Below, one piece after another: positions 1 to 64,000 of a stretch of DNA of 64,000 nt. Positions within the stretch are counted from its first letter, which is position 1. Every line of letters begins with the position of its first letter. The position numbers and the translations under genes are program-made. The stretch lies in the sequence record KT895374.1. The stretch is one strand, 5' to 3'. The notes under the pieces are model-generated. The model worked only from the letters and a program-made list of their open reading frames with translations, was not told where the DNA came from and ran no database searches.

Positions 1-11
1 AAAAAAAAAAA

Positions 12-53
12 AAATATATAGTAACCAATAGATTTATTGGTTACTATATATTT
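12..53. terminator. 19-bp perfect inverted repeat, intrinsic terminator downstream of the minus-strand gene 59..331
   Basis: AAATATATAGTAACCAATA-gatt-TATTGGTTACTATATATTT, preceded by an A-tract (U-tract on the minus strand). Confidence 0.8.
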
Positions 54-58
54 CTATT

Positions 59-331
59 CTAATAATTTTTTTCAATGAATGCTTCTACTTCATCTGTACT
101 ATAGAACCAATCAGGTGTATTCTCTGGCTGATAGCCAGTTTCCTTATCTATAAAACCATATCCTGAAATAATTAGTTCAACTTCTGGATGATATTCTCTT
201 ACCTGATCTTCACTTATATAAACGTTCTGATAGTAAGGATCTCCATTTTCTTTAAGACCTGCATCTGAATACAAACGAATTATTTCAAATTTTTCTAAAC
301 TCTTAACTACTTCCACTTTACCCATCTCCAT
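59..331 (-). CDS. hypothetical phage protein (90 aa)
   Basis: ORF with a phage promoter motif upstream (351..358) and a terminator downstream. Confidence 0.7.
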   Translation of the reverse strand: MEMGKVEVVKSLEKFEIIRLYSDAGLKENGDPYYQNVYISEDQVREYHPEVELIISGYGFIDKETGYQPENTPDWFYSTDEVEAFIEKNY

Positions 332-350
332 TCAATATAGTATCATTCTT

Positions 351-358
351 ATAATATA
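351..358 (-). promoter_or_regulatory. early-type promoter TATATTAT-N6-G
   Basis: Member of the 14-site motif set described in the findings. Confidence 0.6.
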
Positions 359-373
359 TAATTAAATAACAAG

Positions 374-1108
374 TTACATTTCATTAATTTCTCTCATATT
401 ATCTCTTAATTTATTAAGGGTATCATTATATTTTTCTAAAGATTTTTTATATAAATCTGAGTTATCCTTTTTAGATTCTAAAGCCAACTTATAATATTCT
501 TTTAATGCTAAAGAAGTACTATTAATAATTTTTTCAATTTCTTCATTATATACCATTAAATCTTTGTTATTGTATACAATAGATAAGCCATCAATTAATT
601 CGATAATGCTTGATTGAAATTCATAATAAACTTCTGGATAATCTTTAATTAAAGACTTTGTAAGAAGTATTACCTGAAATAAAATTCTTTTCCCTAGATA
701 ATTATTATTCCCATAAAAATTATAAGATTTCTCATTTTTTATACTGCCAAAAATATTAAAGATTTTATTCTTCTTTTCTTGGGGAAATGAAAATGGTAAT
801 TTTAAAATAAAACTACTAGGAGTTAATTTTGCATAACTGCCAGAGCAAGTAGTTCTATAAATAATAAGATCTACTATATTTGAAAAGGATCTTTTTAATT
901 CCTCTCTAGAGATTCTAACAATTGGTTTAACCCCAGTATAATGTGGACCACTTTTTGCAGGATAAATATCTAATTCCCATTCATCTCTAAAGGATGGTAC
1001 TCTAAAATAATAAGCTTCTAAAAGTTCTAATCCTTTTATATCTTTATCTTTATTTGTATAAATAACATAGCCGTCTTTTGGAAAAACTCCCATTTTTAAA
1101 ACCTCCAA
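374..1108 (-). CDS. hypothetical protein, paralogue of 32253..32957
   Basis: Shared C-terminal half: ILLTKSLIKDYPE...LKEYYKLA...MREINEM vs IVLTKTLRDDYPE...IKEYYKLA...MKRINDL. Confidence 0.75.
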   Translation of the reverse strand: MEVLKMGVFPKDGYVIYTNKDKDIKGLELLEAYYFRVPSFRDEWELDIYPAKSGPHYTGVKPIVRISREELKRSFSNIVDLIIYRTTCSGSYAKLTPSSFILKLPFSFPQEKKNKIFNIFGSIKNEKSYNFYGNNNYLGKRILFQVILLTKSLIKDYPEVYYEFQSSIIELIDGLSIVYNNKDLMVYNEEIEKIINSTSLALKEYYKLALESKKDNSDLYKKSLEKYNDTLNKLRDNMREINEM

Positions 1109-1161
1109 CTTTTATTTTATTAATTTCTTTTTTTTATTTTCCTTATTATGAATATAAAAGA

Positions 1162-1195
1162 AACGATTAATAGACTAGTTAGTCTATTAATCGTT
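1162..1195. terminator. 16-bp inverted repeat terminator
   Basis: AACGATTAATAGACTA-gt-TAGTCTATTAATCGTT. Confidence 0.75.
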
Positions 1196-1324
1196 ATTTA
1201 GGTAATTTTTATCTATGATGGGAAATTCATGACTGCATTGCGGGCAAGAAGGTTCATTAAATATCATTCCTTTAATCCATTCGTAACTACACTGGACACA
1301 AATACATAATGACTCTTTCTTCAT
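1187..1324 (-). CDS. small Zn-ribbon protein (45 aa), not in the ORF track
   Basis: Manual translation MKKESLCICVQCSYEWIKGMIFNEPSCPQCSHEFPIIDKNYLNND; two CxxC pairs; GGGGG RBS. Confidence 0.75.
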   Translation of the reverse strand: MKKESLCICVQCSYEWIKGMIFNEPSCPQCSHEFPIIDKNYLNND

Positions 1325-1368
1325 TTTAATTCCCCCTTTATTTAATTGTTCTATTTGTTTTTTTTATT

Positions 1369-1599
1369 TTATTCTTCTATTATTTTATCTTCTCCAATTA
1401 AAATTTCAACAAAAATTGTATCATCTATTTGATATACTTTTACAGAAACTAATTTTTCATTATTTAAAACCAATAATTTATTTGAAAACTCTGTTGTTGC
1501 TTCAATAACATCTGTAATTCTATATTTTTTACCACTTACTGAAAATTTAATACTTTTATCTTTTCTATAATTATTTTTTAAAATTTCTAATAATTCCAT
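1369..1599 (-). CDS. hypothetical protein (76 aa)
   Basis: ORF in a tightly packed minus-strand operon. Confidence 0.7.
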   Translation of the reverse strand: MELLEILKNNYRKDKSIKFSVSGKKYRITDVIEATTEFSNKLLVLNNEKLVSVKVYQIDDTIFVEILIGEDKIIEE

Positions 1600-1601
1600 C
1601 T

Positions 1602-2309
1602 TTATTTCCCCTTTTGATATTTCTCATGTTCCTTCAACATATTGTTTAAATAATCTATTTGTCTACTAGAGGTCAATACTGTATCAGATTTTTTATTTGC
1701 CAATATTGTTTTGATTGAATTTATAATCATATCATTTAGAATCTCATAATTTGTTTTAATTTTATTATCTACACCCAAATAGAATAAGTCATCAATTGTA
1801 TTTCTGTCAGTAATTTGATCTTCAATTAAGGAATCAATATCTTTTTGAATATTTTCCAAAAAGGAATTAAACAATTCTTCCTCTAATGATCCTGAAAATT
1901 TTAAAGGTATCAATAATTCACAATTATCCTTTTTAATTATAATTTCAGATTTTTTATCTAATAGGTCTAAATATTTTTCATCTAATAAATTATCAATTTC
2001 TTTGGAAATAAATTCTAGGATTATACTGCATAGTTTTGGTACAAAACGTTCTGAAAACTCAACGTCTCCATTAGAAATAATACTGTTATAGTTAGAAGAA
2101 ATAGTAAAACCTGCATTACCCATAATATCTTTTATATCAAATTCACTAATTATTAGGAAACTTGGCATATTTTTATATTTTTTTGCACGATAGATCAATT
2201 TCCCAAATCTTGCGTTTAACCCTTTATTTATAAAAGGTATTAATATATTAAAAACATTATTTATTTTTATATTAGTGTCTATTATAGTCTTACTATGATT
2301 GATAATCAT
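1602..2309 (-). CDS. hypothetical protein, tandem paralogue of 2306..2965
   Basis: Shared motif F(Y/F)(L/I)GxDNKIKTNYE(I/V)LN. Confidence 0.75.
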   Translation of the reverse strand: MIINHSKTIIDTNIKINNVFNILIPFINKGLNARFGKLIYRAKKYKNMPSFLIISEFDIKDIMGNAGFTISSNYNSIISNGDVEFSERFVPKLCSIILEFISKEIDNLLDEKYLDLLDKKSEIIIKKDNCELLIPLKFSGSLEEELFNSFLENIQKDIDSLIEDQITDRNTIDDLFYLGVDNKIKTNYEILNDMIINSIKTILANKKSDTVLTSSRQIDYLNNMLKEHEKYQKGK

Positions 2310-2965
2310 AATTCATATTCTCCTCTTTTTATCTTTTCACGAATCTCATCTAAATAGTCTCTTTGAGATTGGGGAAAAACAAGCTCATTTTTTTGATTTT
2401 CTACTTTATCTTTTTCTATCATATCTAAAGCATTTAATATATTAGAATTCAACACCTCATAATTAGTCTTAATTTTATTATCTCTTCCAATAAAAAATAT
2501 ATTTTGGCTATTTTCTAATGTATATTCTAGAACATTATCCTTGATATAATTTTGAACTCTTTCTTTAAATTTTTCCAATAATTTTTCATCTATCTCCTGA
2601 TTCAATTTGAGACTGAAATGTAAGCTATTTTCTTCATCAAAATATGATTTTCCTTCAATTAAACTTTTATATTTTTCAGGAATGAATGATATAAAATTAT
2701 CAGTAATAAAAGTTTTAATTATGTCTTTTAAATTACTTTCTTCCATATGGTTCAGGTTAAATTTTACATTGGACAAACGTAATAAAGTATACATTAGATT
2801 ATAAGAATCAATTTTTATAGAAAGTTTAAATTCTCCAAAAGTATTTAAATCTTTTATTTCTTTTTCAATTGCTTTTTCAATAATTTCTTCTACCTTATCT
2901 AGAGAACTACTAAAATAACTATTCAATCTAATATTACTTAAAACTATTTCATCTTTAATATTCAA
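2306..2965 (-). CDS. hypothetical protein, tandem paralogue of 1602..2309
   Basis: Shared DNKIKTNYE motif and C-terminal QxDYL; 4-nt overlap with the downstream gene. Confidence 0.75.
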   Translation of the reverse strand: MNIKDEIVLSNIRLNSYFSSSLDKVEEIIEKAIEKEIKDLNTFGEFKLSIKIDSYNLMYTLLRLSNVKFNLNHMEESNLKDIIKTFITDNFISFIPEKYKSLIEGKSYFDEENSLHFSLKLNQEIDEKLLEKFKERVQNYIKDNVLEYTLENSQNIFFIGRDNKIKTNYEVLNSNILNALDMIEKDKVENQKNELVFPQSQRDYLDEIREKIKRGEYEL

Positions 2966-2989
2966 TTAAATTTCTCCTTTCAAAATATT

Positions 2990-3034
2990 AACTTAAATAA
3001 ATATAAATCTTAAAGATTTATATTTATTTAAGTT
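2990..3034. terminator. 21-bp perfect AT-rich inverted repeat
   Basis: AACTTAAATAAATATAAATCT-taa-AGATTTATATTTATTTAAGTT. Confidence 0.6.
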
Positions 3035-3080
3035 TTAGTCTTTAATATTTAATTCTAAAAATATAATATATATTTAAATA

Positions 3081-3194
3081 TTAATCTTCTTTATTTAAAT
3101 CTAATTCATTCTCTTGCTTTAATTTTTCTCTTTCAATGCTTCTTAAATACATCTGAATCTCAAAATCTTTATCCTCAAAATTTTTATTAGACAT
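3081..3194 (-). CDS. small hypothetical protein (37 aa), not in the ORF track
   Basis: GGAGG RBS; MSNKNFEDKDFEIQMYLRSIEREKLKQENELDLNKED. Confidence 0.6.
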   Translation of the reverse strand: MSNKNFEDKDFEIQMYLRSIEREKLKQENELDLNKED

Positions 3195-3209
3195 TTTATA
3201 TTCCTCCAT

Positions 3210-3854
3210 CTATCTATTTTTTAAATCTACTAAATAATCTCTTTTTAATGTATAAAAATAATCATTATCATCTAATTCTTTAATAATTTGATTACATACA
3301 AATTTGAAATTACTATCATATTCTGTTTGATCGATTGTAAACCCTCCCCTTACCTCATCAAAGACCATCATATTTTTATTTTCTAATAATTTTTTAATTA
3401 AATAACTTTCAATTCTTTTATTTGTATCGTGTTTAAAAGTATTCATAACTTCTTTTTCATTTATATTCTTTACATTTATAACGATTGTAAACCCTTCTGA
3501 CCACGTTGGTAGTTTAGTTTGGACAATATTCTTTTTATTCTCTAATGAAAAAAAATTAAAAATGTTATTTTCAATAAATTTTTTAAAGAAATGAACTACT
3601 GCTAAAGGTAGGTTATTGTTAGCATGTCGATAGTATTTATCACTTATGTTTAAAAATGCATTTGATAGCTGATTTATTAAGTCACTCAGATCAATATCAA
3701 TATCTGTTACTAATGATCTCTTAATATCTTCTTTTCTCATTTCATATAGATCTTCAAACCTATTATTAATGAATGATGATATATACTCCTGATTTGTAGA
3801 AATTGTCTCCCCTAAGTCATTTATAAACCTATGCCCAATTTCAAATTTTTTCAT
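3210..3854 (-). CDS. hypothetical protein (214 aa)
   Basis: ORF with GGGAGAG RBS and an AACA-N6-TA motif upstream. Confidence 0.7.
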   Translation of the reverse strand: MKKFEIGHRFINDLGETISTNQEYISSFINNRFEDLYEMRKEDIKRSLVTDIDIDLSDLINQLSNAFLNISDKYYRHANNNLPLAVVHFFKKFIENNIFNFFSLENKKNIVQTKLPTWSEGFTIVINVKNINEKEVMNTFKHDTNKRIESYLIKKLLENKNMMVFDEVRGGFTIDQTEYDSNFKFVCNQIIKELDDNDYFYTLKRDYLVDLKNR

Positions 3855-3927
3855 AATTCTCTCTCCCTTTTAAATATAGAAAATCACAATATCTATAAAG
3901 ATGTTTGTGATTTTCTATATTTTTTAA

Positions 3928-4182
3928 TTAAATGATTTCCCGAATAAAGAAACCAATTTTATGATTACAATCAAATTTTTCGTAGATTTCAAATTGTTCA
4001 CCAATAATATTTTGAGCTGTTAATTTAGCACCCAGAAATGACAACCAACGATCTTCTGCCGCTTCATGAGTGTCAACACCTTCATTATTATAAACCCACC
4101 CTATTTTATCGTCTTCCAAAAAGAAAATACCTGAATTATATTCGTTTTTTAAAGTTTTATAAACATCTTGTAGACTCATCAT
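3928..4182 (-). CDS. hypothetical protein (84 aa)
   Basis: ORF directly downstream of 4192..5442. Confidence 0.65.
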   Translation of the reverse strand: MMSLQDVYKTLKNEYNSGIFFLEDDKIGWVYNNEGVDTHEAAEDRWLSFLGAKLTAQNIIGEQFEIYEKFDCNHKIGFFIREII

Positions 4183-4191
4183 AATCTTCCT

Positions 4192-5442
4192 TTACTTTTT
4201 AATATCCTCTATAGTTTTGATGAGATCTCTTCTATCGTCCATTATATACTTTCTGATAAGGTTTAATCTTTTTAGATTCCCATAAATAATAATTGTATAC
4301 ATGACATTTTTTAGAGGATCTTTAGTTTTTAAGGTGGTGTTTTTCCAATCGACTTCAAAGAAACCTTCATCAAGCTCTTTGTTATCCAATAGGACTTTTA
4401 CATTAAATAATTCCTTGAGGTTTAATTTTGCTTTTATAGCTTCTTCAAGCACTTCCCTAATTTCAGGATCTAATAATCTCTCAAATTGAAGATAATCAAT
4501 TTCTGTATTTATATCAGGTTCATATCCTTTATATTTCAGGAGGTGCATATTATCAATTTGTTCTCTAATAAAATGTGTAGGTACTTGAAATTCATATTTC
4601 ATTTTTCCATCATCCTCTAGATCTAATGGGATGTCTGGTACATCATCTTTAATTTCCATCACAAAATTTGAATGACTCCAAAAATCAAAAGAAAAGTTAA
4701 ATTCAACTGTTGAATCTTTTATAACTAATCCCTCTGTATTAACTTCTACGGTAGGAATATCTGGAAAATGTGTTAGAATATTAGTTTTATAATTATAATA
4801 ATATTTACTAGTTCCTGAAGCAGTATCAATACTTTCGGATATACCATTATAAGAATTATCAAATAGGTATTCTTCTAACTTGTTACGATCTACTTGATTT
4901 TTAAGATTAAGATTTAATCTCTGTGCAATATAAGTAGTATAAAGTTTAGGAATTCTAGTCTGAAGTCTAACATCATTAAGATAGAATCGACCACCAACCT
5001 CAAAGTTTTGCCTAATATAATGCAAGACATTAAGGGCTGATAATTTTGTTTGTAATACAATCTTTACATTAAAATCCATTTTAATTCGATCTGGTATAGA
5101 ATAAATATAAATATTATTCTTCTCATCATATAAGACTCCATTATATTGCTTGTGTGGTTTTTTAAATGTAAAATATTGAGTAGTATGCCATTTTGGTAAG
5201 AGTTCCATAAAACTATCTTCAGCAGTGTATTGTGTATCAATAACTAATAATGGTTTACTAAGTTTAATTATCTTATCATCTTCTAATCTTACTTCATTTA
5301 ATGAGTCAATAATGTACGTATCTTTAAAAAAATTAGGTGGAAATACTTCTTGTAAGAAACTCCTAGCATAGCCAGTAGCATTTCCAATTAGAGATGAAAT
5401 AGACGATGATGCTTTACAAGAAATAATTTGGGTTTCCTTCAA
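4192..5442 (-). CDS. hypothetical protein, possibly a virion structural protein (416 aa)
   Basis: Long ORF preceded by a late-type AACA-N6-TA motif; structural role is inference only. Confidence 0.55.
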   Translation of the reverse strand: MKETQIISCKASSSISSLIGNATGYARSFLQEVFPPNFFKDTYIIDSLNEVRLEDDKIIKLSKPLLVIDTQYTAEDSFMELLPKWHTTQYFTFKKPHKQYNGVLYDEKNNIYIYSIPDRIKMDFNVKIVLQTKLSALNVLHYIRQNFEVGGRFYLNDVRLQTRIPKLYTTYIAQRLNLNLKNQVDRNKLEEYLFDNSYNGISESIDTASGTSKYYYNYKTNILTHFPDIPTVEVNTEGLVIKDSTVEFNFSFDFWSHSNFVMEIKDDVPDIPLDLEDDGKMKYEFQVPTHFIREQIDNMHLLKYKGYEPDINTEIDYLQFERLLDPEIREVLEEAIKAKLNLKELFNVKVLLDNKELDEGFFEVDWKNTTLKTKDPLKNVMYTIIIYGNLKRLNLIRKYIMDDRRDLIKTIEDIKK

Positions 5443-5490
5443 TTATATCACTTCCATATACTTAATATTGGTATGTTTTAGTATAAAAAA

Positions 5491-5515
5491 AAATAAGGGT
5501 ATATAACCCTTATTT
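5491..5515 (-). terminator. intrinsic terminator
   Basis: AAATAAGGGT-atata-ACCCTTATTT with an A-tract on its left. Confidence 0.75.
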
Positions 5516-5993
5516 AAACTAACTCCATTGAATTTTCTAGATTATTTAACTCTTCTAAAATTTCCCTTAATTCATTAATAATTGGTTTCTTCCAATATTT
5601 ATCAATACTTTTAAATAGATCCGATTTGAATTCCTTATTAATTTTCATTCGTTTTACTCTTTTAATGAAATTGTTAATATCGTCTTCCTCATCTAATGTA
5701 ATGTCTTCTAGTTCTTGATGTAAAATTGTTTGTAAATCTGGTGAAATGTCATAAATTGCAAAAATAGATTCTAGGCTTTCAAAACCAATAGCATAATCAA
5801 TATTTCCAATAGATTCTAATGAGCTAGGAACACTTCCAATAATATAATCTACATTCTTCCAGTTATCATAAAAATATTCCTTTACTTGCTCATTTCCAAA
5901 TTCAATATCTGTTACAGAATTTAATTTTTCTTTTAAGAGTAGTCCTTTAGATTCTAATTGATTCAATAGTTTATTAATTTTAGATTCTTGCAT
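5514..5993 (-). CDS. hypothetical acidic protein (159 aa)
   Basis: ORF with AAGGA RBS. Confidence 0.7.
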   Translation of the reverse strand: MQESKINKLLNQLESKGLLLKEKLNSVTDIEFGNEQVKEYFYDNWKNVDYIIGSVPSSLESIGNIDYAIGFESLESIFAIYDISPDLQTILHQELEDITLDEEDDINNFIKRVKRMKINKEFKSDLFKSIDKYWKKPIINELREILEELNNLENSMELV

Positions 5994-6014
5994 AATATAT
6001 TCATCCTTTGTTTT

Positions 6015-6677
6015 TTAATATAGTTTTTCTATAATAGGTATAAGTATTCTTGGTGATGCTATTCCTGTATTACTTATGGTATGTGTACTTCCTGTTATAT
6101 TAAATCTTTTTGTTTGCTCTTCTCCAAAATAGGTACAACTATGTGATTCAATCCATCCATACTTTTCAGTATATATTTCTATATCTAATTTCTTTAAATG
6201 ATATCCTTTATCTTTTATGGTCATATCCACTACACGATTTTTAATTTCTAATTCATCCAGAAATTCAATAGCATTATTTAATAGTAAATTAAAATCTTCC
6301 TCCCATTTATCTTTAGTAGTAAAACAAAATTGTTCTAATTTAATAAATTCTTCTAATCTTAAATTTTCAATTTCAATATTTTCTCTTCTGAAGCAGGTAT
6401 TTTGAGCATAGATTTTCATTGAATCAACTTTCTTATCTTGAAAATATTCTAAAATTCCCTGTTCAGCAGAACCAGCTAAAGCATTTCTTCTATCACTAAT
6501 GTGTAGTGAGTCTCTTCTGTCAAAACCCTGTTTATCAAGAGTTTCCCATTTTATTGCAGAAGGAACTGATAGATACTTAAATCCTTTAGAATCTAGTTTA
6601 TCTGAAAATCTCCTAAATAAATCTCTTTCTATTTTAGATAATTCAAAATCTAATGTGTTATTATACATTTTCTTCAC
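6015..6677 (-). CDS. seryl-tRNA synthetase-like class II catalytic core, lacking the N-terminal tRNA-binding coiled coil
   Basis: LAGSAEQ (TxE-like serine-binding loop), NTCFRRE (motif 2), LEEFIKLEQF, KLDIEI, IESHSC, HTISNTGIASPRIL (motif 3); only 220 aa. Confidence 0.8.
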   Translation of the reverse strand: MKKMYNNTLDFELSKIERDLFRRFSDKLDSKGFKYLSVPSAIKWETLDKQGFDRRDSLHISDRRNALAGSAEQGILEYFQDKKVDSMKIYAQNTCFRRENIEIENLRLEEFIKLEQFCFTTKDKWEEDFNLLLNNAIEFLDELEIKNRVVDMTIKDKGYHLKKLDIEIYTEKYGWIESHSCTYFGEEQTKRFNITGSTHTISNTGIASPRILIPIIEKLY

Positions 6678-6978
6678 TTTTAACTTTACTATTTAATTCT
6701 GCAAATTTTAATAATTCATTAAAATCCATATTATTATTTTCAGCAAATCCTTTAACTGCACCAATGATATCTGATAGCTCAATAGCTAACATCAAATATT
6801 GTTCTTGTTCTAATGCATCTTTAGCTTCTAAGACTTCTTCTTCAATTTTAGAGAACTCTCCATATTTACCTTTTTCAATTGCTCTTTTATGGTATCCTTT
6901 ATTCTTATTATTTTTACTACGATAATCTTTATCAAATATATGACTTTTATAAGGTACAGATACTTCTTCCATTTTCAT
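6661..6978 (-). CDS. MazG-like all-alpha nucleotide pyrophosphohydrolase
   Basis: SKIEEEVLEAKDA...IELSDIIGAV matches the EExxE...ExxD MazG pattern; overlaps the SerRS-like gene by 17 nt. Confidence 0.65.
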   Translation of the reverse strand: MKMEEVSVPYKSHIFDKDYRSKNNKNKGYHKRAIEKGKYGEFSKIEEEVLEAKDALEQEQYLMLAIELSDIIGAVKGFAENNNMDFNELLKFAELNSKVKSEENV

Positions 6979-6982
6979 AAGA

Positions 6983-7363
6983 TCATTCTCCTTTTATTTT
7001 CTTAATTAAACCATCTTTAATAGTTGCAGTATATTCCTCTTTATTCTGAATCATATTAAATAGCGACTCACTCTTGGTTTCAACCCAAACTTTATCATTA
7101 TCAATACTTACTTGTAATAGATATCTTTCACTTTCATTTTTATTTCTTTTAGGAATCAAATGCTTATTTTCAATAATTATATTTTTATCTTTAACTTCTA
7201 AATCTGAAATCTTTTGATTGTTTATAAACTGATTTTCTTCTGGTGGAAAAGATAATAATATCATGATAGTTAATAGAATAAATGATAAAACAATTAAAAT
7301 TATATACTTTATTGAAATCCTTTTATCTTTTACAATAGATCTTTTTGATATTCTAGTCTCCAA
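6983..7363 (-). CDS. single-pass membrane protein, paralogue of 8304..8606
   Basis: N-terminal hydrophobic helix; shared WVxTKSExL(F/Y)N...Y...IKDG(L/I)I. Confidence 0.7.
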   Translation of the reverse strand: METRISKRSIVKDKRISIKYIILIVLSFILLTIMILLSFPPEENQFINNQKISDLEVKDKNIIIENKHLIPKRNKNESERYLLQVSIDNDKVWVETKSESLFNMIQNKEEYTATIKDGLIKKIKGE

Positions 7364-7385
7364 AATAATCCCCCCGAATTACTTT

Positions 7386-7838
7386 TTAAATCTTTGAAAT
7401 AACATCTGACAGATATTGACCTTTATTTAATTTAATTAATTTGGGAAAGGTTTCGCTTTCAATCTCTTTAATAAATTTTTCCCAATTGTCATTAATAATT
7501 TTAGCAAATGCCTCAGTATTACCACGTTTTTTGATTCGCTCCATATATTCTTCTTTTAATTCAATAGAAGGATATACAATAGTGTAGTCCATTTTATTAT
7601 TTTCTAATTCTTTTCTAACTAGGTGATGTGTAGATATTAGAATATAATCAACCTTACCAATATTTTCCTTAATATGTTTAATATAATTATTTGGGAAATC
7701 AGGATTTCTTTTATCTGTTTTATCTACCCATGAAAAATCAATACTATCTGAATCTAATATTGAATAGTCATTATTATTCTTAAACAGACTACTCTTACCA
7801 ATAGCTGGAAAACCTGAAATAATTTTAGTTTCTTTCAT
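7386..7838 (-). CDS. P-loop NTPase, nucleotide-kinase-like
   Basis: N-terminal Walker A IISGFPAIGKS followed by ILDSDS. Confidence 0.65.
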   Translation of the reverse strand: MKETKIISGFPAIGKSSLFKNNNDYSILDSDSIDFSWVDKTDKRNPDFPNNYIKHIKENIGKVDYILISTHHLVRKELENNKMDYTIVYPSIELKEEYMERIKKRGNTEAFAKIINDNWEKFIKEIESETFPKLIKLNKGQYLSDVISKI

Positions 7839-7989
7839 TTTGATTTCCCTCCATACTATTATTTAATTTTGATAGTAAAATTTTTTTAAATGAATAGTCA
7901 TTAAAATTTTCAATGTTATTTTCTTTTTTGTTAGTTTTAATAATTTCAATATGTTTTAAATAATCTTTACCTGTAGTTACAAATATCAT
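7825..7989 (-). CDS. small hypothetical protein (54 aa), not in the ORF track
   Basis: GAGGAG RBS; fills the gap between 7838 and 7991. Confidence 0.5.
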   Translation of the reverse strand: MIFVTTGKDYLKHIEIIKTNKKENNIENFNDYSFKKILLSKLNNSMEGNQNERN

Positions 7990-7990
7990 A

Positions 7991-8242
7991 TTAAATTTTC
8001 TCCTCTCTTATAATTTTATCAATGGTTGCATGCATTGCATGTAAGTAAAATAATACATCTACAATTTCTCCATCCATTAATTTTTCTCTATAATCTTTAA
8101 ATTTTTTTAAATGTAAGATAATCTCATAATTATTTTCCTTTTCATTTTCTTTCTCCAATGAAAGATAGGAATTTTTTATTTTCTTATTTATTTCTTCAAT
8201 TCTTTTATTAGCAAACCATAGATCATCTCTCTTTTTTACCAT
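7991..8242 (-). CDS. hypothetical protein (83 aa)
   Basis: AAGGAG RBS. Confidence 0.65.
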   Translation of the reverse strand: MVKKRDDLWFANKRIEEINKKIKNSYLSLEKENEKENNYEIILHLKKFKDYREKLMDGEIVDVLFYLHAMHATIDKIIREEKI

Positions 8243-8259
8243 TAATGTATCTCCTTAAT

Positions 8260-8299
8260 AAAGATAACCTAGACTCAAATAAGAATCTAGGTTATCTTT
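8260..8299. terminator. inverted repeat terminator
   Basis: AAAGATAACCTAGA-N12-TCTAGGTTATCTTT. Confidence 0.7.
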
Positions 8300-8303
8300 T
8301 TAT

Positions 8304-8606
8304 TTATTCTTCAATAATACCATCTTTAATATTTAAATTATATTGATTTTTTTCATGTAGTTTATTATAAAGTTTTTCTGATTTTGTCATTACCCATTTT
8401 CCATCAATTTTAAAGTAGTACTCGTTATCTTCATCTTTTTTATGTTTAATTTTTTGTATTTTTTCCTCAATAGTTACCCTATCACTAAAAGTAACTTCAT
8501 CAGGCTCTAATTCACTTTGCTGTTTTATTTCAACCATTGTAATTATCATAACTAAAGATATAGCAATAATTATGATTGATAATGTAATTACTATTTTATT
8601 TAACAT
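8304..8606 (-). CDS. single-pass membrane protein, paralogue of 6983..7363
   Basis: N-terminal TM helix; KWVMTKSEKLYN...IKDGII. Confidence 0.7.
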   Translation of the reverse strand: MLNKIVITLSIIIIAISLVMIITMVEIKQQSELEPDEVTFSDRVTIEEKIQKIKHKKDEDNEYYFKIDGKWVMTKSEKLYNKLHEKNQYNLNIKDGIIEE

Positions 8607-8623
8607 TCTTATTCCCCTGTTTA

Positions 8624-9910
8624 TTAGTTGTTTAGTATATGAATTCCTAATTGCTGATCTTTTACTAAATCAAAATCACTATTGAATTCTCCATCATCCC
8701 TATTCACAATAAAGCTTTCTGGTGATAATTTTTTAAAGTGCTTATGAGCTTTAGGATCCATAACTCCAATAATATTTAAAACATCTCCGTCAAAATCTCC
8801 TGAGAAAGCAGATAAAAGGTTATTACTAATACCTAATGTTAGATCTTTATAGTCTTTTTTAACTACTGCTACTTTTACATATAAAATACTACCTAATGAA
8901 ATTGTCGGATTCCTATTAAGTAAGAATCTTAAACCATTTTTAGTTTTCTTTACTAACTCCATCATAAAGTTATAGAATTCTTCATTATAACCTAGCATTC
9001 CTTTTTCCCATTCTGTTGTTGCTTGATTATAATTTATACCTTTTACTTTACTAATTAAATTGATAATTTGAAATTTATATAGTTCTCCAAATGTCCTATA
9101 AGGCATTGCTACCTCATCAATCTGATAAGTAGTTAAAGGAGTAATTACATTACGAGCACTAAAATCTAATCTTGATCCGTAAATATCTCTACGAATTAAA
9201 CCCTTCTTACCTTTTAGTTGATCAATAATTTTTTTATGAACAATATTTGTATAAGACTGAATTTGATATAAGAGAGATAATTTTAATAAATCAATATTCT
9301 CTTTGTTCTCAATAACTTTATCTTTAATTTCTTTTGAATAAAGAATTAAGAAATTATAATCATTATTAATTTCATCAAATATTAAAGTATTTCCCCTCAT
9401 TGTAGCAGGTCTAAGTTTAGATGAGTATACTGGAAATTTATTAATAAAAATAAGATCATTATGTTTCGCTAGAAAATCAAACTCTTTTTGATACTTATTT
9501 TTATTTGTATATTCCTCCATCAAATTCCAAAATCTTTCTTTAAATTCAATCAGACCAATATCAAAGTTAGGATCTCTATTTTCATCTTCTTCATTAATAG
9601 GTTCTTGAACTTTCTCGCCACTATGATCAATTGGTATATTAAAGTTAATGATGTTATTAACTTTTGGAATACATTTACGCACTAACTCAAATAATGCTGG
9701 ATTAATAACATAGTATGGATCAAAATTAATCCATCCAATCGTTCCAATATCCTTATCATTATCACTTTCATTAAAACTTCCAAAAATTCTTTCTGAATAA
9801 ATTCCATCATCTAGGAATTCATTACTGTTGTTAATTGATTTTTCATTTGTAATTAAATTTTCTTCATTGTAAATCTTGTCATAATCAATTAAAGAAATTT
9901 TTTTTCCCAA
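8624..9910 (-). CDS. phage multisubunit RNA polymerase beta' subunit, N-terminal/catalytic part
   Basis: GIYSERIFG, LKGKKGLIRRDIYGSRLDFSARNVITP, LLNRNPT and catalytic FSGDFDGD; TTG start with GGGAGG RBS; 428 aa, typical of split jumbo-phage RNAPs. Confidence 0.92.
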   Translation of the reverse strand: MGKKISLIDYDKIYNEENLITNEKSINNSNEFLDDGIYSERIFGSFNESDNDKDIGTIGWINFDPYYVINPALFELVRKCIPKVNNIINFNIPIDHSGEKVQEPINEEDENRDPNFDIGLIEFKERFWNLMEEYTNKNKYQKEFDFLAKHNDLIFINKFPVYSSKLRPATMRGNTLIFDEINNDYNFLILYSKEIKDKVIENKENIDLLKLSLLYQIQSYTNIVHKKIIDQLKGKKGLIRRDIYGSRLDFSARNVITPLTTYQIDEVAMPYRTFGELYKFQIINLISKVKGINYNQATTEWEKGMLGYNEEFYNFMMELVKKTKNGLRFLLNRNPTISLGSILYVKVAVVKKDYKDLTLGISNNLLSAFSGDFDGDVLNIIGVMDPKAHKHFKKLSPESFIVNRDDGEFNSDFDLVKDQQLGIHILNN

Positions 9911-9980
9911 AGAAAATCATCCTCCCATTCAAATTAATGTTACTAATATTCTTAAAAAGTAACAAATATCATACACATAA

Positions 9981-9988
9981 ATAATATA
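9981..9988 (-). promoter_or_regulatory. early-type promoter upstream of the RNAP beta' gene
   Basis: TATATTAT-N6-G with G at 9974. Confidence 0.65.
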
Positions 9989-10021
9989 TATTTATTTTTT
10001 ATATATGTATTAATATAATAT

Positions 10022-10045
10022 AATAAGGGGTTTTTATCCCTTATT
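10022..10045. terminator. terminator of the structural operon
   Basis: AATAAGGG...CCCTTATT hairpin after 10056..11294. Confidence 0.6.
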
Positions 10046-10055
10046 ATATTATATT

Positions 10056-11294
10056 TTATTTAAATAATAACTTTGAAGTATTATTATCTATTATACCTGT
10101 TTTTTTAATATTTTTATTTTTTTGAAAATTCATAACTAAATCTTTAGTATACTCATCATACCAACCAATATTTTCTATATGATCAGTATAACCTAATTCT
10201 ATTAACCTATTCTGAATTAGTTTTATATCATCACCATACATCATAGGAGTCTTATATTCTATAGTTCTACGTATAATATTATAATCACTATTAGTAATAA
10301 ACTCCCATGTAATAGGTCCAACTTTACCATCAATAGTTAATGAATGATTTCTTTGAAATTCAGAAACTTTATCCATAGTTTCGTTATCATAAATTCCTGA
10401 TATAGGACACTTATATCCTAATAGATTTAATCTATTCTGTAATAATTTAATATCTTCTCCAAACAAAATAAATTTAGGATTAGATTCAAAATATAAAACT
10501 CTATTAAATGTTTTATCATTCTTAAAATATTCCAAAGATATTTTTTTAATAGAAATATAATCATCTTCATCCATTATTCCATCTGGTATTAAATTATAAT
10601 ATTTTTGAAATCCAATAAGTTTATCTTTTGTTTCTAAACTAAATATTCCTGATATAGAACATTTGTATCCCAATAGATTTAATAATGTTTGTAATTCAAT
10701 TATATCATTTCCTTGCATATTATTCTTTGGATCATAGAAAATTTTTCTCCCACCGAAAGTATAAATTATATTACCGTTAGGTATGGTTCTAAATTTACTT
10801 ACTAATTTATCTGAACTTTCATCAATTATTTCATTAATGGGAAAAAATAATCCAGGAGTTTTAAAATTAGAATTTAATTCTTTAAGCGTATATACGTCTC
10901 TAATAGGATATTTATCTAATAAATGTTTAATAAGAGTAATGATTGAATTCTTTTGCTGACTATTTATTAATGAGTTATCAAAATTACCCTCGACCTGAAT
11001 ACCTAGACTATTAATATTAAAATTACTATTATCATCTTTAGAGAAGTCACCATAAATATTATCTTCTCTACCTCTTACAATGACACCATTTTTTTGAATA
11101 AAATAATGACCACCAAACATTGATTTAGAATTTTCATATTTGTCTTCTTTATCAATATCATAAATATCAGGATTCTTTCTATCCTGTGTATCATAAAATA
11201 TGATAAATAAAGGTCTATTACCTGTAGTTAATTTACCTATTGGTTTTATATTTGAAGCTATAATGTTAATAGACAAATTAATCACTTCTTCCAA
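10056..11294 (-). CDS. amidase_2/T7-lysozyme-fold domain (apparently non-catalytic) plus three peptidoglycan-binding domains
   Basis: GGHYFIQKNGVIVRGR...NSLGIQVEGNF...TPG; three repeats of GxDIxxLQxxLxxLGY...GxYDxxT...VxxFQ. Confidence 0.8.
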   Translation of the reverse strand: MEEVINLSINIIASNIKPIGKLTTGNRPLFIIFYDTQDRKNPDIYDIDKEDKYENSKSMFGGHYFIQKNGVIVRGREDNIYGDFSKDDNSNFNINSLGIQVEGNFDNSLINSQQKNSIITLIKHLLDKYPIRDVYTLKELNSNFKTPGLFFPINEIIDESSDKLVSKFRTIPNGNIIYTFGGRKIFYDPKNNMQGNDIIELQTLLNLLGYKCSISGIFSLETKDKLIGFQKYYNLIPDGIMDEDDYISIKKISLEYFKNDKTFNRVLYFESNPKFILFGEDIKLLQNRLNLLGYKCPISGIYDNETMDKVSEFQRNHSLTIDGKVGPITWEFITNSDYNIIRRTIEYKTPMMYGDDIKLIQNRLIELGYTDHIENIGWYDEYTKDLVMNFQKNKNIKKTGIIDNNTSKLLFK

Positions 11295-11814
11295 TATAAT
11301 TTAATCTTATTGATGTTAACGTATTATTTTCCAATTCTACATAATTAGTATTAGCTTCAAAATCATCAGCAATTGGTTTAAGTATTTCTGAATATTCTTT
11401 TAAAATATTCTTTTGATACTCATTAGCTTTTTTCAACTCATCAATAATTTCCCAAATTCTTCTAATTTTATTTTGCATACCAGTATTAAACTTATTAAGA
11501 TACTCAATATGATATAGCAGTCTCTTACTATAACTATATATTTCAGACTGAATTTCTTCTGTTTCTTTAAATCCATTTTCCAGAAAATCCTTTAGATCAT
11601 CTAGTAGACTATTAACCACATCAACTTGTTCGTCAGTATCATTTTTTAGTTGTTCAATATCATTTAATTTATTTTCAAGTTCTTTCGTTTTACTAACAAT
11701 TAGACCATTTTTATTAACTGAAATATGACCGTCAAAACGGTTCATTATAACTTGACCTGATTGAGAATCTTTAATAAATTCTTCTGTTAAAGGTTGATAA
11801 GCAAATCTTCCCAA
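11278..11814 (-). CDS. coiled-coil virion-associated protein
   Basis: GQVIMNRFDGHISVNKNGLIVSKTKELE motif, then heptads; lies in the structural operon. Confidence 0.65.
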   Translation of the reverse strand: MGRFAYQPLTEEFIKDSQSGQVIMNRFDGHISVNKNGLIVSKTKELENKLNDIEQLKNDTDEQVDVVNSLLDDLKDFLENGFKETEEIQSEIYSYSKRLLYHIEYLNKFNTGMQNKIRRIWEIIDELKKANEYQKNILKEYSEILKPIADDFEANTNYVELENNTLTSIRLNYIGRSD

Positions 11815-11828
11815 TTAAATACCCTCCT

Positions 11829-12359
11829 TTAAATCAGTTTTTTACCATCATTATTACTTATTTTTTGATTTTTAATATCATTTGCTAGAAATTTTAATTC
11901 GTCAATAGAAGCTTTAATAGATAGTGTATCTTTTAAGTTTGTAATGATAGGATCTAAATAATTTCTAATTTCTTGATATTGAAAATTTTTAATCTCTAAA
12001 GAGAATTTAGAAACATCAGTCATAAGTTCATTTAATTTCATTTCAATTTCTTCTAAGTTGATCTTAAGCTCTTCAGCTTTTTCTTTAACTTTTTTTGTAT
12101 CGTCTCTTATACTATCAAAATTCTTAACAAGAGTATCAATATCTTCTGCATTCTTAATGAATTCTTTTATTAGTTCATTTTTATAACCTAGAAGCGCATT
12201 AATTTGCGCTTCTAGTTCCTTAGTCTTACTTTTAAATTTACCTTTTCTTTTAAAAGTAATATGACCAGTTTTTTTATCTACTATTAATTCCCCTTCTTTA
12301 GCATTAAACATGTTTTTCTCAAGAAGAGGTCGAATAATTATTTTCCAATCCATAATCAA
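11829..12359 (-). CDS. coiled-coil virion-associated protein
   Basis: GELIVDKKTGHITFKRKGKFKSKTKELE motif, then heptads. Confidence 0.65.
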   Translation of the reverse strand: MIMDWKIIIRPLLEKNMFNAKEGELIVDKKTGHITFKRKGKFKSKTKELEAQINALLGYKNELIKEFIKNAEDIDTLVKNFDSIRDDTKKVKEKAEELKINLEEIEMKLNELMTDVSKFSLEIKNFQYQEIRNYLDPIITNLKDTLSIKASIDELKFLANDIKNQKISNNDGKKLI

Positions 12360-12364
12360 TTCAC

Positions 12365-15300
12365 CTATCTTTGGTTATTTTTTAACCATATTATTTCACC
12401 AATCAAACTAGAATTTTCCTGAAGACCATTCATCATAATTAGAGCCTGTTCAATTTTACCAGTTAATTTAACACTTAAATCTTCAATAGTAATTCTATTA
12501 GATTGAGTCAGACTATAGATTTCAGAAAGCTTATCTCTCATACTTTCAAGGAAAGTTAAATCAATAAAGTTTAGATAGTTTAGAATAGAATCCATTTTAT
12601 TAATATCGCTTGATATCTCAATATTTCTCTTTTTCAAAATATCTAAATGTTTCTTAAGACTATCTCTTAATTTAAATAAACTTTCAATTTTATTTCTGTT
12701 ACTTTGAAGATCAATGTCAATCTTCTTAATAACTTTATTTAATAAAGCTAATAACTCTTCTAATTCTCTTGTTTTGCTTATTAGGTATCCATCATCATAA
12801 ATAGAGAAGTGACCTGAATCTAAATCAACTACCATTTCCCCATCCACAGCTTTAATTTTATTAACTTCAGTTAAAGGCTCGATACTAAGTCTTTGAGGAC
12901 CAATTGGTTCAGGTATTTTATTAATGATAGTAAAACTAACTACTGAAGTAGCTCTTAAACCATTAACCTTTTTAATATTGGTTGCTGAAAATTGATAGCT
13001 TCCTGGATAATCAATCAACAAACCTCTATTAGATTTTTTACCATTCAATCTAAATTCTTGCGTAACCTCATATTCAAGTTCTTCATCTAATACATCAGGT
13101 CTTGCTGATTCTTGAATTACATCAGGATCAACACCAATAATTTTCGGTGCTTTTGGAGGAATAGAATCCAATTTAAACTTCTTAATAGTAGTTGCGGTTA
13201 GACCATTTAATTTCTTTTTAGCAGTTACTATTAGTGTATACTCTCTAATCTCTTCCTTCTCATTATAAATAGGAGTTCCTAAAATATAATCTTTTCCATC
13301 TAGGGTTGCAGTATATTCATTACCATAAATATATTCAACGACAGGAGATACTGCATAGTATGTGTCAATACCTTCCTTAAATCCTAAAATAATTGGTGGA
13401 TCAGGTGGCATTTTATCAATATTGGTAATATCTCTTGAATTTGATACAAAGTAATCAAGAGGATCAAGATATCTAGCATACACTGTAGTATTATCTGTTA
13501 CTTCAAATGGTTCATCGTATGCAGTCCATTCTCCTGAACCAATTTTATACTCTAATTGATTAGCATAATCAGGATAAACAATAGTAACCATATCTTTTAT
13601 ACTTGGAATAGTATCTGGCTCTACTAAGATAATAGGTAAAAGATCTTCATTTGGATTTACAATTTTAAAATTAACTTCTCCAAAAGAAATCTTAAAATTA
13701 CTTTTCTTTCTTCTAGCAACCATTAAATTATAATCACCAGTCTTTGTGATTGTAGTACCCAATTCAAATGGTAGACCATTTAAATATGCATCATTTAGAT
13801 CATTACTATCAGGATCATTATTTAAACTATCTTGAATTGAAAAAGCAATAGAGCTTTCTACACTATTTTCTGGATAGTTAGGATCTTCAGCTTTAACATA
13901 GATTATATAATTTCCTTTATTTCTTAAAATATTACCTTTAACATAATCATTTACTTTTTCACTTTTAAATGTTAAATTATAGGTATATTTTAATCCCTGA
14001 AATTCAGTCCATGTTGGCTGAACTGCCGCATTATCACCTCTAAATACCTGTCCTTGTTCAATATCTGTATCGGTTAATTTATTTTTAATAATTACTTGGA
14101 TATTACTCATATCTTTAGTTGGTGCAATAATAGAGAAGCTTCGAGTAACAATTTTAAAATTCTCAGGGAAGTTACTATCAATAAATTTAACCTCTAGTAC
14201 ATAACTACCTACTTCAGTTAAGATATCATCTTCATCACCTTGTTCGTACTCTCTTCTAGATCCATTGAATGTAATCCAAGATTCATAATCTAAACTTTCT
14301 GGTAAAGCACCCATGAACCAATAAGGTTTAACAGCAATACCCTTAAAAATATCATTATCTTGTATCGGTTGACCTGTAACATTATTAACTATTACAACGT
14401 TAATATCAGTCATTTTAATTTGTTTATCTGTTATTCTAAAATTAAGAGTTTCTTCCTTACTATTACTTGTATTATCAAATTCCTCTAAAATAAACTTGAT
14501 TTGATAATCCGCATTATCAGTTAGAACTGTAACACCTTTAATAAATTCTATTTCTTCACCGTCTTGATACATAGTATAATAAACATCAATATCTTCTGGA
14601 TCATCCCAAGTTGGTACAACTACCTCTTCTTGAAAAATCCGTCCTTCATCTATTGTGCTCTCATCAAGATCATTATATACTTCAATTTTATTATCTAGAT
14701 CTATTTTCTCTAATGTAATAACAAAATTTCGATCGTAAATCCGATTATCACCTTTAGCATTTATAACATCTAATGAAATAGTATATTTACCTTCATCAGT
14801 AAAAGTATCAGATCCAGCAGTAAAAGCTAAAGGACTACCATCTTTAGTTAGAGAATATCCTTGAATTTCAATATCCTCTGGAAGTTCCATCCAATAAGGT
14901 TTTACAGGTAATGCTTTAAAAATTTCTCCCTCTGAAATTATTTCTTCATCGTCATTAGCAATATTTACAAAATCAGGTTCAAAATTATTAAGGTCTGTAT
15001 TTGGTTGAAGAACTTCAAAAGGAATCTCCTCATTGTAAGAATTATCTGGATAATACTTATCAACTAAAAGAAATTTAATTACATATTTTCCAACACTAGT
15101 TAAGGTCATTCCTTCATTATAGGAGATTAAACTTCCTTGAAAAGCTAATGTATAATTATAATTAACATTAGGATTCTTATCCCAAGCAGGTTTAACCATA
15201 CCCTCAAAAGTAGAATTAATAGTAATAGGTTTTCCTGTTAAAGCATCCCTAACTTTTAAAGCATTTTTATTCCAATCAACAGGTGCATTTAATAAAGTAA

Positions 15301-16675
15301 ATTTAACTGTACCTGATTTTTGATTATCTTCATAATATTTATCAGTTAGTACATAAGTAACATTATATACTCCTGCTATATTGTATATTGTATTTTCTAA
15401 AAAATTTCCTTTACTTTGATTATCTAAGGAATAAGTCAGAGTATAATTTATATCTTGCAGTTTTTCCCAAGCAGGTTTAACTTCTCCTGTGAAAGTTGAA
15501 TTATTTGTTATATTTCCATTAGACAATAAATCTTTAATTACAAAAGAAATATTATCCATATCTTTTTTAGGAGGTAATATGGAAAAAGAAAATTCATTAG
15601 AATCTCTTTTATTTTCAGGAAAATTTAAATCAGTTGCAGTTATTACTAATGTATAATTTCCATATTCTTTTAGTTCTGTTCCCTCACTATAATTAAGACT
15701 AGATCCATCTTTTTTAAGTTTTGCAGTAAACTTAATGTTTGATGTATTATCATTCCAGTCTAATTTAACTGAACTGCTAAATTTTGTGTTGGTAGTGATA
15801 GATTTATTAGAAACAGTATCTTTTAAAGTGAATGTTACACTAGATAAATCCGCTGGACCAACACTAGAAAATGAAAGTATATACGTACCATCATCATCTT
15901 GTCTAGAGATAATAGATTCTCCATCTAAGTTTAATGCTGGGGCAATACCAATAGCATCATTATTAGATATTGATTGAGAAAAAGTTCCATCCATAGTAAT
16001 ACGATAATTAATATGACCGTAGTCTGGATATGCGGTTCTTAACCAGAAGTAAAAGTTAGAATCTTTATTTAAAGATACATGTTTATAAACACTATTATTT
16101 ACAGCTTCTTCAGTAGGTTTCAGCCTTCTATTTCCTGAATTACTAAGATGCGTAATAATAGTACCTTCTTTACCAATAGAACCCTGAAGTCCTAATTCAG
16201 TCATACTAAAAAGGAATACACTATCTGTAGTATTCTCTAGACCACCACCATCAGTATCAGCCAGTACATTTTTTAAAGTAGTCTTGAGTATTCTATCTTT
16301 AAAATCACTTCCAAAACTATTTAAAAATCCATTTTTAATATCATATGAGTTTCCATTAGGAAAGCCAGTTGGTGGCATATCCGTAGAATGAGAAGGTGAA
16401 TACCAAGGACTTACTTTATCACTATTAAGCCATTGTCTAATATTTGATTGAGACCATCTATTATTCCCTGAAGTTTTCCGACCACTATCGCTATTGGAAG
16501 GTTCTTTTGCATCATAACCGTTTACTTCTAGAATATTATTAGACATTAATGTTGTAGAGTTTACAGGATAGCCATTTATATTCTGTCCTACTACTCTCCA
16601 TACAATTGGTTTCCCATTATATTTAGTAGTAGGATCTTTAACTAAAGATCCTACTGGAATTTCTTTCAATAGCAC
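12365..16675 (-). CDS. large tail fibre/adhesin: DUF6273-like N-terminal domain, ~10 Ig-like repeats, C-terminal coiled coil
   Basis: PIVWRVVGQN...NNRWSQSNIRQWLNS...FWLRT...GIAPAL; ~95-aa repeats with V(K/Q)PxW...GxYxI; 1436 aa. Confidence 0.7.
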   Translation of the reverse strand: MLLKEIPVGSLVKDPTTKYNGKPIVWRVVGQNINGYPVNSTTLMSNNILEVNGYDAKEPSNSDSGRKTSGNNRWSQSNIRQWLNSDKVSPWYSPSHSTDMPPTGFPNGNSYDIKNGFLNSFGSDFKDRILKTTLKNVLADTDGGGLENTTDSVFLFSMTELGLQGSIGKEGTIITHLSNSGNRRLKPTEEAVNNSVYKHVSLNKDSNFYFWLRTAYPDYGHINYRITMDGTFSQSISNNDAIGIAPALNLDGESIISRQDDDGTYILSFSSVGPADLSSVTFTLKDTVSNKSITTNTKFSSSVKLDWNDNTSNIKFTAKLKKDGSSLNYSEGTELKEYGNYTLVITATDLNFPENKRDSNEFSFSILPPKKDMDNISFVIKDLLSNGNITNNSTFTGEVKPAWEKLQDINYTLTYSLDNQSKGNFLENTIYNIAGVYNVTYVLTDKYYEDNQKSGTVKFTLLNAPVDWNKNALKVRDALTGKPITINSTFEGMVKPAWDKNPNVNYNYTLAFQGSLISYNEGMTLTSVGKYVIKFLLVDKYYPDNSYNEEIPFEVLQPNTDLNNFEPDFVNIANDDEEIISEGEIFKALPVKPYWMELPEDIEIQGYSLTKDGSPLAFTAGSDTFTDEGKYTISLDVINAKGDNRIYDRNFVITLEKIDLDNKIEVYNDLDESTIDEGRIFQEEVVVPTWDDPEDIDVYYTMYQDGEEIEFIKGVTVLTDNADYQIKFILEEFDNTSNSKEETLNFRITDKQIKMTDINVVIVNNVTGQPIQDNDIFKGIAVKPYWFMGALPESLDYESWITFNGSRREYEQGDEDDILTEVGSYVLEVKFIDSNFPENFKIVTRSFSIIAPTKDMSNIQVIIKNKLTDTDIEQGQVFRGDNAAVQPTWTEFQGLKYTYNLTFKSEKVNDYVKGNILRNKGNYIIYVKAEDPNYPENSVESSIAFSIQDSLNNDPDSNDLNDAYLNGLPFELGTTITKTGDYNLMVARRKKSNFKISFGEVNFKIVNPNEDLLPIILVEPDTIPSIKDMVTIVYPDYANQLEYKIGSGEWTAYDEPFEVTDNTTVYARYLDPLDYFVSNSRDITNIDKMPPDPPIILGFKEGIDTYYAVSPVVEYIYGNEYTATLDGKDYILGTPIYNEKEEIREYTLIVTAKKKLNGLTATTIKKFKLDSIPPKAPKIIGVDPDVIQESARPDVLDEELEYEVTQEFRLNGKKSNRGLLIDYPGSYQFSATNIKKVNGLRATSVVSFTIINKIPEPIGPQRLSIEPLTEVNKIKAVDGEMVVDLDSGHFSIYDDGYLISKTRELEELLALLNKVIKKIDIDLQSNRNKIESLFKLRDSLKKHLDILKKRNIEISSDINKMDSILNYLNFIDLTFLESMRDKLSEIYSLTQSNRITIEDLSVKLTGKIEQALIMMNGLQENSSLIGEIIWLKNNQR

Positions 16676-16698
16676 AGTAATTCACTTCCTCTTATCTT

Positions 16699-18489
16699 CT
16701 ATTTTTTAAGAGTGGGTGTAATTGATGTCTTAATATCACCCTCTTCTACTCCCTCAAATTCAGGGATTTTTGGTTCTTCTTTATCTATAATATCAACTAT
16801 TTTAGAGGTTAAATAACTTTCATAATCATCATCACCATCAAGACTCTTAACATAGATTACACAGTTATCATAAATTTTAACTGGATCTCTATAAAATTTC
16901 CATTCACCATCATCTATTTTATATAGAAACTTCATAGTTTTATCTTCAAATGGAAAATTAACAGTTGCAATAGTTCTATAACATAATTCATTAGGACTTA
17001 ATGTGATAGTATATCTATATTTGATCTTCTTATAAAATTCAATAATTGTGTTAGTTGATTCTAGTTGATTTGAAAGTTTTTTAGCACGAGATACTATACG
17101 ATAGATACCTTTTTTAGTATAAGTTGACTGTTCAGGAACTTCAACCCATTGTGTATCAAATAAATCTTTCCTATAATAAACCTTAGTAATTGCAATAGCG
17201 CCTGTTTCAACTTGAATAATAGGAGATACTGGACTAGGATATTTACCAACTAATCCAAAATCTCTCCCCTGCCAACTTTCTGATCCAATTCTAATAATAG
17301 GTGGATCTGGAGGAGTATTATCAATTGTAAATATACCTGTTGCCGTAGCAGTTTTATTATTAGTAGTTCTTCTAACAACTACAGTGATAGTATATAATCC
17401 ATTTTCAACCACTGGATCACCTAATGTATAAGTTTTACCATTTAGTTTAGCGCTTACTAAAACACATTTATCAGGAACTTTAATAGTAGGGAAACATGGA
17501 CCAACAAATACTTTATTTGTTATATCATATATAATTGAAGGTTTTTCTTTATCAAATATTGTAATTTTTGGTACAGGTGCTGGATCAGCAATTGTGATAC
17601 TTACTTCTGAACTATCAGACTTTCCTGAAACTTTACCTGTTGCTGTAACCTTTAAGTTATAAGTTCCATAATCTGTTAGGATTTGATTATTAGAAATTGA
17701 ATAGTCTTTTTTATTTCCTAAGAAAGTTTGATAAGTAGTGTTACTAGTTTTATAGGTATATTTACTTGTATCAGTCTCCCAATATACTTTAACAGGTCTA
17801 TTTACATAGTAATCTGAAGGTTTATCAGGGATTTCAATTTTATTTTTCAATGAATTCTTAATATCAAAAATAGTAATATCTGCAGGTGGCTCATCTGGTA
17901 TTGATCTAATGCCAGTGATCTTAATTGTTCCTGAAGAAGTTGTGGTGATTTTAGGTTTCTTACGTCTAACTTTTGCTTTTACTGGTCTTCTATAAGTATT
18001 TCGAACAGCCCTAACAAAGTTACCTTTATACCAACCACTCCAGTCACCTTGACTAACAGTATTAGCCCATTGATACGTTCCAGGAATCATTTCATATGCT
18101 GATCCTAGACCAGTAGTATCAATAAATTGAGATGAGGTTTGAGATCTTGGTTTATCTTTTGATTTATATGAAATATATGCATAGGGAGGAACACCATATG
18201 TCATTCTATTTTTTTCATATTTATTTCCAAACCAGTTCCAAGTTTCCCAATGAATATCATAATCATCAACTTCAGTTTTTAAAGTAATTTTTCCATTCTT
18301 AGTAATTCTTAATGATGAAGGAATAGTTGTCCATTTTCCACCATTTAATGAATAATATTTCCTATTTCCTTTTGGAGTGTGGAAACTAATTTTTATATCT
18401 CCATTAGAATAGATCTGCTCTACTTTTATATAAAAGCTTTTATTTGATCCATAAATTTTTTGCCCTTTTTTATACGCTGTAGCTGGCAT
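16699..18489 (-). CDS. virion protein with Ig-like repeats, partly paralogous to 12365..16675
   Basis: YKIDDGEWKFYRDP vs YKIGSGEWTAYDEP; IDNTPPDPPII vs IDKMPPDPPII. Confidence 0.7.
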   Translation of the reverse strand: MPATAYKKGQKIYGSNKSFYIKVEQIYSNGDIKISFHTPKGNRKYYSLNGGKWTTIPSSLRITKNGKITLKTEVDDYDIHWETWNWFGNKYEKNRMTYGVPPYAYISYKSKDKPRSQTSSQFIDTTGLGSAYEMIPGTYQWANTVSQGDWSGWYKGNFVRAVRNTYRRPVKAKVRRKKPKITTTSSGTIKITGIRSIPDEPPADITIFDIKNSLKNKIEIPDKPSDYYVNRPVKVYWETDTSKYTYKTSNTTYQTFLGNKKDYSISNNQILTDYGTYNLKVTATGKVSGKSDSSEVSITIADPAPVPKITIFDKEKPSIIYDITNKVFVGPCFPTIKVPDKCVLVSAKLNGKTYTLGDPVVENGLYTITVVVRRTTNNKTATATGIFTIDNTPPDPPIIRIGSESWQGRDFGLVGKYPSPVSPIIQVETGAIAITKVYYRKDLFDTQWVEVPEQSTYTKKGIYRIVSRAKKLSNQLESTNTIIEFYKKIKYRYTITLSPNELCYRTIATVNFPFEDKTMKFLYKIDDGEWKFYRDPVKIYDNCVIYVKSLDGDDDYESYLTSKIVDIIDKEEPKIPEFEGVEEGDIKTSITPTLKK

Positions 18490-18505
18490 TTATTTTTCAC
18501 TTCCT

Positions 18506-19099
18506 TTAACCTATTAAGATAATCAATAATTCCTCTTCAGGTTCAATTTCACTAAATTTTAATTTAACTAGATTTTCATCAATTTCTAATATTTCATAAT
18601 CTTTTAATTTATGAGTTTTTAAGTCTCGGATATTAATTAAAGGAAAAGGAGTATCTAAAGAATGTTCAATAGTGTATTCTAAAACTAACTCTTCATCTTT
18701 TATTTCAGGAACTAAGATTTTAGTAAATTTTAAAACACCATCTTTTGATGGTTCTTTGATCTCTATTTTTCTCTTAATATCTGCTGATAAGTCTTCTAAT
18801 GGAATACCTTTTGTTGGTTTTTCATATTTATTATCCCACTCAACAGTCTTACCATCACTTAGGTGTCTTTTTGAATCTTCAATATGATTTTTAACATAAG
18901 TTAACTTAGCCATTTTTTCTATTTCATTTATCTTTTCTAAAATATCATCCATAGATAGATCCTCATTAATAGAAATACTACTTAACTTATTATTTAATTC
19001 TTTTACTAATCCTTCTAAAAGAGATAAACGATTATTTAAAACCTTATAAATGTAGCCATTTTCAACATCATTACTTTCAATATTTAATTGATTAGGCAT
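18506..19099 (-). CDS. tail-fibre-associated protein with one His/GIP repeat unit
   Basis: HIEDSKRHLSDGKTVEWDNKYEKPTKGIPLEDL matches the repeat of the adjacent fibre gene; start moved to ATG 19099 on the AAGGAAGGTG RBS. Confidence 0.7.
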   Translation of the reverse strand: MPNQLNIESNDVENGYIYKVLNNRLSLLEGLVKELNNKLSSISINEDLSMDDILEKINEIEKMAKLTYVKNHIEDSKRHLSDGKTVEWDNKYEKPTKGIPLEDLSADIKRKIEIKEPSKDGVLKFTKILVPEIKDEELVLEYTIEHSLDTPFPLINIRDLKTHKLKDYEILEIDENLVKLKFSEIEPEEELLIILIG

Positions 19100-19158
19100 T
19101 GTCGCACCTTCCTTATTTAAATGCATCTTATCTAATTGTTTTAATAAAGAAAATTATA

Positions 19159-19200
19159 AAAGTAATATAAACAAGAATAAATCCTTGTTTATATTACTTT
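19159..19200. terminator. 17-bp inverted repeat terminator
   Basis: AAAGTAATATAAACAAG-N8-CTTGTTTATATTACTTT. Confidence 0.75.
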
Positions 19201-19210
19201 ATTTAAGTCT

Positions 19211-21949
19211 TTATCGTACTACAATTTGTCCAACAAAATCTTCAGCAAAAGAAACAGTGACAACTTTAGTATCATCATTTATTTGAACAGAAGATGGGAT
19301 AACTTGAGTCCAAACTGTTTGGAATACTTTATCTTCTTCTGGAATTGTTTCACCTTCGGCTGGTTCAGGTGTAACATCTAATTGCTCAGATTTGAAAGCA
19401 GCTACAAAAAATTCAAAACCAAATTCATGAGTTAATTGATGAGCTTCGGATGCAATTTCAACTTTTTTAGTAGCTTCTTCTACTTTTAAAGTATACTTGT
19501 CTTGGACAAGACGAGAAGTAACTTCAGTTGAAAGATCAGAAGCAGGAATACCTTTAGATGGTTTAGTATAAGCTTGTTCCAATTTAGTACGATCAGCTGT
19601 AGACAAATGAATTGCTTCATCAGAAACGTGTTCTGATAGAGAATCAATTGTTCCAGATAGTTCAGTAGTTAAATCAGAAGCAGGAATACCTTTAGATGGT
19701 TTAGAGTACTTACCATCCCACTTAGTACGATCACTTTCAGTTACATGGGCAACCTGATCGTTTTTATGAGCATCCAAATTGGTAATCGTTGCAAAAGAAT
19801 CAATCTTAGTTTTTAAAGTAGTTGAAAGATCTGCCTGTGGAATACCAGTAGATGGTTTAACATACTTAGCGTTCCAGCCGTCACGTTCTGATTGAGTAAC
19901 GTGTTTAACAGTATCAGTAGCATGAGCATTGAAATCTGTTGTAGAAACCATTCCATTTACTTTTGAACGGAAATTTTGCTCAATATCAGTTTCAGGAATA
20001 CCAGTAGATGGTTTAGTATAAGCACCATTCCAAGTATCACGCTCTTCAGCAGTGATATGAATAACAGTATCATTAGCATGACTAGTTAGATCTGAAGCTT
20101 TAGCTGAAGTCTCAATTTTAGTTTTAAGACTAGCTTCTAAATCAATAGCAGGAATTCCTTTTTCTGGTTTATCATATTTAGCAACCCATGAAGCACGCTC
20201 TTCAGCAGTAACGTGTTTAACAGTATCATTAGAGTGTGTAGTTAAAGCATTAGTAGAAGCTTTACTATCAACCTTTGCTCTAAATGCAACAGTTAGATCT
20301 TCTTCAGGAATACCATCTTTTGGCTTATCATACTTAGCTCCCCATTTAGCTTTTTCTGTTTCAGTTGTATGTGCAACTTTATCAGCAATATGAGCAGAAA
20401 GATCAGCCGCTTTAGCCGCAGAATTAATCTTAGCTGTAACATCTTTATGGAGATCTTCTTCAGGAATACCATTAGTAGCCTTCTGGTATCTAGAGTTCCA
20501 AGAATCACGTTCTGATTGAGTAACGTGTTTAACTGAATCAGTAGCATGAGTGTTGAAATCTGTATTAGATACTTTACTATTCAATTTAGTTTGAAGACCT
20601 GCAGAAAGATCATCTTCAGGAATACCATTAGCAGGTTTATCATACTTAGCATTCCACTTAGTACGCTCACCATCTTGAACGTGAATCTTACCATCAGCTT
20701 TATGAACATTCCAAGCAGTACGCTCATCAGCTGTAATATGAATAGTAGCATCAGTGGCATGTTCTTTCAATTCATTTTTAGTAGCCGCAGTATTTAATTT
20801 ACTTTGGACAGAAGAAGTTAAATCTCCTTCAGGAATACCGTTAACAGGTTTCTCATATTTGCTTGACCAAGCAGTACGCTCTGTGCCAGTAATATGTCGT
20901 ACTTCATCTTCTTTATGGGATTGAAGTTCCTCATCTTTAGCCGCTTCAGAAATTTCATCTTGAACATACTTCTCTAGATGGTTAAATGGAACTCCACCTT
21001 CTGGCTTTAGATATTTAGCATTCCATTTTTCTCTTTCAGTATCAGTAATATGTCGTACTTCATTCTCATCATGTTTTTTAAGATCATCAGCTTTAGCCAT
21101 TGAATTAATAGTGTTTTGTACACCTTCAGAGAAATGAGTAAATGGAATACCAGTAGCAGGTTTATCATATTTCTTATTCCATTTAGCACGTTCACTAGTA
21201 GAAGTATGAATATCACCATTTTCAGTATGAACCTTAAGATCTGTATCAAGAGCTGAAGCATCTACACGATCTGTAAATTCTTTAGCGATATCAGTTTTAG
21301 GGATACCCAAAGAAGGTTTATCATATTTCTTATTCCAAGCAGTACGTTCAGCCGCAACAATATGGCGAACATCATCCATATCATGGATATCATAGTCTCT
21401 ATGAAGAACTACTTCTTTATCCATAAGCTCAACTTTAATAGCTTTATCATCATTAAAGATATCACTTTTAGATACTTTAGCGGTTAAAATACTATCAACT
21501 TGAGATTTAGTGTAAAAACGAGTAGTATCAAGTGTAAGAGTATTTAGATCTTCAATGTTTTCTAGACGGATACTACCTGTAAAGCGACCATTTTCATCGA
21601 TCATGGCTTTTACTTTACCTTTAGAAACAAGAGTTAAAATGTTTCCAGTGCTAGTATTTTCAATAACGTTTGAACCATTACCACGAAGCATTGTATCGTT
21701 ATTTCGAGTATGCTTCTTGTCAATAGCATCTTTCAATTCAGCATTCATTGTAACACCTACTCCTGAATCATATACTGGATTTCCTGTCTCATCATAACCG
21801 ATAGGTGAAGTATTATAGCTTCCTGGAGAGACAATAATTTTGGATAATGAGCTAAATCTAGAATTAGATGATAATTGATCAATAATTGATTTACTTAGAG
21901 AATTAGAACTCAAAGTTGTAGAATAAAAAGAATTTAGATCATATGCCAT
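19211..21949 (-). CDS. tail fibre protein with 12 full ~52-aa repeats and one partial repeat
   Basis: Unit HxxDxxxHxTxxERxxWNxKYxKPxxGIPxxDL; ATG 21949 preferred on the AAAGGTGG RBS (track start 21961). Confidence 0.75.
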   Translation of the reverse strand: MAYDLNSFYSTTLSSNSLSKSIIDQLSSNSRFSSLSKIIVSPGSYNTSPIGYDETGNPVYDSGVGVTMNAELKDAIDKKHTRNNDTMLRGNGSNVIENTSTGNILTLVSKGKVKAMIDENGRFTGSIRLENIEDLNTLTLDTTRFYTKSQVDSILTAKVSKSDIFNDDKAIKVELMDKEVVLHRDYDIHDMDDVRHIVAAERTAWNKKYDKPSLGIPKTDIAKEFTDRVDASALDTDLKVHTENGDIHTSTSERAKWNKKYDKPATGIPFTHFSEGVQNTINSMAKADDLKKHDENEVRHITDTEREKWNAKYLKPEGGVPFNHLEKYVQDEISEAAKDEELQSHKEDEVRHITGTERTAWSSKYEKPVNGIPEGDLTSSVQSKLNTAATKNELKEHATDATIHITADERTAWNVHKADGKIHVQDGERTKWNAKYDKPANGIPEDDLSAGLQTKLNSKVSNTDFNTHATDSVKHVTQSERDSWNSRYQKATNGIPEEDLHKDVTAKINSAAKAADLSAHIADKVAHTTETEKAKWGAKYDKPKDGIPEEDLTVAFRAKVDSKASTNALTTHSNDTVKHVTAEERASWVAKYDKPEKGIPAIDLEASLKTKIETSAKASDLTSHANDTVIHITAEERDTWNGAYTKPSTGIPETDIEQNFRSKVNGMVSTTDFNAHATDTVKHVTQSERDGWNAKYVKPSTGIPQADLSTTLKTKIDSFATITNLDAHKNDQVAHVTESDRTKWDGKYSKPSKGIPASDLTTELSGTIDSLSEHVSDEAIHLSTADRTKLEQAYTKPSKGIPASDLSTEVTSRLVQDKYTLKVEEATKKVEIASEAHQLTHEFGFEFFVAAFKSEQLDVTPEPAEGETIPEEDKVFQTVWTQVIPSSVQINDDTKVVTVSFAEDFVGQIVVR

Positions 21950-21972
21950 TAAAAAGTCCACCTTTCTATGTT

Positions 21973-24300
21973 TTAATCTTTGTAATTATCCTTGGAATAA
22001 GGCTCATTACAATCGACTAATATATTGTTATTTAAATAAGGAAGAATAATGGGAATATTTTCATTTAAATAGGTTAAAAAAGGTGTCAGGTTTTCATTGT
22101 TACAATTTATATCAATGGCATTTCCTTCCAATAGATTACTATCTATAAAATTATATAAAAGGAATACTCTAGATGGATTAAATAATCTAACATTATCATC
22201 ATACTTATAATCATTATAAGAACGGTTACTATTTAGACTTATATCATGATTAAAATAAATTGAAAGTTTTTCTTTAGGATTTATTGTAACAATTCCACCC
22301 TTAATATTTGTAAATAGGACTTCATTGTTAGAATTTAATCTAGGACTAATTTCATTTTTAATCATCTCATAAATTTGCTCTAAATAATTATATTTACTAT
22401 CAAATTGATAGATATATTTTAATCCTGTATAAGAATCTTTATCATCTTCTTTAATTTCTGGAATATCTTTTAAATCTATATACTTATTGATAAAATCATT
22501 ATGACCTGATTCAATGTATTCTTTATCCAACTCATTAGGATTTTCTTTATATAAATTTATTAGATTTTGAATGATAGGATCTTTTTCATAATGAAATCTA
22601 ATCATTATATTTTTTCTTGATTTTACATTCTTAAATGCTAATACTTTTGAATTAAGAATATCATATTGATCTTTATTTACCTTTTTATTATTAATAAAAA
22701 CAGTAAATGTATTTTCAATCAATGGGCTAGAATTATCAGGAAGAGTTACAATACTTCTATTATTAAAATTGGATTCGGATTCTTTAAAAAAGTAATAGGT
22801 ATTATCTAGATAATCTCTATAAATAATCTCTATTTTAGAACCAAAGAAAGTCATATCTTTAAATAGAATCATTGAAGGAACTTGTTTATGAAGTTTTAAA
22901 TTAATTAATGTATAGTCCTGTTCAGGAACTAATCTATAACCATTAACATATACTTCAATTTTTTCAATATCTGATAAAAATTCATTGATTACTTCACCTT
23001 TAGATGTAACATAAGTAACTGGAACAAAATAACAAGGTACTTGATATTCTTTAGCCATCTTATTGTACATATCAGTTTTAAAATACATGACTTCTGAAAG
23101 ATGATTAGTTGTGATCATTATTTCATTCCCAATTTTTGCAACATATGCATCTTTTATTCTAACTCTTAAGGAATATTTATTAGAGCCTTTATTGATAATA
23201 GTTACTTTTGTCCTTAAAGGATTAACTCTTTTCCAAGAATTACTATTTTTAAATCTAACATAAATTGAAAAATCTTTATGATTTACAAAACTACCAATTG
23301 AAGAATCATTAATGGTGATTCCTTTAGTATATAAATCCTCTAAATCATTATCATCCTGAATCATATACTTTAAATGATAATTTTCGGAATCTATTAATCT
23401 TTTTCTAAAATCCTCTAATGAAATAGTTGAATTATTTTTAATATCATATTCAGTGAGAAAAGCCTGATTTATTCCATCCTTTTTAATCTGGTGAGTATCA
23501 TCTCTACCGAATGTTTTCTTTCCATCAACAAAGACATTTAATTTATGAGAATCAGAGATAAAATGATTAATATCTTTTAAAATAAATTTATATTTTTCTC
23601 CACTTTTCCCAAAAGAAGCTTCCTCACCATAAATATCAAAAGGACTTTGTAGTTTGTATATTCCTTTTGTTCCAGAAGTTAATTTAAAATTTCTTTCATT
23701 AACTTTACTAGACATATAAGAAATAAGTTTTTTAATCTCATTAGGATCTAAACTCTCTACATTATTTAGAGAATCTATTAAAAATTTATCTTTATATCTA
23801 ATATCTCCATTAATTGTTATTTGCTTAATTTTAGATATACTATCAATATTTCTTTCTAATAATATTCCTTTTCTACTAGGGTAATAATAGTCTAATGAAT
23901 CTTTATAATTAAATAATCTAATTCTAACATATAAATCTTCTTGATCTGTATATTTATCAATTTTATCTGATAGAGTTATAAACTCTTTAGTGAAACCATT
24001 TTCAATTTCTTTTAATCTATAAAGTACTTCTTCCTTACTATTGATGATTTCTATTTGATTAGTAATAGTTAATTGAGAGAAGTTTTTAAATTTCCAAGTA
24101 ATATCTTCCTTAGAAATATTTAAATTTTCCAAAAAAAAGAGAGGAATCTTTTCTGATACCTCCCTTTCCATTCCTCTCTCATCTTTTACAATCAGATCTA
24201 TATTTAGATATGAACTATGAAATTCTCTATTACTATAGGTAATAATTTTTTCAATATCAATAGGAGTGTCCATTTTATCTGATTTATAAAGAGTAGCCAT
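21973..24300 (-). CDS. virion structural protein, baseplate/tail-associated (775 aa)
   Basis: Lies in the structural operon; N-terminus carries the WKxKN...YYP..GI repeat of the upstream gene. Confidence 0.6.
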   Translation of the reverse strand: MATLYKSDKMDTPIDIEKIITYSNREFHSSYLNIDLIVKDERGMEREVSEKIPLFFLENLNISKEDITWKFKNFSQLTITNQIEIINSKEEVLYRLKEIENGFTKEFITLSDKIDKYTDQEDLYVRIRLFNYKDSLDYYYPSRKGILLERNIDSISKIKQITINGDIRYKDKFLIDSLNNVESLDPNEIKKLISYMSSKVNERNFKLTSGTKGIYKLQSPFDIYGEEASFGKSGEKYKFILKDINHFISDSHKLNVFVDGKKTFGRDDTHQIKKDGINQAFLTEYDIKNNSTISLEDFRKRLIDSENYHLKYMIQDDNDLEDLYTKGITINDSSIGSFVNHKDFSIYVRFKNSNSWKRVNPLRTKVTIINKGSNKYSLRVRIKDAYVAKIGNEIMITTNHLSEVMYFKTDMYNKMAKEYQVPCYFVPVTYVTSKGEVINEFLSDIEKIEVYVNGYRLVPEQDYTLINLKLHKQVPSMILFKDMTFFGSKIEIIYRDYLDNTYYFFKESESNFNNRSIVTLPDNSSPLIENTFTVFINNKKVNKDQYDILNSKVLAFKNVKSRKNIMIRFHYEKDPIIQNLINLYKENPNELDKEYIESGHNDFINKYIDLKDIPEIKEDDKDSYTGLKYIYQFDSKYNYLEQIYEMIKNEISPRLNSNNEVLFTNIKGGIVTINPKEKLSIYFNHDISLNSNRSYNDYKYDDNVRLFNPSRVFLLYNFIDSNLLEGNAIDINCNNENLTPFLTYLNENIPIILPYLNNNILVDCNEPYSKDNYKD

Positions 24301-24310
24301 TCAATCACCC

Positions 24311-26863
24311 TTAATCTTTAATAATATAATAAACCTTTTCATAATCTTTATCAGAAACTGATGCTGACACGTCTAATTTATATTCAGATTCATTTTCAGT
24401 ACTATCTATTTCAACTTTAAAATTAGTTATATCAGGTTTATGATTGTTTTCTAATTTAAAAGGTATTCCATTTATACTAGGATAATAAGAAACTAATTGT
24501 TCTTCTTCTGTAAAAACTCTTAATCTGAAAAAGTAATCACCGTTATCATAATCATTGAAATCAATTTCTTCCATTAATTCTTTATATTCAGTCTGATTAG
24601 ATATTGTAAAAACCTTCCCTAGTCCATCAAGGTCTCCACTATTATTTAGAATTTCAGCTTGAATATTTATTGGTGAACTTGATAGGTTTCTAATTAACCA
24701 ATAGAATTCATTGTAATCTCTGTATAGATTTTGAATATCAAACATATATACTCTTTCTATAATTGAATTTATTTCATTACCCTCATCAATACACTCTATA
24801 AATAAATCAATATATGCTTTTCTTATATCATCTTTAGGATATTTTTGATAGGTTTCTAATTTTAAAGGAGTTTCTACATATTCTTTTGATTCTTCAATAA
24901 TATTTCCCTTACTATCTGTTACAGAGTAAGTGACCATATCATCTTCATTATCTTCAATGATGCCATTATAATTTATAACAGTTTCATCATCTTCATTAGT
25001 TTCAATTCCAATTGAATTTGTAGTTATTATTGGTTTAGTATTTTCTATAGTTGTAAATTTGATTCCCTCTTCATTTGGATAGTATTGAATCAAATCTTCC
25101 TCTTCTGATATTATTCGAATTCTATAATAATATTCCCCCTGTTTTAATTTAGGTCGTATTCTATCTTTTATTTCAACTGGTCTTAACGTTTCTCCAGTTC
25201 TATTTTCATTTCCTAAATAAACAGTATTTATCTCAATTTCTTCTTCAGTGTTTCCTTCTTCATCAGTAACTGAAACAAGATTATGTTCTAATATCTCTAA
25301 CTGTGTAATTAGTTCAAATCTAGAAAAATTATCTAATTTCCAGCTAAAAATATGTCCTAATCTTTCACGCAATGAAGATATAATAAAAGAGTTAGCTCTA
25401 ACTGCAAGAGTAGCTTCTCCACCCTTATCATCTATTACATAAATTACAATATTTGATCCTGAAGCATCAACAGTATATTCTTCTTTTAAGTTTAAATTAT
25501 AAGGGGTTTCTATATAATCTCTTGCTTCTCTAATTATTGTTCCTTCTTCATCTAAAACTGTAAAAAGAATATGATCATTTTCAGGATCAGTAATATCTGC
25601 GTTTAAGATTAAAAATCTTGTATCATCTAAATCTCTCATAAGATACGCTTCATTTAATGTAATGATTGGATTTAGATGAGGATATCTTGTGAATTGTATA
25701 CCTTCCTCGTTTGGATAATAGGTAGACCAATTATCTTCTTCACTCCATACTTTTAGACGAAACTTGTAATAATTCTTTTGAATAGCAAACTCTTCAGCGT
25801 CTTCTATATTAATAAAATTATATGAACCTCTATATTGATTTACTTCTCCAACCTTAACTATTTGATTATAAAAATCTAATACCTCTGGTTGCATAGATAT
25901 ATTTCTATTAGATCTATTTTTAAATTTCCATACAAAATGATCTCGGACTCTACGAAGATTATCAATTGAAAATAAGTCTACCTGATAGGAGTGACTATTA
26001 TTTCCATATATTTCATCAAAGACATTAACTGTAATAATTAACTTACTAGTATTAAAGAAAGTTTTAGGATATTCATACTCAAAAAAATCAATTCGTGGTG
26101 TGTAATCAAAATTAATCATCTCTTTTAATGTATTACCTAGATTATCTTTAATATTGTATTTTACTCTATCTTCTTCTTCATCACTAATAATTACCTTACC
26201 AGTTAATTTAAAAGTGCTTTTTTCTTCTAATAAAACAATATCTTTTAATCTTACTCTTGGATTTTCATTATTCCTTACAATAAATTTTATACCTGAATCG
26301 TCAGGATAATATCTATTCCAGTTTTCATCCTTACTATAATATCGAATTCGATAATAGTATTCGCCTTCCTCTAAATCTTTTAAGTTAATAGATGATCTAT
26401 AATTTGATGTACCTTTTTTATTAGAATCCATTCGGTATTCTAAACTATTAGTCATAAGTTCTTTTTCTTTGTTGACTATTTCAACCATTGTATAAATTGA
26501 ATAAGGAGAAAAGTTTTTAACTTTCCAAGAAAATTCATCCAATTTAGTTCTCTCTAGATTATAAATATCATATAGGTTAAAATCTTTTCTTATAGTATTA
26601 ATAGATCCTAAATCATTTTCAGCTTCAATAGTAATATAACTATTTGAGTTTTTAAACTTAACGTCTTCTAAAAAAATAACTTTAGATATTTTAATAGGTG
26701 ATAGTTTATACTCTTCTATTTGATCTATAATTTTACCATCTTCATTTTTAATTTTATACTTAATATTATTGCCATTATCATCCTCGATAATGGCAATAAC
26801 TCTTAGCTGAAGTCTATTTTTAGAATCCGAATCAACAGTTACAGATTGAATATTTAATTCCAT
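24311..26863 (-). CDS. virion structural protein with four ~200-aa beta-rich repeats (850 aa)
   Basis: Repeated F.WK.KN.S...EI...Y..RI...YYP...GI.F...P.I...I.D.E.D.V.Y. Confidence 0.65.
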   Translation of the reverse strand: MELNIQSVTVDSDSKNRLQLRVIAIIEDDNGNNIKYKIKNEDGKIIDQIEEYKLSPIKISKVIFLEDVKFKNSNSYITIEAENDLGSINTIRKDFNLYDIYNLERTKLDEFSWKVKNFSPYSIYTMVEIVNKEKELMTNSLEYRMDSNKKGTSNYRSSINLKDLEEGEYYYRIRYYSKDENWNRYYPDDSGIKFIVRNNENPRVRLKDIVLLEEKSTFKLTGKVIISDEEEDRVKYNIKDNLGNTLKEMINFDYTPRIDFFEYEYPKTFFNTSKLIITVNVFDEIYGNNSHSYQVDLFSIDNLRRVRDHFVWKFKNRSNRNISMQPEVLDFYNQIVKVGEVNQYRGSYNFINIEDAEEFAIQKNYYKFRLKVWSEEDNWSTYYPNEEGIQFTRYPHLNPIITLNEAYLMRDLDDTRFLILNADITDPENDHILFTVLDEEGTIIREARDYIETPYNLNLKEEYTVDASGSNIVIYVIDDKGGEATLAVRANSFIISSLRERLGHIFSWKLDNFSRFELITQLEILEHNLVSVTDEEGNTEEEIEINTVYLGNENRTGETLRPVEIKDRIRPKLKQGEYYYRIRIISEEEDLIQYYPNEEGIKFTTIENTKPIITTNSIGIETNEDDETVINYNGIIEDNEDDMVTYSVTDSKGNIIEESKEYVETPLKLETYQKYPKDDIRKAYIDLFIECIDEGNEINSIIERVYMFDIQNLYRDYNEFYWLIRNLSSSPINIQAEILNNSGDLDGLGKVFTISNQTEYKELMEEIDFNDYDNGDYFFRLRVFTEEEQLVSYYPSINGIPFKLENNHKPDITNFKVEIDSTENESEYKLDVSASVSDKDYEKVYYIIKD

Positions 26864-26875
26864 CTAAAACAACAC

Positions 26876-27820
26876 CTATCTTAATAATTTACTAAATTCA
26901 GTATAAACATCAGCAATATATTTCCCAGCTACACTTTCAATAATATAATCTTTTGAAATTCCACCGTTTACTACTGAACCGAAAATAACAGAATAGAATG
27001 ATGCTAAATTATCAACCGCTAATAATGAACTCTCCCCATACATTCTAACCCAGTCATTGATAAACACTCTAACCGTTAAATCTCTCATACCTTTTAAATC
27101 TTTTATATTTTCAAAGAATTTAAAAATATCATCATAAGCATTATCATCCAGTTTACTTTCTTCTTCTTTGATTAGTTTTAGTGGGGATTTATTAAAACAT
27201 GCATAGTATGCAATATTATCAACTGTTTCACTATCTATTTTACCACACATATTGATTAAGAAAAATTTAGCCAGTAGGAACGATACTAGATCAGCTCTAA
27301 ATGGTTCAATACTTGTTGCAAATAGTTTGTCTAAGATTTTACCATTCATTTTTGCATAAACTATAGCACTATTTCTAATGATATTGATATTATTAGTGAA
27401 TCTATTCCAATTATTAGCAAGTTCTAATTGAATCATTCCATTTTGCATAAGATTAAATAATAATTTTGGATAAATATCAAATACTTCAGTACCTTTTGGC
27501 TTTTTTGCAAAGTCATTCAGGTTAATCACTGAAACCATTTGACCTTTATATTGCATTCCAAAAGTTGACAAATATTTAGGTATTTCAATGGTTGGATTCC
27601 AGATAGGTATGATTTTACCATTATTAAAATGCTGAAGAGTTTTACCTTTTCCACCAAAATTAATTCTTCTAGATATAATATTTAAAGCTTCATCTAGTTC
27701 ATTTGATTTTACAGCATCCCGATCAATGTTAACTGCATTAATATTTTTAACTACTTTTGGATTTGATATAGCTTGTTTAAAAATAGCACTGTCTCTTATT
27801 GTTTTCAAAATACTAGCCAC
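26876..27820 (-). CDS. hypothetical protein heading the late structural operon (314 aa)
   Basis: GTG start; AACA-N6-TA motif at 27838..27849. Confidence 0.65.
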   Translation of the reverse strand: MASILKTIRDSAIFKQAISNPKVVKNINAVNIDRDAVKSNELDEALNIISRRINFGGKGKTLQHFNNGKIIPIWNPTIEIPKYLSTFGMQYKGQMVSVINLNDFAKKPKGTEVFDIYPKLLFNLMQNGMIQLELANNWNRFTNNINIIRNSAIVYAKMNGKILDKLFATSIEPFRADLVSFLLAKFFLINMCGKIDSETVDNIAYYACFNKSPLKLIKEEESKLDDNAYDDIFKFFENIKDLKGMRDLTVRVFINDWVRMYGESSLLAVDNLASFYSVIFGSVVNGGISKDYIIESVAGKYIADVYTEFSKLLR

Positions 27821-27837
27821 CTTTTTATTTACTATTA

Positions 27838-27849
27838 TATTTAGTTGTT
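27838..27849 (-). promoter_or_regulatory. late-type promoter AACA-N6-TA heading the structural operon
   Basis: Minus strand AACA-ACTAAA-TA just upstream of the RBS. Confidence 0.55.
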
Positions 27850-27890
27850 TTGAAAGAGGGTTAATATATAAAATGAAAAAAAAAAAAAAA

Positions 27891-27918
27891 ATAGGATTTA
27901 GTAATTACTAAATCCTAT
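27891..27918. terminator. 28-bp perfect palindrome, probable terminator
   Basis: ATAGGATTTAGTAATTACTAAATCCTAT next to an A-tract. Confidence 0.65.
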
Positions 27919-27962
27919 CGAAGATATTATTATTAATAGTTATATTTAAAGATATTATTTAT

Positions 27963-28148
27963 TTAATCTTCAATTAAGACAGATGCAAGTACAACATCTT
28001 GAAGAATAAAATTCTGACCGTCATCACCTTCAACCGCACATAGACCATCATGAATATCTCTAATTGTACCATTAATAATAAATCTTCTAAAACCTCTTGT
28101 AACTTCAAATTTAACTTTCTGATCAACTTCTAATTTCATTTGTCTCAT
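27963..28148 (-). CDS. small beta-barrel (SH3/KOW-like) protein (61 aa)
   Basis: Alternating beta pattern KVKFEV...INGTIRDI...CAVEGDDG; GGGAGAGG RBS; fold is inference. Confidence 0.6.
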   Translation of the reverse strand: MRQMKLEVDQKVKFEVTRGFRRFIINGTIRDIHDGLCAVEGDDGQNFILQDVVLASVLIED

Positions 28149-28233
28149 AACATAGCCCTCTCCCTATTGGTATATAATAAATTTAACGTGGTTTTTGTTT
28201 TCTTTTTCTAATAAGCATTTTCTTATTTCTAGT

Positions 28234-28448
28234 GCATCTGCTAATTCTTAGTAGTAGGTTTAATTTCCTGATCTCTCTAGTAATCAACACAGCTTTTGTC
28301 TCCTTTACCAACAATATTAATAAAAATTTAACTGTAAGACAGTTAAAGGTGATTATAATTTACTTAGCATCTTGTTTACCGCTAAACAAGACGTTCCATA
28401 CCGTTACCGTTTTTTCTCTATCATTCTATACGATAACGCTAGCAACGC
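28234..28448 (-). ncRNA. candidate structured non-coding RNA (~215 nt)
   Basis: Promoter-like TATATTAA-N6-G puts +1 at 28448; the 5' end GCGUUGCUAG pairs with the 3' end UUAGCA(G)AUGC; internal 11-bp and 9-bp hairpins; no credible minus-strand ORF. Confidence 0.45.
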
Positions 28449-28518
28449 CTATTTTTAATATAATCTACCATTTAAAGATTATTGAAAGGACTATTATAGG
28501 TATTTATAGCGCATCTAA

Positions 28519-29229
28519 TTATTTTACTTTTAATAAAGATTGAGTCATAAATTTACCTAAGTCTTCATCTTTTATTCCGCTATTACTATTAATATATCTT
28601 GAGATACGCTCAATAGCATTTGAGAAAGGAATTTTCTTCATATTATAAGTAAATCCTTTTTCAAAATTATATGAATGAGAAAAGTTATGAAGGTCTCTAG
28701 TGTCTAAACTAATTAGATAGAAATCACCATCGATTAATCTAATAGAAAATTTAGGTACTGAGTCGCTTTCATTAATCATCTCACGAGTAAATACAATTTC
28801 TTTACCATCTTTTAAAATCTGAATATAATCAAAGAATGTTTTACTTCTTTCAATATTATTCCAGAAACTTTCTTTTTCTGCTCTAATAATTCTTTCTTTC
28901 GTTAAGTTTGCATGATCTTTTCTTTCTTTCAAGATAACATTCTTTCCCATAATCTCTAAAAACTTAGGGTCATTAAGAGAACTTCTTCCGAAGTCCTCCA
29001 GACCTAAAGCCGCACCAAATGTCTTAACTGGAATAGACATTGGTTTTTGCAGATTATTAGGAAAGATAGAAATAATATCTTGATCAATACTATCAGTTTC
29101 TCTTTGATAAACATAATAAGCTTCACTATAGTTTAGCTCACTAACAAATCTGAAGAAAGCGATATTTTTCTCTCTGTATGCTTCATCAATTTTAGTTTCA
29201 TCAAATTCGAATCTCTCAGTTTTAATCAT
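28519..29229 (-). CDS. hypothetical protein (236 aa)
   Basis: Long ORF with AAGGGT RBS. Confidence 0.7.
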   Translation of the reverse strand: MIKTERFEFDETKIDEAYREKNIAFFRFVSELNYSEAYYVYQRETDSIDQDIISIFPNNLQKPMSIPVKTFGAALGLEDFGRSSLNDPKFLEIMGKNVILKERKDHANLTKERIIRAEKESFWNNIERSKTFFDYIQILKDGKEIVFTREMINESDSVPKFSIRLIDGDFYLISLDTRDLHNFSHSYNFEKGFTYNMKKIPFSNAIERISRYINSNSGIKDEDLGKFMTQSLLKVK

Positions 29230-29268
29230 AATAAGTTTCTACCCTTCTATTTTTAATTTAGTTAATAA

Positions 29269-29772
29269 CTATTTTTTATTCTTAGTTGTTGATGATTTTT
29301 TTACATTAGATTTTGATTTTGTCTCTTTATTATCTGATTTTGATTCTTCTTTCTTTTCTTCAGTTTTTTCATTTTCTTTCTTTTGATCTTTTGTATCAGA
29401 TTTATCTTCAGACTTTTCTTTATTTAATTTTTCATCAACTTTTTTCTGTACTTCTTCTTGTTGCTCTTGAATTTCTTCTTCAACTTCTTCAGGTTCTAAA
29501 CCATCTAGTTCATTTTCAATTTCCTCCTTAGTAGATTTAACTAAGTCAGATTCTTCTTCAAAATCTCTTTCAGAAAATTCTACGGCTTCATCAATAGTTT
29601 CTTCAATTTCCTCTTCTGAAAGTTCTTCTTTGCTAGGCTTTAATTTTTCTTTAAGGTTTTTAACTTTCTCTTTACCTTTCTGTGCTAATTCAGTTTCCTT
29701 AAATTTATCATAAGCCTTTTTAGTTCCGATTCCGATAATAATTCCTGCACCTAAGATAGCTGATTTTTTCAT
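29269..29772 (-). CDS. membrane-anchored acidic, low-complexity protein (167 aa)
   Basis: N-terminal AILGAGIIIGIG segment, then an E/K-rich tail. Confidence 0.7.
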   Translation of the reverse strand: MKKSAILGAGIIIGIGTKKAYDKFKETELAQKGKEKVKNLKEKLKPSKEELSEEEIEETIDEAVEFSERDFEEESDLVKSTKEEIENELDGLEPEEVEEEIQEQQEEVQKKVDEKLNKEKSEDKSDTKDQKKENEKTEEKKEESKSDNKETKSKSNVKKSSTTKNKK

Positions 29773-29827
29773 TATATTTTCCCCATTTCATGTTTTTTAG
29801 TAGTATTGTTAATTTAATTATTAGAAG

Positions 29828-29938
29828 TTATTTAACAAATTTTCTAAGTAATTCACGAGTTACAACGCCAGCAGTAGTTCCAATTGCAGTTTTGATAAAT
29901 ACTTCTTTAGTTAAATTGAAAAATCTTTTTTTGCTCAT
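29828..29938 (-). CDS. cationic amphipathic peptide 4 (36 aa), not in the ORF track
   Basis: MSKKRFFNLTKEVFIKTAIGTTAGVVTRELLRKFVK; GGGGGAG RBS. Confidence 0.75.
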   Translation of the reverse strand: MSKKRFFNLTKEVFIKTAIGTTAGVVTRELLRKFVK

Positions 29939-29962
29939 TTCAATCTCCCCCTTAAATTTTAT

Positions 29963-30085
29963 TTAATTATCTAGATCTACAAACTTTTTAAGTAATTTAT
30001 CAGTAACTACTGAAGCCGTTCCTTGTACAGCAGTATAAATGGTTATAATTTTTAATGCATTTTTAAAGGCTTTTCTCTTACTCAT
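29963..30085 (-). CDS. cationic amphipathic peptide 3 (40 aa), not in the ORF track
   Basis: MSKRKAFKNALKIITIYTAVQGTASVVTDKLLKKFVDLDN; AGGAG RBS. Confidence 0.75.
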   Translation of the reverse strand: MSKRKAFKNALKIITIYTAVQGTASVVTDKLLKKFVDLDN

Positions 30086-30097
30086 TCCTATCAACTC

Positions 30098-30208
30098 CTA
30101 TTTAATTTCTTTAACAGCAGCGTCTGTTAGTTTGCTAGCCGCATATTGAATTGATAATGAAACTGCTAAAACTTTAATAATTTTGATTGCTGTTTTTCTC
30201 TTACTCAT
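30098..30208 (-). CDS. cationic amphipathic peptide 2 (36 aa), not in the ORF track
   Basis: MSKRKTAIKIIKVLAVSLSIQYAASKLTDAAVKEIK; GGGGG RBS. Confidence 0.75.
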   Translation of the reverse strand: MSKRKTAIKIIKVLAVSLSIQYAASKLTDAAVKEIK

Positions 30209-30237
30209 TTTTAATCCCCCCAATAAAATATTTTAAA

Positions 30238-30339
30238 TTATTTATTTTTAAAGCATCTTTCTAGATATTTTCCAACTAATATTTGACAAGATATTGCGGC
30301 TGTCATAGACAAGGTAAACTTAATAAGATCTTTTTTCAT
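30238..30339 (-). CDS. cationic amphipathic peptide 1 (33 aa), not in the ORF track
   Basis: MKKDLIKFTLSMTAAISCQILVGKYLERCFKNK; GGAGGG RBS inside the end of the upstream gene. Confidence 0.7.
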   Translation of the reverse strand: MKKDLIKFTLSMTAAISCQILVGKYLERCFKNK

Positions 30340-30340
30340 T

Positions 30341-30685
30341 TTAATTCCCTCCAATTTCAATAAATTCTAGAAGAGTATTGAGTTCTTCAGCTAATTCTTT
30401 TCTATTAAATTCATCTGATTCATCATTATATTCAATGATTACCTTTTGATCAGTAATATTAAAATAGAGAGTATCATTATTATTCATTATGTGAAATGAA
30501 GAACTTCTTACATTACTTTTGACGAGATGTGTTATTTTTTTAAGTTCTTCTATTTCAAATTCTCCTATTACGTTAGAATTTTTTACCATAACAATTTTTT
30601 CATCCTTAATACCTATACCATAATCATTGCTGTCGAAATAAGCTAATTTAAATAACGAGCAAAGTTTAATCCTAATATCTCTCAT
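30341..30685 (-). CDS. hypothetical protein (114 aa)
   Basis: AGAGGA RBS; first gene after the leftward early-type promoter. Confidence 0.7.
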   Translation of the reverse strand: MRDIRIKLCSLFKLAYFDSNDYGIGIKDEKIVMVKNSNVIGEFEIEELKKITHLVKSNVRSSSFHIMNNNDTLYFNITDQKVIIEYNDESDEFNRKELAEELNTLLEFIEIGGN

Positions 30686-30774
30686 ATTTTTTCCTCTTTT
30701 CTACTTTTTATTTTTGTGAATGGATCATAGAAATTTCCTTAATTCTATAATGTTTTTATTCTTCTTTCACTATT

Positions 30775-30851
30775 ATAATATATATTTATTCGAATTTTTT
30801 GATACGGTTAGCAAATTTTAACTTATTTTTTAAAGCTATATTATTAAAATG
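30775..30851. promoter_or_regulatory. divergent pair of phage early-type promoters at the strand switch
   Basis: TATATTAT-N6-G on the minus strand at 30775..30782 and on the plus strand at 30837..30844. Confidence 0.7.
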
Positions 30852-30878
30852 TAAAAGAAAATTTGGAGGAGATATTAG

Positions 30879-31334
30879 ATGTACAAAAAAATTAAGGTTG
30901 GATTTTTAATGATTTTAGCAAGTCTTCTATTAATTTTATCGGGATGTGACTTATTATTTGGAAAAAGTAAGGAGAGAACAAGTGCTGATGAAGATGCTGT
31001 AAGATTAGAAAACGAGGTAAGTAAAGTTAGTGGGAAGGTAAAAAGTTCTGAAAATGAAAAAATTAATGAAAAAGTAAAATATAATATTATATATTTTGAA
31101 TATTTAAATAATAGTCAAGAAGCTTATCCAAGTCTAGATATTGGTTATATTGACATAAATGGAGAAAGAAAAAGTAAAATTTTTGAAAATTATCAAGAAA
31201 AAATTATTGAAGGTAAAAAACCTTATTTAATTGTAGAAAATGATAAAGCTTTTATTTATAGACCACCTTATATTAGTTATATTCAAGATGATACGGATGG
31301 AAAGATAATTAATAAGAAAGAGAATGATGAATAA
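30879..31334 (+). CDS. putative lipoprotein
   Basis: Signal peptide with lipobox LLLILSGC. Confidence 0.75.
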   Translation: MYKKIKVGFLMILASLLLILSGCDLLFGKSKERTSADEDAVRLENEVSKVSGKVKSSENEKINEKVKYNIIYFEYLNNSQEAYPSLDIGYIDINGERKSKIFENYQEKIIEGKKPYLIVENDKAFIYRPPYISYIQDDTDGKIINKKENDE

Positions 31335-31831
31335 TGTTTATAAAAAGAGTGATTGTATTAATTTCGTTAATCCTAGTATTATTATTTATTAATAATATTG
31401 AAGAACTATCAGCTTCTACAGGAACTGCAGTTAGAGCAAGTATCTCAGCTTCAACAAATGTAACAAATAGAACTCCTATCAATACATTAGCTAGAAATAG
31501 CTATATAGGGTCATCAAGTAGTTATGCTAACAGATCTATTGGTTTATACAACTATAATATAAATATTATTAATAGTACCTATAATAGCTATTTACCATAT
31601 TGGATAATCTTTGATAGTGTAAATCTAAATAATTCACAAAAGAGCTTTTTAAAAGATAATAAAAAATTTATTAATGATATAAAAAATAATAAAGGTAAGT
31701 ATTGGATACTAATTAAAGAAACTAATGGATCTAAAAAAGCAGTATCCGTAGATAAAGAGCAATATAACCAACTTAATATAGGAGATAATATACATATTAA
31801 GAATGGTCTATTAAAAATAAAAAATAAGTAG
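31334..31831 (+). CDS. secreted or membrane-anchored protein
   Basis: N-terminal hydrophobic helix; C-terminal VSVDKEQYNQLNIGDNI beta-barrel-like segment. Confidence 0.65.
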   Translation: MFIKRVIVLISLILVLLFINNIEELSASTGTAVRASISASTNVTNRTPINTLARNSYIGSSSSYANRSIGLYNYNINIINSTYNSYLPYWIIFDSVNLNNSQKSFLKDNKKFINDIKNNKGKYWILIKETNGSKKAVSVDKEQYNQLNIGDNIHIKNGLLKIKNK

Positions 31832-31845
31832 TAAACTTTGAAAGA

Positions 31846-32181
31846 ATGGGGAAAAAGAAAATGAGAAAATTTGATTTTGAAAAAGCAAGCATTATTATTA
31901 AAGAGGAAATTAACAAAGGATTACTATTAGTTACTGCAGGATTAGAAGATAATGATGATTCTTGGGCGACCATCTACAGAGATGGTCGTTTTTGGAATCC
32001 TAAAGATCGTTTAGACATTTATCAGGGAATTTTTGCAGTAGAAGACAATAGTGATGTACCAGTTATGAACTTACGCTATAGAGATGGAAAAATAAAAACT
32101 TTAGAAATGTATATTGAAAGTGATGAAGAAATTAAAAAAGAAGATTATAAAATGGTAGACAACTGGGAGAGTTTAAATTAG
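31846..32181 (+). CDS. hypothetical protein (111 aa)
   Basis: ORF in an operon. Confidence 0.7.
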   Translation: MGKKKMRKFDFEKASIIIKEEINKGLLLVTAGLEDNDDSWATIYRDGRFWNPKDRLDIYQGIFAVEDNSDVPVMNLRYRDGKIKTLEMYIESDEEIKKEDYKMVDNWESLN

Positions 32182-32252
32182 GGATTAAATATTAGGTGAG
32201 CATTATCACTCACCTAATATTTTTATATTATTATAGAGGGGTGTTAAAAATA

Positions 32253-32957
32253 ATGGATACTATTTATTACAGGGTATGTCTTTTAAGAGATCATCCAGAG
32301 CTTAATTTTTTGGAAGTCTATAACTGTTCAGAATTATGCGGCAGGTTTACTATACATGAAAAAACTTTTTGGTCTAGTTTCTTTGGAGATCAACCTCGAT
32401 TGTCTGTATCCATGGCAGGAGCACAAGTGAGGCTTAATTTCTCATCACCTGTTTCAAGTAGAGAAAGTGATTGCATAGAATTCGTTAATCATCTAACTGA
32501 TTTAGAACCAATCGAAAAAGAGAAACCAAAGAAATCCTTATTAAATTTCTTTGGATTGGGTAAAAAAGTCCAACAAAAAAATAAGCAATTAGAAAAAAAT
32601 CCTAGAAGATACTATAATTTTTACAACACAGACTATTCAAAAGAGGTACTTGATCTTATTGTCCTTACAAAAACACTAAGAGATGATTATCCTGAAATAT
32701 TTGCAACCTTTTCAAAATCAATAGAATATACAATAGAAAGTTTATTAACATTGGCAAAAAATGACTATGCTCATAGAGATTTTAATCATAGTCTCAAAAA
32801 TGGTATATCATTAATTAAAGAGTATTATAAACTTGCTGTGGTAGCAAAAGAGAAAGCGGATTCCGAAACGAAAAAAATAGTTGAAGCGAGTATAAAACTT
32901 CACAATCAAGCTATAGAAGAACTTACATCAGGCATGAAACGAATTAATGATTTATAA
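32253..32957 (+). CDS. hypothetical protein, paralogue of 374..1108
   Basis: Start moved to ATG 32253 (GAGGGGTG RBS, promoter at 32224..32231); shared C-terminal half. Confidence 0.75.
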   Translation: MDTIYYRVCLLRDHPELNFLEVYNCSELCGRFTIHEKTFWSSFFGDQPRLSVSMAGAQVRLNFSSPVSSRESDCIEFVNHLTDLEPIEKEKPKKSLLNFFGLGKKVQQKNKQLEKNPRRYYNFYNTDYSKEVLDLIVLTKTLRDDYPEIFATFSKSIEYTIESLLTLAKNDYAHRDFNHSLKNGISLIKEYYKLAVVAKEKADSETKKIVEASIKLHNQAIEELTSGMKRINDL

Positions 32958-33069
32958 TTTTCTTTATCAAAGAGTTTTTTATGATTGAGTGGAAAAGAGT
33001 ATAGTACTAATTTTACCCACTATTGATGATTTCTACTCAATCATATATTATGGGAGGTTAATTTTTTTG

Positions 33070-33471
33070 ATGGAATTTTTAAATATATTTATTATTCTAA
33101 CTATTGCATTTCCAATAGCTATACTTATAAACATGAATATTAATAGAAAATTGAGAGTTTATGAAAGATATTATCTCTTCTTTATTATATTCACTTTATT
33201 ATTTTTATTTTTCCCCACATTATGGATAAACGTGCTTTTTAATGAGTCAACATATTATCAGTTGATTTTAATAGCTATGATATTCTGTAGCATATTTGTA
33301 TTTGATGGTATAATTAAACAAATGAATTATGACTTTAAAAATAATAAGAAAAAATTTGAAAAGAAATATAAAACTTATTTCGCAAAAATGATTATGGTTG
33401 CTACTGTTACTGTCTTTGGAATAGTTCTCGTATTTGCAAGTATTGTAATAATTTTTATTAAAAATTGTTAA
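33070..33471 (+). CDS. multi-pass membrane protein
   Basis: About four hydrophobic helices; start moved to ATG 33070 on the GGGAGG RBS. Confidence 0.7.
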   Translation: MEFLNIFIILTIAFPIAILINMNINRKLRVYERYYLFFIIFTLLFLFFPTLWINVLFNESTYYQLILIAMIFCSIFVFDGIIKQMNYDFKNNKKKFEKKYKTYFAKMIMVATVTVFGIVLVFASIVIIFIKNC

Positions 33472-33671
33472 GAGGGTGCTGGGGATTGGTTTTATTTAAT
33501 TTATTATGGTTTTTAATCATAGGTTTTATTTTTACTTATATTTCTACTTTTTTAATTAGTGATATCATTAAATTAGAAAATCGGAATATGGCTTTATTAA
33601 ACCTTGTCATTTTAATTCTTTATACTGGATATTTTTCTTATGCTATAAATAAACTATCAAGTATTTCATAA
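33465..33671 (+). CDS. small two-TM membrane protein
   Basis: Two hydrophobic segments. Confidence 0.6.
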   Translation: MLRGCWGLVLFNLLWFLIIGFIFTYISTFLISDIIKLENRNMALLNLVILILYTGYFSYAINKLSSIS

Positions 33672-33677
33672 TTAACT

Positions 33678-33709
33678 AAATAAAGAAATCAAATTTGATT
33701 TCTTTATTT
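33678..33709. terminator. 32-bp perfect palindrome
   Basis: AAATAAAGAAATCAAA|TTTGATTTCTTTATTT followed by a T-tract. Confidence 0.7.
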
Positions 33710-33730
33710 TTTTATTAGAATAAATAAAAT

Positions 33731-33738
33731 TATATTAT
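33731..33738 (+). promoter_or_regulatory. early-type promoter upstream of the SbcD-like gene
   Basis: TATATTAT-N6-G with G at 33745. Confidence 0.65.
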
Positions 33739-33778
33739 AAATATGTAGTTTATAATTAATGAGGAGAGTGTGTAATAG

Positions 33779-34885
33779 ATGAAAGATAATAAGTATTATG
33801 GTTTTGCAATCGCTGATATTCATTTTGGAAAGAAAGATGATATTTCTTTATTTAATCAGTTAAATGATGTTTTTATAAAGAAAATTAATCAAGAAAAAAG
33901 TGATATTGATTTTGTTATTATTGCTGGTGATTTATTTGATAGAGTTTTAAAATTAAATGAAGTTGGAAGTAATTTAGCTATTAAGTTTGTAGATACATTG
34001 GTAGATCTGTCAAATGAATATAACTTTGCAATTAGAATTTTAAAAGGTACTAGAACTCATGATTTTAATCAATTAGGTAATTTTAAACATATTGAAGCAA
34101 AAGAATATCCTAGATTTCAAATCATTGAAAGTGTAGAAGAAGAAGAAATTTTTCCTGATATTTATTTTCTTTATTTACCTGAAGAATATATGGATAATCC
34201 TGAAGATTTCTATAAATCTTATTTCAATTTAGAAGAAGATGTTAAATATGATATGATCTTCTTTCATGGTACTTTTGATTTTGTAGGTTACATACCTCAT
34301 ATTGAGTCTGAAAGACATGTAAAAGAAGCACCAGTTTTTAACAGTGATCAGATTTCAAGCATTGTTCATGGTAAAGCAATCGGTGGTCATATTCATACAA
34401 GACATACCTATAAAGATAAAATTGAATATACTAGTTCTTTTAGTAGATTTTCGTTTGGAGAAGAAAAACCAAAAGGATTTGTAGAAATTACCTATGATCC
34501 ACAAGAATTAAAATGTAATACAAGATTTATTGAAAACACTTTAGCACCTGATTATATCACTATCAATATGGAAGAAATGGCGGGTATTTCATTAGAAGAT
34601 AAAATTAAGAGAGTTAATGCATTAAAAAAAGAATATAAAAATATAAGAATTAAAGCTAAGAATATTAATAATGAAGATGTTACTCTAATGAAAGGATTAG
34701 TCAATGGTGACGACAATATCAAACTTGATATTAAAAAAGATGATATTGAGGATAAAATTGACGAAGCATATTTATTTATCATCAATAAAGAATACAGTCT
34801 TCCAAAAACAGTTCAAAAGTATATTGAGCTTGAAACAGGAAAAAATTTATCTATAGATGAGATTAATAAATCATTAACTAAGTAA
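33779..34885 (+). CDS. SbcD/Mre11-like metallophosphoesterase nuclease
   Basis: IADIHFG, IIAGDLFD, GTRTHD, FFHGT, GGHIH motifs. Confidence 0.85.
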   Translation: MKDNKYYGFAIADIHFGKKDDISLFNQLNDVFIKKINQEKSDIDFVIIAGDLFDRVLKLNEVGSNLAIKFVDTLVDLSNEYNFAIRILKGTRTHDFNQLGNFKHIEAKEYPRFQIIESVEEEEIFPDIYFLYLPEEYMDNPEDFYKSYFNLEEDVKYDMIFFHGTFDFVGYIPHIESERHVKEAPVFNSDQISSIVHGKAIGGHIHTRHTYKDKIEYTSSFSRFSFGEEKPKGFVEITYDPQELKCNTRFIENTLAPDYITINMEEMAGISLEDKIKRVNALKKEYKNIRIKAKNINNEDVTLMKGLVNGDDNIKLDIKKDDIEDKIDEAYLFIINKEYSLPKTVQKYIELETGKNLSIDEINKSLTK

Positions 34886-34953
34886 TCTTATAAAAAATAA
34901 AACAAGTGAGTAACAAACTATCGATAATAGTTAAAAGAGAGAGGAAGACTTGA

Positions 34954-36690
34954 ATGGCATTTAGTGATAGAAATAAAAAAAATACACAAGAAAAAGTAAC
35001 CTTCCCAATTGAAATTACCATGTTAGACTCCCTGATTCAGTATATTTTTAGTGATAATGCAATTATCACTAAAAAAAGTTTATTAAATCTAAAATTATTA
35101 ATGGATCAAATTGATCTATCTTTCTTTGAAAATGATTTTCAAAGATTAATTAGAGTTAATATCATTAATACTCTTTTAGAAGGAGTTCTAGAGAATAGTA
35201 TCACTAAAGATGCTTTATTAAAAAATTACTGTAAAGATGAATTAGTTAAATATGGCGAAAATGTTGATCTGATTATTGAAGCTGATTATATTAACACATC
35301 ACTATCAAATGATGAAGTTTACTATATTAGTGAATTTATTGAAAGAAATTTAACTTATTTACATCTATTCAAGCATAAAGATGAGCTATCTCAAGCTTTA
35401 CAAGTATTAAATGTTAGTTCCCATAAAAACCTAAAAGACATTAATAAAAGATTTGAAAAAATCATTACTCTAATGCATAATGATATTAAGAATTTTAAAT
35501 CAGTTAATAAGTTTGCTGAAATGGACTTTAATCTAGCTGAAGATAATTCAGCTGGAAATGCCTTTCAGAAATCTATTGAAGAATTAAGTAGACCGAATAA
35601 TAAACTTCCATCTGGTATTAAAAAATTAAATGAAATGTTAAACGGCGGCTTTGAAAATGGTCGTTGTTATTTAGCATTAGGACTACCTAAGAGTTTTAAA
35701 TCAGGAACATTGCTTAATATTTGTATTTGGATTTGTAAGTATACAAGGGAAGTTATAACTAAGGATAAAACTAAAAAACCTTGCGTGTTATATGTTACTC
35801 AAGAAAATAGCGTGAAAGAAACTGTAGCTCGTATGTTTTCCTATGCAAGAGGTGATAATGACGGTATTGAGAACTACGAATACCGAGAAGCAATTAATAT
35901 TACTCGTGAAGCAGTTTCAGGTGAAGCAGACATTACGTTAGTTGTAAAATATCGTCCTCATCTATCAATTAACACAAAAGATTTAGATGATATGATTGAT
36001 GAAATGGCTGATGAAGGTTATGAAGTCATTGCACTTGTACATGATTATACAAAACGTATTAGACCTCAAGTATATATGAAAGATATGCGTTTAGATCTAG
36101 GTGAGGTCATCAATGACTTTACTGTGATTGCAAAATCTCGTGATATTCCTGTTATAACTGCAGGACAATTAAACAGAAACGCTTTAAATTTAATTGAAGA
36201 AGCAATAAAAAGAGGAAAAAATAACTTAGCAAAAGAACTGCATGGTTCTCATGTAGGTGAATCAGCTTTAATGTTAGAAAACGTAGACTATGCATTTATT
36301 GTTCATAAAGAAGATCAGATTGACAGACAGACAAATGAAATTATTAGAACTTGGTTAGCCTTTAAGCTGATTGTGTCTAGAGCAAAGAAAAATTCAGTTA
36401 ATTATCTTGTACATCCATTTGAAATGGAAAATGGAATTAAATTGGAAGAAGATTTTAATCTAAATAAATCTTTATCACAAGAAGAAATAGACAACGGTTT
36501 TGAGGACTTTGATCCAAATAAAATAAGAGAAGAAGCTAGTAAAAATATTCATTCAAATTCAAAGATAAAAACAAACAACAGTAATAATTCAGTAGCATTT
36601 GATCCTTTTAATCAATTACCAAAAGAAAAGAAAGAGAATAAATCAGTTAATTTACCTGTAGAATCAACTGTAGGCGGCGTGGATTTTTAA
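34954..36690 (+). CDS. dnaB: DnaB-like replicative helicase
   Basis: SGIKKLNEMLNGGF, Walker A GLPKSFKS, YVTQEN, VHDY, VITAGQLNR, VGESALMLENVD. Confidence 0.88.
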   Translation: MAFSDRNKKNTQEKVTFPIEITMLDSLIQYIFSDNAIITKKSLLNLKLLMDQIDLSFFENDFQRLIRVNIINTLLEGVLENSITKDALLKNYCKDELVKYGENVDLIIEADYINTSLSNDEVYYISEFIERNLTYLHLFKHKDELSQALQVLNVSSHKNLKDINKRFEKIITLMHNDIKNFKSVNKFAEMDFNLAEDNSAGNAFQKSIEELSRPNNKLPSGIKKLNEMLNGGFENGRCYLALGLPKSFKSGTLLNICIWICKYTREVITKDKTKKPCVLYVTQENSVKETVARMFSYARGDNDGIENYEYREAINITREAVSGEADITLVVKYRPHLSINTKDLDDMIDEMADEGYEVIALVHDYTKRIRPQVYMKDMRLDLGEVINDFTVIAKSRDIPVITAGQLNRNALNLIEEAIKRGKNNLAKELHGSHVGESALMLENVDYAFIVHKEDQIDRQTNEIIRTWLAFKLIVSRAKKNSVNYLVHPFEMENGIKLEEDFNLNKSLSQEEIDNGFEDFDPNKIREEASKNIHSNSKIKTNNSNNSVAFDPFNQLPKEKKENKSVNLPVESTVGGVDF

Positions 36691-36691
36691 G

Positions 36692-36734
36692 ATAATAAAG
36701 AAAGACTCTTTACTAAAGAGTCTTTCTTTATTAT
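36692..36734. terminator. 20-bp inverted repeat terminator
   Basis: ATAATAAAGAAAGACTCTTT-act-AAAGAGTCTTTCTTTATTAT. Confidence 0.8.
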
Positions 36735-36759
36735 TTAAGCAAGATAAGGAGGATGCAAT

Positions 36760-37377
36760 ATGGAAATAGAGGAAATTGAAAAAACTTTATTAGAGTACGA
36801 AATAACCCCTAACGAATGGTATCGAATTTCAAGAGATGAAAAATTATCCGAGGACTTTATGGAGAAATATCAAAATAAATTAAATTGGGAAAATATATTT
36901 ATACATCAAAAATTATCTGAAAAATTTATAGAAAGACATCAAGATAAAGTTAGCTGGGCTATAATTTCTTCTTGTCAAGAATTATCTGAAAAATTTATAG
37001 AAAAACATGCGGATAAATTAGATTTTCATTGTATTTCTATATATCAAAAATTATCGGAAGAATTCATCGAAAAATATCAAGATAAATTTTACTTTAGTAC
37101 TATATCTGACTATCAAAAATTATCTGAAAAATTTATAGAAAAACATGCGGATAAATTAAATTGGATTTCAATTACTAGGCGGCAAAAATTATCTCTTGAA
37201 TTTATAAAAAAACATCAAGATAAGGTGGATTGGTCTTATATTTCTCGATATAGAAAACTATCTGAAGATTTCATATTATCTTTCTGGGAAAAAATAGATC
37301 TAGATAAAGTGATAATTAATAAAAGAGCTGAAATTACTGAAAAAATTAAAGTTAAATACGGGTTATATAAATTATGA
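36760..37377 (+). CDS. Trp-repeat family protein (7 x 23-aa repeats)
   Basis: WxxIxxxQKLSExFIEKxxDKL units; tail KIKVKYGLYKL. Confidence 0.8.
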   Translation: MEIEEIEKTLLEYEITPNEWYRISRDEKLSEDFMEKYQNKLNWENIFIHQKLSEKFIERHQDKVSWAIISSCQELSEKFIEKHADKLDFHCISIYQKLSEEFIEKYQDKFYFSTISDYQKLSEKFIEKHADKLNWISITRRQKLSLEFIKKHQDKVDWSYISRYRKLSEDFILSFWEKIDLDKVIINKRAEITEKIKVKYGLYKL

Positions 37378-37477
37378 GTTCAGAAAAAGTTAAGACAATA
37401 TATAAATTAGATAAAATTTAGATAAGTTATTCGTATTTCAATATAATATTTTATATTATGGATTGGAGTCTATTTAG

Positions 37478-38005
37478 TTGAAAAATTTAATTTCTACTGT
37501 AGTCTTAAAGTTAAAATTATATTTTTTAAGTCTTAGCACAAAACCAGATGATGAAAATGTTTATTTATGGCAATTATTTACTGAAAGACTATTTCAACTT
37601 TTTATTGAGAATAAAATAAATTTTAATACAATTGTTAAATATAAAACTTATTTAAAATGGAATGAATCATATTTATTTGACAGAAAAAGATTCTACAATA
37701 AATTAACAAATGAAGAAATCAATTTATTAAGGGATAATAAAAATAATTTTCTAATAAATACTGTAGATCTATTGATTTTTAAATCGGATATAGATGATAA
37801 ACTTATATCTATGTGTAAACCAAATCATGTAGAATCATCATATAATAATTTTTTAATGTGGGAAAATATCAGCATTAATGGTAAATTATCAGAGAATTTT
37901 ATTAAAGAAAATATAAATTTTCTTCATAAAAAAGAGTTATTAAAAAATAAAAATATTAATCAAAATTCAAAAATAGTAACTCTTATTAAATTGGAGGACA
38001 TCTAA
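37478..38005 (+). CDS. Trp-repeat-related protein, tandem paralogue of 38005..38541
   Basis: WENISINGKLSENFIKEN; tail KIVTLIKLEDI. Confidence 0.75.
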   Translation: MKNLISTVVLKLKLYFLSLSTKPDDENVYLWQLFTERLFQLFIENKINFNTIVKYKTYLKWNESYLFDRKRFYNKLTNEEINLLRDNKNNFLINTVDLLIFKSDIDDKLISMCKPNHVESSYNNFLMWENISINGKLSENFIKENINFLHKKELLKNKNINQNSKIVTLIKLEDI

Positions 38006-38541
38006 TGAAAAATTTAATAACTATTACATTTTTAAGGTTTGAATTATTTTATCTAAAGTATCGTACTAAAGAAACAAATTATAACATGTATACTTATTTT
38101 AAATGGCTAAAGTTTACAAAAAAATTAGTAAGGCTATTTGTAAGAGATAAAATAAATTTTAACATATTTGTAAAATATAAATATTACTTGAGATGGTCAT
38201 CCAATAATCATTCATTTGATGAAATTAAATTCTATAATAAGTTAGGAAATGAGGAAATCAATCAATTACGAGATAATAAAGGAGAAATTCTGTTAGATAT
38301 TGAAAATCTATTAACTTTTAGAACAGATATAGATGAAGAACTTATATCCATGTGTAATTTAGAATATAATAAATATCCTGATAATCTTAGGATGTGGGTA
38401 AATATTAGTAGAAATGGTAAGTTATCGGAAAAATTTATTAAAGACAATGTAAGTTTTCTTCATAGAAAAGAGTTATTTAAGAATAAGAATATTGATCTAA
38501 ATTCAAAAGTAGTAACTCTCCTTAAATTGGAGGATATCTAA
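38005..38541 (+). CDS. Trp-repeat-related protein
   Basis: WVNISRNGKLSEKFIKDN; tail KVVTLLKLEDI. Confidence 0.75.
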   Translation: MKNLITITFLRFELFYLKYRTKETNYNMYTYFKWLKFTKKLVRLFVRDKINFNIFVKYKYYLRWSSNNHSFDEIKFYNKLGNEEINQLRDNKGEILLDIENLLTFRTDIDEELISMCNLEYNKYPDNLRMWVNISRNGKLSEKFIKDNVSFLHRKELFKNKNIDLNSKVVTLLKLEDI

Positions 38542-38870
38542 TGAGTAATTTTTCAAACTTTCCAAATTATGAATCATTGAAAGATAGAATAATGAGAGCT
38601 AGTGAAATTATAGAAACCAACCAGATGGAAGCTAAGGAGATTCTTACAAATGAAACATATATAGAAGACGGTGAAGAAATAACTAATATTCTTTCAATCA
38701 GAGGAGTCTTGAATTCCATATATAATCATAGAATTCAACTATTTCTTGAAATGAAAAATAGGGGTTCACAATTTGATTTAAAAGGTGATTTATATATGTC
38801 AATATTTGAGAAAGGAAGAACAATGTGTTTAGAAATATTAAAAGATGAAAATAATAGATTGCAAGTTTAG
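38541..38870 (+). CDS. hypothetical protein (109 aa)
   Basis: GGAGG RBS; coupled to the upstream stop. Confidence 0.7.
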   Translation: MSNFSNFPNYESLKDRIMRASEIIETNQMEAKEILTNETYIEDGEEITNILSIRGVLNSIYNHRIQLFLEMKNRGSQFDLKGDLYMSIFEKGRTMCLEILKDENNRLQV

Positions 38871-38888
38871 CAATCTATTATTTTTTTT

Positions 38889-41345
38889 TTAATAAGTTAT
38901 TTCTAGTTTATCAAAAATTACGTCTGATTGGTTTATTGTTTGGAAACCAATCTTACCCTTTAAAAATGGATCTTTATTATCGGTATACTCTACTAAGGGA
39001 AAACCACCTATTTTATCATAAACTCTTATTTTGTTATTAAATAATGTAATAAAGATTGACAGTTTATTGTTATTGTAGGTTTGTTTTGTAGATGCTAAAA
39101 ATTTACCCCTAATTTGAAGGCTTTTTCCCTTATCAATATTTATCTCTGAATAATCAGGAGATATTTTATATAAACCTGATAATAATATATCTTTCTCATC
39201 CTCAATAGAATTATCTCTCTTAATAGTATAGAGATAATATTCTTTTTCATTTTTATATCTAAATATAATAGAAATATTTCCTCTCTTATTTAAATCTTGA
39301 GGACTAATATTTAAAAAGATTCGATGATCTGTAAATTCTAAGTTACCATCATATACATAATTAGATACTCCATCTTTGTAACCAATAGTTGTAATAGAAT
39401 TATCTATCATCTTCCATTCTTTAGGACTATTAATTACTTTTAAATTCCTATAATCAGCATTTAATACTAGATAATTATCATTAGAATTTATTTCACAATA
39501 GATTTTAATAGATACATTTTGATTTAGATATTTATTATCTAAATTAAATTCTACTCTTTCTTCTCCTAAATTTTTTTCTGTAATATATTCATTATCAATT
39601 TCAAAACGAATATAATCTCCACTATTTGATTCTATTATTATCTTAGGATCAACAATAAATAAATTAGACTTTATAATTAATTGATTATTATCTAAATTAA
39701 ATTCAGAATATATATTACTAATGATATTTTGAATATTATTAAAATCTAATCCGTTCTTATAAATCTTAAATAAAAACTGTTCATGTTTATCATATATTTC
39801 AATTTCTGATGAATTGTCAATCTCATTTATTTTCATATCACTAACAGAATTAAAAATATTCCGATCTAATGATTTAAAAGTTTTACCACTATCATTAGAT
39901 TCCAATATACTAAAGTATGAATTAGGTTGCTCTACAGAATCATATCTGACTTTAATCTGATTCCATCCTTGTTTTAAATTAATTTTAAAATCCTTTAATC
40001 TTATAGGTTGAACCTCAAGAGATTTGATAGTGACTACACCTTTTCCTTTGGCTGGAAAATCTATATCTAATGATTTTATTTGAACTTTTCTTTTAATATT
40101 AACAGGTAAAGATATTTTTGTAAAATTACCATTATTATTGAAGTAAAATTTTTCACCATCATAACTATGTGTTTCTTCAGTATCATCCGAATAAATAACT
40201 TTAACTCTAGCACCTGAAAAATTTAAATCTGATTGGTAATTAGTTTTATATGTTGTTGAGATAACAATATCAAAATAACTCTTTAAATCAGATACATCAA
40301 TATTAACATTTGCAATATTTAAAAATTCTTCTTCATCTAATTCTTTAGTTAAATAATAATTTTCATCTTCTTCTATTAACTCACCATTAATAATTTCCCA
40401 TCCATCAGTATTACCTAATTTGAAATCTGAATTTTTACTTTGTGTTTCAAAAATATTTTCATTAATAGAAAAGTTATCACTTGTAGAGCTAAATAACAGT
40501 TTATCATCTAACCAAAATTTATTTTCTCCAAAAAACATTGGTTTGAAGACTAATTCTTTATCTTCTTTTGAATAAATAAAACCGTTAAATTCTTTTCTAA
40601 AATTCTTTTTATAACTTTCAGGTAGCCCAAAGTCACTTTCATTCAAAGCTAAATAGTCCGAGTATGTACTATTAGTTAAATTAGTAATACCCAAACCTGC
40701 ATCAATGATATCATATTCATCTAGTCTTATTTTACCATTAATTCGATAATCACCAATTTCTTTAAAATTTCCATCAAGACTATCCAAATTATCAGATTTC
40801 TTATCAGAAATCTTAGTTGGAGTTCTAGGTTTTATCTTCTTATTATAATCTTTTGATACAATTTTATTACTAGGGGAATTTAAATCTTTTAATAATTCTC
40901 TTTTAATTTCTTTTGGATTTTCATAATTAAACATTTCTTCTGACTCTTTTTCAATAATGTCATTAATAATATTAATGTAAGAAGGATCGAATAATTTAAT
41001 ATTTGAATAATTTAATTGTACTGGTTTCATAATATCATTAACAAATAATACAAGATACCATAAATCAGTTGTACCATAAACATCATAACTTACATATTCA
41101 GGTCGGTAAAATAAATCTTTACTAATTTGGTAATCAATTAGGTAATTCTTAATAATATGCTCATATTTCTTAAGTATATTTACACCAAAAACGATAGTAT
41201 CATCAATTTTATAATACTTACTACTATAATCTAAGGTTAATTTATTACCTTTGGCATGTAGTACTGATTCCATCATAGAAGCAAAACCAGCACTATATAT
41301 AGCATCATCACCTAAATCATAATAATTTTTATTATTGATATTCAT
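38889..41345 (-). CDS. baseplate wedge-like protein (T4 gp53/LysM-like N-terminus) with beta-sandwich domains
   Basis: YRPEYVSYDVYGTTDLWYLVLFVNDI; C-terminal KGKIGFQ...VIFDKLEI lectin-like end. Confidence 0.65.
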   Translation of the reverse strand: MNINNKNYYDLGDDAIYSAGFASMMESVLHAKGNKLTLDYSSKYYKIDDTIVFGVNILKKYEHIIKNYLIDYQISKDLFYRPEYVSYDVYGTTDLWYLVLFVNDIMKPVQLNYSNIKLFDPSYINIINDIIEKESEEMFNYENPKEIKRELLKDLNSPSNKIVSKDYNKKIKPRTPTKISDKKSDNLDSLDGNFKEIGDYRINGKIRLDEYDIIDAGLGITNLTNSTYSDYLALNESDFGLPESYKKNFRKEFNGFIYSKEDKELVFKPMFFGENKFWLDDKLLFSSTSDNFSINENIFETQSKNSDFKLGNTDGWEIINGELIEEDENYYLTKELDEEEFLNIANVNIDVSDLKSYFDIVISTTYKTNYQSDLNFSGARVKVIYSDDTEETHSYDGEKFYFNNNGNFTKISLPVNIKRKVQIKSLDIDFPAKGKGVVTIKSLEVQPIRLKDFKINLKQGWNQIKVRYDSVEQPNSYFSILESNDSGKTFKSLDRNIFNSVSDMKINEIDNSSEIEIYDKHEQFLFKIYKNGLDFNNIQNIISNIYSEFNLDNNQLIIKSNLFIVDPKIIIESNSGDYIRFEIDNEYITEKNLGEERVEFNLDNKYLNQNVSIKIYCEINSNDNYLVLNADYRNLKVINSPKEWKMIDNSITTIGYKDGVSNYVYDGNLEFTDHRIFLNISPQDLNKRGNISIIFRYKNEKEYYLYTIKRDNSIEDEKDILLSGLYKISPDYSEINIDKGKSLQIRGKFLASTKQTYNNNKLSIFITLFNNKIRVYDKIGGFPLVEYTDNKDPFLKGKIGFQTINQSDVIFDKLEITY

Positions 41346-41358
41346 AAGTAAAACTCAC

Positions 41359-41940
41359 CTATTTCTTTTTATATTTATCAATATTGGTTTTTATTTTTTG
41401 AAAATTAAAATATCTCTGTTTTGTATATTTATAATTTAAATTAGAAAACTTAAGATTCTCTTCCCAATTATCTTTTAAACATTCATCAATGTATTTGATT
41501 CTAGTAAAATCTAGCTCATGCTGTCTTAGTAAGGGAGATAATACTTTATCAGCCAATTGTTGACATAATCTATCTTCTAAAGTATTAATAGAAAAATCTT
41601 CGGATATTACAACTACAATACTATTCATATATTTATAATCAATAATACTCGCAGATACTAAATCTTCAACAAAATAACTTGGTTGAAAATCAGCCAAACC
41701 TTTATATATTACATAGTCACGCTCCATATATTCTACAAAATAATGACATGGTAATGCATCTTTTTTTAAATCATCAATAAAATAATTTTGCCAAGTACCC
41801 CATGTAAAACCATTATTACCTTGAATTACAAATGGATCAATATAGAATTTTTCCATCAGATTTCTAGCATGAGTAATAATTATATAATCGGTACGTCTTC
41901 TAATTCTTCTAAAGTTTCTTAAGATATACAAGTTATTCAC
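41359..41940 (-). CDS. degenerate amidase_2-fold protein in the baseplate cluster
   Basis: YIIITHA...PCHYFVE...NSIVVVI...F pattern; the C-terminal zinc-ligand His is not evident. Confidence 0.45.
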   Translation of the reverse strand: MNNLYILRNFRRIRRRTDYIIITHARNLMEKFYIDPFVIQGNNGFTWGTWQNYFIDDLKKDALPCHYFVEYMERDYVIYKGLADFQPSYFVEDLVSASIIDYKYMNSIVVVISEDFSINTLEDRLCQQLADKVLSPLLRQHELDFTRIKYIDECLKDNWEENLKFSNLNYKYTKQRYFNFQKIKTNIDKYKKK

Positions 41941-42430
41941 CTAACTTTTTAATATTTTCTTCACTAATAATTAATTTCTGTGATCCCACACCCAGAATAA
42001 ATTCTTTTTTATCTTTATTAAAACATAATGAAGCTTCTTTACTCTGATATATGACATCAATATTTTCTTGAGAAGGTTTATTATAAATTGAATTATTAAA
42101 AAAGAATGGTAATTGTGGATCACCATTAAAAAAGAATACTGTGACTTTACTTCCTATTTCTGGTTTGATTGATTGTGAATTAGTGCTAAATTGTTTACAC
42201 CATATCCCATTTAGAGTTTTAATAGATTTAATATTTTCTTTTCGATTAATGATATTTTTATTATTAATATTTTCATCATATTCCATAGGGTCTTCTTTTT
42301 TAGAACTTACATTAAGACCTTCTACGTAAATTAAAAATTTATCTTCTTTTCTATCTAGAACTATACCGTTAAATAAATTATCAAAACTAATATTATCAAA
42401 GGATTCGCTCTCAAAATTCATTAAATTCAT
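41933..42430 (-). CDS. baseplate hub/spike protein, gp5/VgrG-type OB fold
   Basis: FNGIVLD...IYVEGL...IWCK...PEIGSKVTVFFFNGDPQLP; start moved to ATG 42430 (GAGAGGA RBS). Confidence 0.7.
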   Translation of the reverse strand: MNLMNFESESFDNISFDNLFNGIVLDRKEDKFLIYVEGLNVSSKKEDPMEYDENINNKNIINRKENIKSIKTLNGIWCKQFSTNSQSIKPEIGSKVTVFFFNGDPQLPFFFNNSIYNKPSQENIDVIYQSKEASLCFNKDKKEFILGVGSQKLIISEENIKKLGE

Positions 42431-42442
42431 TCCTCTCATATA

Positions 42443-42454
42443 TAAAAATATGTT
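42443..42454 (-). promoter_or_regulatory. late-type promoter heading the baseplate cluster
   Basis: Minus strand AACA-TATTTT-TA. Confidence 0.55.
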
Positions 42455-42478
42455 CAATAATAAAAAATAATTTAAATT

Positions 42479-42486
42479 TATATTAT
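42479..42486 (+). promoter_or_regulatory. early-type promoter heading the main Trp-repeat array
   Basis: TATATTAT-N6-G with G at 42493; back-to-back with a minus-strand late motif at 42443..42454. Confidence 0.65.
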
Positions 42487-42523
42487 AAAATTGATTATAG
42501 TAATAATGGAAGGAGAATATCTA

Positions 42524-43093
42524 ATGTCTTTTACAATTGGAGAAATTTTAGAGTCAGATTTAAATAATAAAAAAATAAAGAGTTTCTGGGAAAATATAAG
42601 AAATTATAATATTAGTGACGAATTCATAAATAAATATGATTATTATTTATTTTATATTGAAGAGTTCAGTCTCTATGATAATTATAATTTTTTACATAAA
42701 TATGGATTAAGGAAAGGAAAGATAAGAGAATATCAATTTTTAATACATTGGTGGGCAGGATCTAACTTAATTATAAAAATATTGGGTCAACCTAGAGCTA
42801 GATCATTTTTAGAAATATTTTTAGATGAGCATACACAAAAAAGAATTATAGAAAATGGCGGTATAGATGAGTTATTTTCGGGCAATTATACATTTCTTAA
42901 TGATGATAATGTATTATTCTTTAAAGATATTTTAGAGTCTCGTGATTTTTGGAAGTATTTTTCTGAAGAATATCCAATTAATTTTAAACTATATAAGGAA
43001 TTAGAGGATAAACTATTTATAAAATTAATGTTAAAAAATGAGTATATTAAGGATAAAAAACTTTTAAATGTATTAAAACTTATGAATTTGTAG
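42524..43093 (+). CDS. Trp-repeat-related protein (divergent)
   Basis: FWENIRNYNISDEFINKY; tail KLLNVLKLMNL; start moved to ATG 42524 (AAGGAG RBS). Confidence 0.7.
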   Translation: MSFTIGEILESDLNNKKIKSFWENIRNYNISDEFINKYDYYLFYIEEFSLYDNYNFLHKYGLRKGKIREYQFLIHWWAGSNLIIKILGQPRARSFLEIFLDEHTQKRIIENGGIDELFSGNYTFLNDDNVLFFKDILESRDFWKYFSEEYPINFKLYKELEDKLFIKLMLKNEYIKDKKLLNVLKLMNL

Positions 43094-43105
43094 GAGGATA
43101 TTATT

Positions 43106-43480
43106 ATGGATAATGTTTCTAATGAACTAATTGAATTATTGAAAAAATATGGTCGTGGTTATACATTATTTAAAGATGGGAGTATAGATACTGACTGGAC
43201 TTTGGTGAGTGAAATGCCACATTTAACTGAAGAAATTATCTTAACATATAGTGATAAGTTAAATTGGAGTCTACTATCTATACATCAAAGATTATCAGAA
43301 AACATCATTAGGAAATTTGATGATAAAATAGAATGGAATTTAGTATCTATGGACCAAGAACTATCAGAAGAACTAATAAAGGATTATTATCATAAAATAA
43401 ATTGGAATTTTTTAAGAATAAATAAAAATATTAAATGGAATAATAATATTGAAGCTCTAGAAAAAATGTCTAAATTATAG
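43106..43480 (+). CDS. Trp-repeat family protein
   Basis: Three 23-aa repeats; tail NIEALEKMSKL. Confidence 0.8.
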   Translation: MDNVSNELIELLKKYGRGYTLFKDGSIDTDWTLVSEMPHLTEEIILTYSDKLNWSLLSIHQRLSENIIRKFDDKIEWNLVSMDQELSEELIKDYYHKINWNFLRINKNIKWNNNIEALEKMSKL

Positions 43481-43490
43481 AGGTGTCAAT

Positions 43491-43829
43491 ATGAGTATAG
43501 AAGAGTTAGAGAATGAATTTAGAGATGAAATCAAAAACAATACATGGTCATCTATTTCATTTGATCAGAGACTATCTGAAGATTTCATCAAAAAATATAG
43601 AGATAAAGTAAACTGGCGTATTATTTCAATTTACCAAGAATTAACAGAAGATTTTATTGATTGCCATAAAGATAAAGTAAACTGGTATTATATTTCAATC
43701 CATCAAAAATTGTCAAAGGATTTTATAATTAAAAATAACGATAAAATAAATTGGAGAAATATTAAATATAATAACCATATTGACTTTGATGAAGAATTAG
43801 AAACTCTTTATCAATTACATGTAGTTTAG
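43491..43829 (+). CDS. Trp-repeat family protein
   Basis: Three repeats; tail ELETLYQLHVV. Confidence 0.8.
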   Translation: MSIEELENEFRDEIKNNTWSSISFDQRLSEDFIKKYRDKVNWRIISIYQELTEDFIDCHKDKVNWYYISIHQKLSKDFIIKNNDKINWRNIKYNNHIDFDEELETLYQLHVV

Positions 43830-43850
43830 AAATTATAGGAGGGTCTCATT

Positions 43851-44549
43851 ATGAATTTAGAAGTTCTAGAAAAAAAATTAAAACCCATGATTGAAGCAGA
43901 AAAATGGAATTCTATATCAGGATACAGTAATGGTTTATCAGAGGAATTCATAGAAAAATATGCTGATAAAATAGAATGGAATATATTATCCCAGACACAA
44001 AAATTGTCCGAATCGTTTATAGAAAAGCATTTATATAGATTCATTTCTTTAAAATTTTTAATTATGAAACAAAAATTGTCTGAATCTTTTATAGAAAAAC
44101 ATGTGGAATGTGAGATTTCAGAATATTGGATACTGGTTTTTCTTTATCAAAAAATTTCTGATAGATTTTCTAATAAATATGCAAGATATGTTAATTGGAA
44201 GAGAATATCAGGAATTTATAGTTTAAAAGAAGAATTTGTAGAACGATATAGCGATAAATTAAATTGGAAGAGAATGTCGATAAATCGTAAATTATCAGAA
44301 TCATTAATAGAACAATATTTGGATAAATTAGATTGTGAGCGTATATTAAAAGCTCGTAAATTATCAGAATCATTTATAGAAAAACATCAGGATAAATTAA
44401 ATTGGAGACTTATATCACTTTATCAAAAAATTTCAAAAGAATTTATAATTAGAAACAAAAATAAGATAGATTGGAAAATAATTGAGCATAACATCTATGT
44501 TAGCTTTGATGAAGAACTAGAGACTCTCTACAAATTATATGTAGTTTAG
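43851..44549 (+). CDS. Trp-repeat family protein
   Basis: About eight repeats; tail ELETLYKLYVV. Confidence 0.8.
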   Translation: MNLEVLEKKLKPMIEAEKWNSISGYSNGLSEEFIEKYADKIEWNILSQTQKLSESFIEKHLYRFISLKFLIMKQKLSESFIEKHVECEISEYWILVFLYQKISDRFSNKYARYVNWKRISGIYSLKEEFVERYSDKLNWKRMSINRKLSESLIEQYLDKLDCERILKARKLSESFIEKHQDKLNWRLISLYQKISKEFIIRNKNKIDWKIIEHNIYVSFDEELETLYKLYVV

Positions 44550-44569
44550 AAATTATAGGAGGTCTTAAT

Positions 44570-45409
44570 ATGATTATGTATTCAGAAGAAGAATTAAAAC
44601 TTTTGATTAAGGAGAATAGTTGGGGAATTATCTCAACGAGCGGACAAGAATTGTCCGAAGAATTTATGGAAAAATATGCAGATCATATTTGGTGGAATGA
44701 TTTATTAGATCATCAGGAAATACCAGAAAGGATTATTAAAAAATATGTAAAAAAATTTAATTTAAAAAAAATATTTATGGAAAAAAAGATGTCGGAATGG
44801 TTTATTGAGAAATATGCAAATCAAAAATATGGTCCTAATTATTGGAACGAAGTTTTTGTGTATCAAGAATTGTCCGAAGAATTTATTAAAAGACATATAT
44901 CTCATGTTAACTGGACTAAGTTAATAAAAGAACACTATGTTTCTGAAGAATTTATTGAGAAATATGCAGACAAAATAGATTTTAACAAAATTGCAGAATA
45001 TCAAAAATTGTCAGAGTCTTTTATTGAAAAATATAAAGATAGACTTAATTGGAAGGATATTATCGAACATCAGGAATTATCTGAAAGTTTTATTGAAAAA
45101 CATCAGGATAGACTAGAATGGCAATATATTTTTATTTATCAAAGATTATCTAAAGAATTTATCACCAAATACCAAGACAGGGTGGAAGATTGGAATTTAA
45201 TTTCATGGAATCAAAAATTGCCAGAAGAATTAATTATTAAGTATCAAGATAAGATTGATTGGCTTTGTATCTCTCAACAACAGGAATTGTCCGAAGAATT
45301 TATTGAAAAATATCACCATAAATTGAATTGGATAGCCCTAAAACGCTGTAATCCATATATTGAATTTAATGAAAAAATAGAATCTTACTATAAATTATAT
45401 ACGCTTTAA
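44570..45409 (+). CDS. Trp-repeat family protein
   Basis: About ten repeats; tail KIESYYKLYTL. Confidence 0.8.
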   Translation: MIMYSEEELKLLIKENSWGIISTSGQELSEEFMEKYADHIWWNDLLDHQEIPERIIKKYVKKFNLKKIFMEKKMSEWFIEKYANQKYGPNYWNEVFVYQELSEEFIKRHISHVNWTKLIKEHYVSEEFIEKYADKIDFNKIAEYQKLSESFIEKYKDRLNWKDIIEHQELSESFIEKHQDRLEWQYIFIYQRLSKEFITKYQDRVEDWNLISWNQKLPEELIIKYQDKIDWLCISQQQELSEEFIEKYHHKLNWIALKRCNPYIEFNEKIESYYKLYTL

Positions 45410-45431
45410 AATTGATAGCTGGGGGAAAATT

Positions 45432-45830
45432 ATGAATTTAAGTAGAGAGATTTTTTTAAATGAGACAAGTAAAGTCAAAGATCTTTTTCCTGAAAAAATA
45501 ACTATTGAATTTGCTGAAGAAAATATTAAGGATAATCTTGATTGGGCATTTGTTTCAGGATATAGAGAGTTGTCTGAAGAATTTATTGAAAGGTTTTCTG
45601 ATAAAATTCGATGGGAATGGGTTGCTCATGGTACAAGAAATTTATCAGAACCATTTATTGAAAAATATAGTGATAAACTTAATTGGTTGCACATTAGTTC
45701 TGATCATAAATTATCGGAAAGCTTTATAATTAAACATCAAGAAAAAATTAAATGGACTTTTCTTAAAGATAATCAAAATATAGAATTTACTAAAAAACTA
45801 GAGACTCTATATAACTTATATGAAATATAA
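45432..45830 (+). CDS. Trp-repeat family protein
   Basis: Three to four repeats; tail KLETLYNLYEI. Confidence 0.8.
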   Translation: MNLSREIFLNETSKVKDLFPEKITIEFAEENIKDNLDWAFVSGYRELSEEFIERFSDKIRWEWVAHGTRNLSEPFIEKYSDKLNWLHISSDHKLSESFIIKHQEKIKWTFLKDNQNIEFTKKLETLYNLYEI

Positions 45831-45838
45831 CATTTGGG

Positions 45839-46369
45839 GTGATAATTATGCACTTTAATGAATTTGAATTTACCACCCTCTATGGAGATAATAGAACTGT
45901 AGAGGAATTGGAGAATCATTTTAAAGATGAAATAAAAAAATCAAATTGGGATTTAATATCTAATAGTACCATTTTAAATGATTCATTTATTGAAAAATAT
46001 AAGGATAGGCTAAAATGGATTAATTTATGTATTAACCATAAGATAACAGAAGAATTCATTGAAAAATTTTATGAAGAAATCCATTGGAATATAATTTCAG
46101 CGGAGCAAAAATTGTCGGAATCAATTATAAATAGATATTCTAATGAACTTGACTGGAATTATCTAAGTACTTTTCAAAACATGTCTGAATCGTTTATTGA
46201 AAAAAATGCTGATAAAGTTAATTGGAGTGAAATAAGCTTATTTCAAAAATTGTCCGAAGCATTCATTGAAAAACATCAAGACAAAATTGATTGGAATGAA
46301 ATAGCAGATAATGAGAATATAATCCTTACAGATAAAATAAAAACCTTAATTAATTTACATAAGGTATAA
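45839..46369 (+). CDS. Trp-repeat family protein
   Basis: Five repeats; tail KIKTLINLHKV. Confidence 0.8.
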   Translation: MIIMHFNEFEFTTLYGDNRTVEELENHFKDEIKKSNWDLISNSTILNDSFIEKYKDRLKWINLCINHKITEEFIEKFYEEIHWNIISAEQKLSESIINRYSNELDWNYLSTFQNMSESFIEKNADKVNWSEISLFQKLSEAFIEKHQDKIDWNEIADNENIILTDKIKTLINLHKV

Positions 46370-46410
46370 ATTAAATTTATATTATATATGAGGGGTGAGA
46401 ATAATAATTT

Positions 46411-46983
46411 ATGAAAATAATAGAATACTTAAAAGATAATAAAGAATTCTGGGAAGGTATTAGTAAATATGATCTTTCTGATGAATTTATTAATAAATAT
46501 CAAGAATATTTAAATTGGTTAGAACCCGATTTTCTATTTTATTCTAAAGGTGCTTTTAATCCAAAACTTAAAAAAATAAAATTAATAGAAAAATATAAAT
46601 ATAAAATTTTATGGGATTATGATCTAATTTATATAACATTGTTAAAGAAGCATTATGAAAATGAATTTATAAAATCTGATAAAATTGTAGATTTTATAAA
46701 TTCTCTAGAACCTGTTTTTGGTAGAAACAAAAATTTTCTCATTTCTTCAGTTATAAGAAATGAAATATTATGGAACGATTATCATATATTAAACACTATT
46801 GAAAATATAGAGAAATATAAGGACTATATTTCATGGGAGGAATTTTGCAAATATTATCCTATTACTATTGAGATATTTAATAAATTTAAAGATGATTATT
46901 TAATGTTAAATTACTGTTTATTAGAAAATGATCAAATAACTGATGAAAAATTAAAAACAATGATTCGACTAAATAGTATTTAA
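46411..46983 (+). CDS. Trp-repeat-related protein (divergent)
   Basis: FWEGISKYDLSDEFINKY (cf. 42524..43093); tail KLKTMIRLNSI. Confidence 0.7.
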   Translation: MKIIEYLKDNKEFWEGISKYDLSDEFINKYQEYLNWLEPDFLFYSKGAFNPKLKKIKLIEKYKYKILWDYDLIYITLLKKHYENEFIKSDKIVDFINSLEPVFGRNKNFLISSVIRNEILWNDYHILNTIENIEKYKDYISWEEFCKYYPITIEIFNKFKDDYLMLNYCLLENDQITDEKLKTMIRLNSI

Positions 46984-46998
46984 TAAGGAGGAATATTT

Positions 46999-47439
46999 TT
47001 GAACAGCCAGTACAGTCATAAAGAACTAAGCAAACAATCAAACTTATCATTTCTATTATTAAAAGAAATAATGAATGAAGAAATATCTACAAAAGAAGAT
47101 CAAATCTTTCTTTATGATAAACCCTTACGAGACAATGATGATAAAAAAATGTTAATATATAGTCTAAATTCTAAAAACATTAGGAGAAAGAATAAAAAAG
47201 AGTATTCGTGTTTTAACCCTTTTTTAAATAGTGATCACTTAGATTTAATGATTGACTTAATATATAAAAATGAAGAGGATATAGATTGTATTGAAATAGA
47301 GGAGGAAAGTGAAAATAAATATTCAATAAAAGTTAAAAATATAAGTAACAACATTATGAAAAAGGAAGAGTTTTATAATAATGAAAGTAAAAATAAATCT
47401 ATAATGAATATATTATTGAATTATTATGAAATAAATTAG
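46999..47439 (+). CDS. hypothetical protein (146 aa)
   Basis: AAGGAGG RBS; TTG start. Confidence 0.7.
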   Translation: MNSQYSHKELSKQSNLSFLLLKEIMNEEISTKEDQIFLYDKPLRDNDDKKMLIYSLNSKNIRRKNKKEYSCFNPFLNSDHLDLMIDLIYKNEEDIDCIEIEEESENKYSIKVKNISNNIMKKEEFYNNESKNKSIMNILLNYYEIN

Positions 47440-47450
47440 GAGTGTTTTAA

Positions 47451-47936
47451 ATGTCTTTAGCTTCTTCACACTATCTCAATAAAATTGAAATGGATTTCAT
47501 TACACTATCTAAGACTTTAAAAAATTTGTATTCAGAAGATATAGATGTAATAAAATCTTTTTTAACATGGTTAAGAAGATATTATAAGAAAAGAGAATTA
47601 ATGTTCCATCAAGTTAATCTATCAATTGAAAAATTAAAGAATTATACATTAAAAATAAATAATGAAAATAAAGATCTTCATCCTTATATAAAATATGTAC
47701 CATTAGAATTTTGGAAAGAAGTTAGTTATTATAAACTTAGTAGCAAGGAATTAGAAGTATTTGCAGATGTTTTAGATTGGAAAATAATTTCATCAAACCG
47801 TCTCTTTTCATATGAAGAAATTATAAAATTTGAAAAATATATAGATATTGATATTTTAAAAAAGGATAATCTTCTCCTATTATTATTGAATGAAGATGAA
47901 AGATTAGAAACATATCTAGAACTCTATAGTTTATAG
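47451..47936 (+). CDS. Trp-repeat-related protein with a unique N-terminal domain
   Basis: FWKEVSYYKLS...LDWKIISS; tail RLETYLELYSL. Confidence 0.7.
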   Translation: MSLASSHYLNKIEMDFITLSKTLKNLYSEDIDVIKSFLTWLRRYYKKRELMFHQVNLSIEKLKNYTLKINNENKDLHPYIKYVPLEFWKEVSYYKLSSKELEVFADVLDWKIISSNRLFSYEEIIKFEKYIDIDILKKDNLLLLLLNEDERLETYLELYSL

Positions 47937-47948
47937 GGGGTTCATTAA

Positions 47949-48455
47949 TTGCTTAATACTAAGTATGGACGTAGTAATATTGCCAATAAATATTTAATTA
48001 TGGAAAATTGTAAAATCTTAAAAAGAATAATAAGTGTTTTATCAAAGGATAATAAGACATCTAAAAAAATAAAAAAAGAAATAGAATGGTTATTTATAGA
48101 TACCTATATATTAAATAAATATTTTCGGACAGAAAAAGGTATTATGACTGAATCAATGGCAATAGCTTCCAATTTAGAAGAAATTAAAGAATCAGATGAA
48201 ATTGTTGAAAAAATTAGGAAGGTAGTTCCTAGATATTTGTGGAGAAGTTTACAAATAAAACTAGATGAAGAAGAGTTATTAATTTTTAAAGATGCTTTGT
48301 ATTGGGATGATCTAAGTCTTGATTATCCTTTTACAAGTAATTTTATCTATGAAAACAGGGATTTAATTAATTTTAATAATTTAAGTAAAAATATTAATAT
48401 GGTAAATCATCCTGATAATAAATTAAAAACTTTTATAAAGATAAATAACCTATAG
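47949..48455 (+). CDS. Trp-repeat-related protein with a unique N-terminal domain
   Basis: LYWDDLSLDYPFTSNFI; tail KLKTFIKINNL. Confidence 0.7.
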   Translation: MLNTKYGRSNIANKYLIMENCKILKRIISVLSKDNKTSKKIKKEIEWLFIDTYILNKYFRTEKGIMTESMAIASNLEEIKESDEIVEKIRKVVPRYLWRSLQIKLDEEELLIFKDALYWDDLSLDYPFTSNFIYENRDLINFNNLSKNINMVNHPDNKLKTFIKINNL

Positions 48456-48476
48456 GTGAGAGGAATTTAAAAACTA

Positions 48477-48956
48477 ATGAACTTAGATAAACTATCTAAA
48501 GAGGATATCATCAATAAAATAAAAGAAACATTAAATGAAAGATTCCCCGATAGTAAATATTTAAATGATATTATTTTTCCTGCATTTAAGCAATATTTCA
48601 TTCAAGCATTAGGGTATGTTTCTCTTGAATCAAAATACTCTAATTCATTGAAAGTTATATTATCTTATTTATTAATAAATAAAGAAATAGAAGATGAAGC
48701 ATTAACTTTAAAAAAATTATTACCATCTAGCTTTTGGGATTTTATCTCTTACCAAGATAATCTACCTAATGGTTTTATAAGAGAATATAAAGATGTATTA
48801 AATTTTAAAATATTATCTCTTCATCATCATTTAACATGTGAATTTATTATTGAGTATAAAGATCTAATTAATTTCAATAATATTAAAACTAATTTAGTCA
48901 CTAAACAAAATAAAGATAAACGCATAAAAACCCTATTAAAATTATATGATGTATAA
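48477..48956 (+). CDS. Trp-repeat-related protein, paralogue of 48977..49516
   Basis: FPDSKYLNDIIFP; FWDFISYQDNLPNGFI; tail RIKTLLKLYDV. Confidence 0.72.
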   Translation: MNLDKLSKEDIINKIKETLNERFPDSKYLNDIIFPAFKQYFIQALGYVSLESKYSNSLKVILSYLLINKEIEDEALTLKKLLPSSFWDFISYQDNLPNGFIREYKDVLNFKILSLHHHLTCEFIIEYKDLINFNNIKTNLVTKQNKDKRIKTLLKLYDV

Positions 48957-48976
48957 AGAAGGGAGATTAATGATTA

Positions 48977-49516
48977 ATGAAAAATACATGGCTTAAAAAT
49001 AAAATTAATGAAGATGAAAAAGAAATTGAAGAGATTTTATTATTAAAATTTCCTGATAGTCATATTTTAAAAGATATTATTCTTCCTAATTTTAACCAGA
49101 TGATTAAGGAACTAAAAATTATATTTACCAATTCTGAATATGGGTTCGCTAATTCTGCATATGGATCTTCTTTTTCCCCTCCACTTCGTAGTAATAATAA
49201 TTTAGAGCGTAATATTGGTTTTATATTGGAAAGATTAAAGGGTAATCTTAAAGTACAAGAAGAGCGTAGATTTTATGAAAAAGTGTTTATTGATCGGGTA
49301 TTTTGGAGAGTAGTATCAGGTACAAATGGGTTAAATGAAAGTTTTATAGAAGAATATAAAGAATTATTAGACTTAAATACTATCTCAAAGCATCAGGATC
49401 TATCATATGAATTTGTATTTAGAAATAAAGAAATACTTAATTTTGAATTACTAAGCAGAAATAAAAATATTAAAGATGGAAAGCTAAGAACATTTGTAGA
49501 AATAAATAATATATAA
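48977..49516 (+). CDS. Trp-repeat-related protein
   Basis: FPDSHILKDIILP; FWRVVSGTNGLNESFIEEY; tail KLRTFVEINNI. Confidence 0.72.
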   Translation: MKNTWLKNKINEDEKEIEEILLLKFPDSHILKDIILPNFNQMIKELKIIFTNSEYGFANSAYGSSFSPPLRSNNNLERNIGFILERLKGNLKVQEERRFYEKVFIDRVFWRVVSGTNGLNESFIEEYKELLDLNTISKHQDLSYEFVFRNKEILNFELLSRNKNIKDGKLRTFVEINNI

Positions 49517-49544
49517 AGTTAGCAAGAGATTATGGGGGATAAAT

Positions 49545-51084
49545 ATGATTATTACACCAACTGATAAGCAATCAAAAGCTATTAAGGATATTATTGCTTG
49601 GTATACAGGTAATGAATTTAATGGAAAAGATCCAAATAGAATTTTTACATTAAGTGGTTTAGCAGGATCGGGTAAAAGTTCCGTAGTTAAATTATTTATT
49701 GAGGAATTAGGATTAACAAATAATGAAGTTGCCTTTGCTGCTTATACGGGAATGGCAGCTAATGTTTTATTACAAAAAGGTAATACAGGTGCTACAACCA
49801 TTCATAAATTAATTTATGATACAGTACCGATAAAGAATGAGGAAACAGGAGAAATAGAAAAGTTTATACATCAATTAAAAGAAGAATTAGATAGAAAAGA
49901 AATTAAGTTAATAGTTATTGATGAAGTTTCAATGGTAAATGAGTCAATGTTGGAACAACTTAAAACCTTTGGTGTTAAAATTATTGCTATTGGTGATCCT
50001 GGTTTATAATAAAAGTTGGCTTGGATCTAAAAATACTTCTTTAATTGCTGGAAACTCCTTAGAACCTATTAAACTAAAACGTGATTGGTAACAATGAGCG
50101 TGAAAGTTAAAAATTAGTAGGATTGGACAATCAGCCGCTAAGTTCCTTTAATAAGGAGAAAGTTCAGAGACTATCAAAAACCTTTAGGTGAGTAGAGTAC
50201 ACTGTAAGCGTTGACAGTGGAAACAAGAAGCATCTTTAAAAGATGAAGATATAGTCCATTCTTATAGGAAACTATAAGCAGTTCATAAGAGAACGATATA
50301 AGTAGTAGCGCACTTATATGAATAAAATATGCAACTTCCACCAGTAAGTGGAGGTAATACACTTCTTAGAAATCCTGATGTATTCTTAGATGAAATACTA
50401 AGACAGGCATTAGATAATGAAATTATAAGACTATCTATGAAAGCTAGAAATGGAGAATATATTAATTTTGGAAGATATGGAAATGATGTAGTAGTAATTA
50501 GAAATAATCAGATTGAACCTGAAATGTTTATGTCAGCTGATCAGATCATTGCAGGAAGAAATGCAACAATTTCTGCATTAAATACTTATCATAGAAAGAA
50601 ACATCTAGGAATTAATGATCCTATGCCTATTGTTGGAGATAAAATTATTTGTCTAGATAATAATTGGAATTATGTATTAACAGAGGGGAATATTGAGATT
50701 TCCTTAGTAAATGGATCTATTGGAACAATTGAAGAAATGAGTAATCTACAGAGAGCTAGACTATACAACTTTACTTTTAAACCAAACTTTATGAAAGAGA
50801 AAGCATTTCATGATGTACATGTGGATAAAATTCCATTTATGCATGAAACTCTTCAGCAATCAATTAAACCAAAAGAACTTTATATTTATAGAAAGAAATT
50901 TATTGATGGAAATGGTATTAATAAATTCAATTATGGTTATGCTATAACATGCCATAAAAGTCAAGGATCAGAGTTTAATAACGTTTTACTTTTTAATGAA
51001 GTAATTAATAAGAGAATGCATCCTAGATGGTTGTATACAGCAATTACTAGAGCTAAAGAGAAATTAATTATTGTAAATGTATAG
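49545..51084 (+). CDS. RecD/Dda-like SF1B helicase, spliced (exons 49545..50003 and 50332..51084, 403 aa)
   Basis: GLAGSGKS, AAYTGMAA, VIDEVSMV, GDPG|QLPPV restored by splicing, YAITCHKSQGSEF, YTAITRAK. Confidence 0.9.
50004..50331 (+). ncRNA. group I intron (IA2-like), ORF-less, 328 nt
   Basis: Exon ends in U, intron ends in G; P AATTGCTGGAAA, Q AATCAGC, R TCAGAGACTA, S AAGATATAGTCC; P1 with a U-G pair; P10 AAGTTG/CAACTT. Confidence 0.92.
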
Positions 51085-51089
51085 CAATA

Positions 51090-51120
51090 TAACCAAACCT
51101 TATAATATAAGGTTTGGTTA
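51090..51120. terminator. bidirectional terminator between convergent genes
   Basis: TAACCAAACCTTATA-a-TATAAGGTTTGGTTA. Confidence 0.8.
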
Positions 51121-51128
51121 TTTAAATA

Positions 51129-51782
51129 TTATTTAGAAAATACATGTCCGCCAATGCGATTGACTACTGTTAAGGACGCTTGCCAATGATTAGTTGCAAT
51201 TTTTGGATTATAAAAATATAAGGCATCAGTACCTTGACCCCTAGTATTTAGTGCCTGATCCGTAGCACGATATGATTCAGCTGTTGCAGATCTATTAATT
51301 GCACCATTAGTTACAGGAGAAAATTGCCCTCTTTGATAAATAACTCCTGTAATAGTATTGGGGAATTTTGGACTATCAACTCGATTTAATACAACTTTAG
51401 CTACCGCTACTTTTCCAGCATATGGTTCATTCTCAGCTTCAGCTCTAACAAGTTTAGCCAATAGTTCTCTTTCATTTTGAGCTACTGATGTATTTTTACT
51501 TTGAGACTTATATTCAGAAACTGATTGTTTTTTAACTTTTGAAACTTCTTTTTTTGTATATTGGGGAACTTTACCTTCTGGAATTTTAATTTTTTGATTG
51601 ACTAGGATAAGATCATCCCATTTATTGTTTTCTTTTCTAAGATCACTTAACGTAATATTATAAGTTCTACTAATACCCCAAAGAGTATCACCTTTTTTAA
51701 CATTATATAACGTTTCTGCTTGAGCAGATAATACAGGAACGCTTAGAAGAAATAATAATGTCAGCATTAAAACCTTTTTCAT
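51129..51782 (-). CDS. SleB/Hydrolase_2-type cell-wall hydrolase with signal peptide and LysM domain
   Basis: Signal peptide ending AQA; LysM YNVKKGDTLWGIS; LLAKLVRAEAENEPYAGKVAVAKVVLNRV...QFSPV. Confidence 0.88.
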   Translation of the reverse strand: MKKVLMLTLLFLLSVPVLSAQAETLYNVKKGDTLWGISRTYNITLSDLRKENNKWDDLILVNQKIKIPEGKVPQYTKKEVSKVKKQSVSEYKSQSKNTSVAQNERELLAKLVRAEAENEPYAGKVAVAKVVLNRVDSPKFPNTITGVIYQRGQFSPVTNGAINRSATAESYRATDQALNTRGQGTDALYFYNPKIATNHWQASLTVVNRIGGHVFSK

Positions 51783-51906
51783 ATTTCATTCATCCTTTCC
51801 TATTTATGATAGTATGTTTAATTTGACATATGTAAAAAGACCTATTTTTTCTTTTATTTAATAAATTCTCTTGTTTAATATAAAAATTTAGGAGGTACAT
51901 AGAAAA

Positions 51907-52077
51907 ATGTCATTTGAGATTGAGAAAATTATAGATACTGATTTATTTAAAATGGAACATGAAGAAATTAAAGTATCAAATAATAAACCTTTTTTAACTA
52001 AAAAAGAAAAAATATATTATAAATATGGATTAACCAAAAAAGGAAAGAGTAAAAAAAGAAAAAGAAAGGATAAATAG
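51907..52077 (+). CDS. small basic protein (56 aa), not in the ORF track
   Basis: AGGAGG RBS; MSFEIEKII...KKRKRKDK; abuts the next start. Confidence 0.6.
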   Translation: MSFEIEKIIDTDLFKMEHEEIKVSNNKPFLTKKEKIYYKYGLTKKGKSKKRKRKDK

Positions 52078-52896
52078 ATGAATACTTATGTCGTACCTAA
52101 TAAAATTGATTTTAAATTAATAGAAGAATATCCAAATTATATTGATTGGAGATATATTCTGGATACTAAAATGGATCAAGAGACATTTGATAGATTGTTA
52201 GACGATCATTTTACTAAACTAAAATTTAGTAACTTTGGGGCATTTACTAATACTGATTTATTGGTAAAAGAAAAAAATATACGCAAAATTATTAAAAAAA
52301 TATTAGATGAAAATAATTATAATAGATATTCAATGAGGTCTCTTATACTAAATATTGTTAAATACATCAGTATAGGTGACTTTATTCTTATCTTATCTCA
52401 TGGAAATTTGTTAGAAAATAAAAAAATTTATGAAATTTTATTCTCTGATATAATAAATAAATACAATGATATAAATTCTCTAAAAGCATTCTATTCCTTA
52501 ACTGAAAAATTACCTTACTTTTTACCTGTTAGAAATGGATGGGAAAATTTAATTAATCTTAATAATCGGGTAAATGAAGATGGTTATAATTACAACATTG
52601 ATGAAATATTGCTTAAAAATTCAGAAAAAATAGACTGGAATTATCTACTTCAATGTTATCGGCTAGATTTTTTCAAAAATGAAGAGATTTTATCATCCAT
52701 TCTAAAAAATAATGAATCAGGAAAAAAATATATTTGTAAAAATTATAAACTAACTAAGAAATTCATAATTAAGAATATAAATTATATAGATTTTATTTGT
52801 TTGAAAGATAATAAAAGGTTAGGCATTAAATGGTCTGAAGAAATGGAAAATGAGTATCAAAAACAGAAGGTAAGAGAAGAATTAAATAACCTGTAG
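52078..52896 (+). CDS. Trp-repeat-related protein (divergent)
   Basis: YIDWRYIL, KIDWNYLL, YKLTKKFIIKN. Confidence 0.65.
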   Translation: MNTYVVPNKIDFKLIEEYPNYIDWRYILDTKMDQETFDRLLDDHFTKLKFSNFGAFTNTDLLVKEKNIRKIIKKILDENNYNRYSMRSLILNIVKYISIGDFILILSHGNLLENKKIYEILFSDIINKYNDINSLKAFYSLTEKLPYFLPVRNGWENLINLNNRVNEDGYNYNIDEILLKNSEKIDWNYLLQCYRLDFFKNEEILSSILKNNESGKKYICKNYKLTKKFIIKNINYIDFICLKDNKRLGIKWSEEMENEYQKQKVREELNNL

Positions 52897-52909
52897 ATAG
52901 GGGAAGAAT

Positions 52910-53647
52910 ATGGAATTTCAAAAATTTTTAACTATTGATAAAATTAATTTAGAGTTTATAAAAAATAATGAAAAATATATTAAATGGGAAGAAATTATTT
53001 TACTGCAAATAGAACAAGATGCGCTCTATTATATTCTTAAAAATTATCAAAAAGAATTAAATCTATTTTCATATGCATATTATGGTAATAGTTATGATAA
53101 AAAGAATATAGACCATATTTTAAGTTTATTAAAAGATAATGATATGAAAATAAATCTCCTTTCAGGATTAATAAGTAAGAAAGGATTTACAAGAGATAAT
53201 ATAATAGATAGAGAATTTTTCATGAAATATAAAGATTTATTCTTTCAAACAAAATATATGAATTCATTTTTTAGTGGCAGTAGCAGGATTGATATCCAAT
53301 TTATTGAAGAAATTTATTCTTATATGACTGAAGAATATTGGGATTTCTTATCGTTTAATCCAAATATCGATAGAGAGTTTATAACATATTTCTCAAAGAA
53401 TCTTAATTGGAAATTTCTTTTAAAAAATCAAATAAAGAGTTTATTTAATGAAAAATTTATTGAAGAAAATTGTAAAAATTTTGGACCAAAAGAATGGAAA
53501 TATATATCAAGACACTTTAAGTTAACTAAACGATTTGTAGTAAAACATATAAAAGATCTATCAATGAGTGATTTAAAAGACAATGGATTAATAAAATTTG
53601 ATTGGACTAAAGAAATGAGAGCAAAATATAAATTAGAGGTGCTATAA
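52910..53647 (+). CDS. Trp-repeat-related protein (divergent)
   Basis: YWDFLSFNPNIDREFI, EWKYISRHFKLTKRFV; tail MRAKYKLEVL. Confidence 0.7.
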   Translation: MEFQKFLTIDKINLEFIKNNEKYIKWEEIILLQIEQDALYYILKNYQKELNLFSYAYYGNSYDKKNIDHILSLLKDNDMKINLLSGLISKKGFTRDNIIDREFFMKYKDLFFQTKYMNSFFSGSSRIDIQFIEEIYSYMTEEYWDFLSFNPNIDREFITYFSKNLNWKFLLKNQIKSLFNEKFIEENCKNFGPKEWKYISRHFKLTKRFVVKHIKDLSMSDLKDNGLIKFDWTKEMRAKYKLEVL

Positions 53648-54601
53648 TTGTCTAAAAAAAATTATTCTAATATTATAAGAATAGAAAAACATGAAATTGA
53701 TGAAGAGTTTATTCAAGACAATTATGATAGAATAAACTGGTGGTATCTTTCACAATCAGATATAAATTTTGATATATGTAAGCAATTTAAAGGTAAAATT
53801 AATTGGTCGGTGTATTTTGATCTTAATCGAAAATGGGTAAATGTTGAAAATGTAATAGAAGTTCAAAAATATATTGATTGGGAAGAATTTACTAGATCTT
53901 TTATTTATAATATAGATGATAAAATGATTCTTAAATTTAGAGATAAACTAGATATAAATTATTTGGTTGAAAAAAGGGAATTGAATACAAAATTAATTAA
54001 TGAAATTCAGGAATATGTTGATTGGAAAAAAATAGATAGTTTTGAAAAATTTAAAAATCTAAAATTAAGCACTATCGAAAAATATATAGCTCCTAACTAT
54101 TCAGAAGATGATTTTTTCTGGACTGAATTATGTTTGACTTATAAATTAACAGAAAAATTTATTAATAAACATATAAAAAAATTTAATATTGAAGATCTAA
54201 TGTTGAAACAAAATTTAGGGAAAAAATTTATTAAAGAAAATTTGGAAGAAATTAAAAAACATCCAGATTTTATACCATACTTATTTATAAACAATAAAAA
54301 ATTAGATTATGAAGTAATTCAATTGTTTGATATCATTGAAGAAAATCCTGAATCTTTTGTGAATACTTGTTTTTATAATATGCATTATGAACTACCATCA
54401 GAATTATTTATTAATAACCCTGAAGTTGTTAATGATATTTATGACCTTAAGAGTTTTTATACAAAATATAAATTTGATATGGACTCCCTTCATGCCATTA
54501 AAAAGGATATTGACAAAGAAAATTCAAAGTTATTATTTCAAAATAAATATATAAAAGGAGATAAGAACTTAAAAGCCTTCATTGATCTAAATTTATTATA
54601 G
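53648..54601 (+). CDS. Trp-repeat-related protein (divergent)
   Basis: INWWYLS, INWSVYF, IDWEEF, FWTELCLTYKLTEKFI; tail LKAFIDLNLL. Confidence 0.7.
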   Translation: MSKKNYSNIIRIEKHEIDEEFIQDNYDRINWWYLSQSDINFDICKQFKGKINWSVYFDLNRKWVNVENVIEVQKYIDWEEFTRSFIYNIDDKMILKFRDKLDINYLVEKRELNTKLINEIQEYVDWKKIDSFEKFKNLKLSTIEKYIAPNYSEDDFFWTELCLTYKLTEKFINKHIKKFNIEDLMLKQNLGKKFIKENLEEIKKHPDFIPYLFINNKKLDYEVIQLFDIIEENPESFVNTCFYNMHYELPSELFINNPEVVNDIYDLKSFYTKYKFDMDSLHAIKKDIDKENSKLLFQNKYIKGDKNLKAFIDLNLL

Positions 54602-54644
54602 AATCCAAAACAATAGATTAGATCTTATAAGAGGAGGAAAAAAG

Positions 54645-54893
54645 ATGGAAGCACCAACAATTAATAAAATTTTAAAACCTGCTGTAGAAGAAAAAACTTT
54701 ACATCATATTTCAACAACATCACTAAAATGTTTTTATTTTAGTCGAATGAATGATATTGTATTTGATGATGAACATGAAGTTCTTAAATGGAGAAGTATT
54801 GATGATGGAATGAATTATTATGCTGATTATACAGATATTAATATGATTGTATGTAAAGATACTCCAGACCAAGAAATTCCACGTTACTATTAA
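54645..54893 (+). CDS. hypothetical protein (82 aa) in its own transcription unit
   Basis: AACA-N6-TA at 54609..54620, GAGGAGG RBS, terminator at 54899..54937. Confidence 0.7.
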   Translation: MEAPTINKILKPAVEEKTLHHISTTSLKCFYFSRMNDIVFDDEHEVLKWRSIDDGMNYYADYTDINMIVCKDTPDQEIPRYY

Positions 54894-54898
54894 AATAG

Positions 54899-54937
54899 AG
54901 AATATATATCCAATTAAGATAAGTGGATATATATTCT
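54899..54937 (+). terminator. intrinsic terminator
   Basis: AGAATATATATCCA-N11-TGGATATATATTCT then TTTT. Confidence 0.75.
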
Positions 54938-54980
54938 TTTTAATTTAAATTAAATAATAAGGGAAGAGGGTTGTTTTTAA

Positions 54981-55271
54981 ATGGAAGTATTAGAAAAATA
55001 TAGAACTAAAGATTACATAATTAGTAAACTAGATCACACTATTTCAGATTCTGAAGGGATAGAAAAGAAATTAATATTTATTCTAGTAGGAATCGCTGAA
55101 AAAATTTTAGTATTAGAAAATAAAGATAAAAACACAGAAAATGTTGAAATTAACTTTTATACAAACGATCAGAACGATTTAACCGAGGTAAAAGATTCTA
55201 GCTTAATTGAAAAAGGTATGGAATTATTATCTGAATACGATACAAGATTTAATTTAGGGATTATGAACTAA
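54981..55271 (+). CDS. hypothetical protein (96 aa)
   Basis: GAGGG RBS. Confidence 0.65.
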   Translation: MEVLEKYRTKDYIISKLDHTISDSEGIEKKLIFILVGIAEKILVLENKDKNTENVEINFYTNDQNDLTEVKDSSLIEKGMELLSEYDTRFNLGIMN

Positions 55272-55570
55272 TGGATAATTTAAAAATAGAAAGTAATATA
55301 AGATTAAATACCAAGAAAAAATATTTCATTTTAGAAACTTGGACAATCTATATTCCTAGTGCAAATGGTGGAGTTAGACATAGACCAACAAGATTATTAA
55401 TAAATAAAGCTTTTTATAGAAGAAAATCAGCTGAGAAATATATTAGGAAAATTATAAAAAAGAGTAATGTATCAATTGCGGAATATGAGATCTTTAAAAG
55501 AAACAAAGACGAAACTATTTTAAAATTTTTTAATAATGTTAAAACAAAAATTTTATTAAAATACTTATAA
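55271..55570 (+). CDS. hypothetical basic protein (99 aa)
   Basis: Coupled to the upstream stop. Confidence 0.65.
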   Translation: MDNLKIESNIRLNTKKKYFILETWTIYIPSANGGVRHRPTRLLINKAFYRRKSAEKYIRKIIKKSNVSIAEYEIFKRNKDETILKFFNNVKTKILLKYL

Positions 55571-55616
55571 ACTTATATTATAGATATGATCTATCATAAT
55601 TAAGGAGGAAATTATA

Positions 55617-56084
55617 GTGAAAGAGAATGATATAGTAGTTTATGAAAATTTTAATAAGCTTTCAAAAAACATTAGGAAGAGAGTGATTTTTAGTTTTAAA
55701 GTTGAAGATGAAAATGTTATAAAAAAAGTAAAAGATTTTGCTGAAAATAAGATTGTCAATTATAATGCATTAGATAAATTTATTGAATCTAGTTCAATAA
55801 CTGAGGATCAACTTAGAATTAACTATTGTGGTTTACCGATGTCAATTGATAACAAAAAAGTTAGGAAGGAACTCTTCACCTTTATAGAAAAAGTATTTGA
55901 TAAAGTATACTATGAAAGATCTGGTAGGGAAATTCAAATCTTTGATCCTAAAAAACAACTTCTAATAATGAGATTTAAATTAGATAATGTTATACCTCTT
56001 AAAAATGAAGAATCTATTGCTAAAATTATAACTGATATCTTTTGGAAAGAACAAGCAGAGATGATTATAAAGATGCAACGATAA
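55617..56084 (+). CDS. hypothetical protein (155 aa)
   Basis: AAGGAGG RBS; promoter motif at 55574..55581. Confidence 0.7.
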   Translation: MKENDIVVYENFNKLSKNIRKRVIFSFKVEDENVIKKVKDFAENKIVNYNALDKFIESSSITEDQLRINYCGLPMSIDNKKVRKELFTFIEKVFDKVYYERSGREIQIFDPKKQLLIMRFKLDNVIPLKNEESIAKIITDIFWKEQAEMIIKMQR

Positions 56085-56109
56085 AAATAAAGAAGGGTAT
56101 GATTCTTTT

Positions 56110-56625
56110 ATGAAAAATCTAAGTAGGGAAGAAACATCAGTAAAAGTAAGAGAAATTATCAAGGAAAAACCTGAATATTCAGTTGAAAGAATTGCTGGAG
56201 AATTAGAACGTAGTACTGATTATGTTCGGAGTGTTATGAAAGAATATGGTATTGAAAAGAAAAAACATGTAAAAAGAAATGATAAAATTGATGAAATTGA
56301 AAGATTAGTTAATAAATTTCCAAGAATTACTATCAAGGAAATTGCTATTAGGCTTAATGTAAGTACTGTTACTGTTGGAAAGATCATGCGAGAAAATAAT
56401 ATAATGACTCAGACTCAAATCATTAAAAAGACTAAAAGAGAAGATATTGAAAAACTAATTAATGAAAATCCACATTGGACGTTGTTACATCTATCTCAAA
56501 AACTTAATATTTCAAAAGATCATTTAAGTTTCTTAATTAAAAAATATAAAATTGTATATAACAAGAAGAGAAGTAACATTACAATCCCAGTAAGTAAAAA
56601 TTTATCTCAAGGAGTTATAAATTAA
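56110..56625 (+). CDS. protein with three tandem HTH-like repeats
   Basis: PEYSVERIAGELERS, PRITIKEIAIRLNVSTVTV, PHWTLLHLSQKLNIS. Confidence 0.7.
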   Translation: MKNLSREETSVKVREIIKEKPEYSVERIAGELERSTDYVRSVMKEYGIEKKKHVKRNDKIDEIERLVNKFPRITIKEIAIRLNVSTVTVGKIMRENNIMTQTQIIKKTKREDIEKLINENPHWTLLHLSQKLNISKDHLSFLIKKYKIVYNKKRSNITIPVSKNLSQGVIN

Positions 56626-59219
56626 TGGTTGCTAAAAAACAAATGGAATATAATGAGGATTCAATTGTAGTATTAGAAGGACTAGAAGGCATTAGAACCA
56701 GATTTGATATGTATGTAGGTGGTAAGGATACAGCTTCCTTCCATCTAGTCAAAGAAGTGGTAGATAACTCCATTGATGAAGTATTGAATGATTTTGCTAC
56801 AAAAATTAATGTGGAGTATATTGAGAAAGATAATAAAATTATTATTGAAGATGATGGTCGAGGTTTACCAGTAGAAAAACATAAAAAATTAAAGAAACCT
56901 ACAATTGAGATTTTATTTACAGAAATCCATTCAGGTGGTAAGTTCGATAAAAATTCTTTCAAAGTATCTGGTGGGAAAAATGGCGTTGGTGTAAAGGCTA
57001 CAAATGCCTTATCTGAGTCATTAATTGTTGAATCATTCTATAAAGGACATCATTATAAAATTGAATTCTCTAGAGGTAAAGTTGTAAAACCATTAGAAAA
57101 GCTAGGTACTACAAAAAAATCAGGGACTAAAGTAACATTTATTCCAGATAGCACAATTTTTGGAGATTATGCTAAATTAGACCCTAATATCTTAAAAGAA
57201 GAATTGGATAAAAGAACTTATATCAATGCTGGTTTAACAATTAACTTCAAATATGGTAAGGAAAAATTAAAATTTTATCATGAAAATGGAATTAAAGATT
57301 ACTTAACAGCTCTTAATGATGATCCTCTATCAGATATTATTGAGTTTAAATTTGACGATAAAGATCTAAATAACTACCATGTTGTATTTAATTATGCTAA
57401 TAAAGATGAAGAACATATTAAGTCATTTGTTAATGGTATTGCAACAAGCAAAGGTACTCATGAGACAGGTTTTAAAACTGGTTTAACAACAGCTATCTTA
57501 GAGTATATTAGATCAAATAATCTATTGAACAAGAAAAATGAAAAGTTAGAGATTAAAGGGGAAGATATTAGGTCTGGTTTATTTACTATTATCAACCTAA
57601 AACATACTCTACCAGAATTTAAGAGTCAAACAAAAGATGAATTAAGTAATACTGATGTTATTGGAGTTATGAAAGTAAAAACACATGAAAGTACTTTAGA
57701 TTGGTTAAATAAAAATCCTGAATCAGCTAAAAAAATTTGTAACAGAATTATTGCGTTTGCTATTGGAAGAAAAGAAGCTAATGCGATTAAAGATAAAATT
57801 ATTAAAGTGAATAGTGGATCTTCAGGTTTATCTTTTATGGCTTCATTCTATGATTGTGACAATCGTGACATTAATGAAAATGAAATTATTGTTATTGAGG
57901 GAAAATCCGCTTCAGGAAATGTTCGTAATGCTAGGGATGCTAATATTCAAGCAGTATTTCCATTAAGAGGTAAACCGCTTAATTCTTATAATTCAAACCA
58001 TGCTAAAATTTTACAAAATAAAGAATATAAAGAGTTAATCAAAGTAATGTTTGGTAGTACTGATTTAAAGAATATTAATTATGAAACACTTAGGTATGGT
58101 AAATTAGTAATACTAAGTGATGCAGATGATGACGGTGAAATGATTGCCGTCAATAAATCTTTCTAACTGCTGGAATATCTTTAGAGTCTATTAAACTACA
58201 ACGTAATTGGTAACAATAAGCGTGATAGTTAAAAATTAATAGGATTAGATGATCAGCATCTAAGTTTCTCTTTCTAGAGAAAAAAGTTCAACGACTATCT
58301 TTTATAGAGTACAGTACAAGTGTACTGGAAAAGGAAGATACCTTTGATAAGGTAAAGATATAGTCTCATCTTATAGGATAACTATAAGCAGTTCATAAGA
58401 GAACGCATTAAAGAGTAACGTCTTTAATGGAAGATAATGTATCATATTGCCGCTTTATTATTAAGTTTTATTCATAGAAACTTTATAAAACTTATTGAAG
58501 ATGGTAGAATCTATATTGCAATGTCACCTCTTTATCGTATTAATAAAAATGGAAAATATATTTATTTTAAAAATGATAAAGAGTATGATAAATATCTAGT
58601 TAAAGAAATCTCTGAAACGTATGATTTAAAGGATATTAAAATGAAAGATTTTATCCAAAATGGTAAAAAATTCGTTCAAAAATTTGATCAAGTAAGATAT
58701 AAATACAATATTGATAGTTCAGTTTTAAATATCTTAGAAAATCATTACAAAGTAACTGGAACTGTGACAAGTGATGATGCATTTGAGGAATTAAAAGAAA
58801 AAGAATTAGAAATTACTAAGGAATCTAACTATTATCAAGTATCAGGACTAGTAGGAAATTCATGGCATAATTTCAAAATTGACTCTGATTTCTTAAAAGA
58901 TATTGACAGTTTATCAAAAACATATGCATTGGATATTGTTGACATTATCAATAAAAAAGATAAATCAACTGTTAATGATATGTATATTTACGATGCTTAT
59001 CATAAACTGTCAAGTTCTGTTAAATTTGAGAGAAAACGTTTTAAAGGAATTGGAGAAGCTAATGCAGATGAATTATTCGATACAACATTAGATCCTAAGA
59101 AACGTGATATTTTACAAGTTCAATTAAACGATTTTGATAAATCTGGAAATCTAAATGAATTATTCTTTGACAAAAATAAAGCTAACTTAAGAAAAGAATT
59201 TATTTTGGAAAATTTATAA
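56625..59219 (+). CDS. gyrB: type IIA topoisomerase B subunit (GyrB-like), spliced (exons 56625..58136 and 58440..59219, 763 aa)
   Basis: EVVDNSIDE, DDGRGLP, HSGGKF, GGKNGVGVKATNALS, EGKSA, PLRGKP, DADDDG|YHI restored by splicing, RFKGIGE. Confidence 0.9.
58137..58439 (+). ncRNA. group I intron (IA2-like), ORF-less, 303 nt
   Basis: Exon ends in U, intron ends in G; P AACTGCTGGAA, Q GATCAGCA, R TCAACGACTA, S AAGATATAGTCT; P1 UGACGGU/GCCGUCA with a U-G pair; P10 AUGAU/AUCAU. Confidence 0.92.
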
Positions 59220-59224
59220 AATAT

Positions 59225-59259
59225 AAAAGTAACTACTCTAATATAGAGTAGTTACTTTT
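59225..59259. terminator. 16-bp inverted repeat terminator
   Basis: AAAAGTAACTACTCTA-ata-TAGAGTAGTTACTTTT. Confidence 0.8.
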
Positions 59260-59284
59260 ATTTAAATAAGAATGGAGTTAGTAG

Positions 59285-60487
59285 ATGGATAATTTAAAAA
59301 ATAGATTAGAAGAATTAAATTTTAATATCGATAATAATTTAATACTTCTATCATTAGAAACATTAGATAAAAGAGATCTTGAAATTTTTAAATATATAGA
59401 ACACTGTGATAACCATATAAATAAAAATTTTTATAAATTGGATCTTAATATTTTTATCGAAGAATTTAATAAAATAAATAAGGTAAATTCTATTTTATTT
59501 CTAAGGCAAAATATAGTGTGCTTTAAATTGTCTAATTATGATCTTACAGAAATTGGGGGAATCAATAATCCAAAATATATAGTTCCAATTTTAACTTTAA
59601 TCTTTGAAATATTCTTAGAAAATAATATTTCATATGAGGTTGAAACATTACCTTATAAAAATGATTATCTTAATCTTTTAAGTAAACATTATGAAATTGT
59701 AAGAAGTATTCAAAAAAAGGATACCCCGTATAAAATTTCTTTTGATAGATCAGTTCTTGATACTGGAAATATTTTTAAGAAGATTGTTAAATTTATTTAT
59801 GAAGTAGTGTGTAAAAATTATGATGTCTCAGATTTTAAGAAAGATTTAAATTTTTTAAAAACCGATAGTTATGAAAGAGAAAATTTAAATTATCCTTATT
59901 TAGATTTAATGTATTTTGGAATACTAAAACCTACTGGTCATATTAGTAATGGTGTATGGTATGATTTTGTAGAATTAAATTATAAACTTTTATATAAAGA
60001 TTTAGATTTAAAAGATAAGGGAGCTATCAAATTATATTTCAATAGACTATTGGATGATTTTAAAAAGAGATTAGAAAATAAAAATAGAAAAAAATTATTT
60101 AATAAGAAAGAAGCATTGAAAAGTAATCAAAATTTAAGAAAAGCTTTGGAGGATTTTGATAAATATAAAGAAGTTTTTTACAGCAAATCTTTAACATATG
60201 GTCTAAATCCATTAGATTTATTAGCACATAGAAGTATATTCAAATATGAATATATGAAGTTAATAAATAATGCTTTAGTATTATTATTGGACAATTTAAA
60301 TCCAAAAGATCCAGATGATTTAGAGAAATTAACAAATTTGGAAAAACATTTGTTAAACAATCGGGGAAGATTTCAAGATGGTTATGATTTTTCTACTATA
60401 CTAAGGAAAGAATTATTTGAAGAGATTTATAATAGTTCAGAGGGTTATAAAAGGTTAATGACTAAAAAAAGTCTTAATGAAATATAA
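59285..60487 (+). CDS. hypothetical protein (400 aa)
   Basis: Long ORF with GGAG RBS; no motif recognised. Confidence 0.75.
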   Translation: MDNLKNRLEELNFNIDNNLILLSLETLDKRDLEIFKYIEHCDNHINKNFYKLDLNIFIEEFNKINKVNSILFLRQNIVCFKLSNYDLTEIGGINNPKYIVPILTLIFEIFLENNISYEVETLPYKNDYLNLLSKHYEIVRSIQKKDTPYKISFDRSVLDTGNIFKKIVKFIYEVVCKNYDVSDFKKDLNFLKTDSYERENLNYPYLDLMYFGILKPTGHISNGVWYDFVELNYKLLYKDLDLKDKGAIKLYFNRLLDDFKKRLENKNRKKLFNKKEALKSNQNLRKALEDFDKYKEVFYSKSLTYGLNPLDLLAHRSIFKYEYMKLINNALVLLLDNLNPKDPDDLEKLTNLEKHLLNNRGRFQDGYDFSTILRKELFEEIYNSSEGYKRLMTKKSLNEI

Positions 60488-60492
60488 TAATT

Positions 60493-60526
60493 AAATAAGA
60501 ATAATCATTAATGATTATTCTTATTT
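60493..60526. terminator. 34-bp perfect palindrome
   Basis: AAATAAGAATAATCATT|AATGATTATTCTTATTT followed by a T-tract. Confidence 0.7.
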
Positions 60527-60596
60527 TTTTTTAATTAATTTTAAAATATATATTATTTTATAGATAATAAATAATTGAATAGTGAGGAGTTTTTCT

Positions 60597-60824
60597 ATGT
60601 TTAAAAAATTAAGAAGTATTTTTAAAAAAATTGAATGCAGACATGAGGATATTGAAAGGGGATCATTTGGAGCAATAATGATGTCTTCAGTCGATTATTA
60701 TCAATGTAACAAATGCGGCTTATACGGTGATGATGGTTTTGGGAGAAATTTAATTGAAAGAAATAATTACAAAAAACTTAAGGAACTATACTACAAAAAA
60801 AGAACTATAAAAAGAGGTTACTAA
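60597..60824 (+). CDS. small protein with a CxH...CxxC Zn-binding motif
   Basis: ECRHED...YQCNKCG; start moved to ATG 60597 (GAGGAG RBS). Confidence 0.6.
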   Translation: MFKKLRSIFKKIECRHEDIERGSFGAIMMSSVDYYQCNKCGLYGDDGFGRNLIERNNYKKLKELYYKKRTIKRGY

Positions 60825-60825
60825 A

Positions 60826-61284
60826 ATGGAAAAAAGTGAAAACTATTACAAAATAAAAGAATTATTAGAAATGAATCCTTATATAAAATCAACTGAAATA
60901 GCAAAAAGATTAAATCTAACACCAGCAACGATTTATTATTATATTAAACTCTATAATATGAGAGATAGAAATACTGAAATGAATAGTAGGAGTATTGAGA
61001 CTGTAAGAAAGATTAAAGAAGCAATTAAAAATAATCCTCACTACAATATTAGACAAATTGGAGAAAGTGTAGGTATTAGTGGAAAAAGTGCGTTTTATTA
61101 TATTACAGCATATAACCTTGCATATAAAAGTAATGAAGAAAAAGTAAAGGAATATTTAAAAGAAAATCCAGTATCAACTATAGAACAAATTTCAGAAGCA
61201 TTAAAAATTAAACATAATACAGTTTATAATATTATTTATCGCAATGATCTAAAATATTTAAAAAAGAAAAAGGGGAAAAAATAA
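60826..61284 (+). CDS. protein with three tandem HTH-like repeats
   Basis: PYIKSTEIAKRLNLT, PHYNIRQIGESVGIS, PVSTIEQISEALKIK. Confidence 0.7.
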   Translation: MEKSENYYKIKELLEMNPYIKSTEIAKRLNLTPATIYYYIKLYNMRDRNTEMNSRSIETVRKIKEAIKNNPHYNIRQIGESVGISGKSAFYYITAYNLAYKSNEEKVKEYLKENPVSTIEQISEALKIKHNTVYNIIYRNDLKYLKKKKGKK

Positions 61285-61617
61285 ATGGGTATTTTAAGAG
61301 CTTCTATGATCCAAAAGCATATAAATAAAAATCCAAATCAAAATATGGAGCAGATTGCTAAAGAACTAAAAGTTTGTAGAGGTACAATTGCAAATTTCAT
61401 TCAAAAATATAATCTAAATTATCAACCTAAAATCAAAGGTCCAGAGAGTAAAATAGATATTCAAGAATTAAAGGAAATCTTAAAGGATGCTAGGGATTGG
61501 AGACTAAAGGATATCGCTGAATATTTCGATTGTTCAATAAGTAGGATTTCAGTCATTATTAAAAAACATGAATTAAATTATAGAGATAAAAGAAAAAAGA
61601 TTAGTTTTAAAAATTAA
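61285..61617 (+). CDS. protein with two HTH-like repeats
   Basis: PNQNMEQIAKELKVCRGTI, WRLKDIAEYFDCSISRI. Confidence 0.7.
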   Translation: MGILRASMIQKHINKNPNQNMEQIAKELKVCRGTIANFIQKYNLNYQPKIKGPESKIDIQELKEILKDARDWRLKDIAEYFDCSISRISVIIKKHELNYRDKRKKISFKN

Positions 61618-61748
61618 GAAAATAAATAACAAGAAAAATGTATAATGGAAAACCGTATCAAAGAGTCTATACAAATATATATTATTAAGTTGTATGGATT
61701 TAAAATAAGATAAGGAGGATTCATAAAGATTAAAATAGTTTTAAAAGC

Positions 61749-61756
61749 TATATTAT
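61749..61756 (+). promoter_or_regulatory. early-type promoter upstream of the MoxR ATPase
   Basis: AAAGCTATATTATTAAAATG is identical to the 30832..30851 context; a second site lies at 61678..61685. Confidence 0.7.
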
Positions 61757-61811
61757 TAAAATGAAAGTAATAAAAAAACAAGTACACAAAAAAAAGGGAG
61801 AGTTTTAAATT

Positions 61812-63011
61812 ATGAAAATGTCAGGACTATTAAAAGCTATTCAAATCGCAGTTGAATCAGGATCAGTACCAATGGTTATGGGGCATGCAGGAATCGGAAA
61901 ATCTACAGTTGCAAAATTATTGGCAAAAGTGTTAGAAGAAAAGCATGATAGAGAAGTAGAATACGTTGAGGTTTATGGATCAGTTTTAAAAGAGGGCGAA
62001 TTGACAGGTATGCCAATTAATACTGTAGAAACTTACAACGGCAGAGAAATGAATGTTACTACATATACAGTTCATACTGCTGTTAAAAAACTTTGGGAAG
62101 CTAGTGATGCAGGTAAAATTCCTTTACTATTCCTAGATGAAATTAACCGTTCAGATATTGCTGTTCAACAAGAATTGATGCAAGTATTACTTACTAAAGA
62201 AATCAACGGAAATCCTCTACCAGAAGAAACAATTATGGTAGCTGCTGGAAACCCAGACAGTGAAGATGATGAAGGTTTGGATTACCAAGTAAATACAATG
62301 AACTATGCATTGCGTGATCGTTTTACTGAACTTACTCTTGAAGCAGATCCAGATGAATGGATTAAATGGGGATTGCAGTCTGTAGAAATGGAAATCAACG
62401 GTAAGAATCAAAGTACTACAATGATTCACAAAGATATCATTGAGTATATTACTAATCATCCGACAAACTTAATTATTGTTAATGCTGATCAACAAGAAAA
62501 GAATCCAACACCACGTTCTTGGGAACGTACCTCTGACGCTCTAAGATATTTTGAAAGTGAAATGAATCTAAACAATGAAGATGATCAAAAAGCATTATTA
62601 GCAGTTATTCAGGGTAATATTGGTAGTAATATTGCTAGTGACTTTATTTCATTTAAGCTTAACAATGATCAACCAATGATTGATCCTGCTAGAATCATTG
62701 ATAATAAAGATCTTGGTAAGGATGAAAAACTTCTAAAAGAAATTGAAGAAGAAACAATGATGCGTTTAAATCTTCTTTCAAGATATGTCTATATGTATAT
62801 TGCTAAAAATTACAACAACTTCAATGATAAAAAATTAGATAACTATATCACATTTTTATCTTTGATCCCATCAGATCTTCTAATGGGTACTATCAGCGAT
62901 ATCAAGAAAGATAAGTCAGAAGATGTTCGAAAAATCTTCTCTGAAAAACTAGTAACTAGTGATGAATTCATCAAGTTTGCTGGTGAAATTATTAACAGTG
63001 CTCAAAACTAA
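61812..63011 (+). CDS. MoxR-type AAA+ ATPase
   Basis: GHAGIGKS, GELTGMP, LLFLDEINR, VAAGNP, ALRDRF, PTPRSWE. Confidence 0.88.
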   Translation: MKMSGLLKAIQIAVESGSVPMVMGHAGIGKSTVAKLLAKVLEEKHDREVEYVEVYGSVLKEGELTGMPINTVETYNGREMNVTTYTVHTAVKKLWEASDAGKIPLLFLDEINRSDIAVQQELMQVLLTKEINGNPLPEETIMVAAGNPDSEDDEGLDYQVNTMNYALRDRFTELTLEADPDEWIKWGLQSVEMEINGKNQSTTMIHKDIIEYITNHPTNLIIVNADQQEKNPTPRSWERTSDALRYFESEMNLNNEDDQKALLAVIQGNIGSNIASDFISFKLNNDQPMIDPARIIDNKDLGKDEKLLKEIEEETMMRLNLLSRYVYMYIAKNYNNFNDKKLDNYITFLSLIPSDLLMGTISDIKKDKSEDVRKIFSEKLVTSDEFIKFAGEIINSAQN

Positions 63012-63028
63012 ACTAGGACGTGAATAGT

Positions 63029-64000
63029 TTGAATAAAAACCGAGTAGAAAGTAACGGGACAAGATTAGGTCTATACGAGGAAATAAAAAAGGTATATAAT
63101 CGTAAAGAATTAGTACCAGTGGAAGATTCTATTAAAAACACAAAAGAAATTAATAAGTACTTTTCACTTCTAATTACAAGTCTTATTCTTGAAAATGAAA
63201 ATGGCGAAAATAAATTTTTCGCCTTCTTCATGTCTAATCTAAGAAAAGAAATTGTACATGATCCAAAATTTGCACCTGCCGCAGTAAACTATGATGATCG
63301 AGCTAGAACATTTAATCTCTTTTTAAATCCATATAAAATGTTCTTATTTAGTGAAAAAGAAATTATTGCTGTTTTGATCCATGAATTACTTCATATTGCA
63401 AATAATCATATCTACAGATATCGAATTTTAAATTCTAGTGTAAGTTCAAAAGATATGCATAGAGTGAATATTGCAATGGATTGTGCAATTAACCAGTATA
63501 TTCCAAATTTACCAGACGGATTAATCACGCTAGATTATGTTAAAAAAGTAACTGAAATGCCTGATTTAGAAGCTAAGAGAGAATTTGAATACTACTATGA
63601 AATTCTAAAAGAAAAAGGCAAAGAGCAAGACAAAATGGAACAAGAAATGATGGATCAGTTAAAAGAAAAATTAAAAGAGCAAATGGAAGGAAACGATCAA
63701 GATAGTTCAGGTGAGGGAGAATCATCAGAAAATCAATCAGGTTCTGGACAACAAGGAGATGGATCTGAAGGAGAAAATTCTGAAAATGGTAAAGGATCAG
63801 GTGGTGGAAATCCAAATGAAATTACAGACGATGATGTTGACAGTAATGGTCAATTAAATCAATCAGGTAAAAATAAACGTTTATCTAATAGTCATGATCC
63901 TCATAGTCTTTGGAATGGTAATTCTTCTGAAAAAATGACTGAAAAAGAAATGAATGATATCATTCAAAAAATCTTAGAAGATTCTAGAGACAAAAATAAA
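63029..64000 (+). CDS. DUF2201-like HExxH metallopeptidase/vWA-associated protein, truncated by the window edge
   Basis: Open frame from TTG 63029 to the window end; AVLIHELLH, NIAMDCAINQYI, then a G/S/E-rich linker; follows the MoxR ATPase. Confidence 0.8.
   Translation, partial: MNKNRVESNGTRLGLYEEIKKVYNRKELVPVEDSIKNTKEINKYFSLLITSLILENENGENKFFAFFMSNLRKEIVHDPKFAPAAVNYDDRARTFNLFLNPYKMFLFSEKEIIAVLIHELLHIANNHIYRYRILNSSVSSKDMHRVNIAMDCAINQYIPNLPDGLITLDYVKKVTEMPDLEAKREFEYYYEILKEKGKEQDKMEQEMMDQLKEKLKEQMEGNDQDSSGEGESSENQSGSGQQGDGSEGENSENGKGSGGGNPNEITDDDVDSNGQLNQSGKNKRLSNSHDPHSLWNGNSSEKMTEKEMNDIIQKILEDSRDKNK

Follow-up and report, generated by a model that had tools for sequence, protein, structure and literature searches.

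A predicted IA2-type group I intron interrupting motif III of a Dda/RecD-like helicase in Bacillus phage vB_BpuM-BpSp

Introns have been described in the genes for RNA polymerase, DNA polymerase, terminase and gyrase in the AR9 group of phages (bioRxiv 10.1101/2020.12.14.422802), and they are already known in the helicase genes of other phages (PMC5526547). Phage introns of subgroup IA2 carry two hairpins, P7.1 and P7.2, which separate P7 from the 3' strand of P3 (P3') and are joined by a GUA-containing linker (PMC3428280), and the subgroup also has an extended P9 domain with P9.0, P9.1 and P9.2 (PMC4227781). One such system is the Pf-WMP3 intron within the gene for DNA polymerase (PMC3428280), which, like the intron of Bacillus phage vB_BpuM-BpSp (BpSp) considered here, has P7.1 and P7.2 between P7 and P3', a GUA linker and no P2; it encodes an HNH nicking endonuclease and its self-splicing has been demonstrated, whereas the BpSp intron is ORF-less and its splicing is something that we infer. 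A comparison of another sort is with the intron of T4 nrdB, whose endonuclease I-TevIII is defunct and which, like that of BpSp, persists without a working endonuclease, introns of both kinds being open to mobilisation only in trans (PMC2790892; PMC3984707). Collaborative or trans homing as described for such elements (PMC2790892; PMC3984707) differs from the situation in BpSp, in which no free-standing endonuclease gene is found within ~3 kb of the intron.

The stretch of DNA analysed (the window, 64,000 nucleotides, 26% G+C) is the first 64 kb of record KT895374.1, and window and record coordinates are identical. The record is that of BpSp, a jumbo phage of 255.6 kb in the genus Takahashivirus, and it annotates gp065 at 49545-50009 and gp066 at 50329-51084, each as 'hypothetical protein', with zero annotated features between them; throughout the region from 46.5 to 54.1 kb the public record has CDS features only. 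On the sequence evidence set out below we consider it highly probable that 50004-50331 is a self-splicing phage group I intron of IA2 type, residing in the Dda/RecD-like SF1B helicase gene of BpSp. The two CDS of the public record, gp065 and gp066, are read here as a single predicted helicase gene, 403 codons long once its intron is set aside, a reading that corrects the annotation of KT895374.1 from two hypothetical proteins to a single intron-split helicase and makes motif III of a Dda/RecD-like helicase an added entry among phage intron insertion sites. The BpSp helicase intron is a sound annotation fix, yet an ordinary element for a phage group as rich in introns as this one. The parts of the gene are as follows.

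49545..50003, plus strand: helicase exon 1 (gp065), 153 codons, with Walker A and Walker B, extending to GDPG of motif III
50004..50331, plus strand: predicted group I intron, 328 nt, ORF-less, IA2-like, starting after U50003 and ending with the terminal guanosine (omega-G), G50331
50332..51084, plus strand: helicase exon 2 (gp066), 250 codons and the stop, beginning with the QLPPV part of motif III and including the C-terminal UvrD_C_2

The last base of exon 1, 50003, completes a codon (...GGT GAT CCT GGT, G-D-P-G), and exon 2 opens in frame at 50332 (CAA CTT CCA CCA GTA, Q-L-P-P-V). In protein searches done separately for each exon, Pfam assigns AAA_19, AAA_30 and PIF1 to exon 1 and UvrD_C_2 to exon 2, while in the profile of PHROG 325 ('Dda-like helicase') the exons occupy positions 469-612 and 613-867, adjoining at 612|613. 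Identity to the Dda-like helicase of AR9 and PBS1 is 61-62% for exon 1 and 56-58% for exon 2. The host gene has the hallmarks of an SF1B helicase of the Dda/RecD/Pif1-like type, namely an N-terminal domain with Walker A and B, a GD..Q motif III and UvrD_C_2, and its relatives in the PDB are Dda (3UPU), Pif1 (5FHD) and RecD2 (3E1S), in the last of which QLPPV is aligned. The insertion point of the intron lies directly 5' of the codon for the motif III glutamine, a residue which in SF1B helicases touches the gamma-phosphate of ATP (PMC4824106). The tblastn alignments leave no bases between the two exons in at least 15 uninterrupted homologues, which include AR9, PBS1, Goe21, nine Staphylococcus jumbo phages and Listeria phage LPJP1; among the tblastn homologues the gene is interrupted only in BpSp (a gap of 328) and in the Bacillus phage Internexus (a gap of 1323), and the alignment to AR9 gp016 runs unbroken over GDPG-QLPPV. 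An earlier, sequence-only reading of this DNA had proposed that excising 50004..50331 joins GDPG to QLPPV, and the reading frame, AR9 gp016, the tblastn homologues and PHROG 325 all bear this out.

The same observations speak to a different account of the locus, by which gp065 and gp066 are translated separately and assemble as a split helicase. The two CDS in GenBank, together with an ATG at 50329 that shares the frame of exon 2, would be compatible with such an arrangement; however, the annotated ATG of gp066 (50329-50331) consists of the final three bases of the intron and has no Shine-Dalgarno sequence upstream of it, the break would fall inside motif III, immediately ahead of the glutamine touching the gamma-phosphate (PMC4824106), a complete ribozyme fills the 328 nt separating the two CDS, and in all other relatives found by tblastn the helicase is a single chain. 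We consequently give a split helicase scarcely any credence and retain the single, intron-split gene, at the beginning of which a Shine-Dalgarno-like GGGGGA lies 5 nt upstream of the exon 1 ATG.

The intervening sequence is itself recognised as a group I intron by covariance-model search. When 49900-50450 is searched alone, the Rfam model RF00028 (Intron_gpI) matches full-length, over model positions 1-253, with 79.4 bits (E 1.3e-20) as against a gathering score of 50, a favourable outcome of the cmscan check that the sequence-only reading had named; a record-wide search with the same model gives the intron the same score, with E 1.5e-21. When the entire 64-kb window was scanned with Rfam, neither the gathering nor the E-value mode gave a match, a result which we attribute to speed-filter losses in AT-rich sequence, so that the blank scans are not proof of absence. 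An intron in gyrB (58127-58388), which scores 64.4 bits in a local scan, was missed by the window scans and by the record-wide search as well, and since both the helicase and the gyrB introns escaped scans of long sequence, intron counts for BpSp are to be taken as lower bounds. Record-wide searches with RF00028 gave 12 matches in BpSp, 18 in AR9 and 21 in Internexus, and those in BpSp (8 of the 12 above the cut-off) are clustered in few genes, at 116.8-118.4, 137.0-138.7 and 189.7-192.9 kb. As standard Rfam scans of long AT-rich DNA passed over these two introns, the tallies for such phages are likely too low. The minimum free energy of the intron relative to shuffled sequences (z-score -1.41) is not significant, and this measure is uninformative in so AT-rich an RNA.

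The positions of the two splice sites are indicated by pairings between the intron and its exons.

49995..50027, plus strand: P1, formed by the exon strand 49995-50003 and the guide 50019-50027, closed at the 5' splice site by U50003.G50019
50332..50337, plus strand: P10 target, the first six bases of exon 2, in perfect pairing with 50013-50018

The P1 guide GCUUGGAUC (50019-50027) pairs with the exon sequence GAUCCUGGU (49995-50003) at 8 of 9 positions, the exception being a single U.U mismatch at -4; the claim of the sequence-only reading that an internal guide pairs with the exon and ends in a U-G pair thus stands at eight of the nine positions, the mismatch having been left unmentioned. 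The P1 loop contains the P10 guide AAGUUG (50013-50018), which adjoins the P1 guide on its 5' side and is fully Watson-Crick with CAACUU (50332-50337), exactly as had been stated of the first six nucleotides of exon 2. When the first 40 bases of the intron were shuffled 200,000 times, a P1-like guide arose in 2,750 of the shuffles and a P1 guide with an adjoining 6-bp P10 in 1. The base at -1 of exon 1 is T in both intron-bearing alleles (BpSp and Internexus, GGT), and the empty alleles of AR9, PBS1, Goe21 and MarsHill carry A, A, G and A respectively; the T fits the U.G pair that the 5' splice site requires. Relative to Internexus, P1 has a double change at -7 (exon U and guide A in BpSp, exon C and guide G in Internexus) and P10 has another (G-C in BpSp, A-U in Internexus), and in each case a synonymous exon difference is mirrored by a change in the guide. 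These compensatory changes in P1 and P10 tie both splice sites to the proposed positions. That the intron splices at some other junction, an idea raised only for the single P1 mismatch and with no evidence in its support, is exceedingly improbable, because the protein alignment permits no alternative in-frame join, the nearest G upstream of 50331 (at 50320) would shift the frame, and P1 and P10 covary with exon bases at these exact positions in Internexus.

With the junction placed at U50003|C50332, the intron's fold family, exact boundaries, covariation and orthology can be regarded as established, and its catalysis is what the standard group I pathway would predict. The BpSp pre-mRNA would adopt the P3-P9 core, and P1 would form between the internal guide and the last bases of exon 1, its U.G wobble lying at the splice site. 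Attack after U50003 would then come from free guanosine bound in P7, P10 (50013-18 with 50332-37) would position exon 2, and the 3'-OH of U50003 would attack after omega-G50331, such that ...CCUGGU would be joined to CAACUU.... From the spliced mRNA a single helicase of 403 residues would be made, while on unspliced RNA translation would stop two codons into the intron.

The helices modelled are P1, P3, P4, P5, P5a/P5b, P6, P7, P7.1, P7.2, P8, P9, P9.1, P9.2 and P10, P2 being absent, and an unconstrained centroid fold finds most of them. Their positions, P1 and P10 aside, are these.

50036-41 / 50225-30, plus strand: P3, with covariation in the family
50047-51 / 50131-35, plus strand: P4, with covariation in the family, found in the MFE and centroid folds
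50056-58/50125-27, plus 50062-63/50123-24, plus strand: P5, with compensatory changes in Internexus and covariation in the family
50065-72/50114-21, plus strand: P5a, a peripheral extension found in the MFE and centroid folds, with compensatory changes in Internexus
50079-82/50098-101 and 50084-87/50092-95, plus strand: P5b, capped by a GUAA tetraloop, with compensatory changes in Internexus
50143-48/50153-58, plus strand: P6 hairpin, with a 4-nt loop, covarying in the family
50169-73/50252-56, plus strand: P7, invariant in the family, placed by the Rfam alignment
50180-83/50186-89, plus strand: P7.1, minimal, 3-4 bp and effectively 3
50200-05/50214-19, plus strand: P7.2, a solid 6 bp, predicted by RNAalifold
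50231-36/50240-45, plus strand: P8, covarying in the family
50261-67/50272-78, plus strand: P9, with a GAAA loop and four compensatory changes relative to Internexus
50281-84/50291-94, plus strand: P9.1, in the centroid fold, conserved without covariation
50296-303/50312-19, plus strand: P9.2, in the centroid fold, with two compensatory changes relative to Internexus

Both P7.1 and P7.2 fall in the stretch that separates P7 from P3', and the linker in their region is the conserved GAGUAGAGUA. P7.2 shows three compensatory changes relative to Internexus and strong covariation in the family, and in P7.1 the two outer pairs covary in the family. Taken together, P7.1 and P7.2, the GUA linker and the missing P2 are consistent with subgroup IA2, P7.1 being minimal, and P9 with P9.1 and P9.2 may be an extended domain of the kind found in that subgroup; the assignment to IA2 that the sequence-only reading drew from P7.1 and P7.2 is therefore upheld, in that both hairpins are present between P7 and P3', the first of them weak. 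The peripheral P5a/P5b extension (50065-50121) is unusually long and GNRA-capped, by GUAA in BpSp and by GAAA in the Internexus ortholog; it contains five compensatory changes, and most members of the family are without it.

Further support for the fold comes from a family alignment of 25 RF00028 matches from BpSp, AR9 and Internexus, for which RNAalifold, unaided, predicts P3, P4, P5, P6, P7.2, P8 and P9, with compensatory changes in 27 of the 40 predicted pairs. A separate helix table agrees with RNAalifold, P3, P4, P5, P6, P8 and P9 covarying and P7 being invariant in 23 distinct relatives. This covariation, along with the RF00028 match and the exon junction, supports the reading of 50004-50331 as a group I intron. 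Other group I introns in the AR9/PBS1 jumbo-phage group (Takahashivirus), and in Staphylococcus jumbo phages resembling MarsHill, belong to the same ribozyme family as the BpSp intron, sharing with it P3-P4, J6/7-P7, the GAGUAGAGUAC linker and J8/7-P7'; in the AR9/PBS1 and MarsHill-like phages, however, these introns are in other genes, and the helicase is uninterrupted in AR9, PBS1, Goe21 and the Staphylococcus jumbo phages.

An ortholog at the same GDPG|QLPPV site is found in Bacillus phage vB_BspM_Internexus (MW749003.1, 167984-169306), where a 1323-nt intron encodes an endonuclease of 330 aa (PHROG 559 'HNH endonuclease', with the Pfam zinc finger DUF4379); in MW749003.1 the helicase is annotated as two fragments, the endonuclease gene is listed as well, and an intron feature is absent. 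The endonuclease gene begins in the P6 loop, which has only 4 nt in BpSp, and continues through P7 and P7.1. Outside the ORF the two introns are 78% identical and possess the same helices, including P5a/P5b with its GNRA loop. The 328-nt and 1323-nt introns were aligned in two parts, since global MAFFT misplaced the ORF gap, and of 89 pairs modelled in BpSp, 57 are unchanged in Internexus, 16 are changed on both sides and still paired, 6 are changed on one side, 6 are broken and 4 are missing. The compensatory changes fall in P1, P10 and seven further helices, and most of the broken or missing pairs belong to P8 or to P7.1, whose place in Internexus is taken by the ORF.

In Internexus the P8 hairpin is lacking (at ~169216-169246), ~12 nt of BpSp being replaced by 2 nt, while P8 is kept in 25 of the 25 aligned family members; the Internexus intron may be impaired in splicing despite its intact endonuclease ORF, and the loss indicates that copies of the helicase intron can decay. 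One could envisage by extension that the BpSp intron, too, is a decayed, non-splicing relic, with a dead helicase gene or one from which only an N-terminal fragment of 154 residues is made, the more so as Dda is non-essential in T4 and a non-splicing relic would hence be tolerable if the Dda-like helicase of BpSp is dispensable. The BpSp copy, however, retains all core helices, P1, P10, the U at -1 and the omega-G intact, its match to RF00028 is full-length at 79 bits, and both exons are open, at 56-62% identity to intact homologues and with every motif retained. A relic is on this showing very unlikely, albeit somewhat less so than either a split helicase or another junction, and we retain an active intron in BpSp as the preferred reading.

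One site is accordingly represented in three states in three close phages or groups of them, being empty (AR9, PBS1 and Goe21), occupied with an endonuclease (Internexus) and occupied without one (BpSp), a set usable for study of the homing cycle. The BpSp intron has stops in all three forward frames and its longest open stretch is 28 codons, which agrees with its earlier description as ORF-less, and with no endonuclease gene inside it self-homing is impossible. It is the ORF-less counterpart of the endonuclease-bearing Internexus intron. Collaborative homing by a neighbouring free-standing endonuclease was also considered and rejected, zero nuclease domains being found in the eight flanking ORFs (~3 kb). 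Relatives of the Internexus endonuclease do exist elsewhere in BpSp, as two ORFs (312 and 324 aa) with 38-41% identity to it, at 110641-111507 (plus strand) and at 137195-138088 (minus strand), some 60-87 kb from the helicase intron; the ORF at KT895374.1 137195-138088 (minus strand), which sits beside RF00028 matches, is probably intron-encoded. A search of viral and metagenome contigs for the pattern of P1 guide plus P3-P4 gave zero further copies at the helicase site.

The empty and occupied alleles also carry what may be a trace of past mobility. AR9 and Internexus diverge by 1.1% upstream of the helicase gene and by 6.9% over exon 2, 8 of the differences falling within the 40 bases that follow the insertion site on its 3' side. 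Such a dense cluster resembles the co-conversion tract that homing leaves behind, and would imply that the helicase intron lineage has moved by gene conversion. We put forward tentatively, as a rather doubtful possibility, that the ORF-less intron is an immunity allele, which by splitting the presumed target of an Internexus-type endonuclease would protect the BpSp helicase gene in co-infection and which that enzyme could also spread in trans; in the case of the intron endonuclease of PhiPA3, interference competition between phages has been shown (PMC11620839).

A further helicase gene that may carry such an intron was encountered in an unrelated metagenomic phage, IMGVR_UViG_3300046001_008198 (7987-10196, minus strand), in which an SF1 helicase ORF ending ...STHKA is followed by an RF00028 match at 44.8 bits (gathering score 50) and then by an ORF of 261 aa, which we read as GIY-YIG-like. 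This would be a related intron at another conserved helicase motif, T-HK|QG.

Follow-up and report, generated by a model that had tools for sequence, protein, structure and literature searches.

The B subunit of the type IIA topoisomerase of the Bacillus pumilus jumbo phage vB_BpuM-BpSp is entered in GenBank KT895374 as two separate CDSs, gp077 ("DNA topoisomerase") and gp078 ("DNA-gyrase B-subunit"), which raises the question of whether two proteins are made from this locus or one gene is interrupted by an intervening RNA. We analyzed the window formed by bases 1-64000 of this record, and find that the 303 nt between the two coding segments are very probably a group I intron, probably of subgroup IA type, within a single B-subunit gene, with splicing inferred from sequence and structure.

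A probable single B-subunit gene entered as two coding sequences

The first open reading frame (ORF) spans 56625..58166; its homology to GyrB ends after codon 504 (GGT, last base 58136), and a stop follows 10 codons further on. The second ORF is 58437..59219. The parts of the gene, and the two products as annotated, are as follows (ellipses, sequence continues).

56625..58136, + strand: exon 1 of a type IIA topoisomerase B subunit; 504 codons, 1512 nt; GHKL ATPase, transducer and first part of TOPRIM; ends ...SDADDDG
58137..58439, + strand: probable group I intron, 303 nt, ORF-less; RF00028 match, no ORF ≥25 aa, 15 related family members
58440..59219, + strand: exon 2; 259 codons plus stop; starts YHIAALLL; remaining part of TOPRIM and GyrB C-terminal domain
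gp077 as annotated: 513 aa, with a 9-residue intron-encoded tail; C-terminus ...DDDGEMIAVNKSF; read-through tail ...DDDGEMIAVNK
gp078 as annotated: 260 aa; AUG 58437-58439 used as the GenBank start codon

Exon 1 matches Pfam PF02518, PF00204 and PF01751, the last over Toprim profile positions 1-69 of 96 and broken off at the exon end, and exon 2 matches PF00986. Alignments of exon 1 to ParE and GyrB in the PDB (E 2e-84 to 1e-79) stop exactly at residue 504, and the tblastn alignment of exon 2 to AR9/PBS1 GyrB begins at the base directly after the exon 1 equivalent. All parts of a type IIA B subunit are present over the two exons, i.e., GHKL ATPase, transducer, TOPRIM with its acidic D-x-D-x-D motif, and C-terminal domain. 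Excision of 58137-58439 joins the two in frame as ...SDADDDG/YHIAALLLSF... (slash, exon junction) and gives a 763-aa protein with one stop, the terminal one; across the join the predicted spliced protein reads ...DADDDGYHIAALL..., with the junction peptide ...LVILSDADDDGYHIAALLLSFIHR. This product aligns to the uninterrupted AR9 gp024 without a gap across the junction, at 62% identity over 762 residues, in agreement with the preliminary description of this locus, which had proposed that removal of these 303 nt restores DADDDG/YHIAALL. The same description had named the gene as GyrB. Its assignment as a type IIA B subunit with the TOPRIM motif stands, but strict gyrase identity does not, as PDB matches to ParE and to GyrB are about equal in strength. 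By homology, we take the gene product as a GyrB/ParE-like B subunit of a phage type IIA topoisomerase, and use "gyrase" and gyrB in a loose sense only.

A group I fold between the exons

The full Rfam model RF00028 (group I intron; positions 1-253 of 253) aligns to 58127-58388 in a 601-nt slice, scoring 64.4 bits where the gathering score is 50 (E = 4.5e-16). The group I scan, proposed earlier as a check, exceeds the gathering score on this slice only: two whole-window Rfam scans, at the gathering threshold and at E ≤ 0.01, returned 0 matches. The whole-window miss is a filter loss rather than a weak score; with slices at 64.4 and 79.4 bits, we do not take it to show that introns are lacking. 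The higher score belongs to a second copy of the family in the window (50004-50331), which interrupts an SF1 helicase gene. No ORF of ≥25 aa lies within 58137-58439 on either strand, and stops occur in all frames of the insert, so that the earlier call of an ORF-less group I intron at exactly these positions holds on both counts.

The Gly codon of the TOPRIM D-x-D-x-D-G motif immediately precedes the insert. Exon 1 ends with U58136, the base just before the 5′ splice site, in a U58136·G58146 wobble pair of P1, and the intron ends with G58439, the omega G of the 3′ splice site. These boundaries are unambiguous because the intron begins with G and exon 2 with U, and no shifted pair of sites yields the same join. 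The minimum-free-energy (MFE) fold (z = -4.9 versus 100 shuffles) recovers P1, P3, P5a/b, P6a, P7.2, P8, P9, P9.1 and P9.2. The elements of the fold are listed here with the evidence for each.

58131..58151, + strand: P1 (58131-58138 with 58144-58151); exon GACGGU plus GA pairs with UUGCCGUC, the internal guide sequence; Rfam alignment, MFE
58140..58144, + strand: P10 guide AUGAU; pairs with exon 2 AUCAU, 58441-58445; read from sequence
58157..58164, + strand: P3 5′ strand; pairs with 58332-58339; Rfam alignment; compensatory changes at 5/7 pairs in 11 relatives
58168..58258, + strand: P4 (58168-58173 with 58253-58258) and enclosed P5, P5a/P5b; Rfam alignment, MFE, MAFFT alignment
58259..58286, + strand: P6/P6a hairpin; 7-bp stem, 58265-58271 with 58276-58282; 6/7 pairs compensatory
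58293..58297, + strand: P7 5′ strand GACUA; pairs with UAGUC 58361-58365; pseudoknot with P3; presumed guanosine-binding site
58299..58327, + strand: insert between P7 and P3′; weak P7.1 58299-58309; P7.2 58312-58317 with 58322-58327; MFE
58340..58353, + strand: P8 hairpin; model-based alignment, 4/4 pairs changed on both sides
58370..58388, + strand: P9, CUUAUAG/CUAUAAG; 6/7 pairs changed on both sides
58391..58429, + strand: P9.1 (58391-58404; 3/4 pairs changed, model-based alignment) and P9.2 (58406-58429; 8/9 pairs compensatory); MFE

P1, P10, P3, P4, P7, P7.2, P8 and P9 had already been read in the sequence, and the Rfam alignment, the MFE fold and covariation bear this reading out. The core of P1 pairs GACGGU with GCCGUC, and its guide varies along with the exon in paralogues, e.g., GAUCCUGGU/GCUUGGAUC in the helicase gene and AGCCGAU/GUCGGCU in polB; P10 covaries in Staphylococcus phage PALS_2 (guide UGUAA with exon UUACA). 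The P5a/P5b extension carries a GUAA tetraloop at 58210-58213, the P9.2 loop is GUAACG (family-wide form UAACG/UAGCG), and the conserved GUUCAACGACUA and AAGAUAUAGUC blocks agree with the Rfam consensus. In 11 relatives, P4 is 98% paired, P5 is compensatory at 3/4 pairs and all five P7 pairs are invariant. P7.2, of 6 bp, is compensatory at 3/6 pairs, while P7.1 amounts to no more than a weak hairpin of 4 bp (58299-58302 with 58306-58309), well formed in paralogues but missing or reduced in BpSp gyrB in the family alignment. Of the IA2 hallmarks, P7.2 is therefore clear and covarying and P7.1 weak, with the tentative subgroup placement resting on general criteria and on blastn likeness to Twort/K-like introns; the lack of P2 and the vestigial P7.1 depart somewhat from textbook IA2 introns.

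Covariation in a family of related introns

The gyrB intron belongs to a family of 16 related members, at least 14 of them in the BpSp genome itself, with compensatory changes in every helix except the invariant P7. The model-based alignment has 96.8% of cells paired and 13/18 pairs changed on both sides; its observed score is matched by none of 500 shuffles, a control that overstates significance given that the covariation comes mostly from paralogues of one genome, i.e., related sequences, and slid controls are 32-49% paired. The covariance model used here, R1, comprises the 3′ domain only, the other helices being scored by script. A sequence-only MAFFT alignment gives compensatory changes in P3, P4, P5, P6a, P7.2, P8, P9, P9.1 and P9.2.

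Introns at and near the same site in related phages

A survey of this site in relatives, as the preliminary description had suggested, finds introns at the identical codon boundary, after GAC GGT, in Bacillus phage vB_BspM_Internexus (404 nt; 64.7 bits, Rfam) and in PALS_2 (1266 nt, with an endonuclease ORF), and none in AR9, PBS1 and others. Both introns are homologous to that of BpSp in their 5′ start (GAAAUGAUU in Internexus), in the P9.1 block and in the 3′ tail, GAAGAU...G. Unlike the BpSp intron, that of PALS_2 has an ORF of 287 aa in its P1 loop; this ORF gave no match in Pfam but matches PHROG families with HNH/homing endonuclease names (PHROG 559 at 1.4e-40, PHROG 9084 at 5.5e-15). 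Internexus differs in its bigger P5 and P7.2 inserts. The Internexus and PALS_2 records likewise annotate gyrase B as two separate CDSs, the misannotation predicted earlier for such genes, and one joined CDS should replace the two entries in all three records.

The intron of MarsHill-like phages shares with that of BpSp the phage clade, the gene, the TOPRIM motif and the ribozyme core (GUUCAACGACUA/AAGAUAUAGUC), but sits 6 nt upstream (DAD/DDG versus DADDDG/) and is minimal, with 155-177 nt and without P5abc, P7.1/7.2 and P9.1/9.2, whereas BpSp has 303 nt with all the peripheral helices. The MarsHill and Machias gyrase B CDSs are annotated as joined. That no well-characterized gyrB intron had been heard of, as stated earlier, is correct in that none has been characterized experimentally, but not as regards prediction and annotation, which exist, as prediction only, for the related MarsHill, Madawaska and Machias phages. 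We found no description of a gyrB intron for BpSp in the literature. The BpSp gyrB intron is thus undescribed and unannotated, gyrase B introns as such being known already; it is a real feature, but an ordinary kind of element in an intron-rich phage group.

AR9, which lacks the intron, and Internexus, which has it, encode proteins that are 99.7% identical, with 24 nucleotide differences. Three of these 24, all synonymous, fall in the three codons around the site (GAT GGA/TAC versus GAC GGT/TAT), and it is the Internexus variants that supply the -1 U and allow P1 and P10 to pair. As read from these substitutions, the polymorphism and flanking changes show that the intron lineage has moved in the past, not that the BpSp copy is mobile today.

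Searches beyond these phages returned no further example. An IMG/VR protein search with an exon 2 protein alignment as query returned AR9 itself only, and junction-pattern scans of IMG/VR (GAYGAYGAYGGTGAAATGAT; 11 loci), metagenome contigs (74 loci) and GTDB genomes (25 loci) gave chance matches in unrelated coding sequence, none with a TOPRIM motif plus intron core and none with a match to model R1; the patterns are narrow, and so have little bearing on divergent same-site introns. An Rfam slice scan of the 405-nt gap upstream of BpSp gyrA (gp105/gp106) found no intron. The group I reading is supported by the covariance model, family covariation, in-frame restoration relative to AR9, same-site introns in two phages and the absence of an ORF.

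Alternative readings of the locus

If the intron were inactive, the gene would be a pseudogene and the phage would depend on host gyrase or topoisomerase IV. In the homing cycle, ageing introns typically show reduced structure and endonuclease loss, and the reduced P7.1 and lack of an endonuclease ORF fit such a state. We consider this highly improbable, as 763 codons are open across both exons with all Pfam domains and the TOPRIM motif kept, paralogues within polymerase genes have identical core blocks (GUUCAACGACUA, AAGAUAUAGUC), and the intron retains its U·G, omega G, P1 and P10.

A genuinely split gene, with gp077 and gp078 made separately and assembling into an active B subunit and the intervening RNA a dead intron remnant, would agree with the two CDSs in GenBank, with the in-frame AUG exactly at the intron 3′ end, also found in the helicase intron, and with the precedent of T4 topoisomerase II, whose gp39 and gp60 parts come from separate genes (as named for molecules in the PDB matches). 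However, the break falls inside the TOPRIM fold, right after the metal-binding acidic motif, where there is no domain boundary, and the exon 2 AUG is preceded only by GGAAG, with a 3-nt spacer and partly buried in P9.2, whereas neighboring genes have GGAG-type sites 7-11 nt upstream. An AR9-type promoter motif was not found in intron 58137-58439. The catalytic-core elements are all retained and covarying, and synonymous exon changes maintain the splice-site pairings, which makes a split gene highly improbable.

A chance or misassigned structure (another structured RNA, a group II intron or an intein-type insertion), as the two empty whole-window scans might suggest, is already refuted by the slice scans (E 4.5e-16 over the full model; 79.4 bits for the paralogue in the window) and by covariation, and retains a negligible probability. 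Stops in all frames of the insert rule against an intein and, together with the matched group I core, against a programmed frameshift or bypass; a group II intron was rejected given the lack of group II features and of a reverse-transcriptase ORF and, again, the match to the group I core.

Proposed splicing and mobility

From the group I fold we infer the splicing chemistry and any mobility as follows. Both exons would be carried on one transcript, the intron RNA of which would adopt the P3-P9 core fold; P1 would form between the internal guide and the final six bases of the exon, with attack by an external guanosine after U58136. G58439 would then occupy the guanosine site in P7, with P10 positioning exon 2, and ligation would give ...GACGGU/UAUCAU... 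Translation of the spliced mRNA would yield one 763-aa protein with the TOPRIM motif, DADDDG-YHI, intact.

The BpSp gyrB intron encodes no homing endonuclease, and no free-standing endonuclease was found beside BpSp gyrB (gp076 gives HTH-type matches only; gp079 has no Pfam match and falls in a PHROG of unknown function). Lacking an endonuclease gene, the intron may therefore be a passive remnant, or may be moved by an endonuclease supplied in trans, candidates for which would be a PALS_2-type intron ORF or one of the ORF-carrying BpSp paralogues. A more speculative and rather unlikely scenario is that the six bases encoding the end of the TOPRIM D-x-D-x-D-G motif are a two-site hot spot for insertion, at which two different group I lineages (DADDDG/ in BpSp, Internexus and PALS_2; DAD/DDG in MarsHill-like phages) compete in Bacillus/Staphylococcus uracil-DNA jumbo phages, with the ORF-less BpSp copy moved, or protecting its site, via trans endonucleases. 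If true, the BpSp copy would take part in interference competition of co-infecting phages, a role shown in nucleus-forming jumbo phages for the endonuclease of an RNA-polymerase intron (Birkholz et al. 2024, cited in PMC13282480).

Significance and comparison with known systems

The gyrB TOPRIM motif presents a natural size series (none; 155-177; 303; 404; and 1266 nt, the last with an endonuclease ORF), and the site is a compact system in which to study how an intron is gained, lost or reduced at one position. At least 14 unannotated introns of this family break helicase, DNA polymerase, RNA polymerase and prohead-protease genes in BpSp, and the labeling of intron-broken genes as hypothetical inflates gene counts and hides orthology. 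That a scan of a 64-kb AT-rich window is null where slices give 64-79 bits calls for caution over statements that "Rfam found no introns" in such phages.

Classical phage IA2 introns are small, lie in essential DNA-metabolism genes at codons for conserved catalytic motifs, and contain P9.x extensions as well as P7.1/P7.2, inserted between P7 and P3′. The BpSp intron shares the site type, P7.2 and P9.x with this set, i.e., T4 td, nrdB and nrdD, SPO1 DNA polymerase and the Staphylococcus phage Twort/K introns, and its core is 70-76% identical by blastn to introns of Twort/K-like Staphylococcus phages, Brochothrix A9 nrd, Enterococcus and crAss-like phages; it differs in the absence of P2, the vestigial P7.1 and the lack of an endonuclease ORF. 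To our knowledge, a topoisomerase B-subunit gene is not among the classical phage intron hosts, and the type IIA topoisomerase B subunit now joins the catalytic-motif codons targeted by phage group I introns. Mobile elements interrupt type IIA topoisomerase genes in other ways too, as with inteins of GyrB/GyrA and with the T4 topoisomerase split into gp39/gp60, and in relatives of BpSp gyrA itself carries an intein (MarsHill) or two introns (AR9). Unlike the inteins and the T4 split, the BpSp insert is a non-coding RNA, predicted to be removed before translation.

The two halves of gyrB join in frame

We find that 56625-59219 matches KT895374.1 (vB_BpuM-BpSp) by megablast at 100% and at identical coordinates; according to the record, BpSp is a Bacillus pumilus jumbo phage of 255.6 kb in the genus Takahashivirus, AR9/PBS1 group. 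The record gives two separate CDSs and no intron feature at gp077/gp078, which is the split-gene call that the preliminary description had predicted of annotation pipelines:

56625-58166, + strand, gp077, annotated "DNA topoisomerase"
58437-59219, + strand, gp078, annotated "DNA-gyrase B-subunit"

Pfam places the GHKL ATPase, the GyrB transducer and positions 1-69 of 96 of the Toprim profile in the first ORF, with the match ending at residue 504, and the GyrB C-terminal domain in the second. ParE and GyrB matches in the PDB (E 2e-84 to 1e-79) likewise stop at residue 504, where ...ILSDADDDG lies opposite ...IMTDADTDG, and ORF 1 then ends after nine further, unrelated codons. When 58136 is linked directly to 58440 the frame is preserved, and the resulting 763-aa protein is 62% identical overall to the uninterrupted AR9 gp024 (767 aa) and aligns to it gap-free across the junction (slash; DADDDG/YHIAALLL versus DADDDG/YHITMLLL); the sequence is thus as first described, with two ORFs that read DADDDG/YHIAALL in frame once 58137-58439 is removed.

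Immediately 3' of the gyrB stop codon, a perfect 18-bp hairpin with U/A-rich flanks (59223-59261), the sole terminator-like site within 56300-59400, is probably where the transcription unit ends. The small proteins flanking gyrB (gp076, gp081 and gp082; 56110-56625 and 60826-61617) resemble repeated helix-turn-helix modules, a call based on many weak Pfam HTH matches for gp076 and on translations read by eye only for gp081 and gp082.

The interruption matches and folds as a group I intron

A slice of 601 nt (58000-58600) matches the full Rfam model RF00028 over 58127-58388 with 64.4 bits (gathering 50; E 4.5e-16), whereas cmscan of the whole 64-kb window found no group I intron either at the gathering score or at E<=0.01. 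This discrepancy is a filter effect: these AT-rich, insert-rich introns are missed in long input because the cmscan speed filters lose them, and slices of 600-700 nt recover group I introns at 64.4 and 79.4 bits.

The RF00028 alignment runs through P1, P3, P4, P5, P6, the J6/7-P7 block GUUCAACGACUA, P8, the J8/7-P7 block AAGAUAUAGUC and P9, with a U58136·G58146 wobble in P1. The final 51 nt lie outside the model and fold as P9.1 and P9.2, ending in G58439. An unconstrained MFE fold of 58125-58451 (z = -4.9 versus shuffles) contains P1, P3, P5a/b, P6a, P7.2, P8, P9, P9.1 and P9.2, with one loop of note:

58210-58213, + strand, GUAA tetraloop of P5a/b

P10 can form between the guide AUGAU (58140-58144) and its complement in exon 2 (58441-58445), and neither strand of the intron holds an ORF >= 25 aa. 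The elements first read by eye therefore all hold: P1 with its U·G, P3, P4, P7, P8 and P9 are placed by the Rfam alignment, P7.2 recurs in the MFE fold and shows compensatory changes in the intron family, the P10 strands are complementary, and the intron is ORF-less.

A family of related introns covaries

A second intron in the window is ORF-less, 76% identical to that of gyrB and of the same family:

50004-50331, + strand, group I intron, RF00028 79.4 bits on a slice

The interrupted gene encodes an SF1 RecD/Pif1/Dda-type helicase, ...IAIGDPG (gp065, exon ending at 50003) / QLPPVSGG... (gp066, exon from 50332), both halves being annotated as hypothetical proteins; the annotated gp066 start is the final three intron bases (AUG), as in gyrB, and lacks a Shine-Dalgarno sequence. 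Blastn with the gyrB intron gives matches at 11 sites of the BpSp record, and also to introns of numerous Staphylococcus, Bacillus, Enterococcus, Brochothrix and crAss-like phages. R1, a covariance model of the 3' domain built from four relatives, was also run on the remaining BpSp genome (L007-L009) and recovers 12 more members, none annotated (0/12):

L007:47580-47695, no strand mark, one 3' domain
L008:3976-4093, 5011-5132 and 5366-5484, no strand mark, 3' domains
L008:23900-24018, 25485-25614 and 44284-44408, - strand, 3' domains
L009:27667-27783, 29512-29632, 29843-29959, 30290-30406 and 30728-30843, - strand, 3' domains

These sit in or beside genes for B-family DNA polymerase (gp206/207), RNA polymerase beta subunits (gp155-158, gp245 and four consecutive sites between gp248 and gp250) and the prohead protease region (gp187-191), and ORFs occupy the P6 or P1 loop in several of them.

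The R1-based alignment of 16 members, of which BpSp contributes 14 and the Internexus and PALS_2 gyrB genes one each, has 96.8% of cells paired and both-side changes in 13 of 18 pairs (P8, 4/4 supported; P9, 6/7; P9.1, 3/4). Its covariation score is reached by 0/500 shuffles, a statistic that overstates independence because the sequences are mostly paralogues of one genome; slid controls pair 32-49%. A scripted count on a sequence-only MAFFT alignment of 11 members with contiguous core finds compensatory changes in P3 (5/7 pairs), P4 (1/6; 98% paired), P5 (3/4), P6a (6/7), P7.2 (3/6), P8 (4/5), P9 (5/7), P9.1 (2/4) and P9.2 (8/9), and none in P7, where 5/5 pairs are invariant. We still consider the predicted family structure convincing, in view of the varied pair types and the slid-register control. 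P7.1, well formed in paralogues, is almost deleted in the gyrB copy. In all 16 members the loop of P9.2 keeps the motif (G/U)UA(A/G)CG (58415-58420 in gyrB) above a freely varying stem, which suggests a tertiary contact.

Competing explanations for the interrupted gene

A true split gene with two separate products, as the two CDSs imply, is unlikely: the break falls within the TOPRIM fold, and the AUG annotated as the start of gp078 coincides with the final three bases of the intron. Ahead of this AUG there is only GGAAG with a 3-nt spacer; in neighbouring genes, GGAG-type sites lie 7-11 nt before the start. The AR9-type early promoter motif (TATATTAT) was not found inside the intron, and shuffled sequence yields sigma-70-like promoter and terminator matches at least as often as this region does. 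Decay to a dead intron or pseudogene is also unlikely, with both exons intact, every core block matching paralogues in polymerase genes, and P1, P10, the U·G and the omega G kept. The sequence alone rules out an intein or a group II intron.

The RF00028 match, the covariation and the in-frame join to an AR9-like protein thus support the original reading of a group I intron inside the GyrB TOPRIM motif, and we consider it very probable that 58137-58439 is a bona fide group I intron, predicted to be spliced from a single gyrB-type mRNA.

Intron states at the gyrB site in relatives

The site was surveyed by tblastn with the exon-1 end and with exon 2, followed by reading of the loci; phiR1-37 appears among exon-2 matches only and lies outside the junction comparison. 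The gyrB halves are contiguous in AR9, PBS1, Goe21, Staphylococcus phages S6, SA1 and UFV_DC4, and Listeria phage LPJP1. Introns occupy the identical point in Internexus and PALS_2, and a position two codons upstream (DAD/DDG, read directly) in MarsHill and Machias, whose records give gyrB as a joined CDS:

L002:2816-3219, Internexus, ORF-less intron, 404 nt, RF00028 64.7 bits
L003:3316-4581, PALS_2, intron, 1266 nt
L003:3384-4247, PALS_2, 287-aa ORF PALS2_026 in the P1 loop, between 5' splice site and internal guide sequence
L004:2807-2961, MarsHill, intron, 155 nt, Rfam 37 bits, below gathering
L122:1007-1183 (approximate), Machias, intron, 177 nt

PALS2_026 matches PHROG 559 (HNH endonuclease, 1.4e-40) and PHROG 9084 (homing endonuclease), with no Pfam match. 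A BpSp intron at about 137.0-137.2 kb has a similar ORF-before-guide layout. Gaps in tblastn matches suggest that Madawaska, PB50 and AH12 likewise have a small intron at DAD/DDG. The Rfam alignment leaves just 3 nt at the P8 position in MarsHill, while Machias keeps a 5-bp P8 (ACUCU/AGAGU). Lack of P8 is unusual for a group I intron in a gene that seems to be needed; the MarsHill intron may be a poor splicer or require help, or its sequence may contain an error.

Internexus and AR9 GyrB are 99.7% identical as proteins. Their genes differ at 24 nucleotides, and three of these differences, all synonymous, fall in the three codons around the site (AR9 GAT GGA/TAC versus Internexus GAC GGT/TAT), with GAC GGT/ present in 3/3 intron-bearing alleles. 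Co-conversion during homing could explain this pattern, as could selection for P1/P10 pairing or the two together; the comparison provides sequence-level evidence for recent intron gain or loss. P10 covaries, AUGAU with AUCAU in BpSp and Internexus and UGUAA with UUACA in PALS_2. Junction-specific patterns gave chance matches only in IMG/VR, JGI metagenome contigs and GTDB genomes.

Relation to known phage introns

Phages are a classical setting for group I introns in essential DNA-metabolism genes, and AR9-like jumbo phages are known as intron-rich. DNA gyrase B is among the intron-disrupted genes of MarsHill, Madawaska and Machias, and gyrA carries two introns in AR9 and an intein in MarsHill (Korn et al., bioRxiv 10.1101/2020.12.14.422802). 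The initial statement that no well-characterised gyrB intron was known stands in that we found no paper on an experimentally characterised gyrB group I intron, nor on introns in BpSp, but gyrase B introns had already been listed (Korn et al.). The UFV_DC4 genome paper reports no introns by Rfam, and gyrB is indeed contiguous there by tblastn; the filter loss seen on the BpSp window suggests that such negatives should be read with care, a practical warning on covariance-model filters for such introns.

These results correct the annotation, making gp077 and gp078 one gene, bring to at least 14 the unannotated introns recognised in BpSp, and reveal a catalytic-motif site whose intron states form a natural series. 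The BpSp gyrB intron is previously unannotated, while gyrB introns as such are already annotated in MarsHill-type phages; its insertion point lies 6 nt downstream of the annotated MarsHill-type intron and, unlike that intron, it has the full peripheral helix set.
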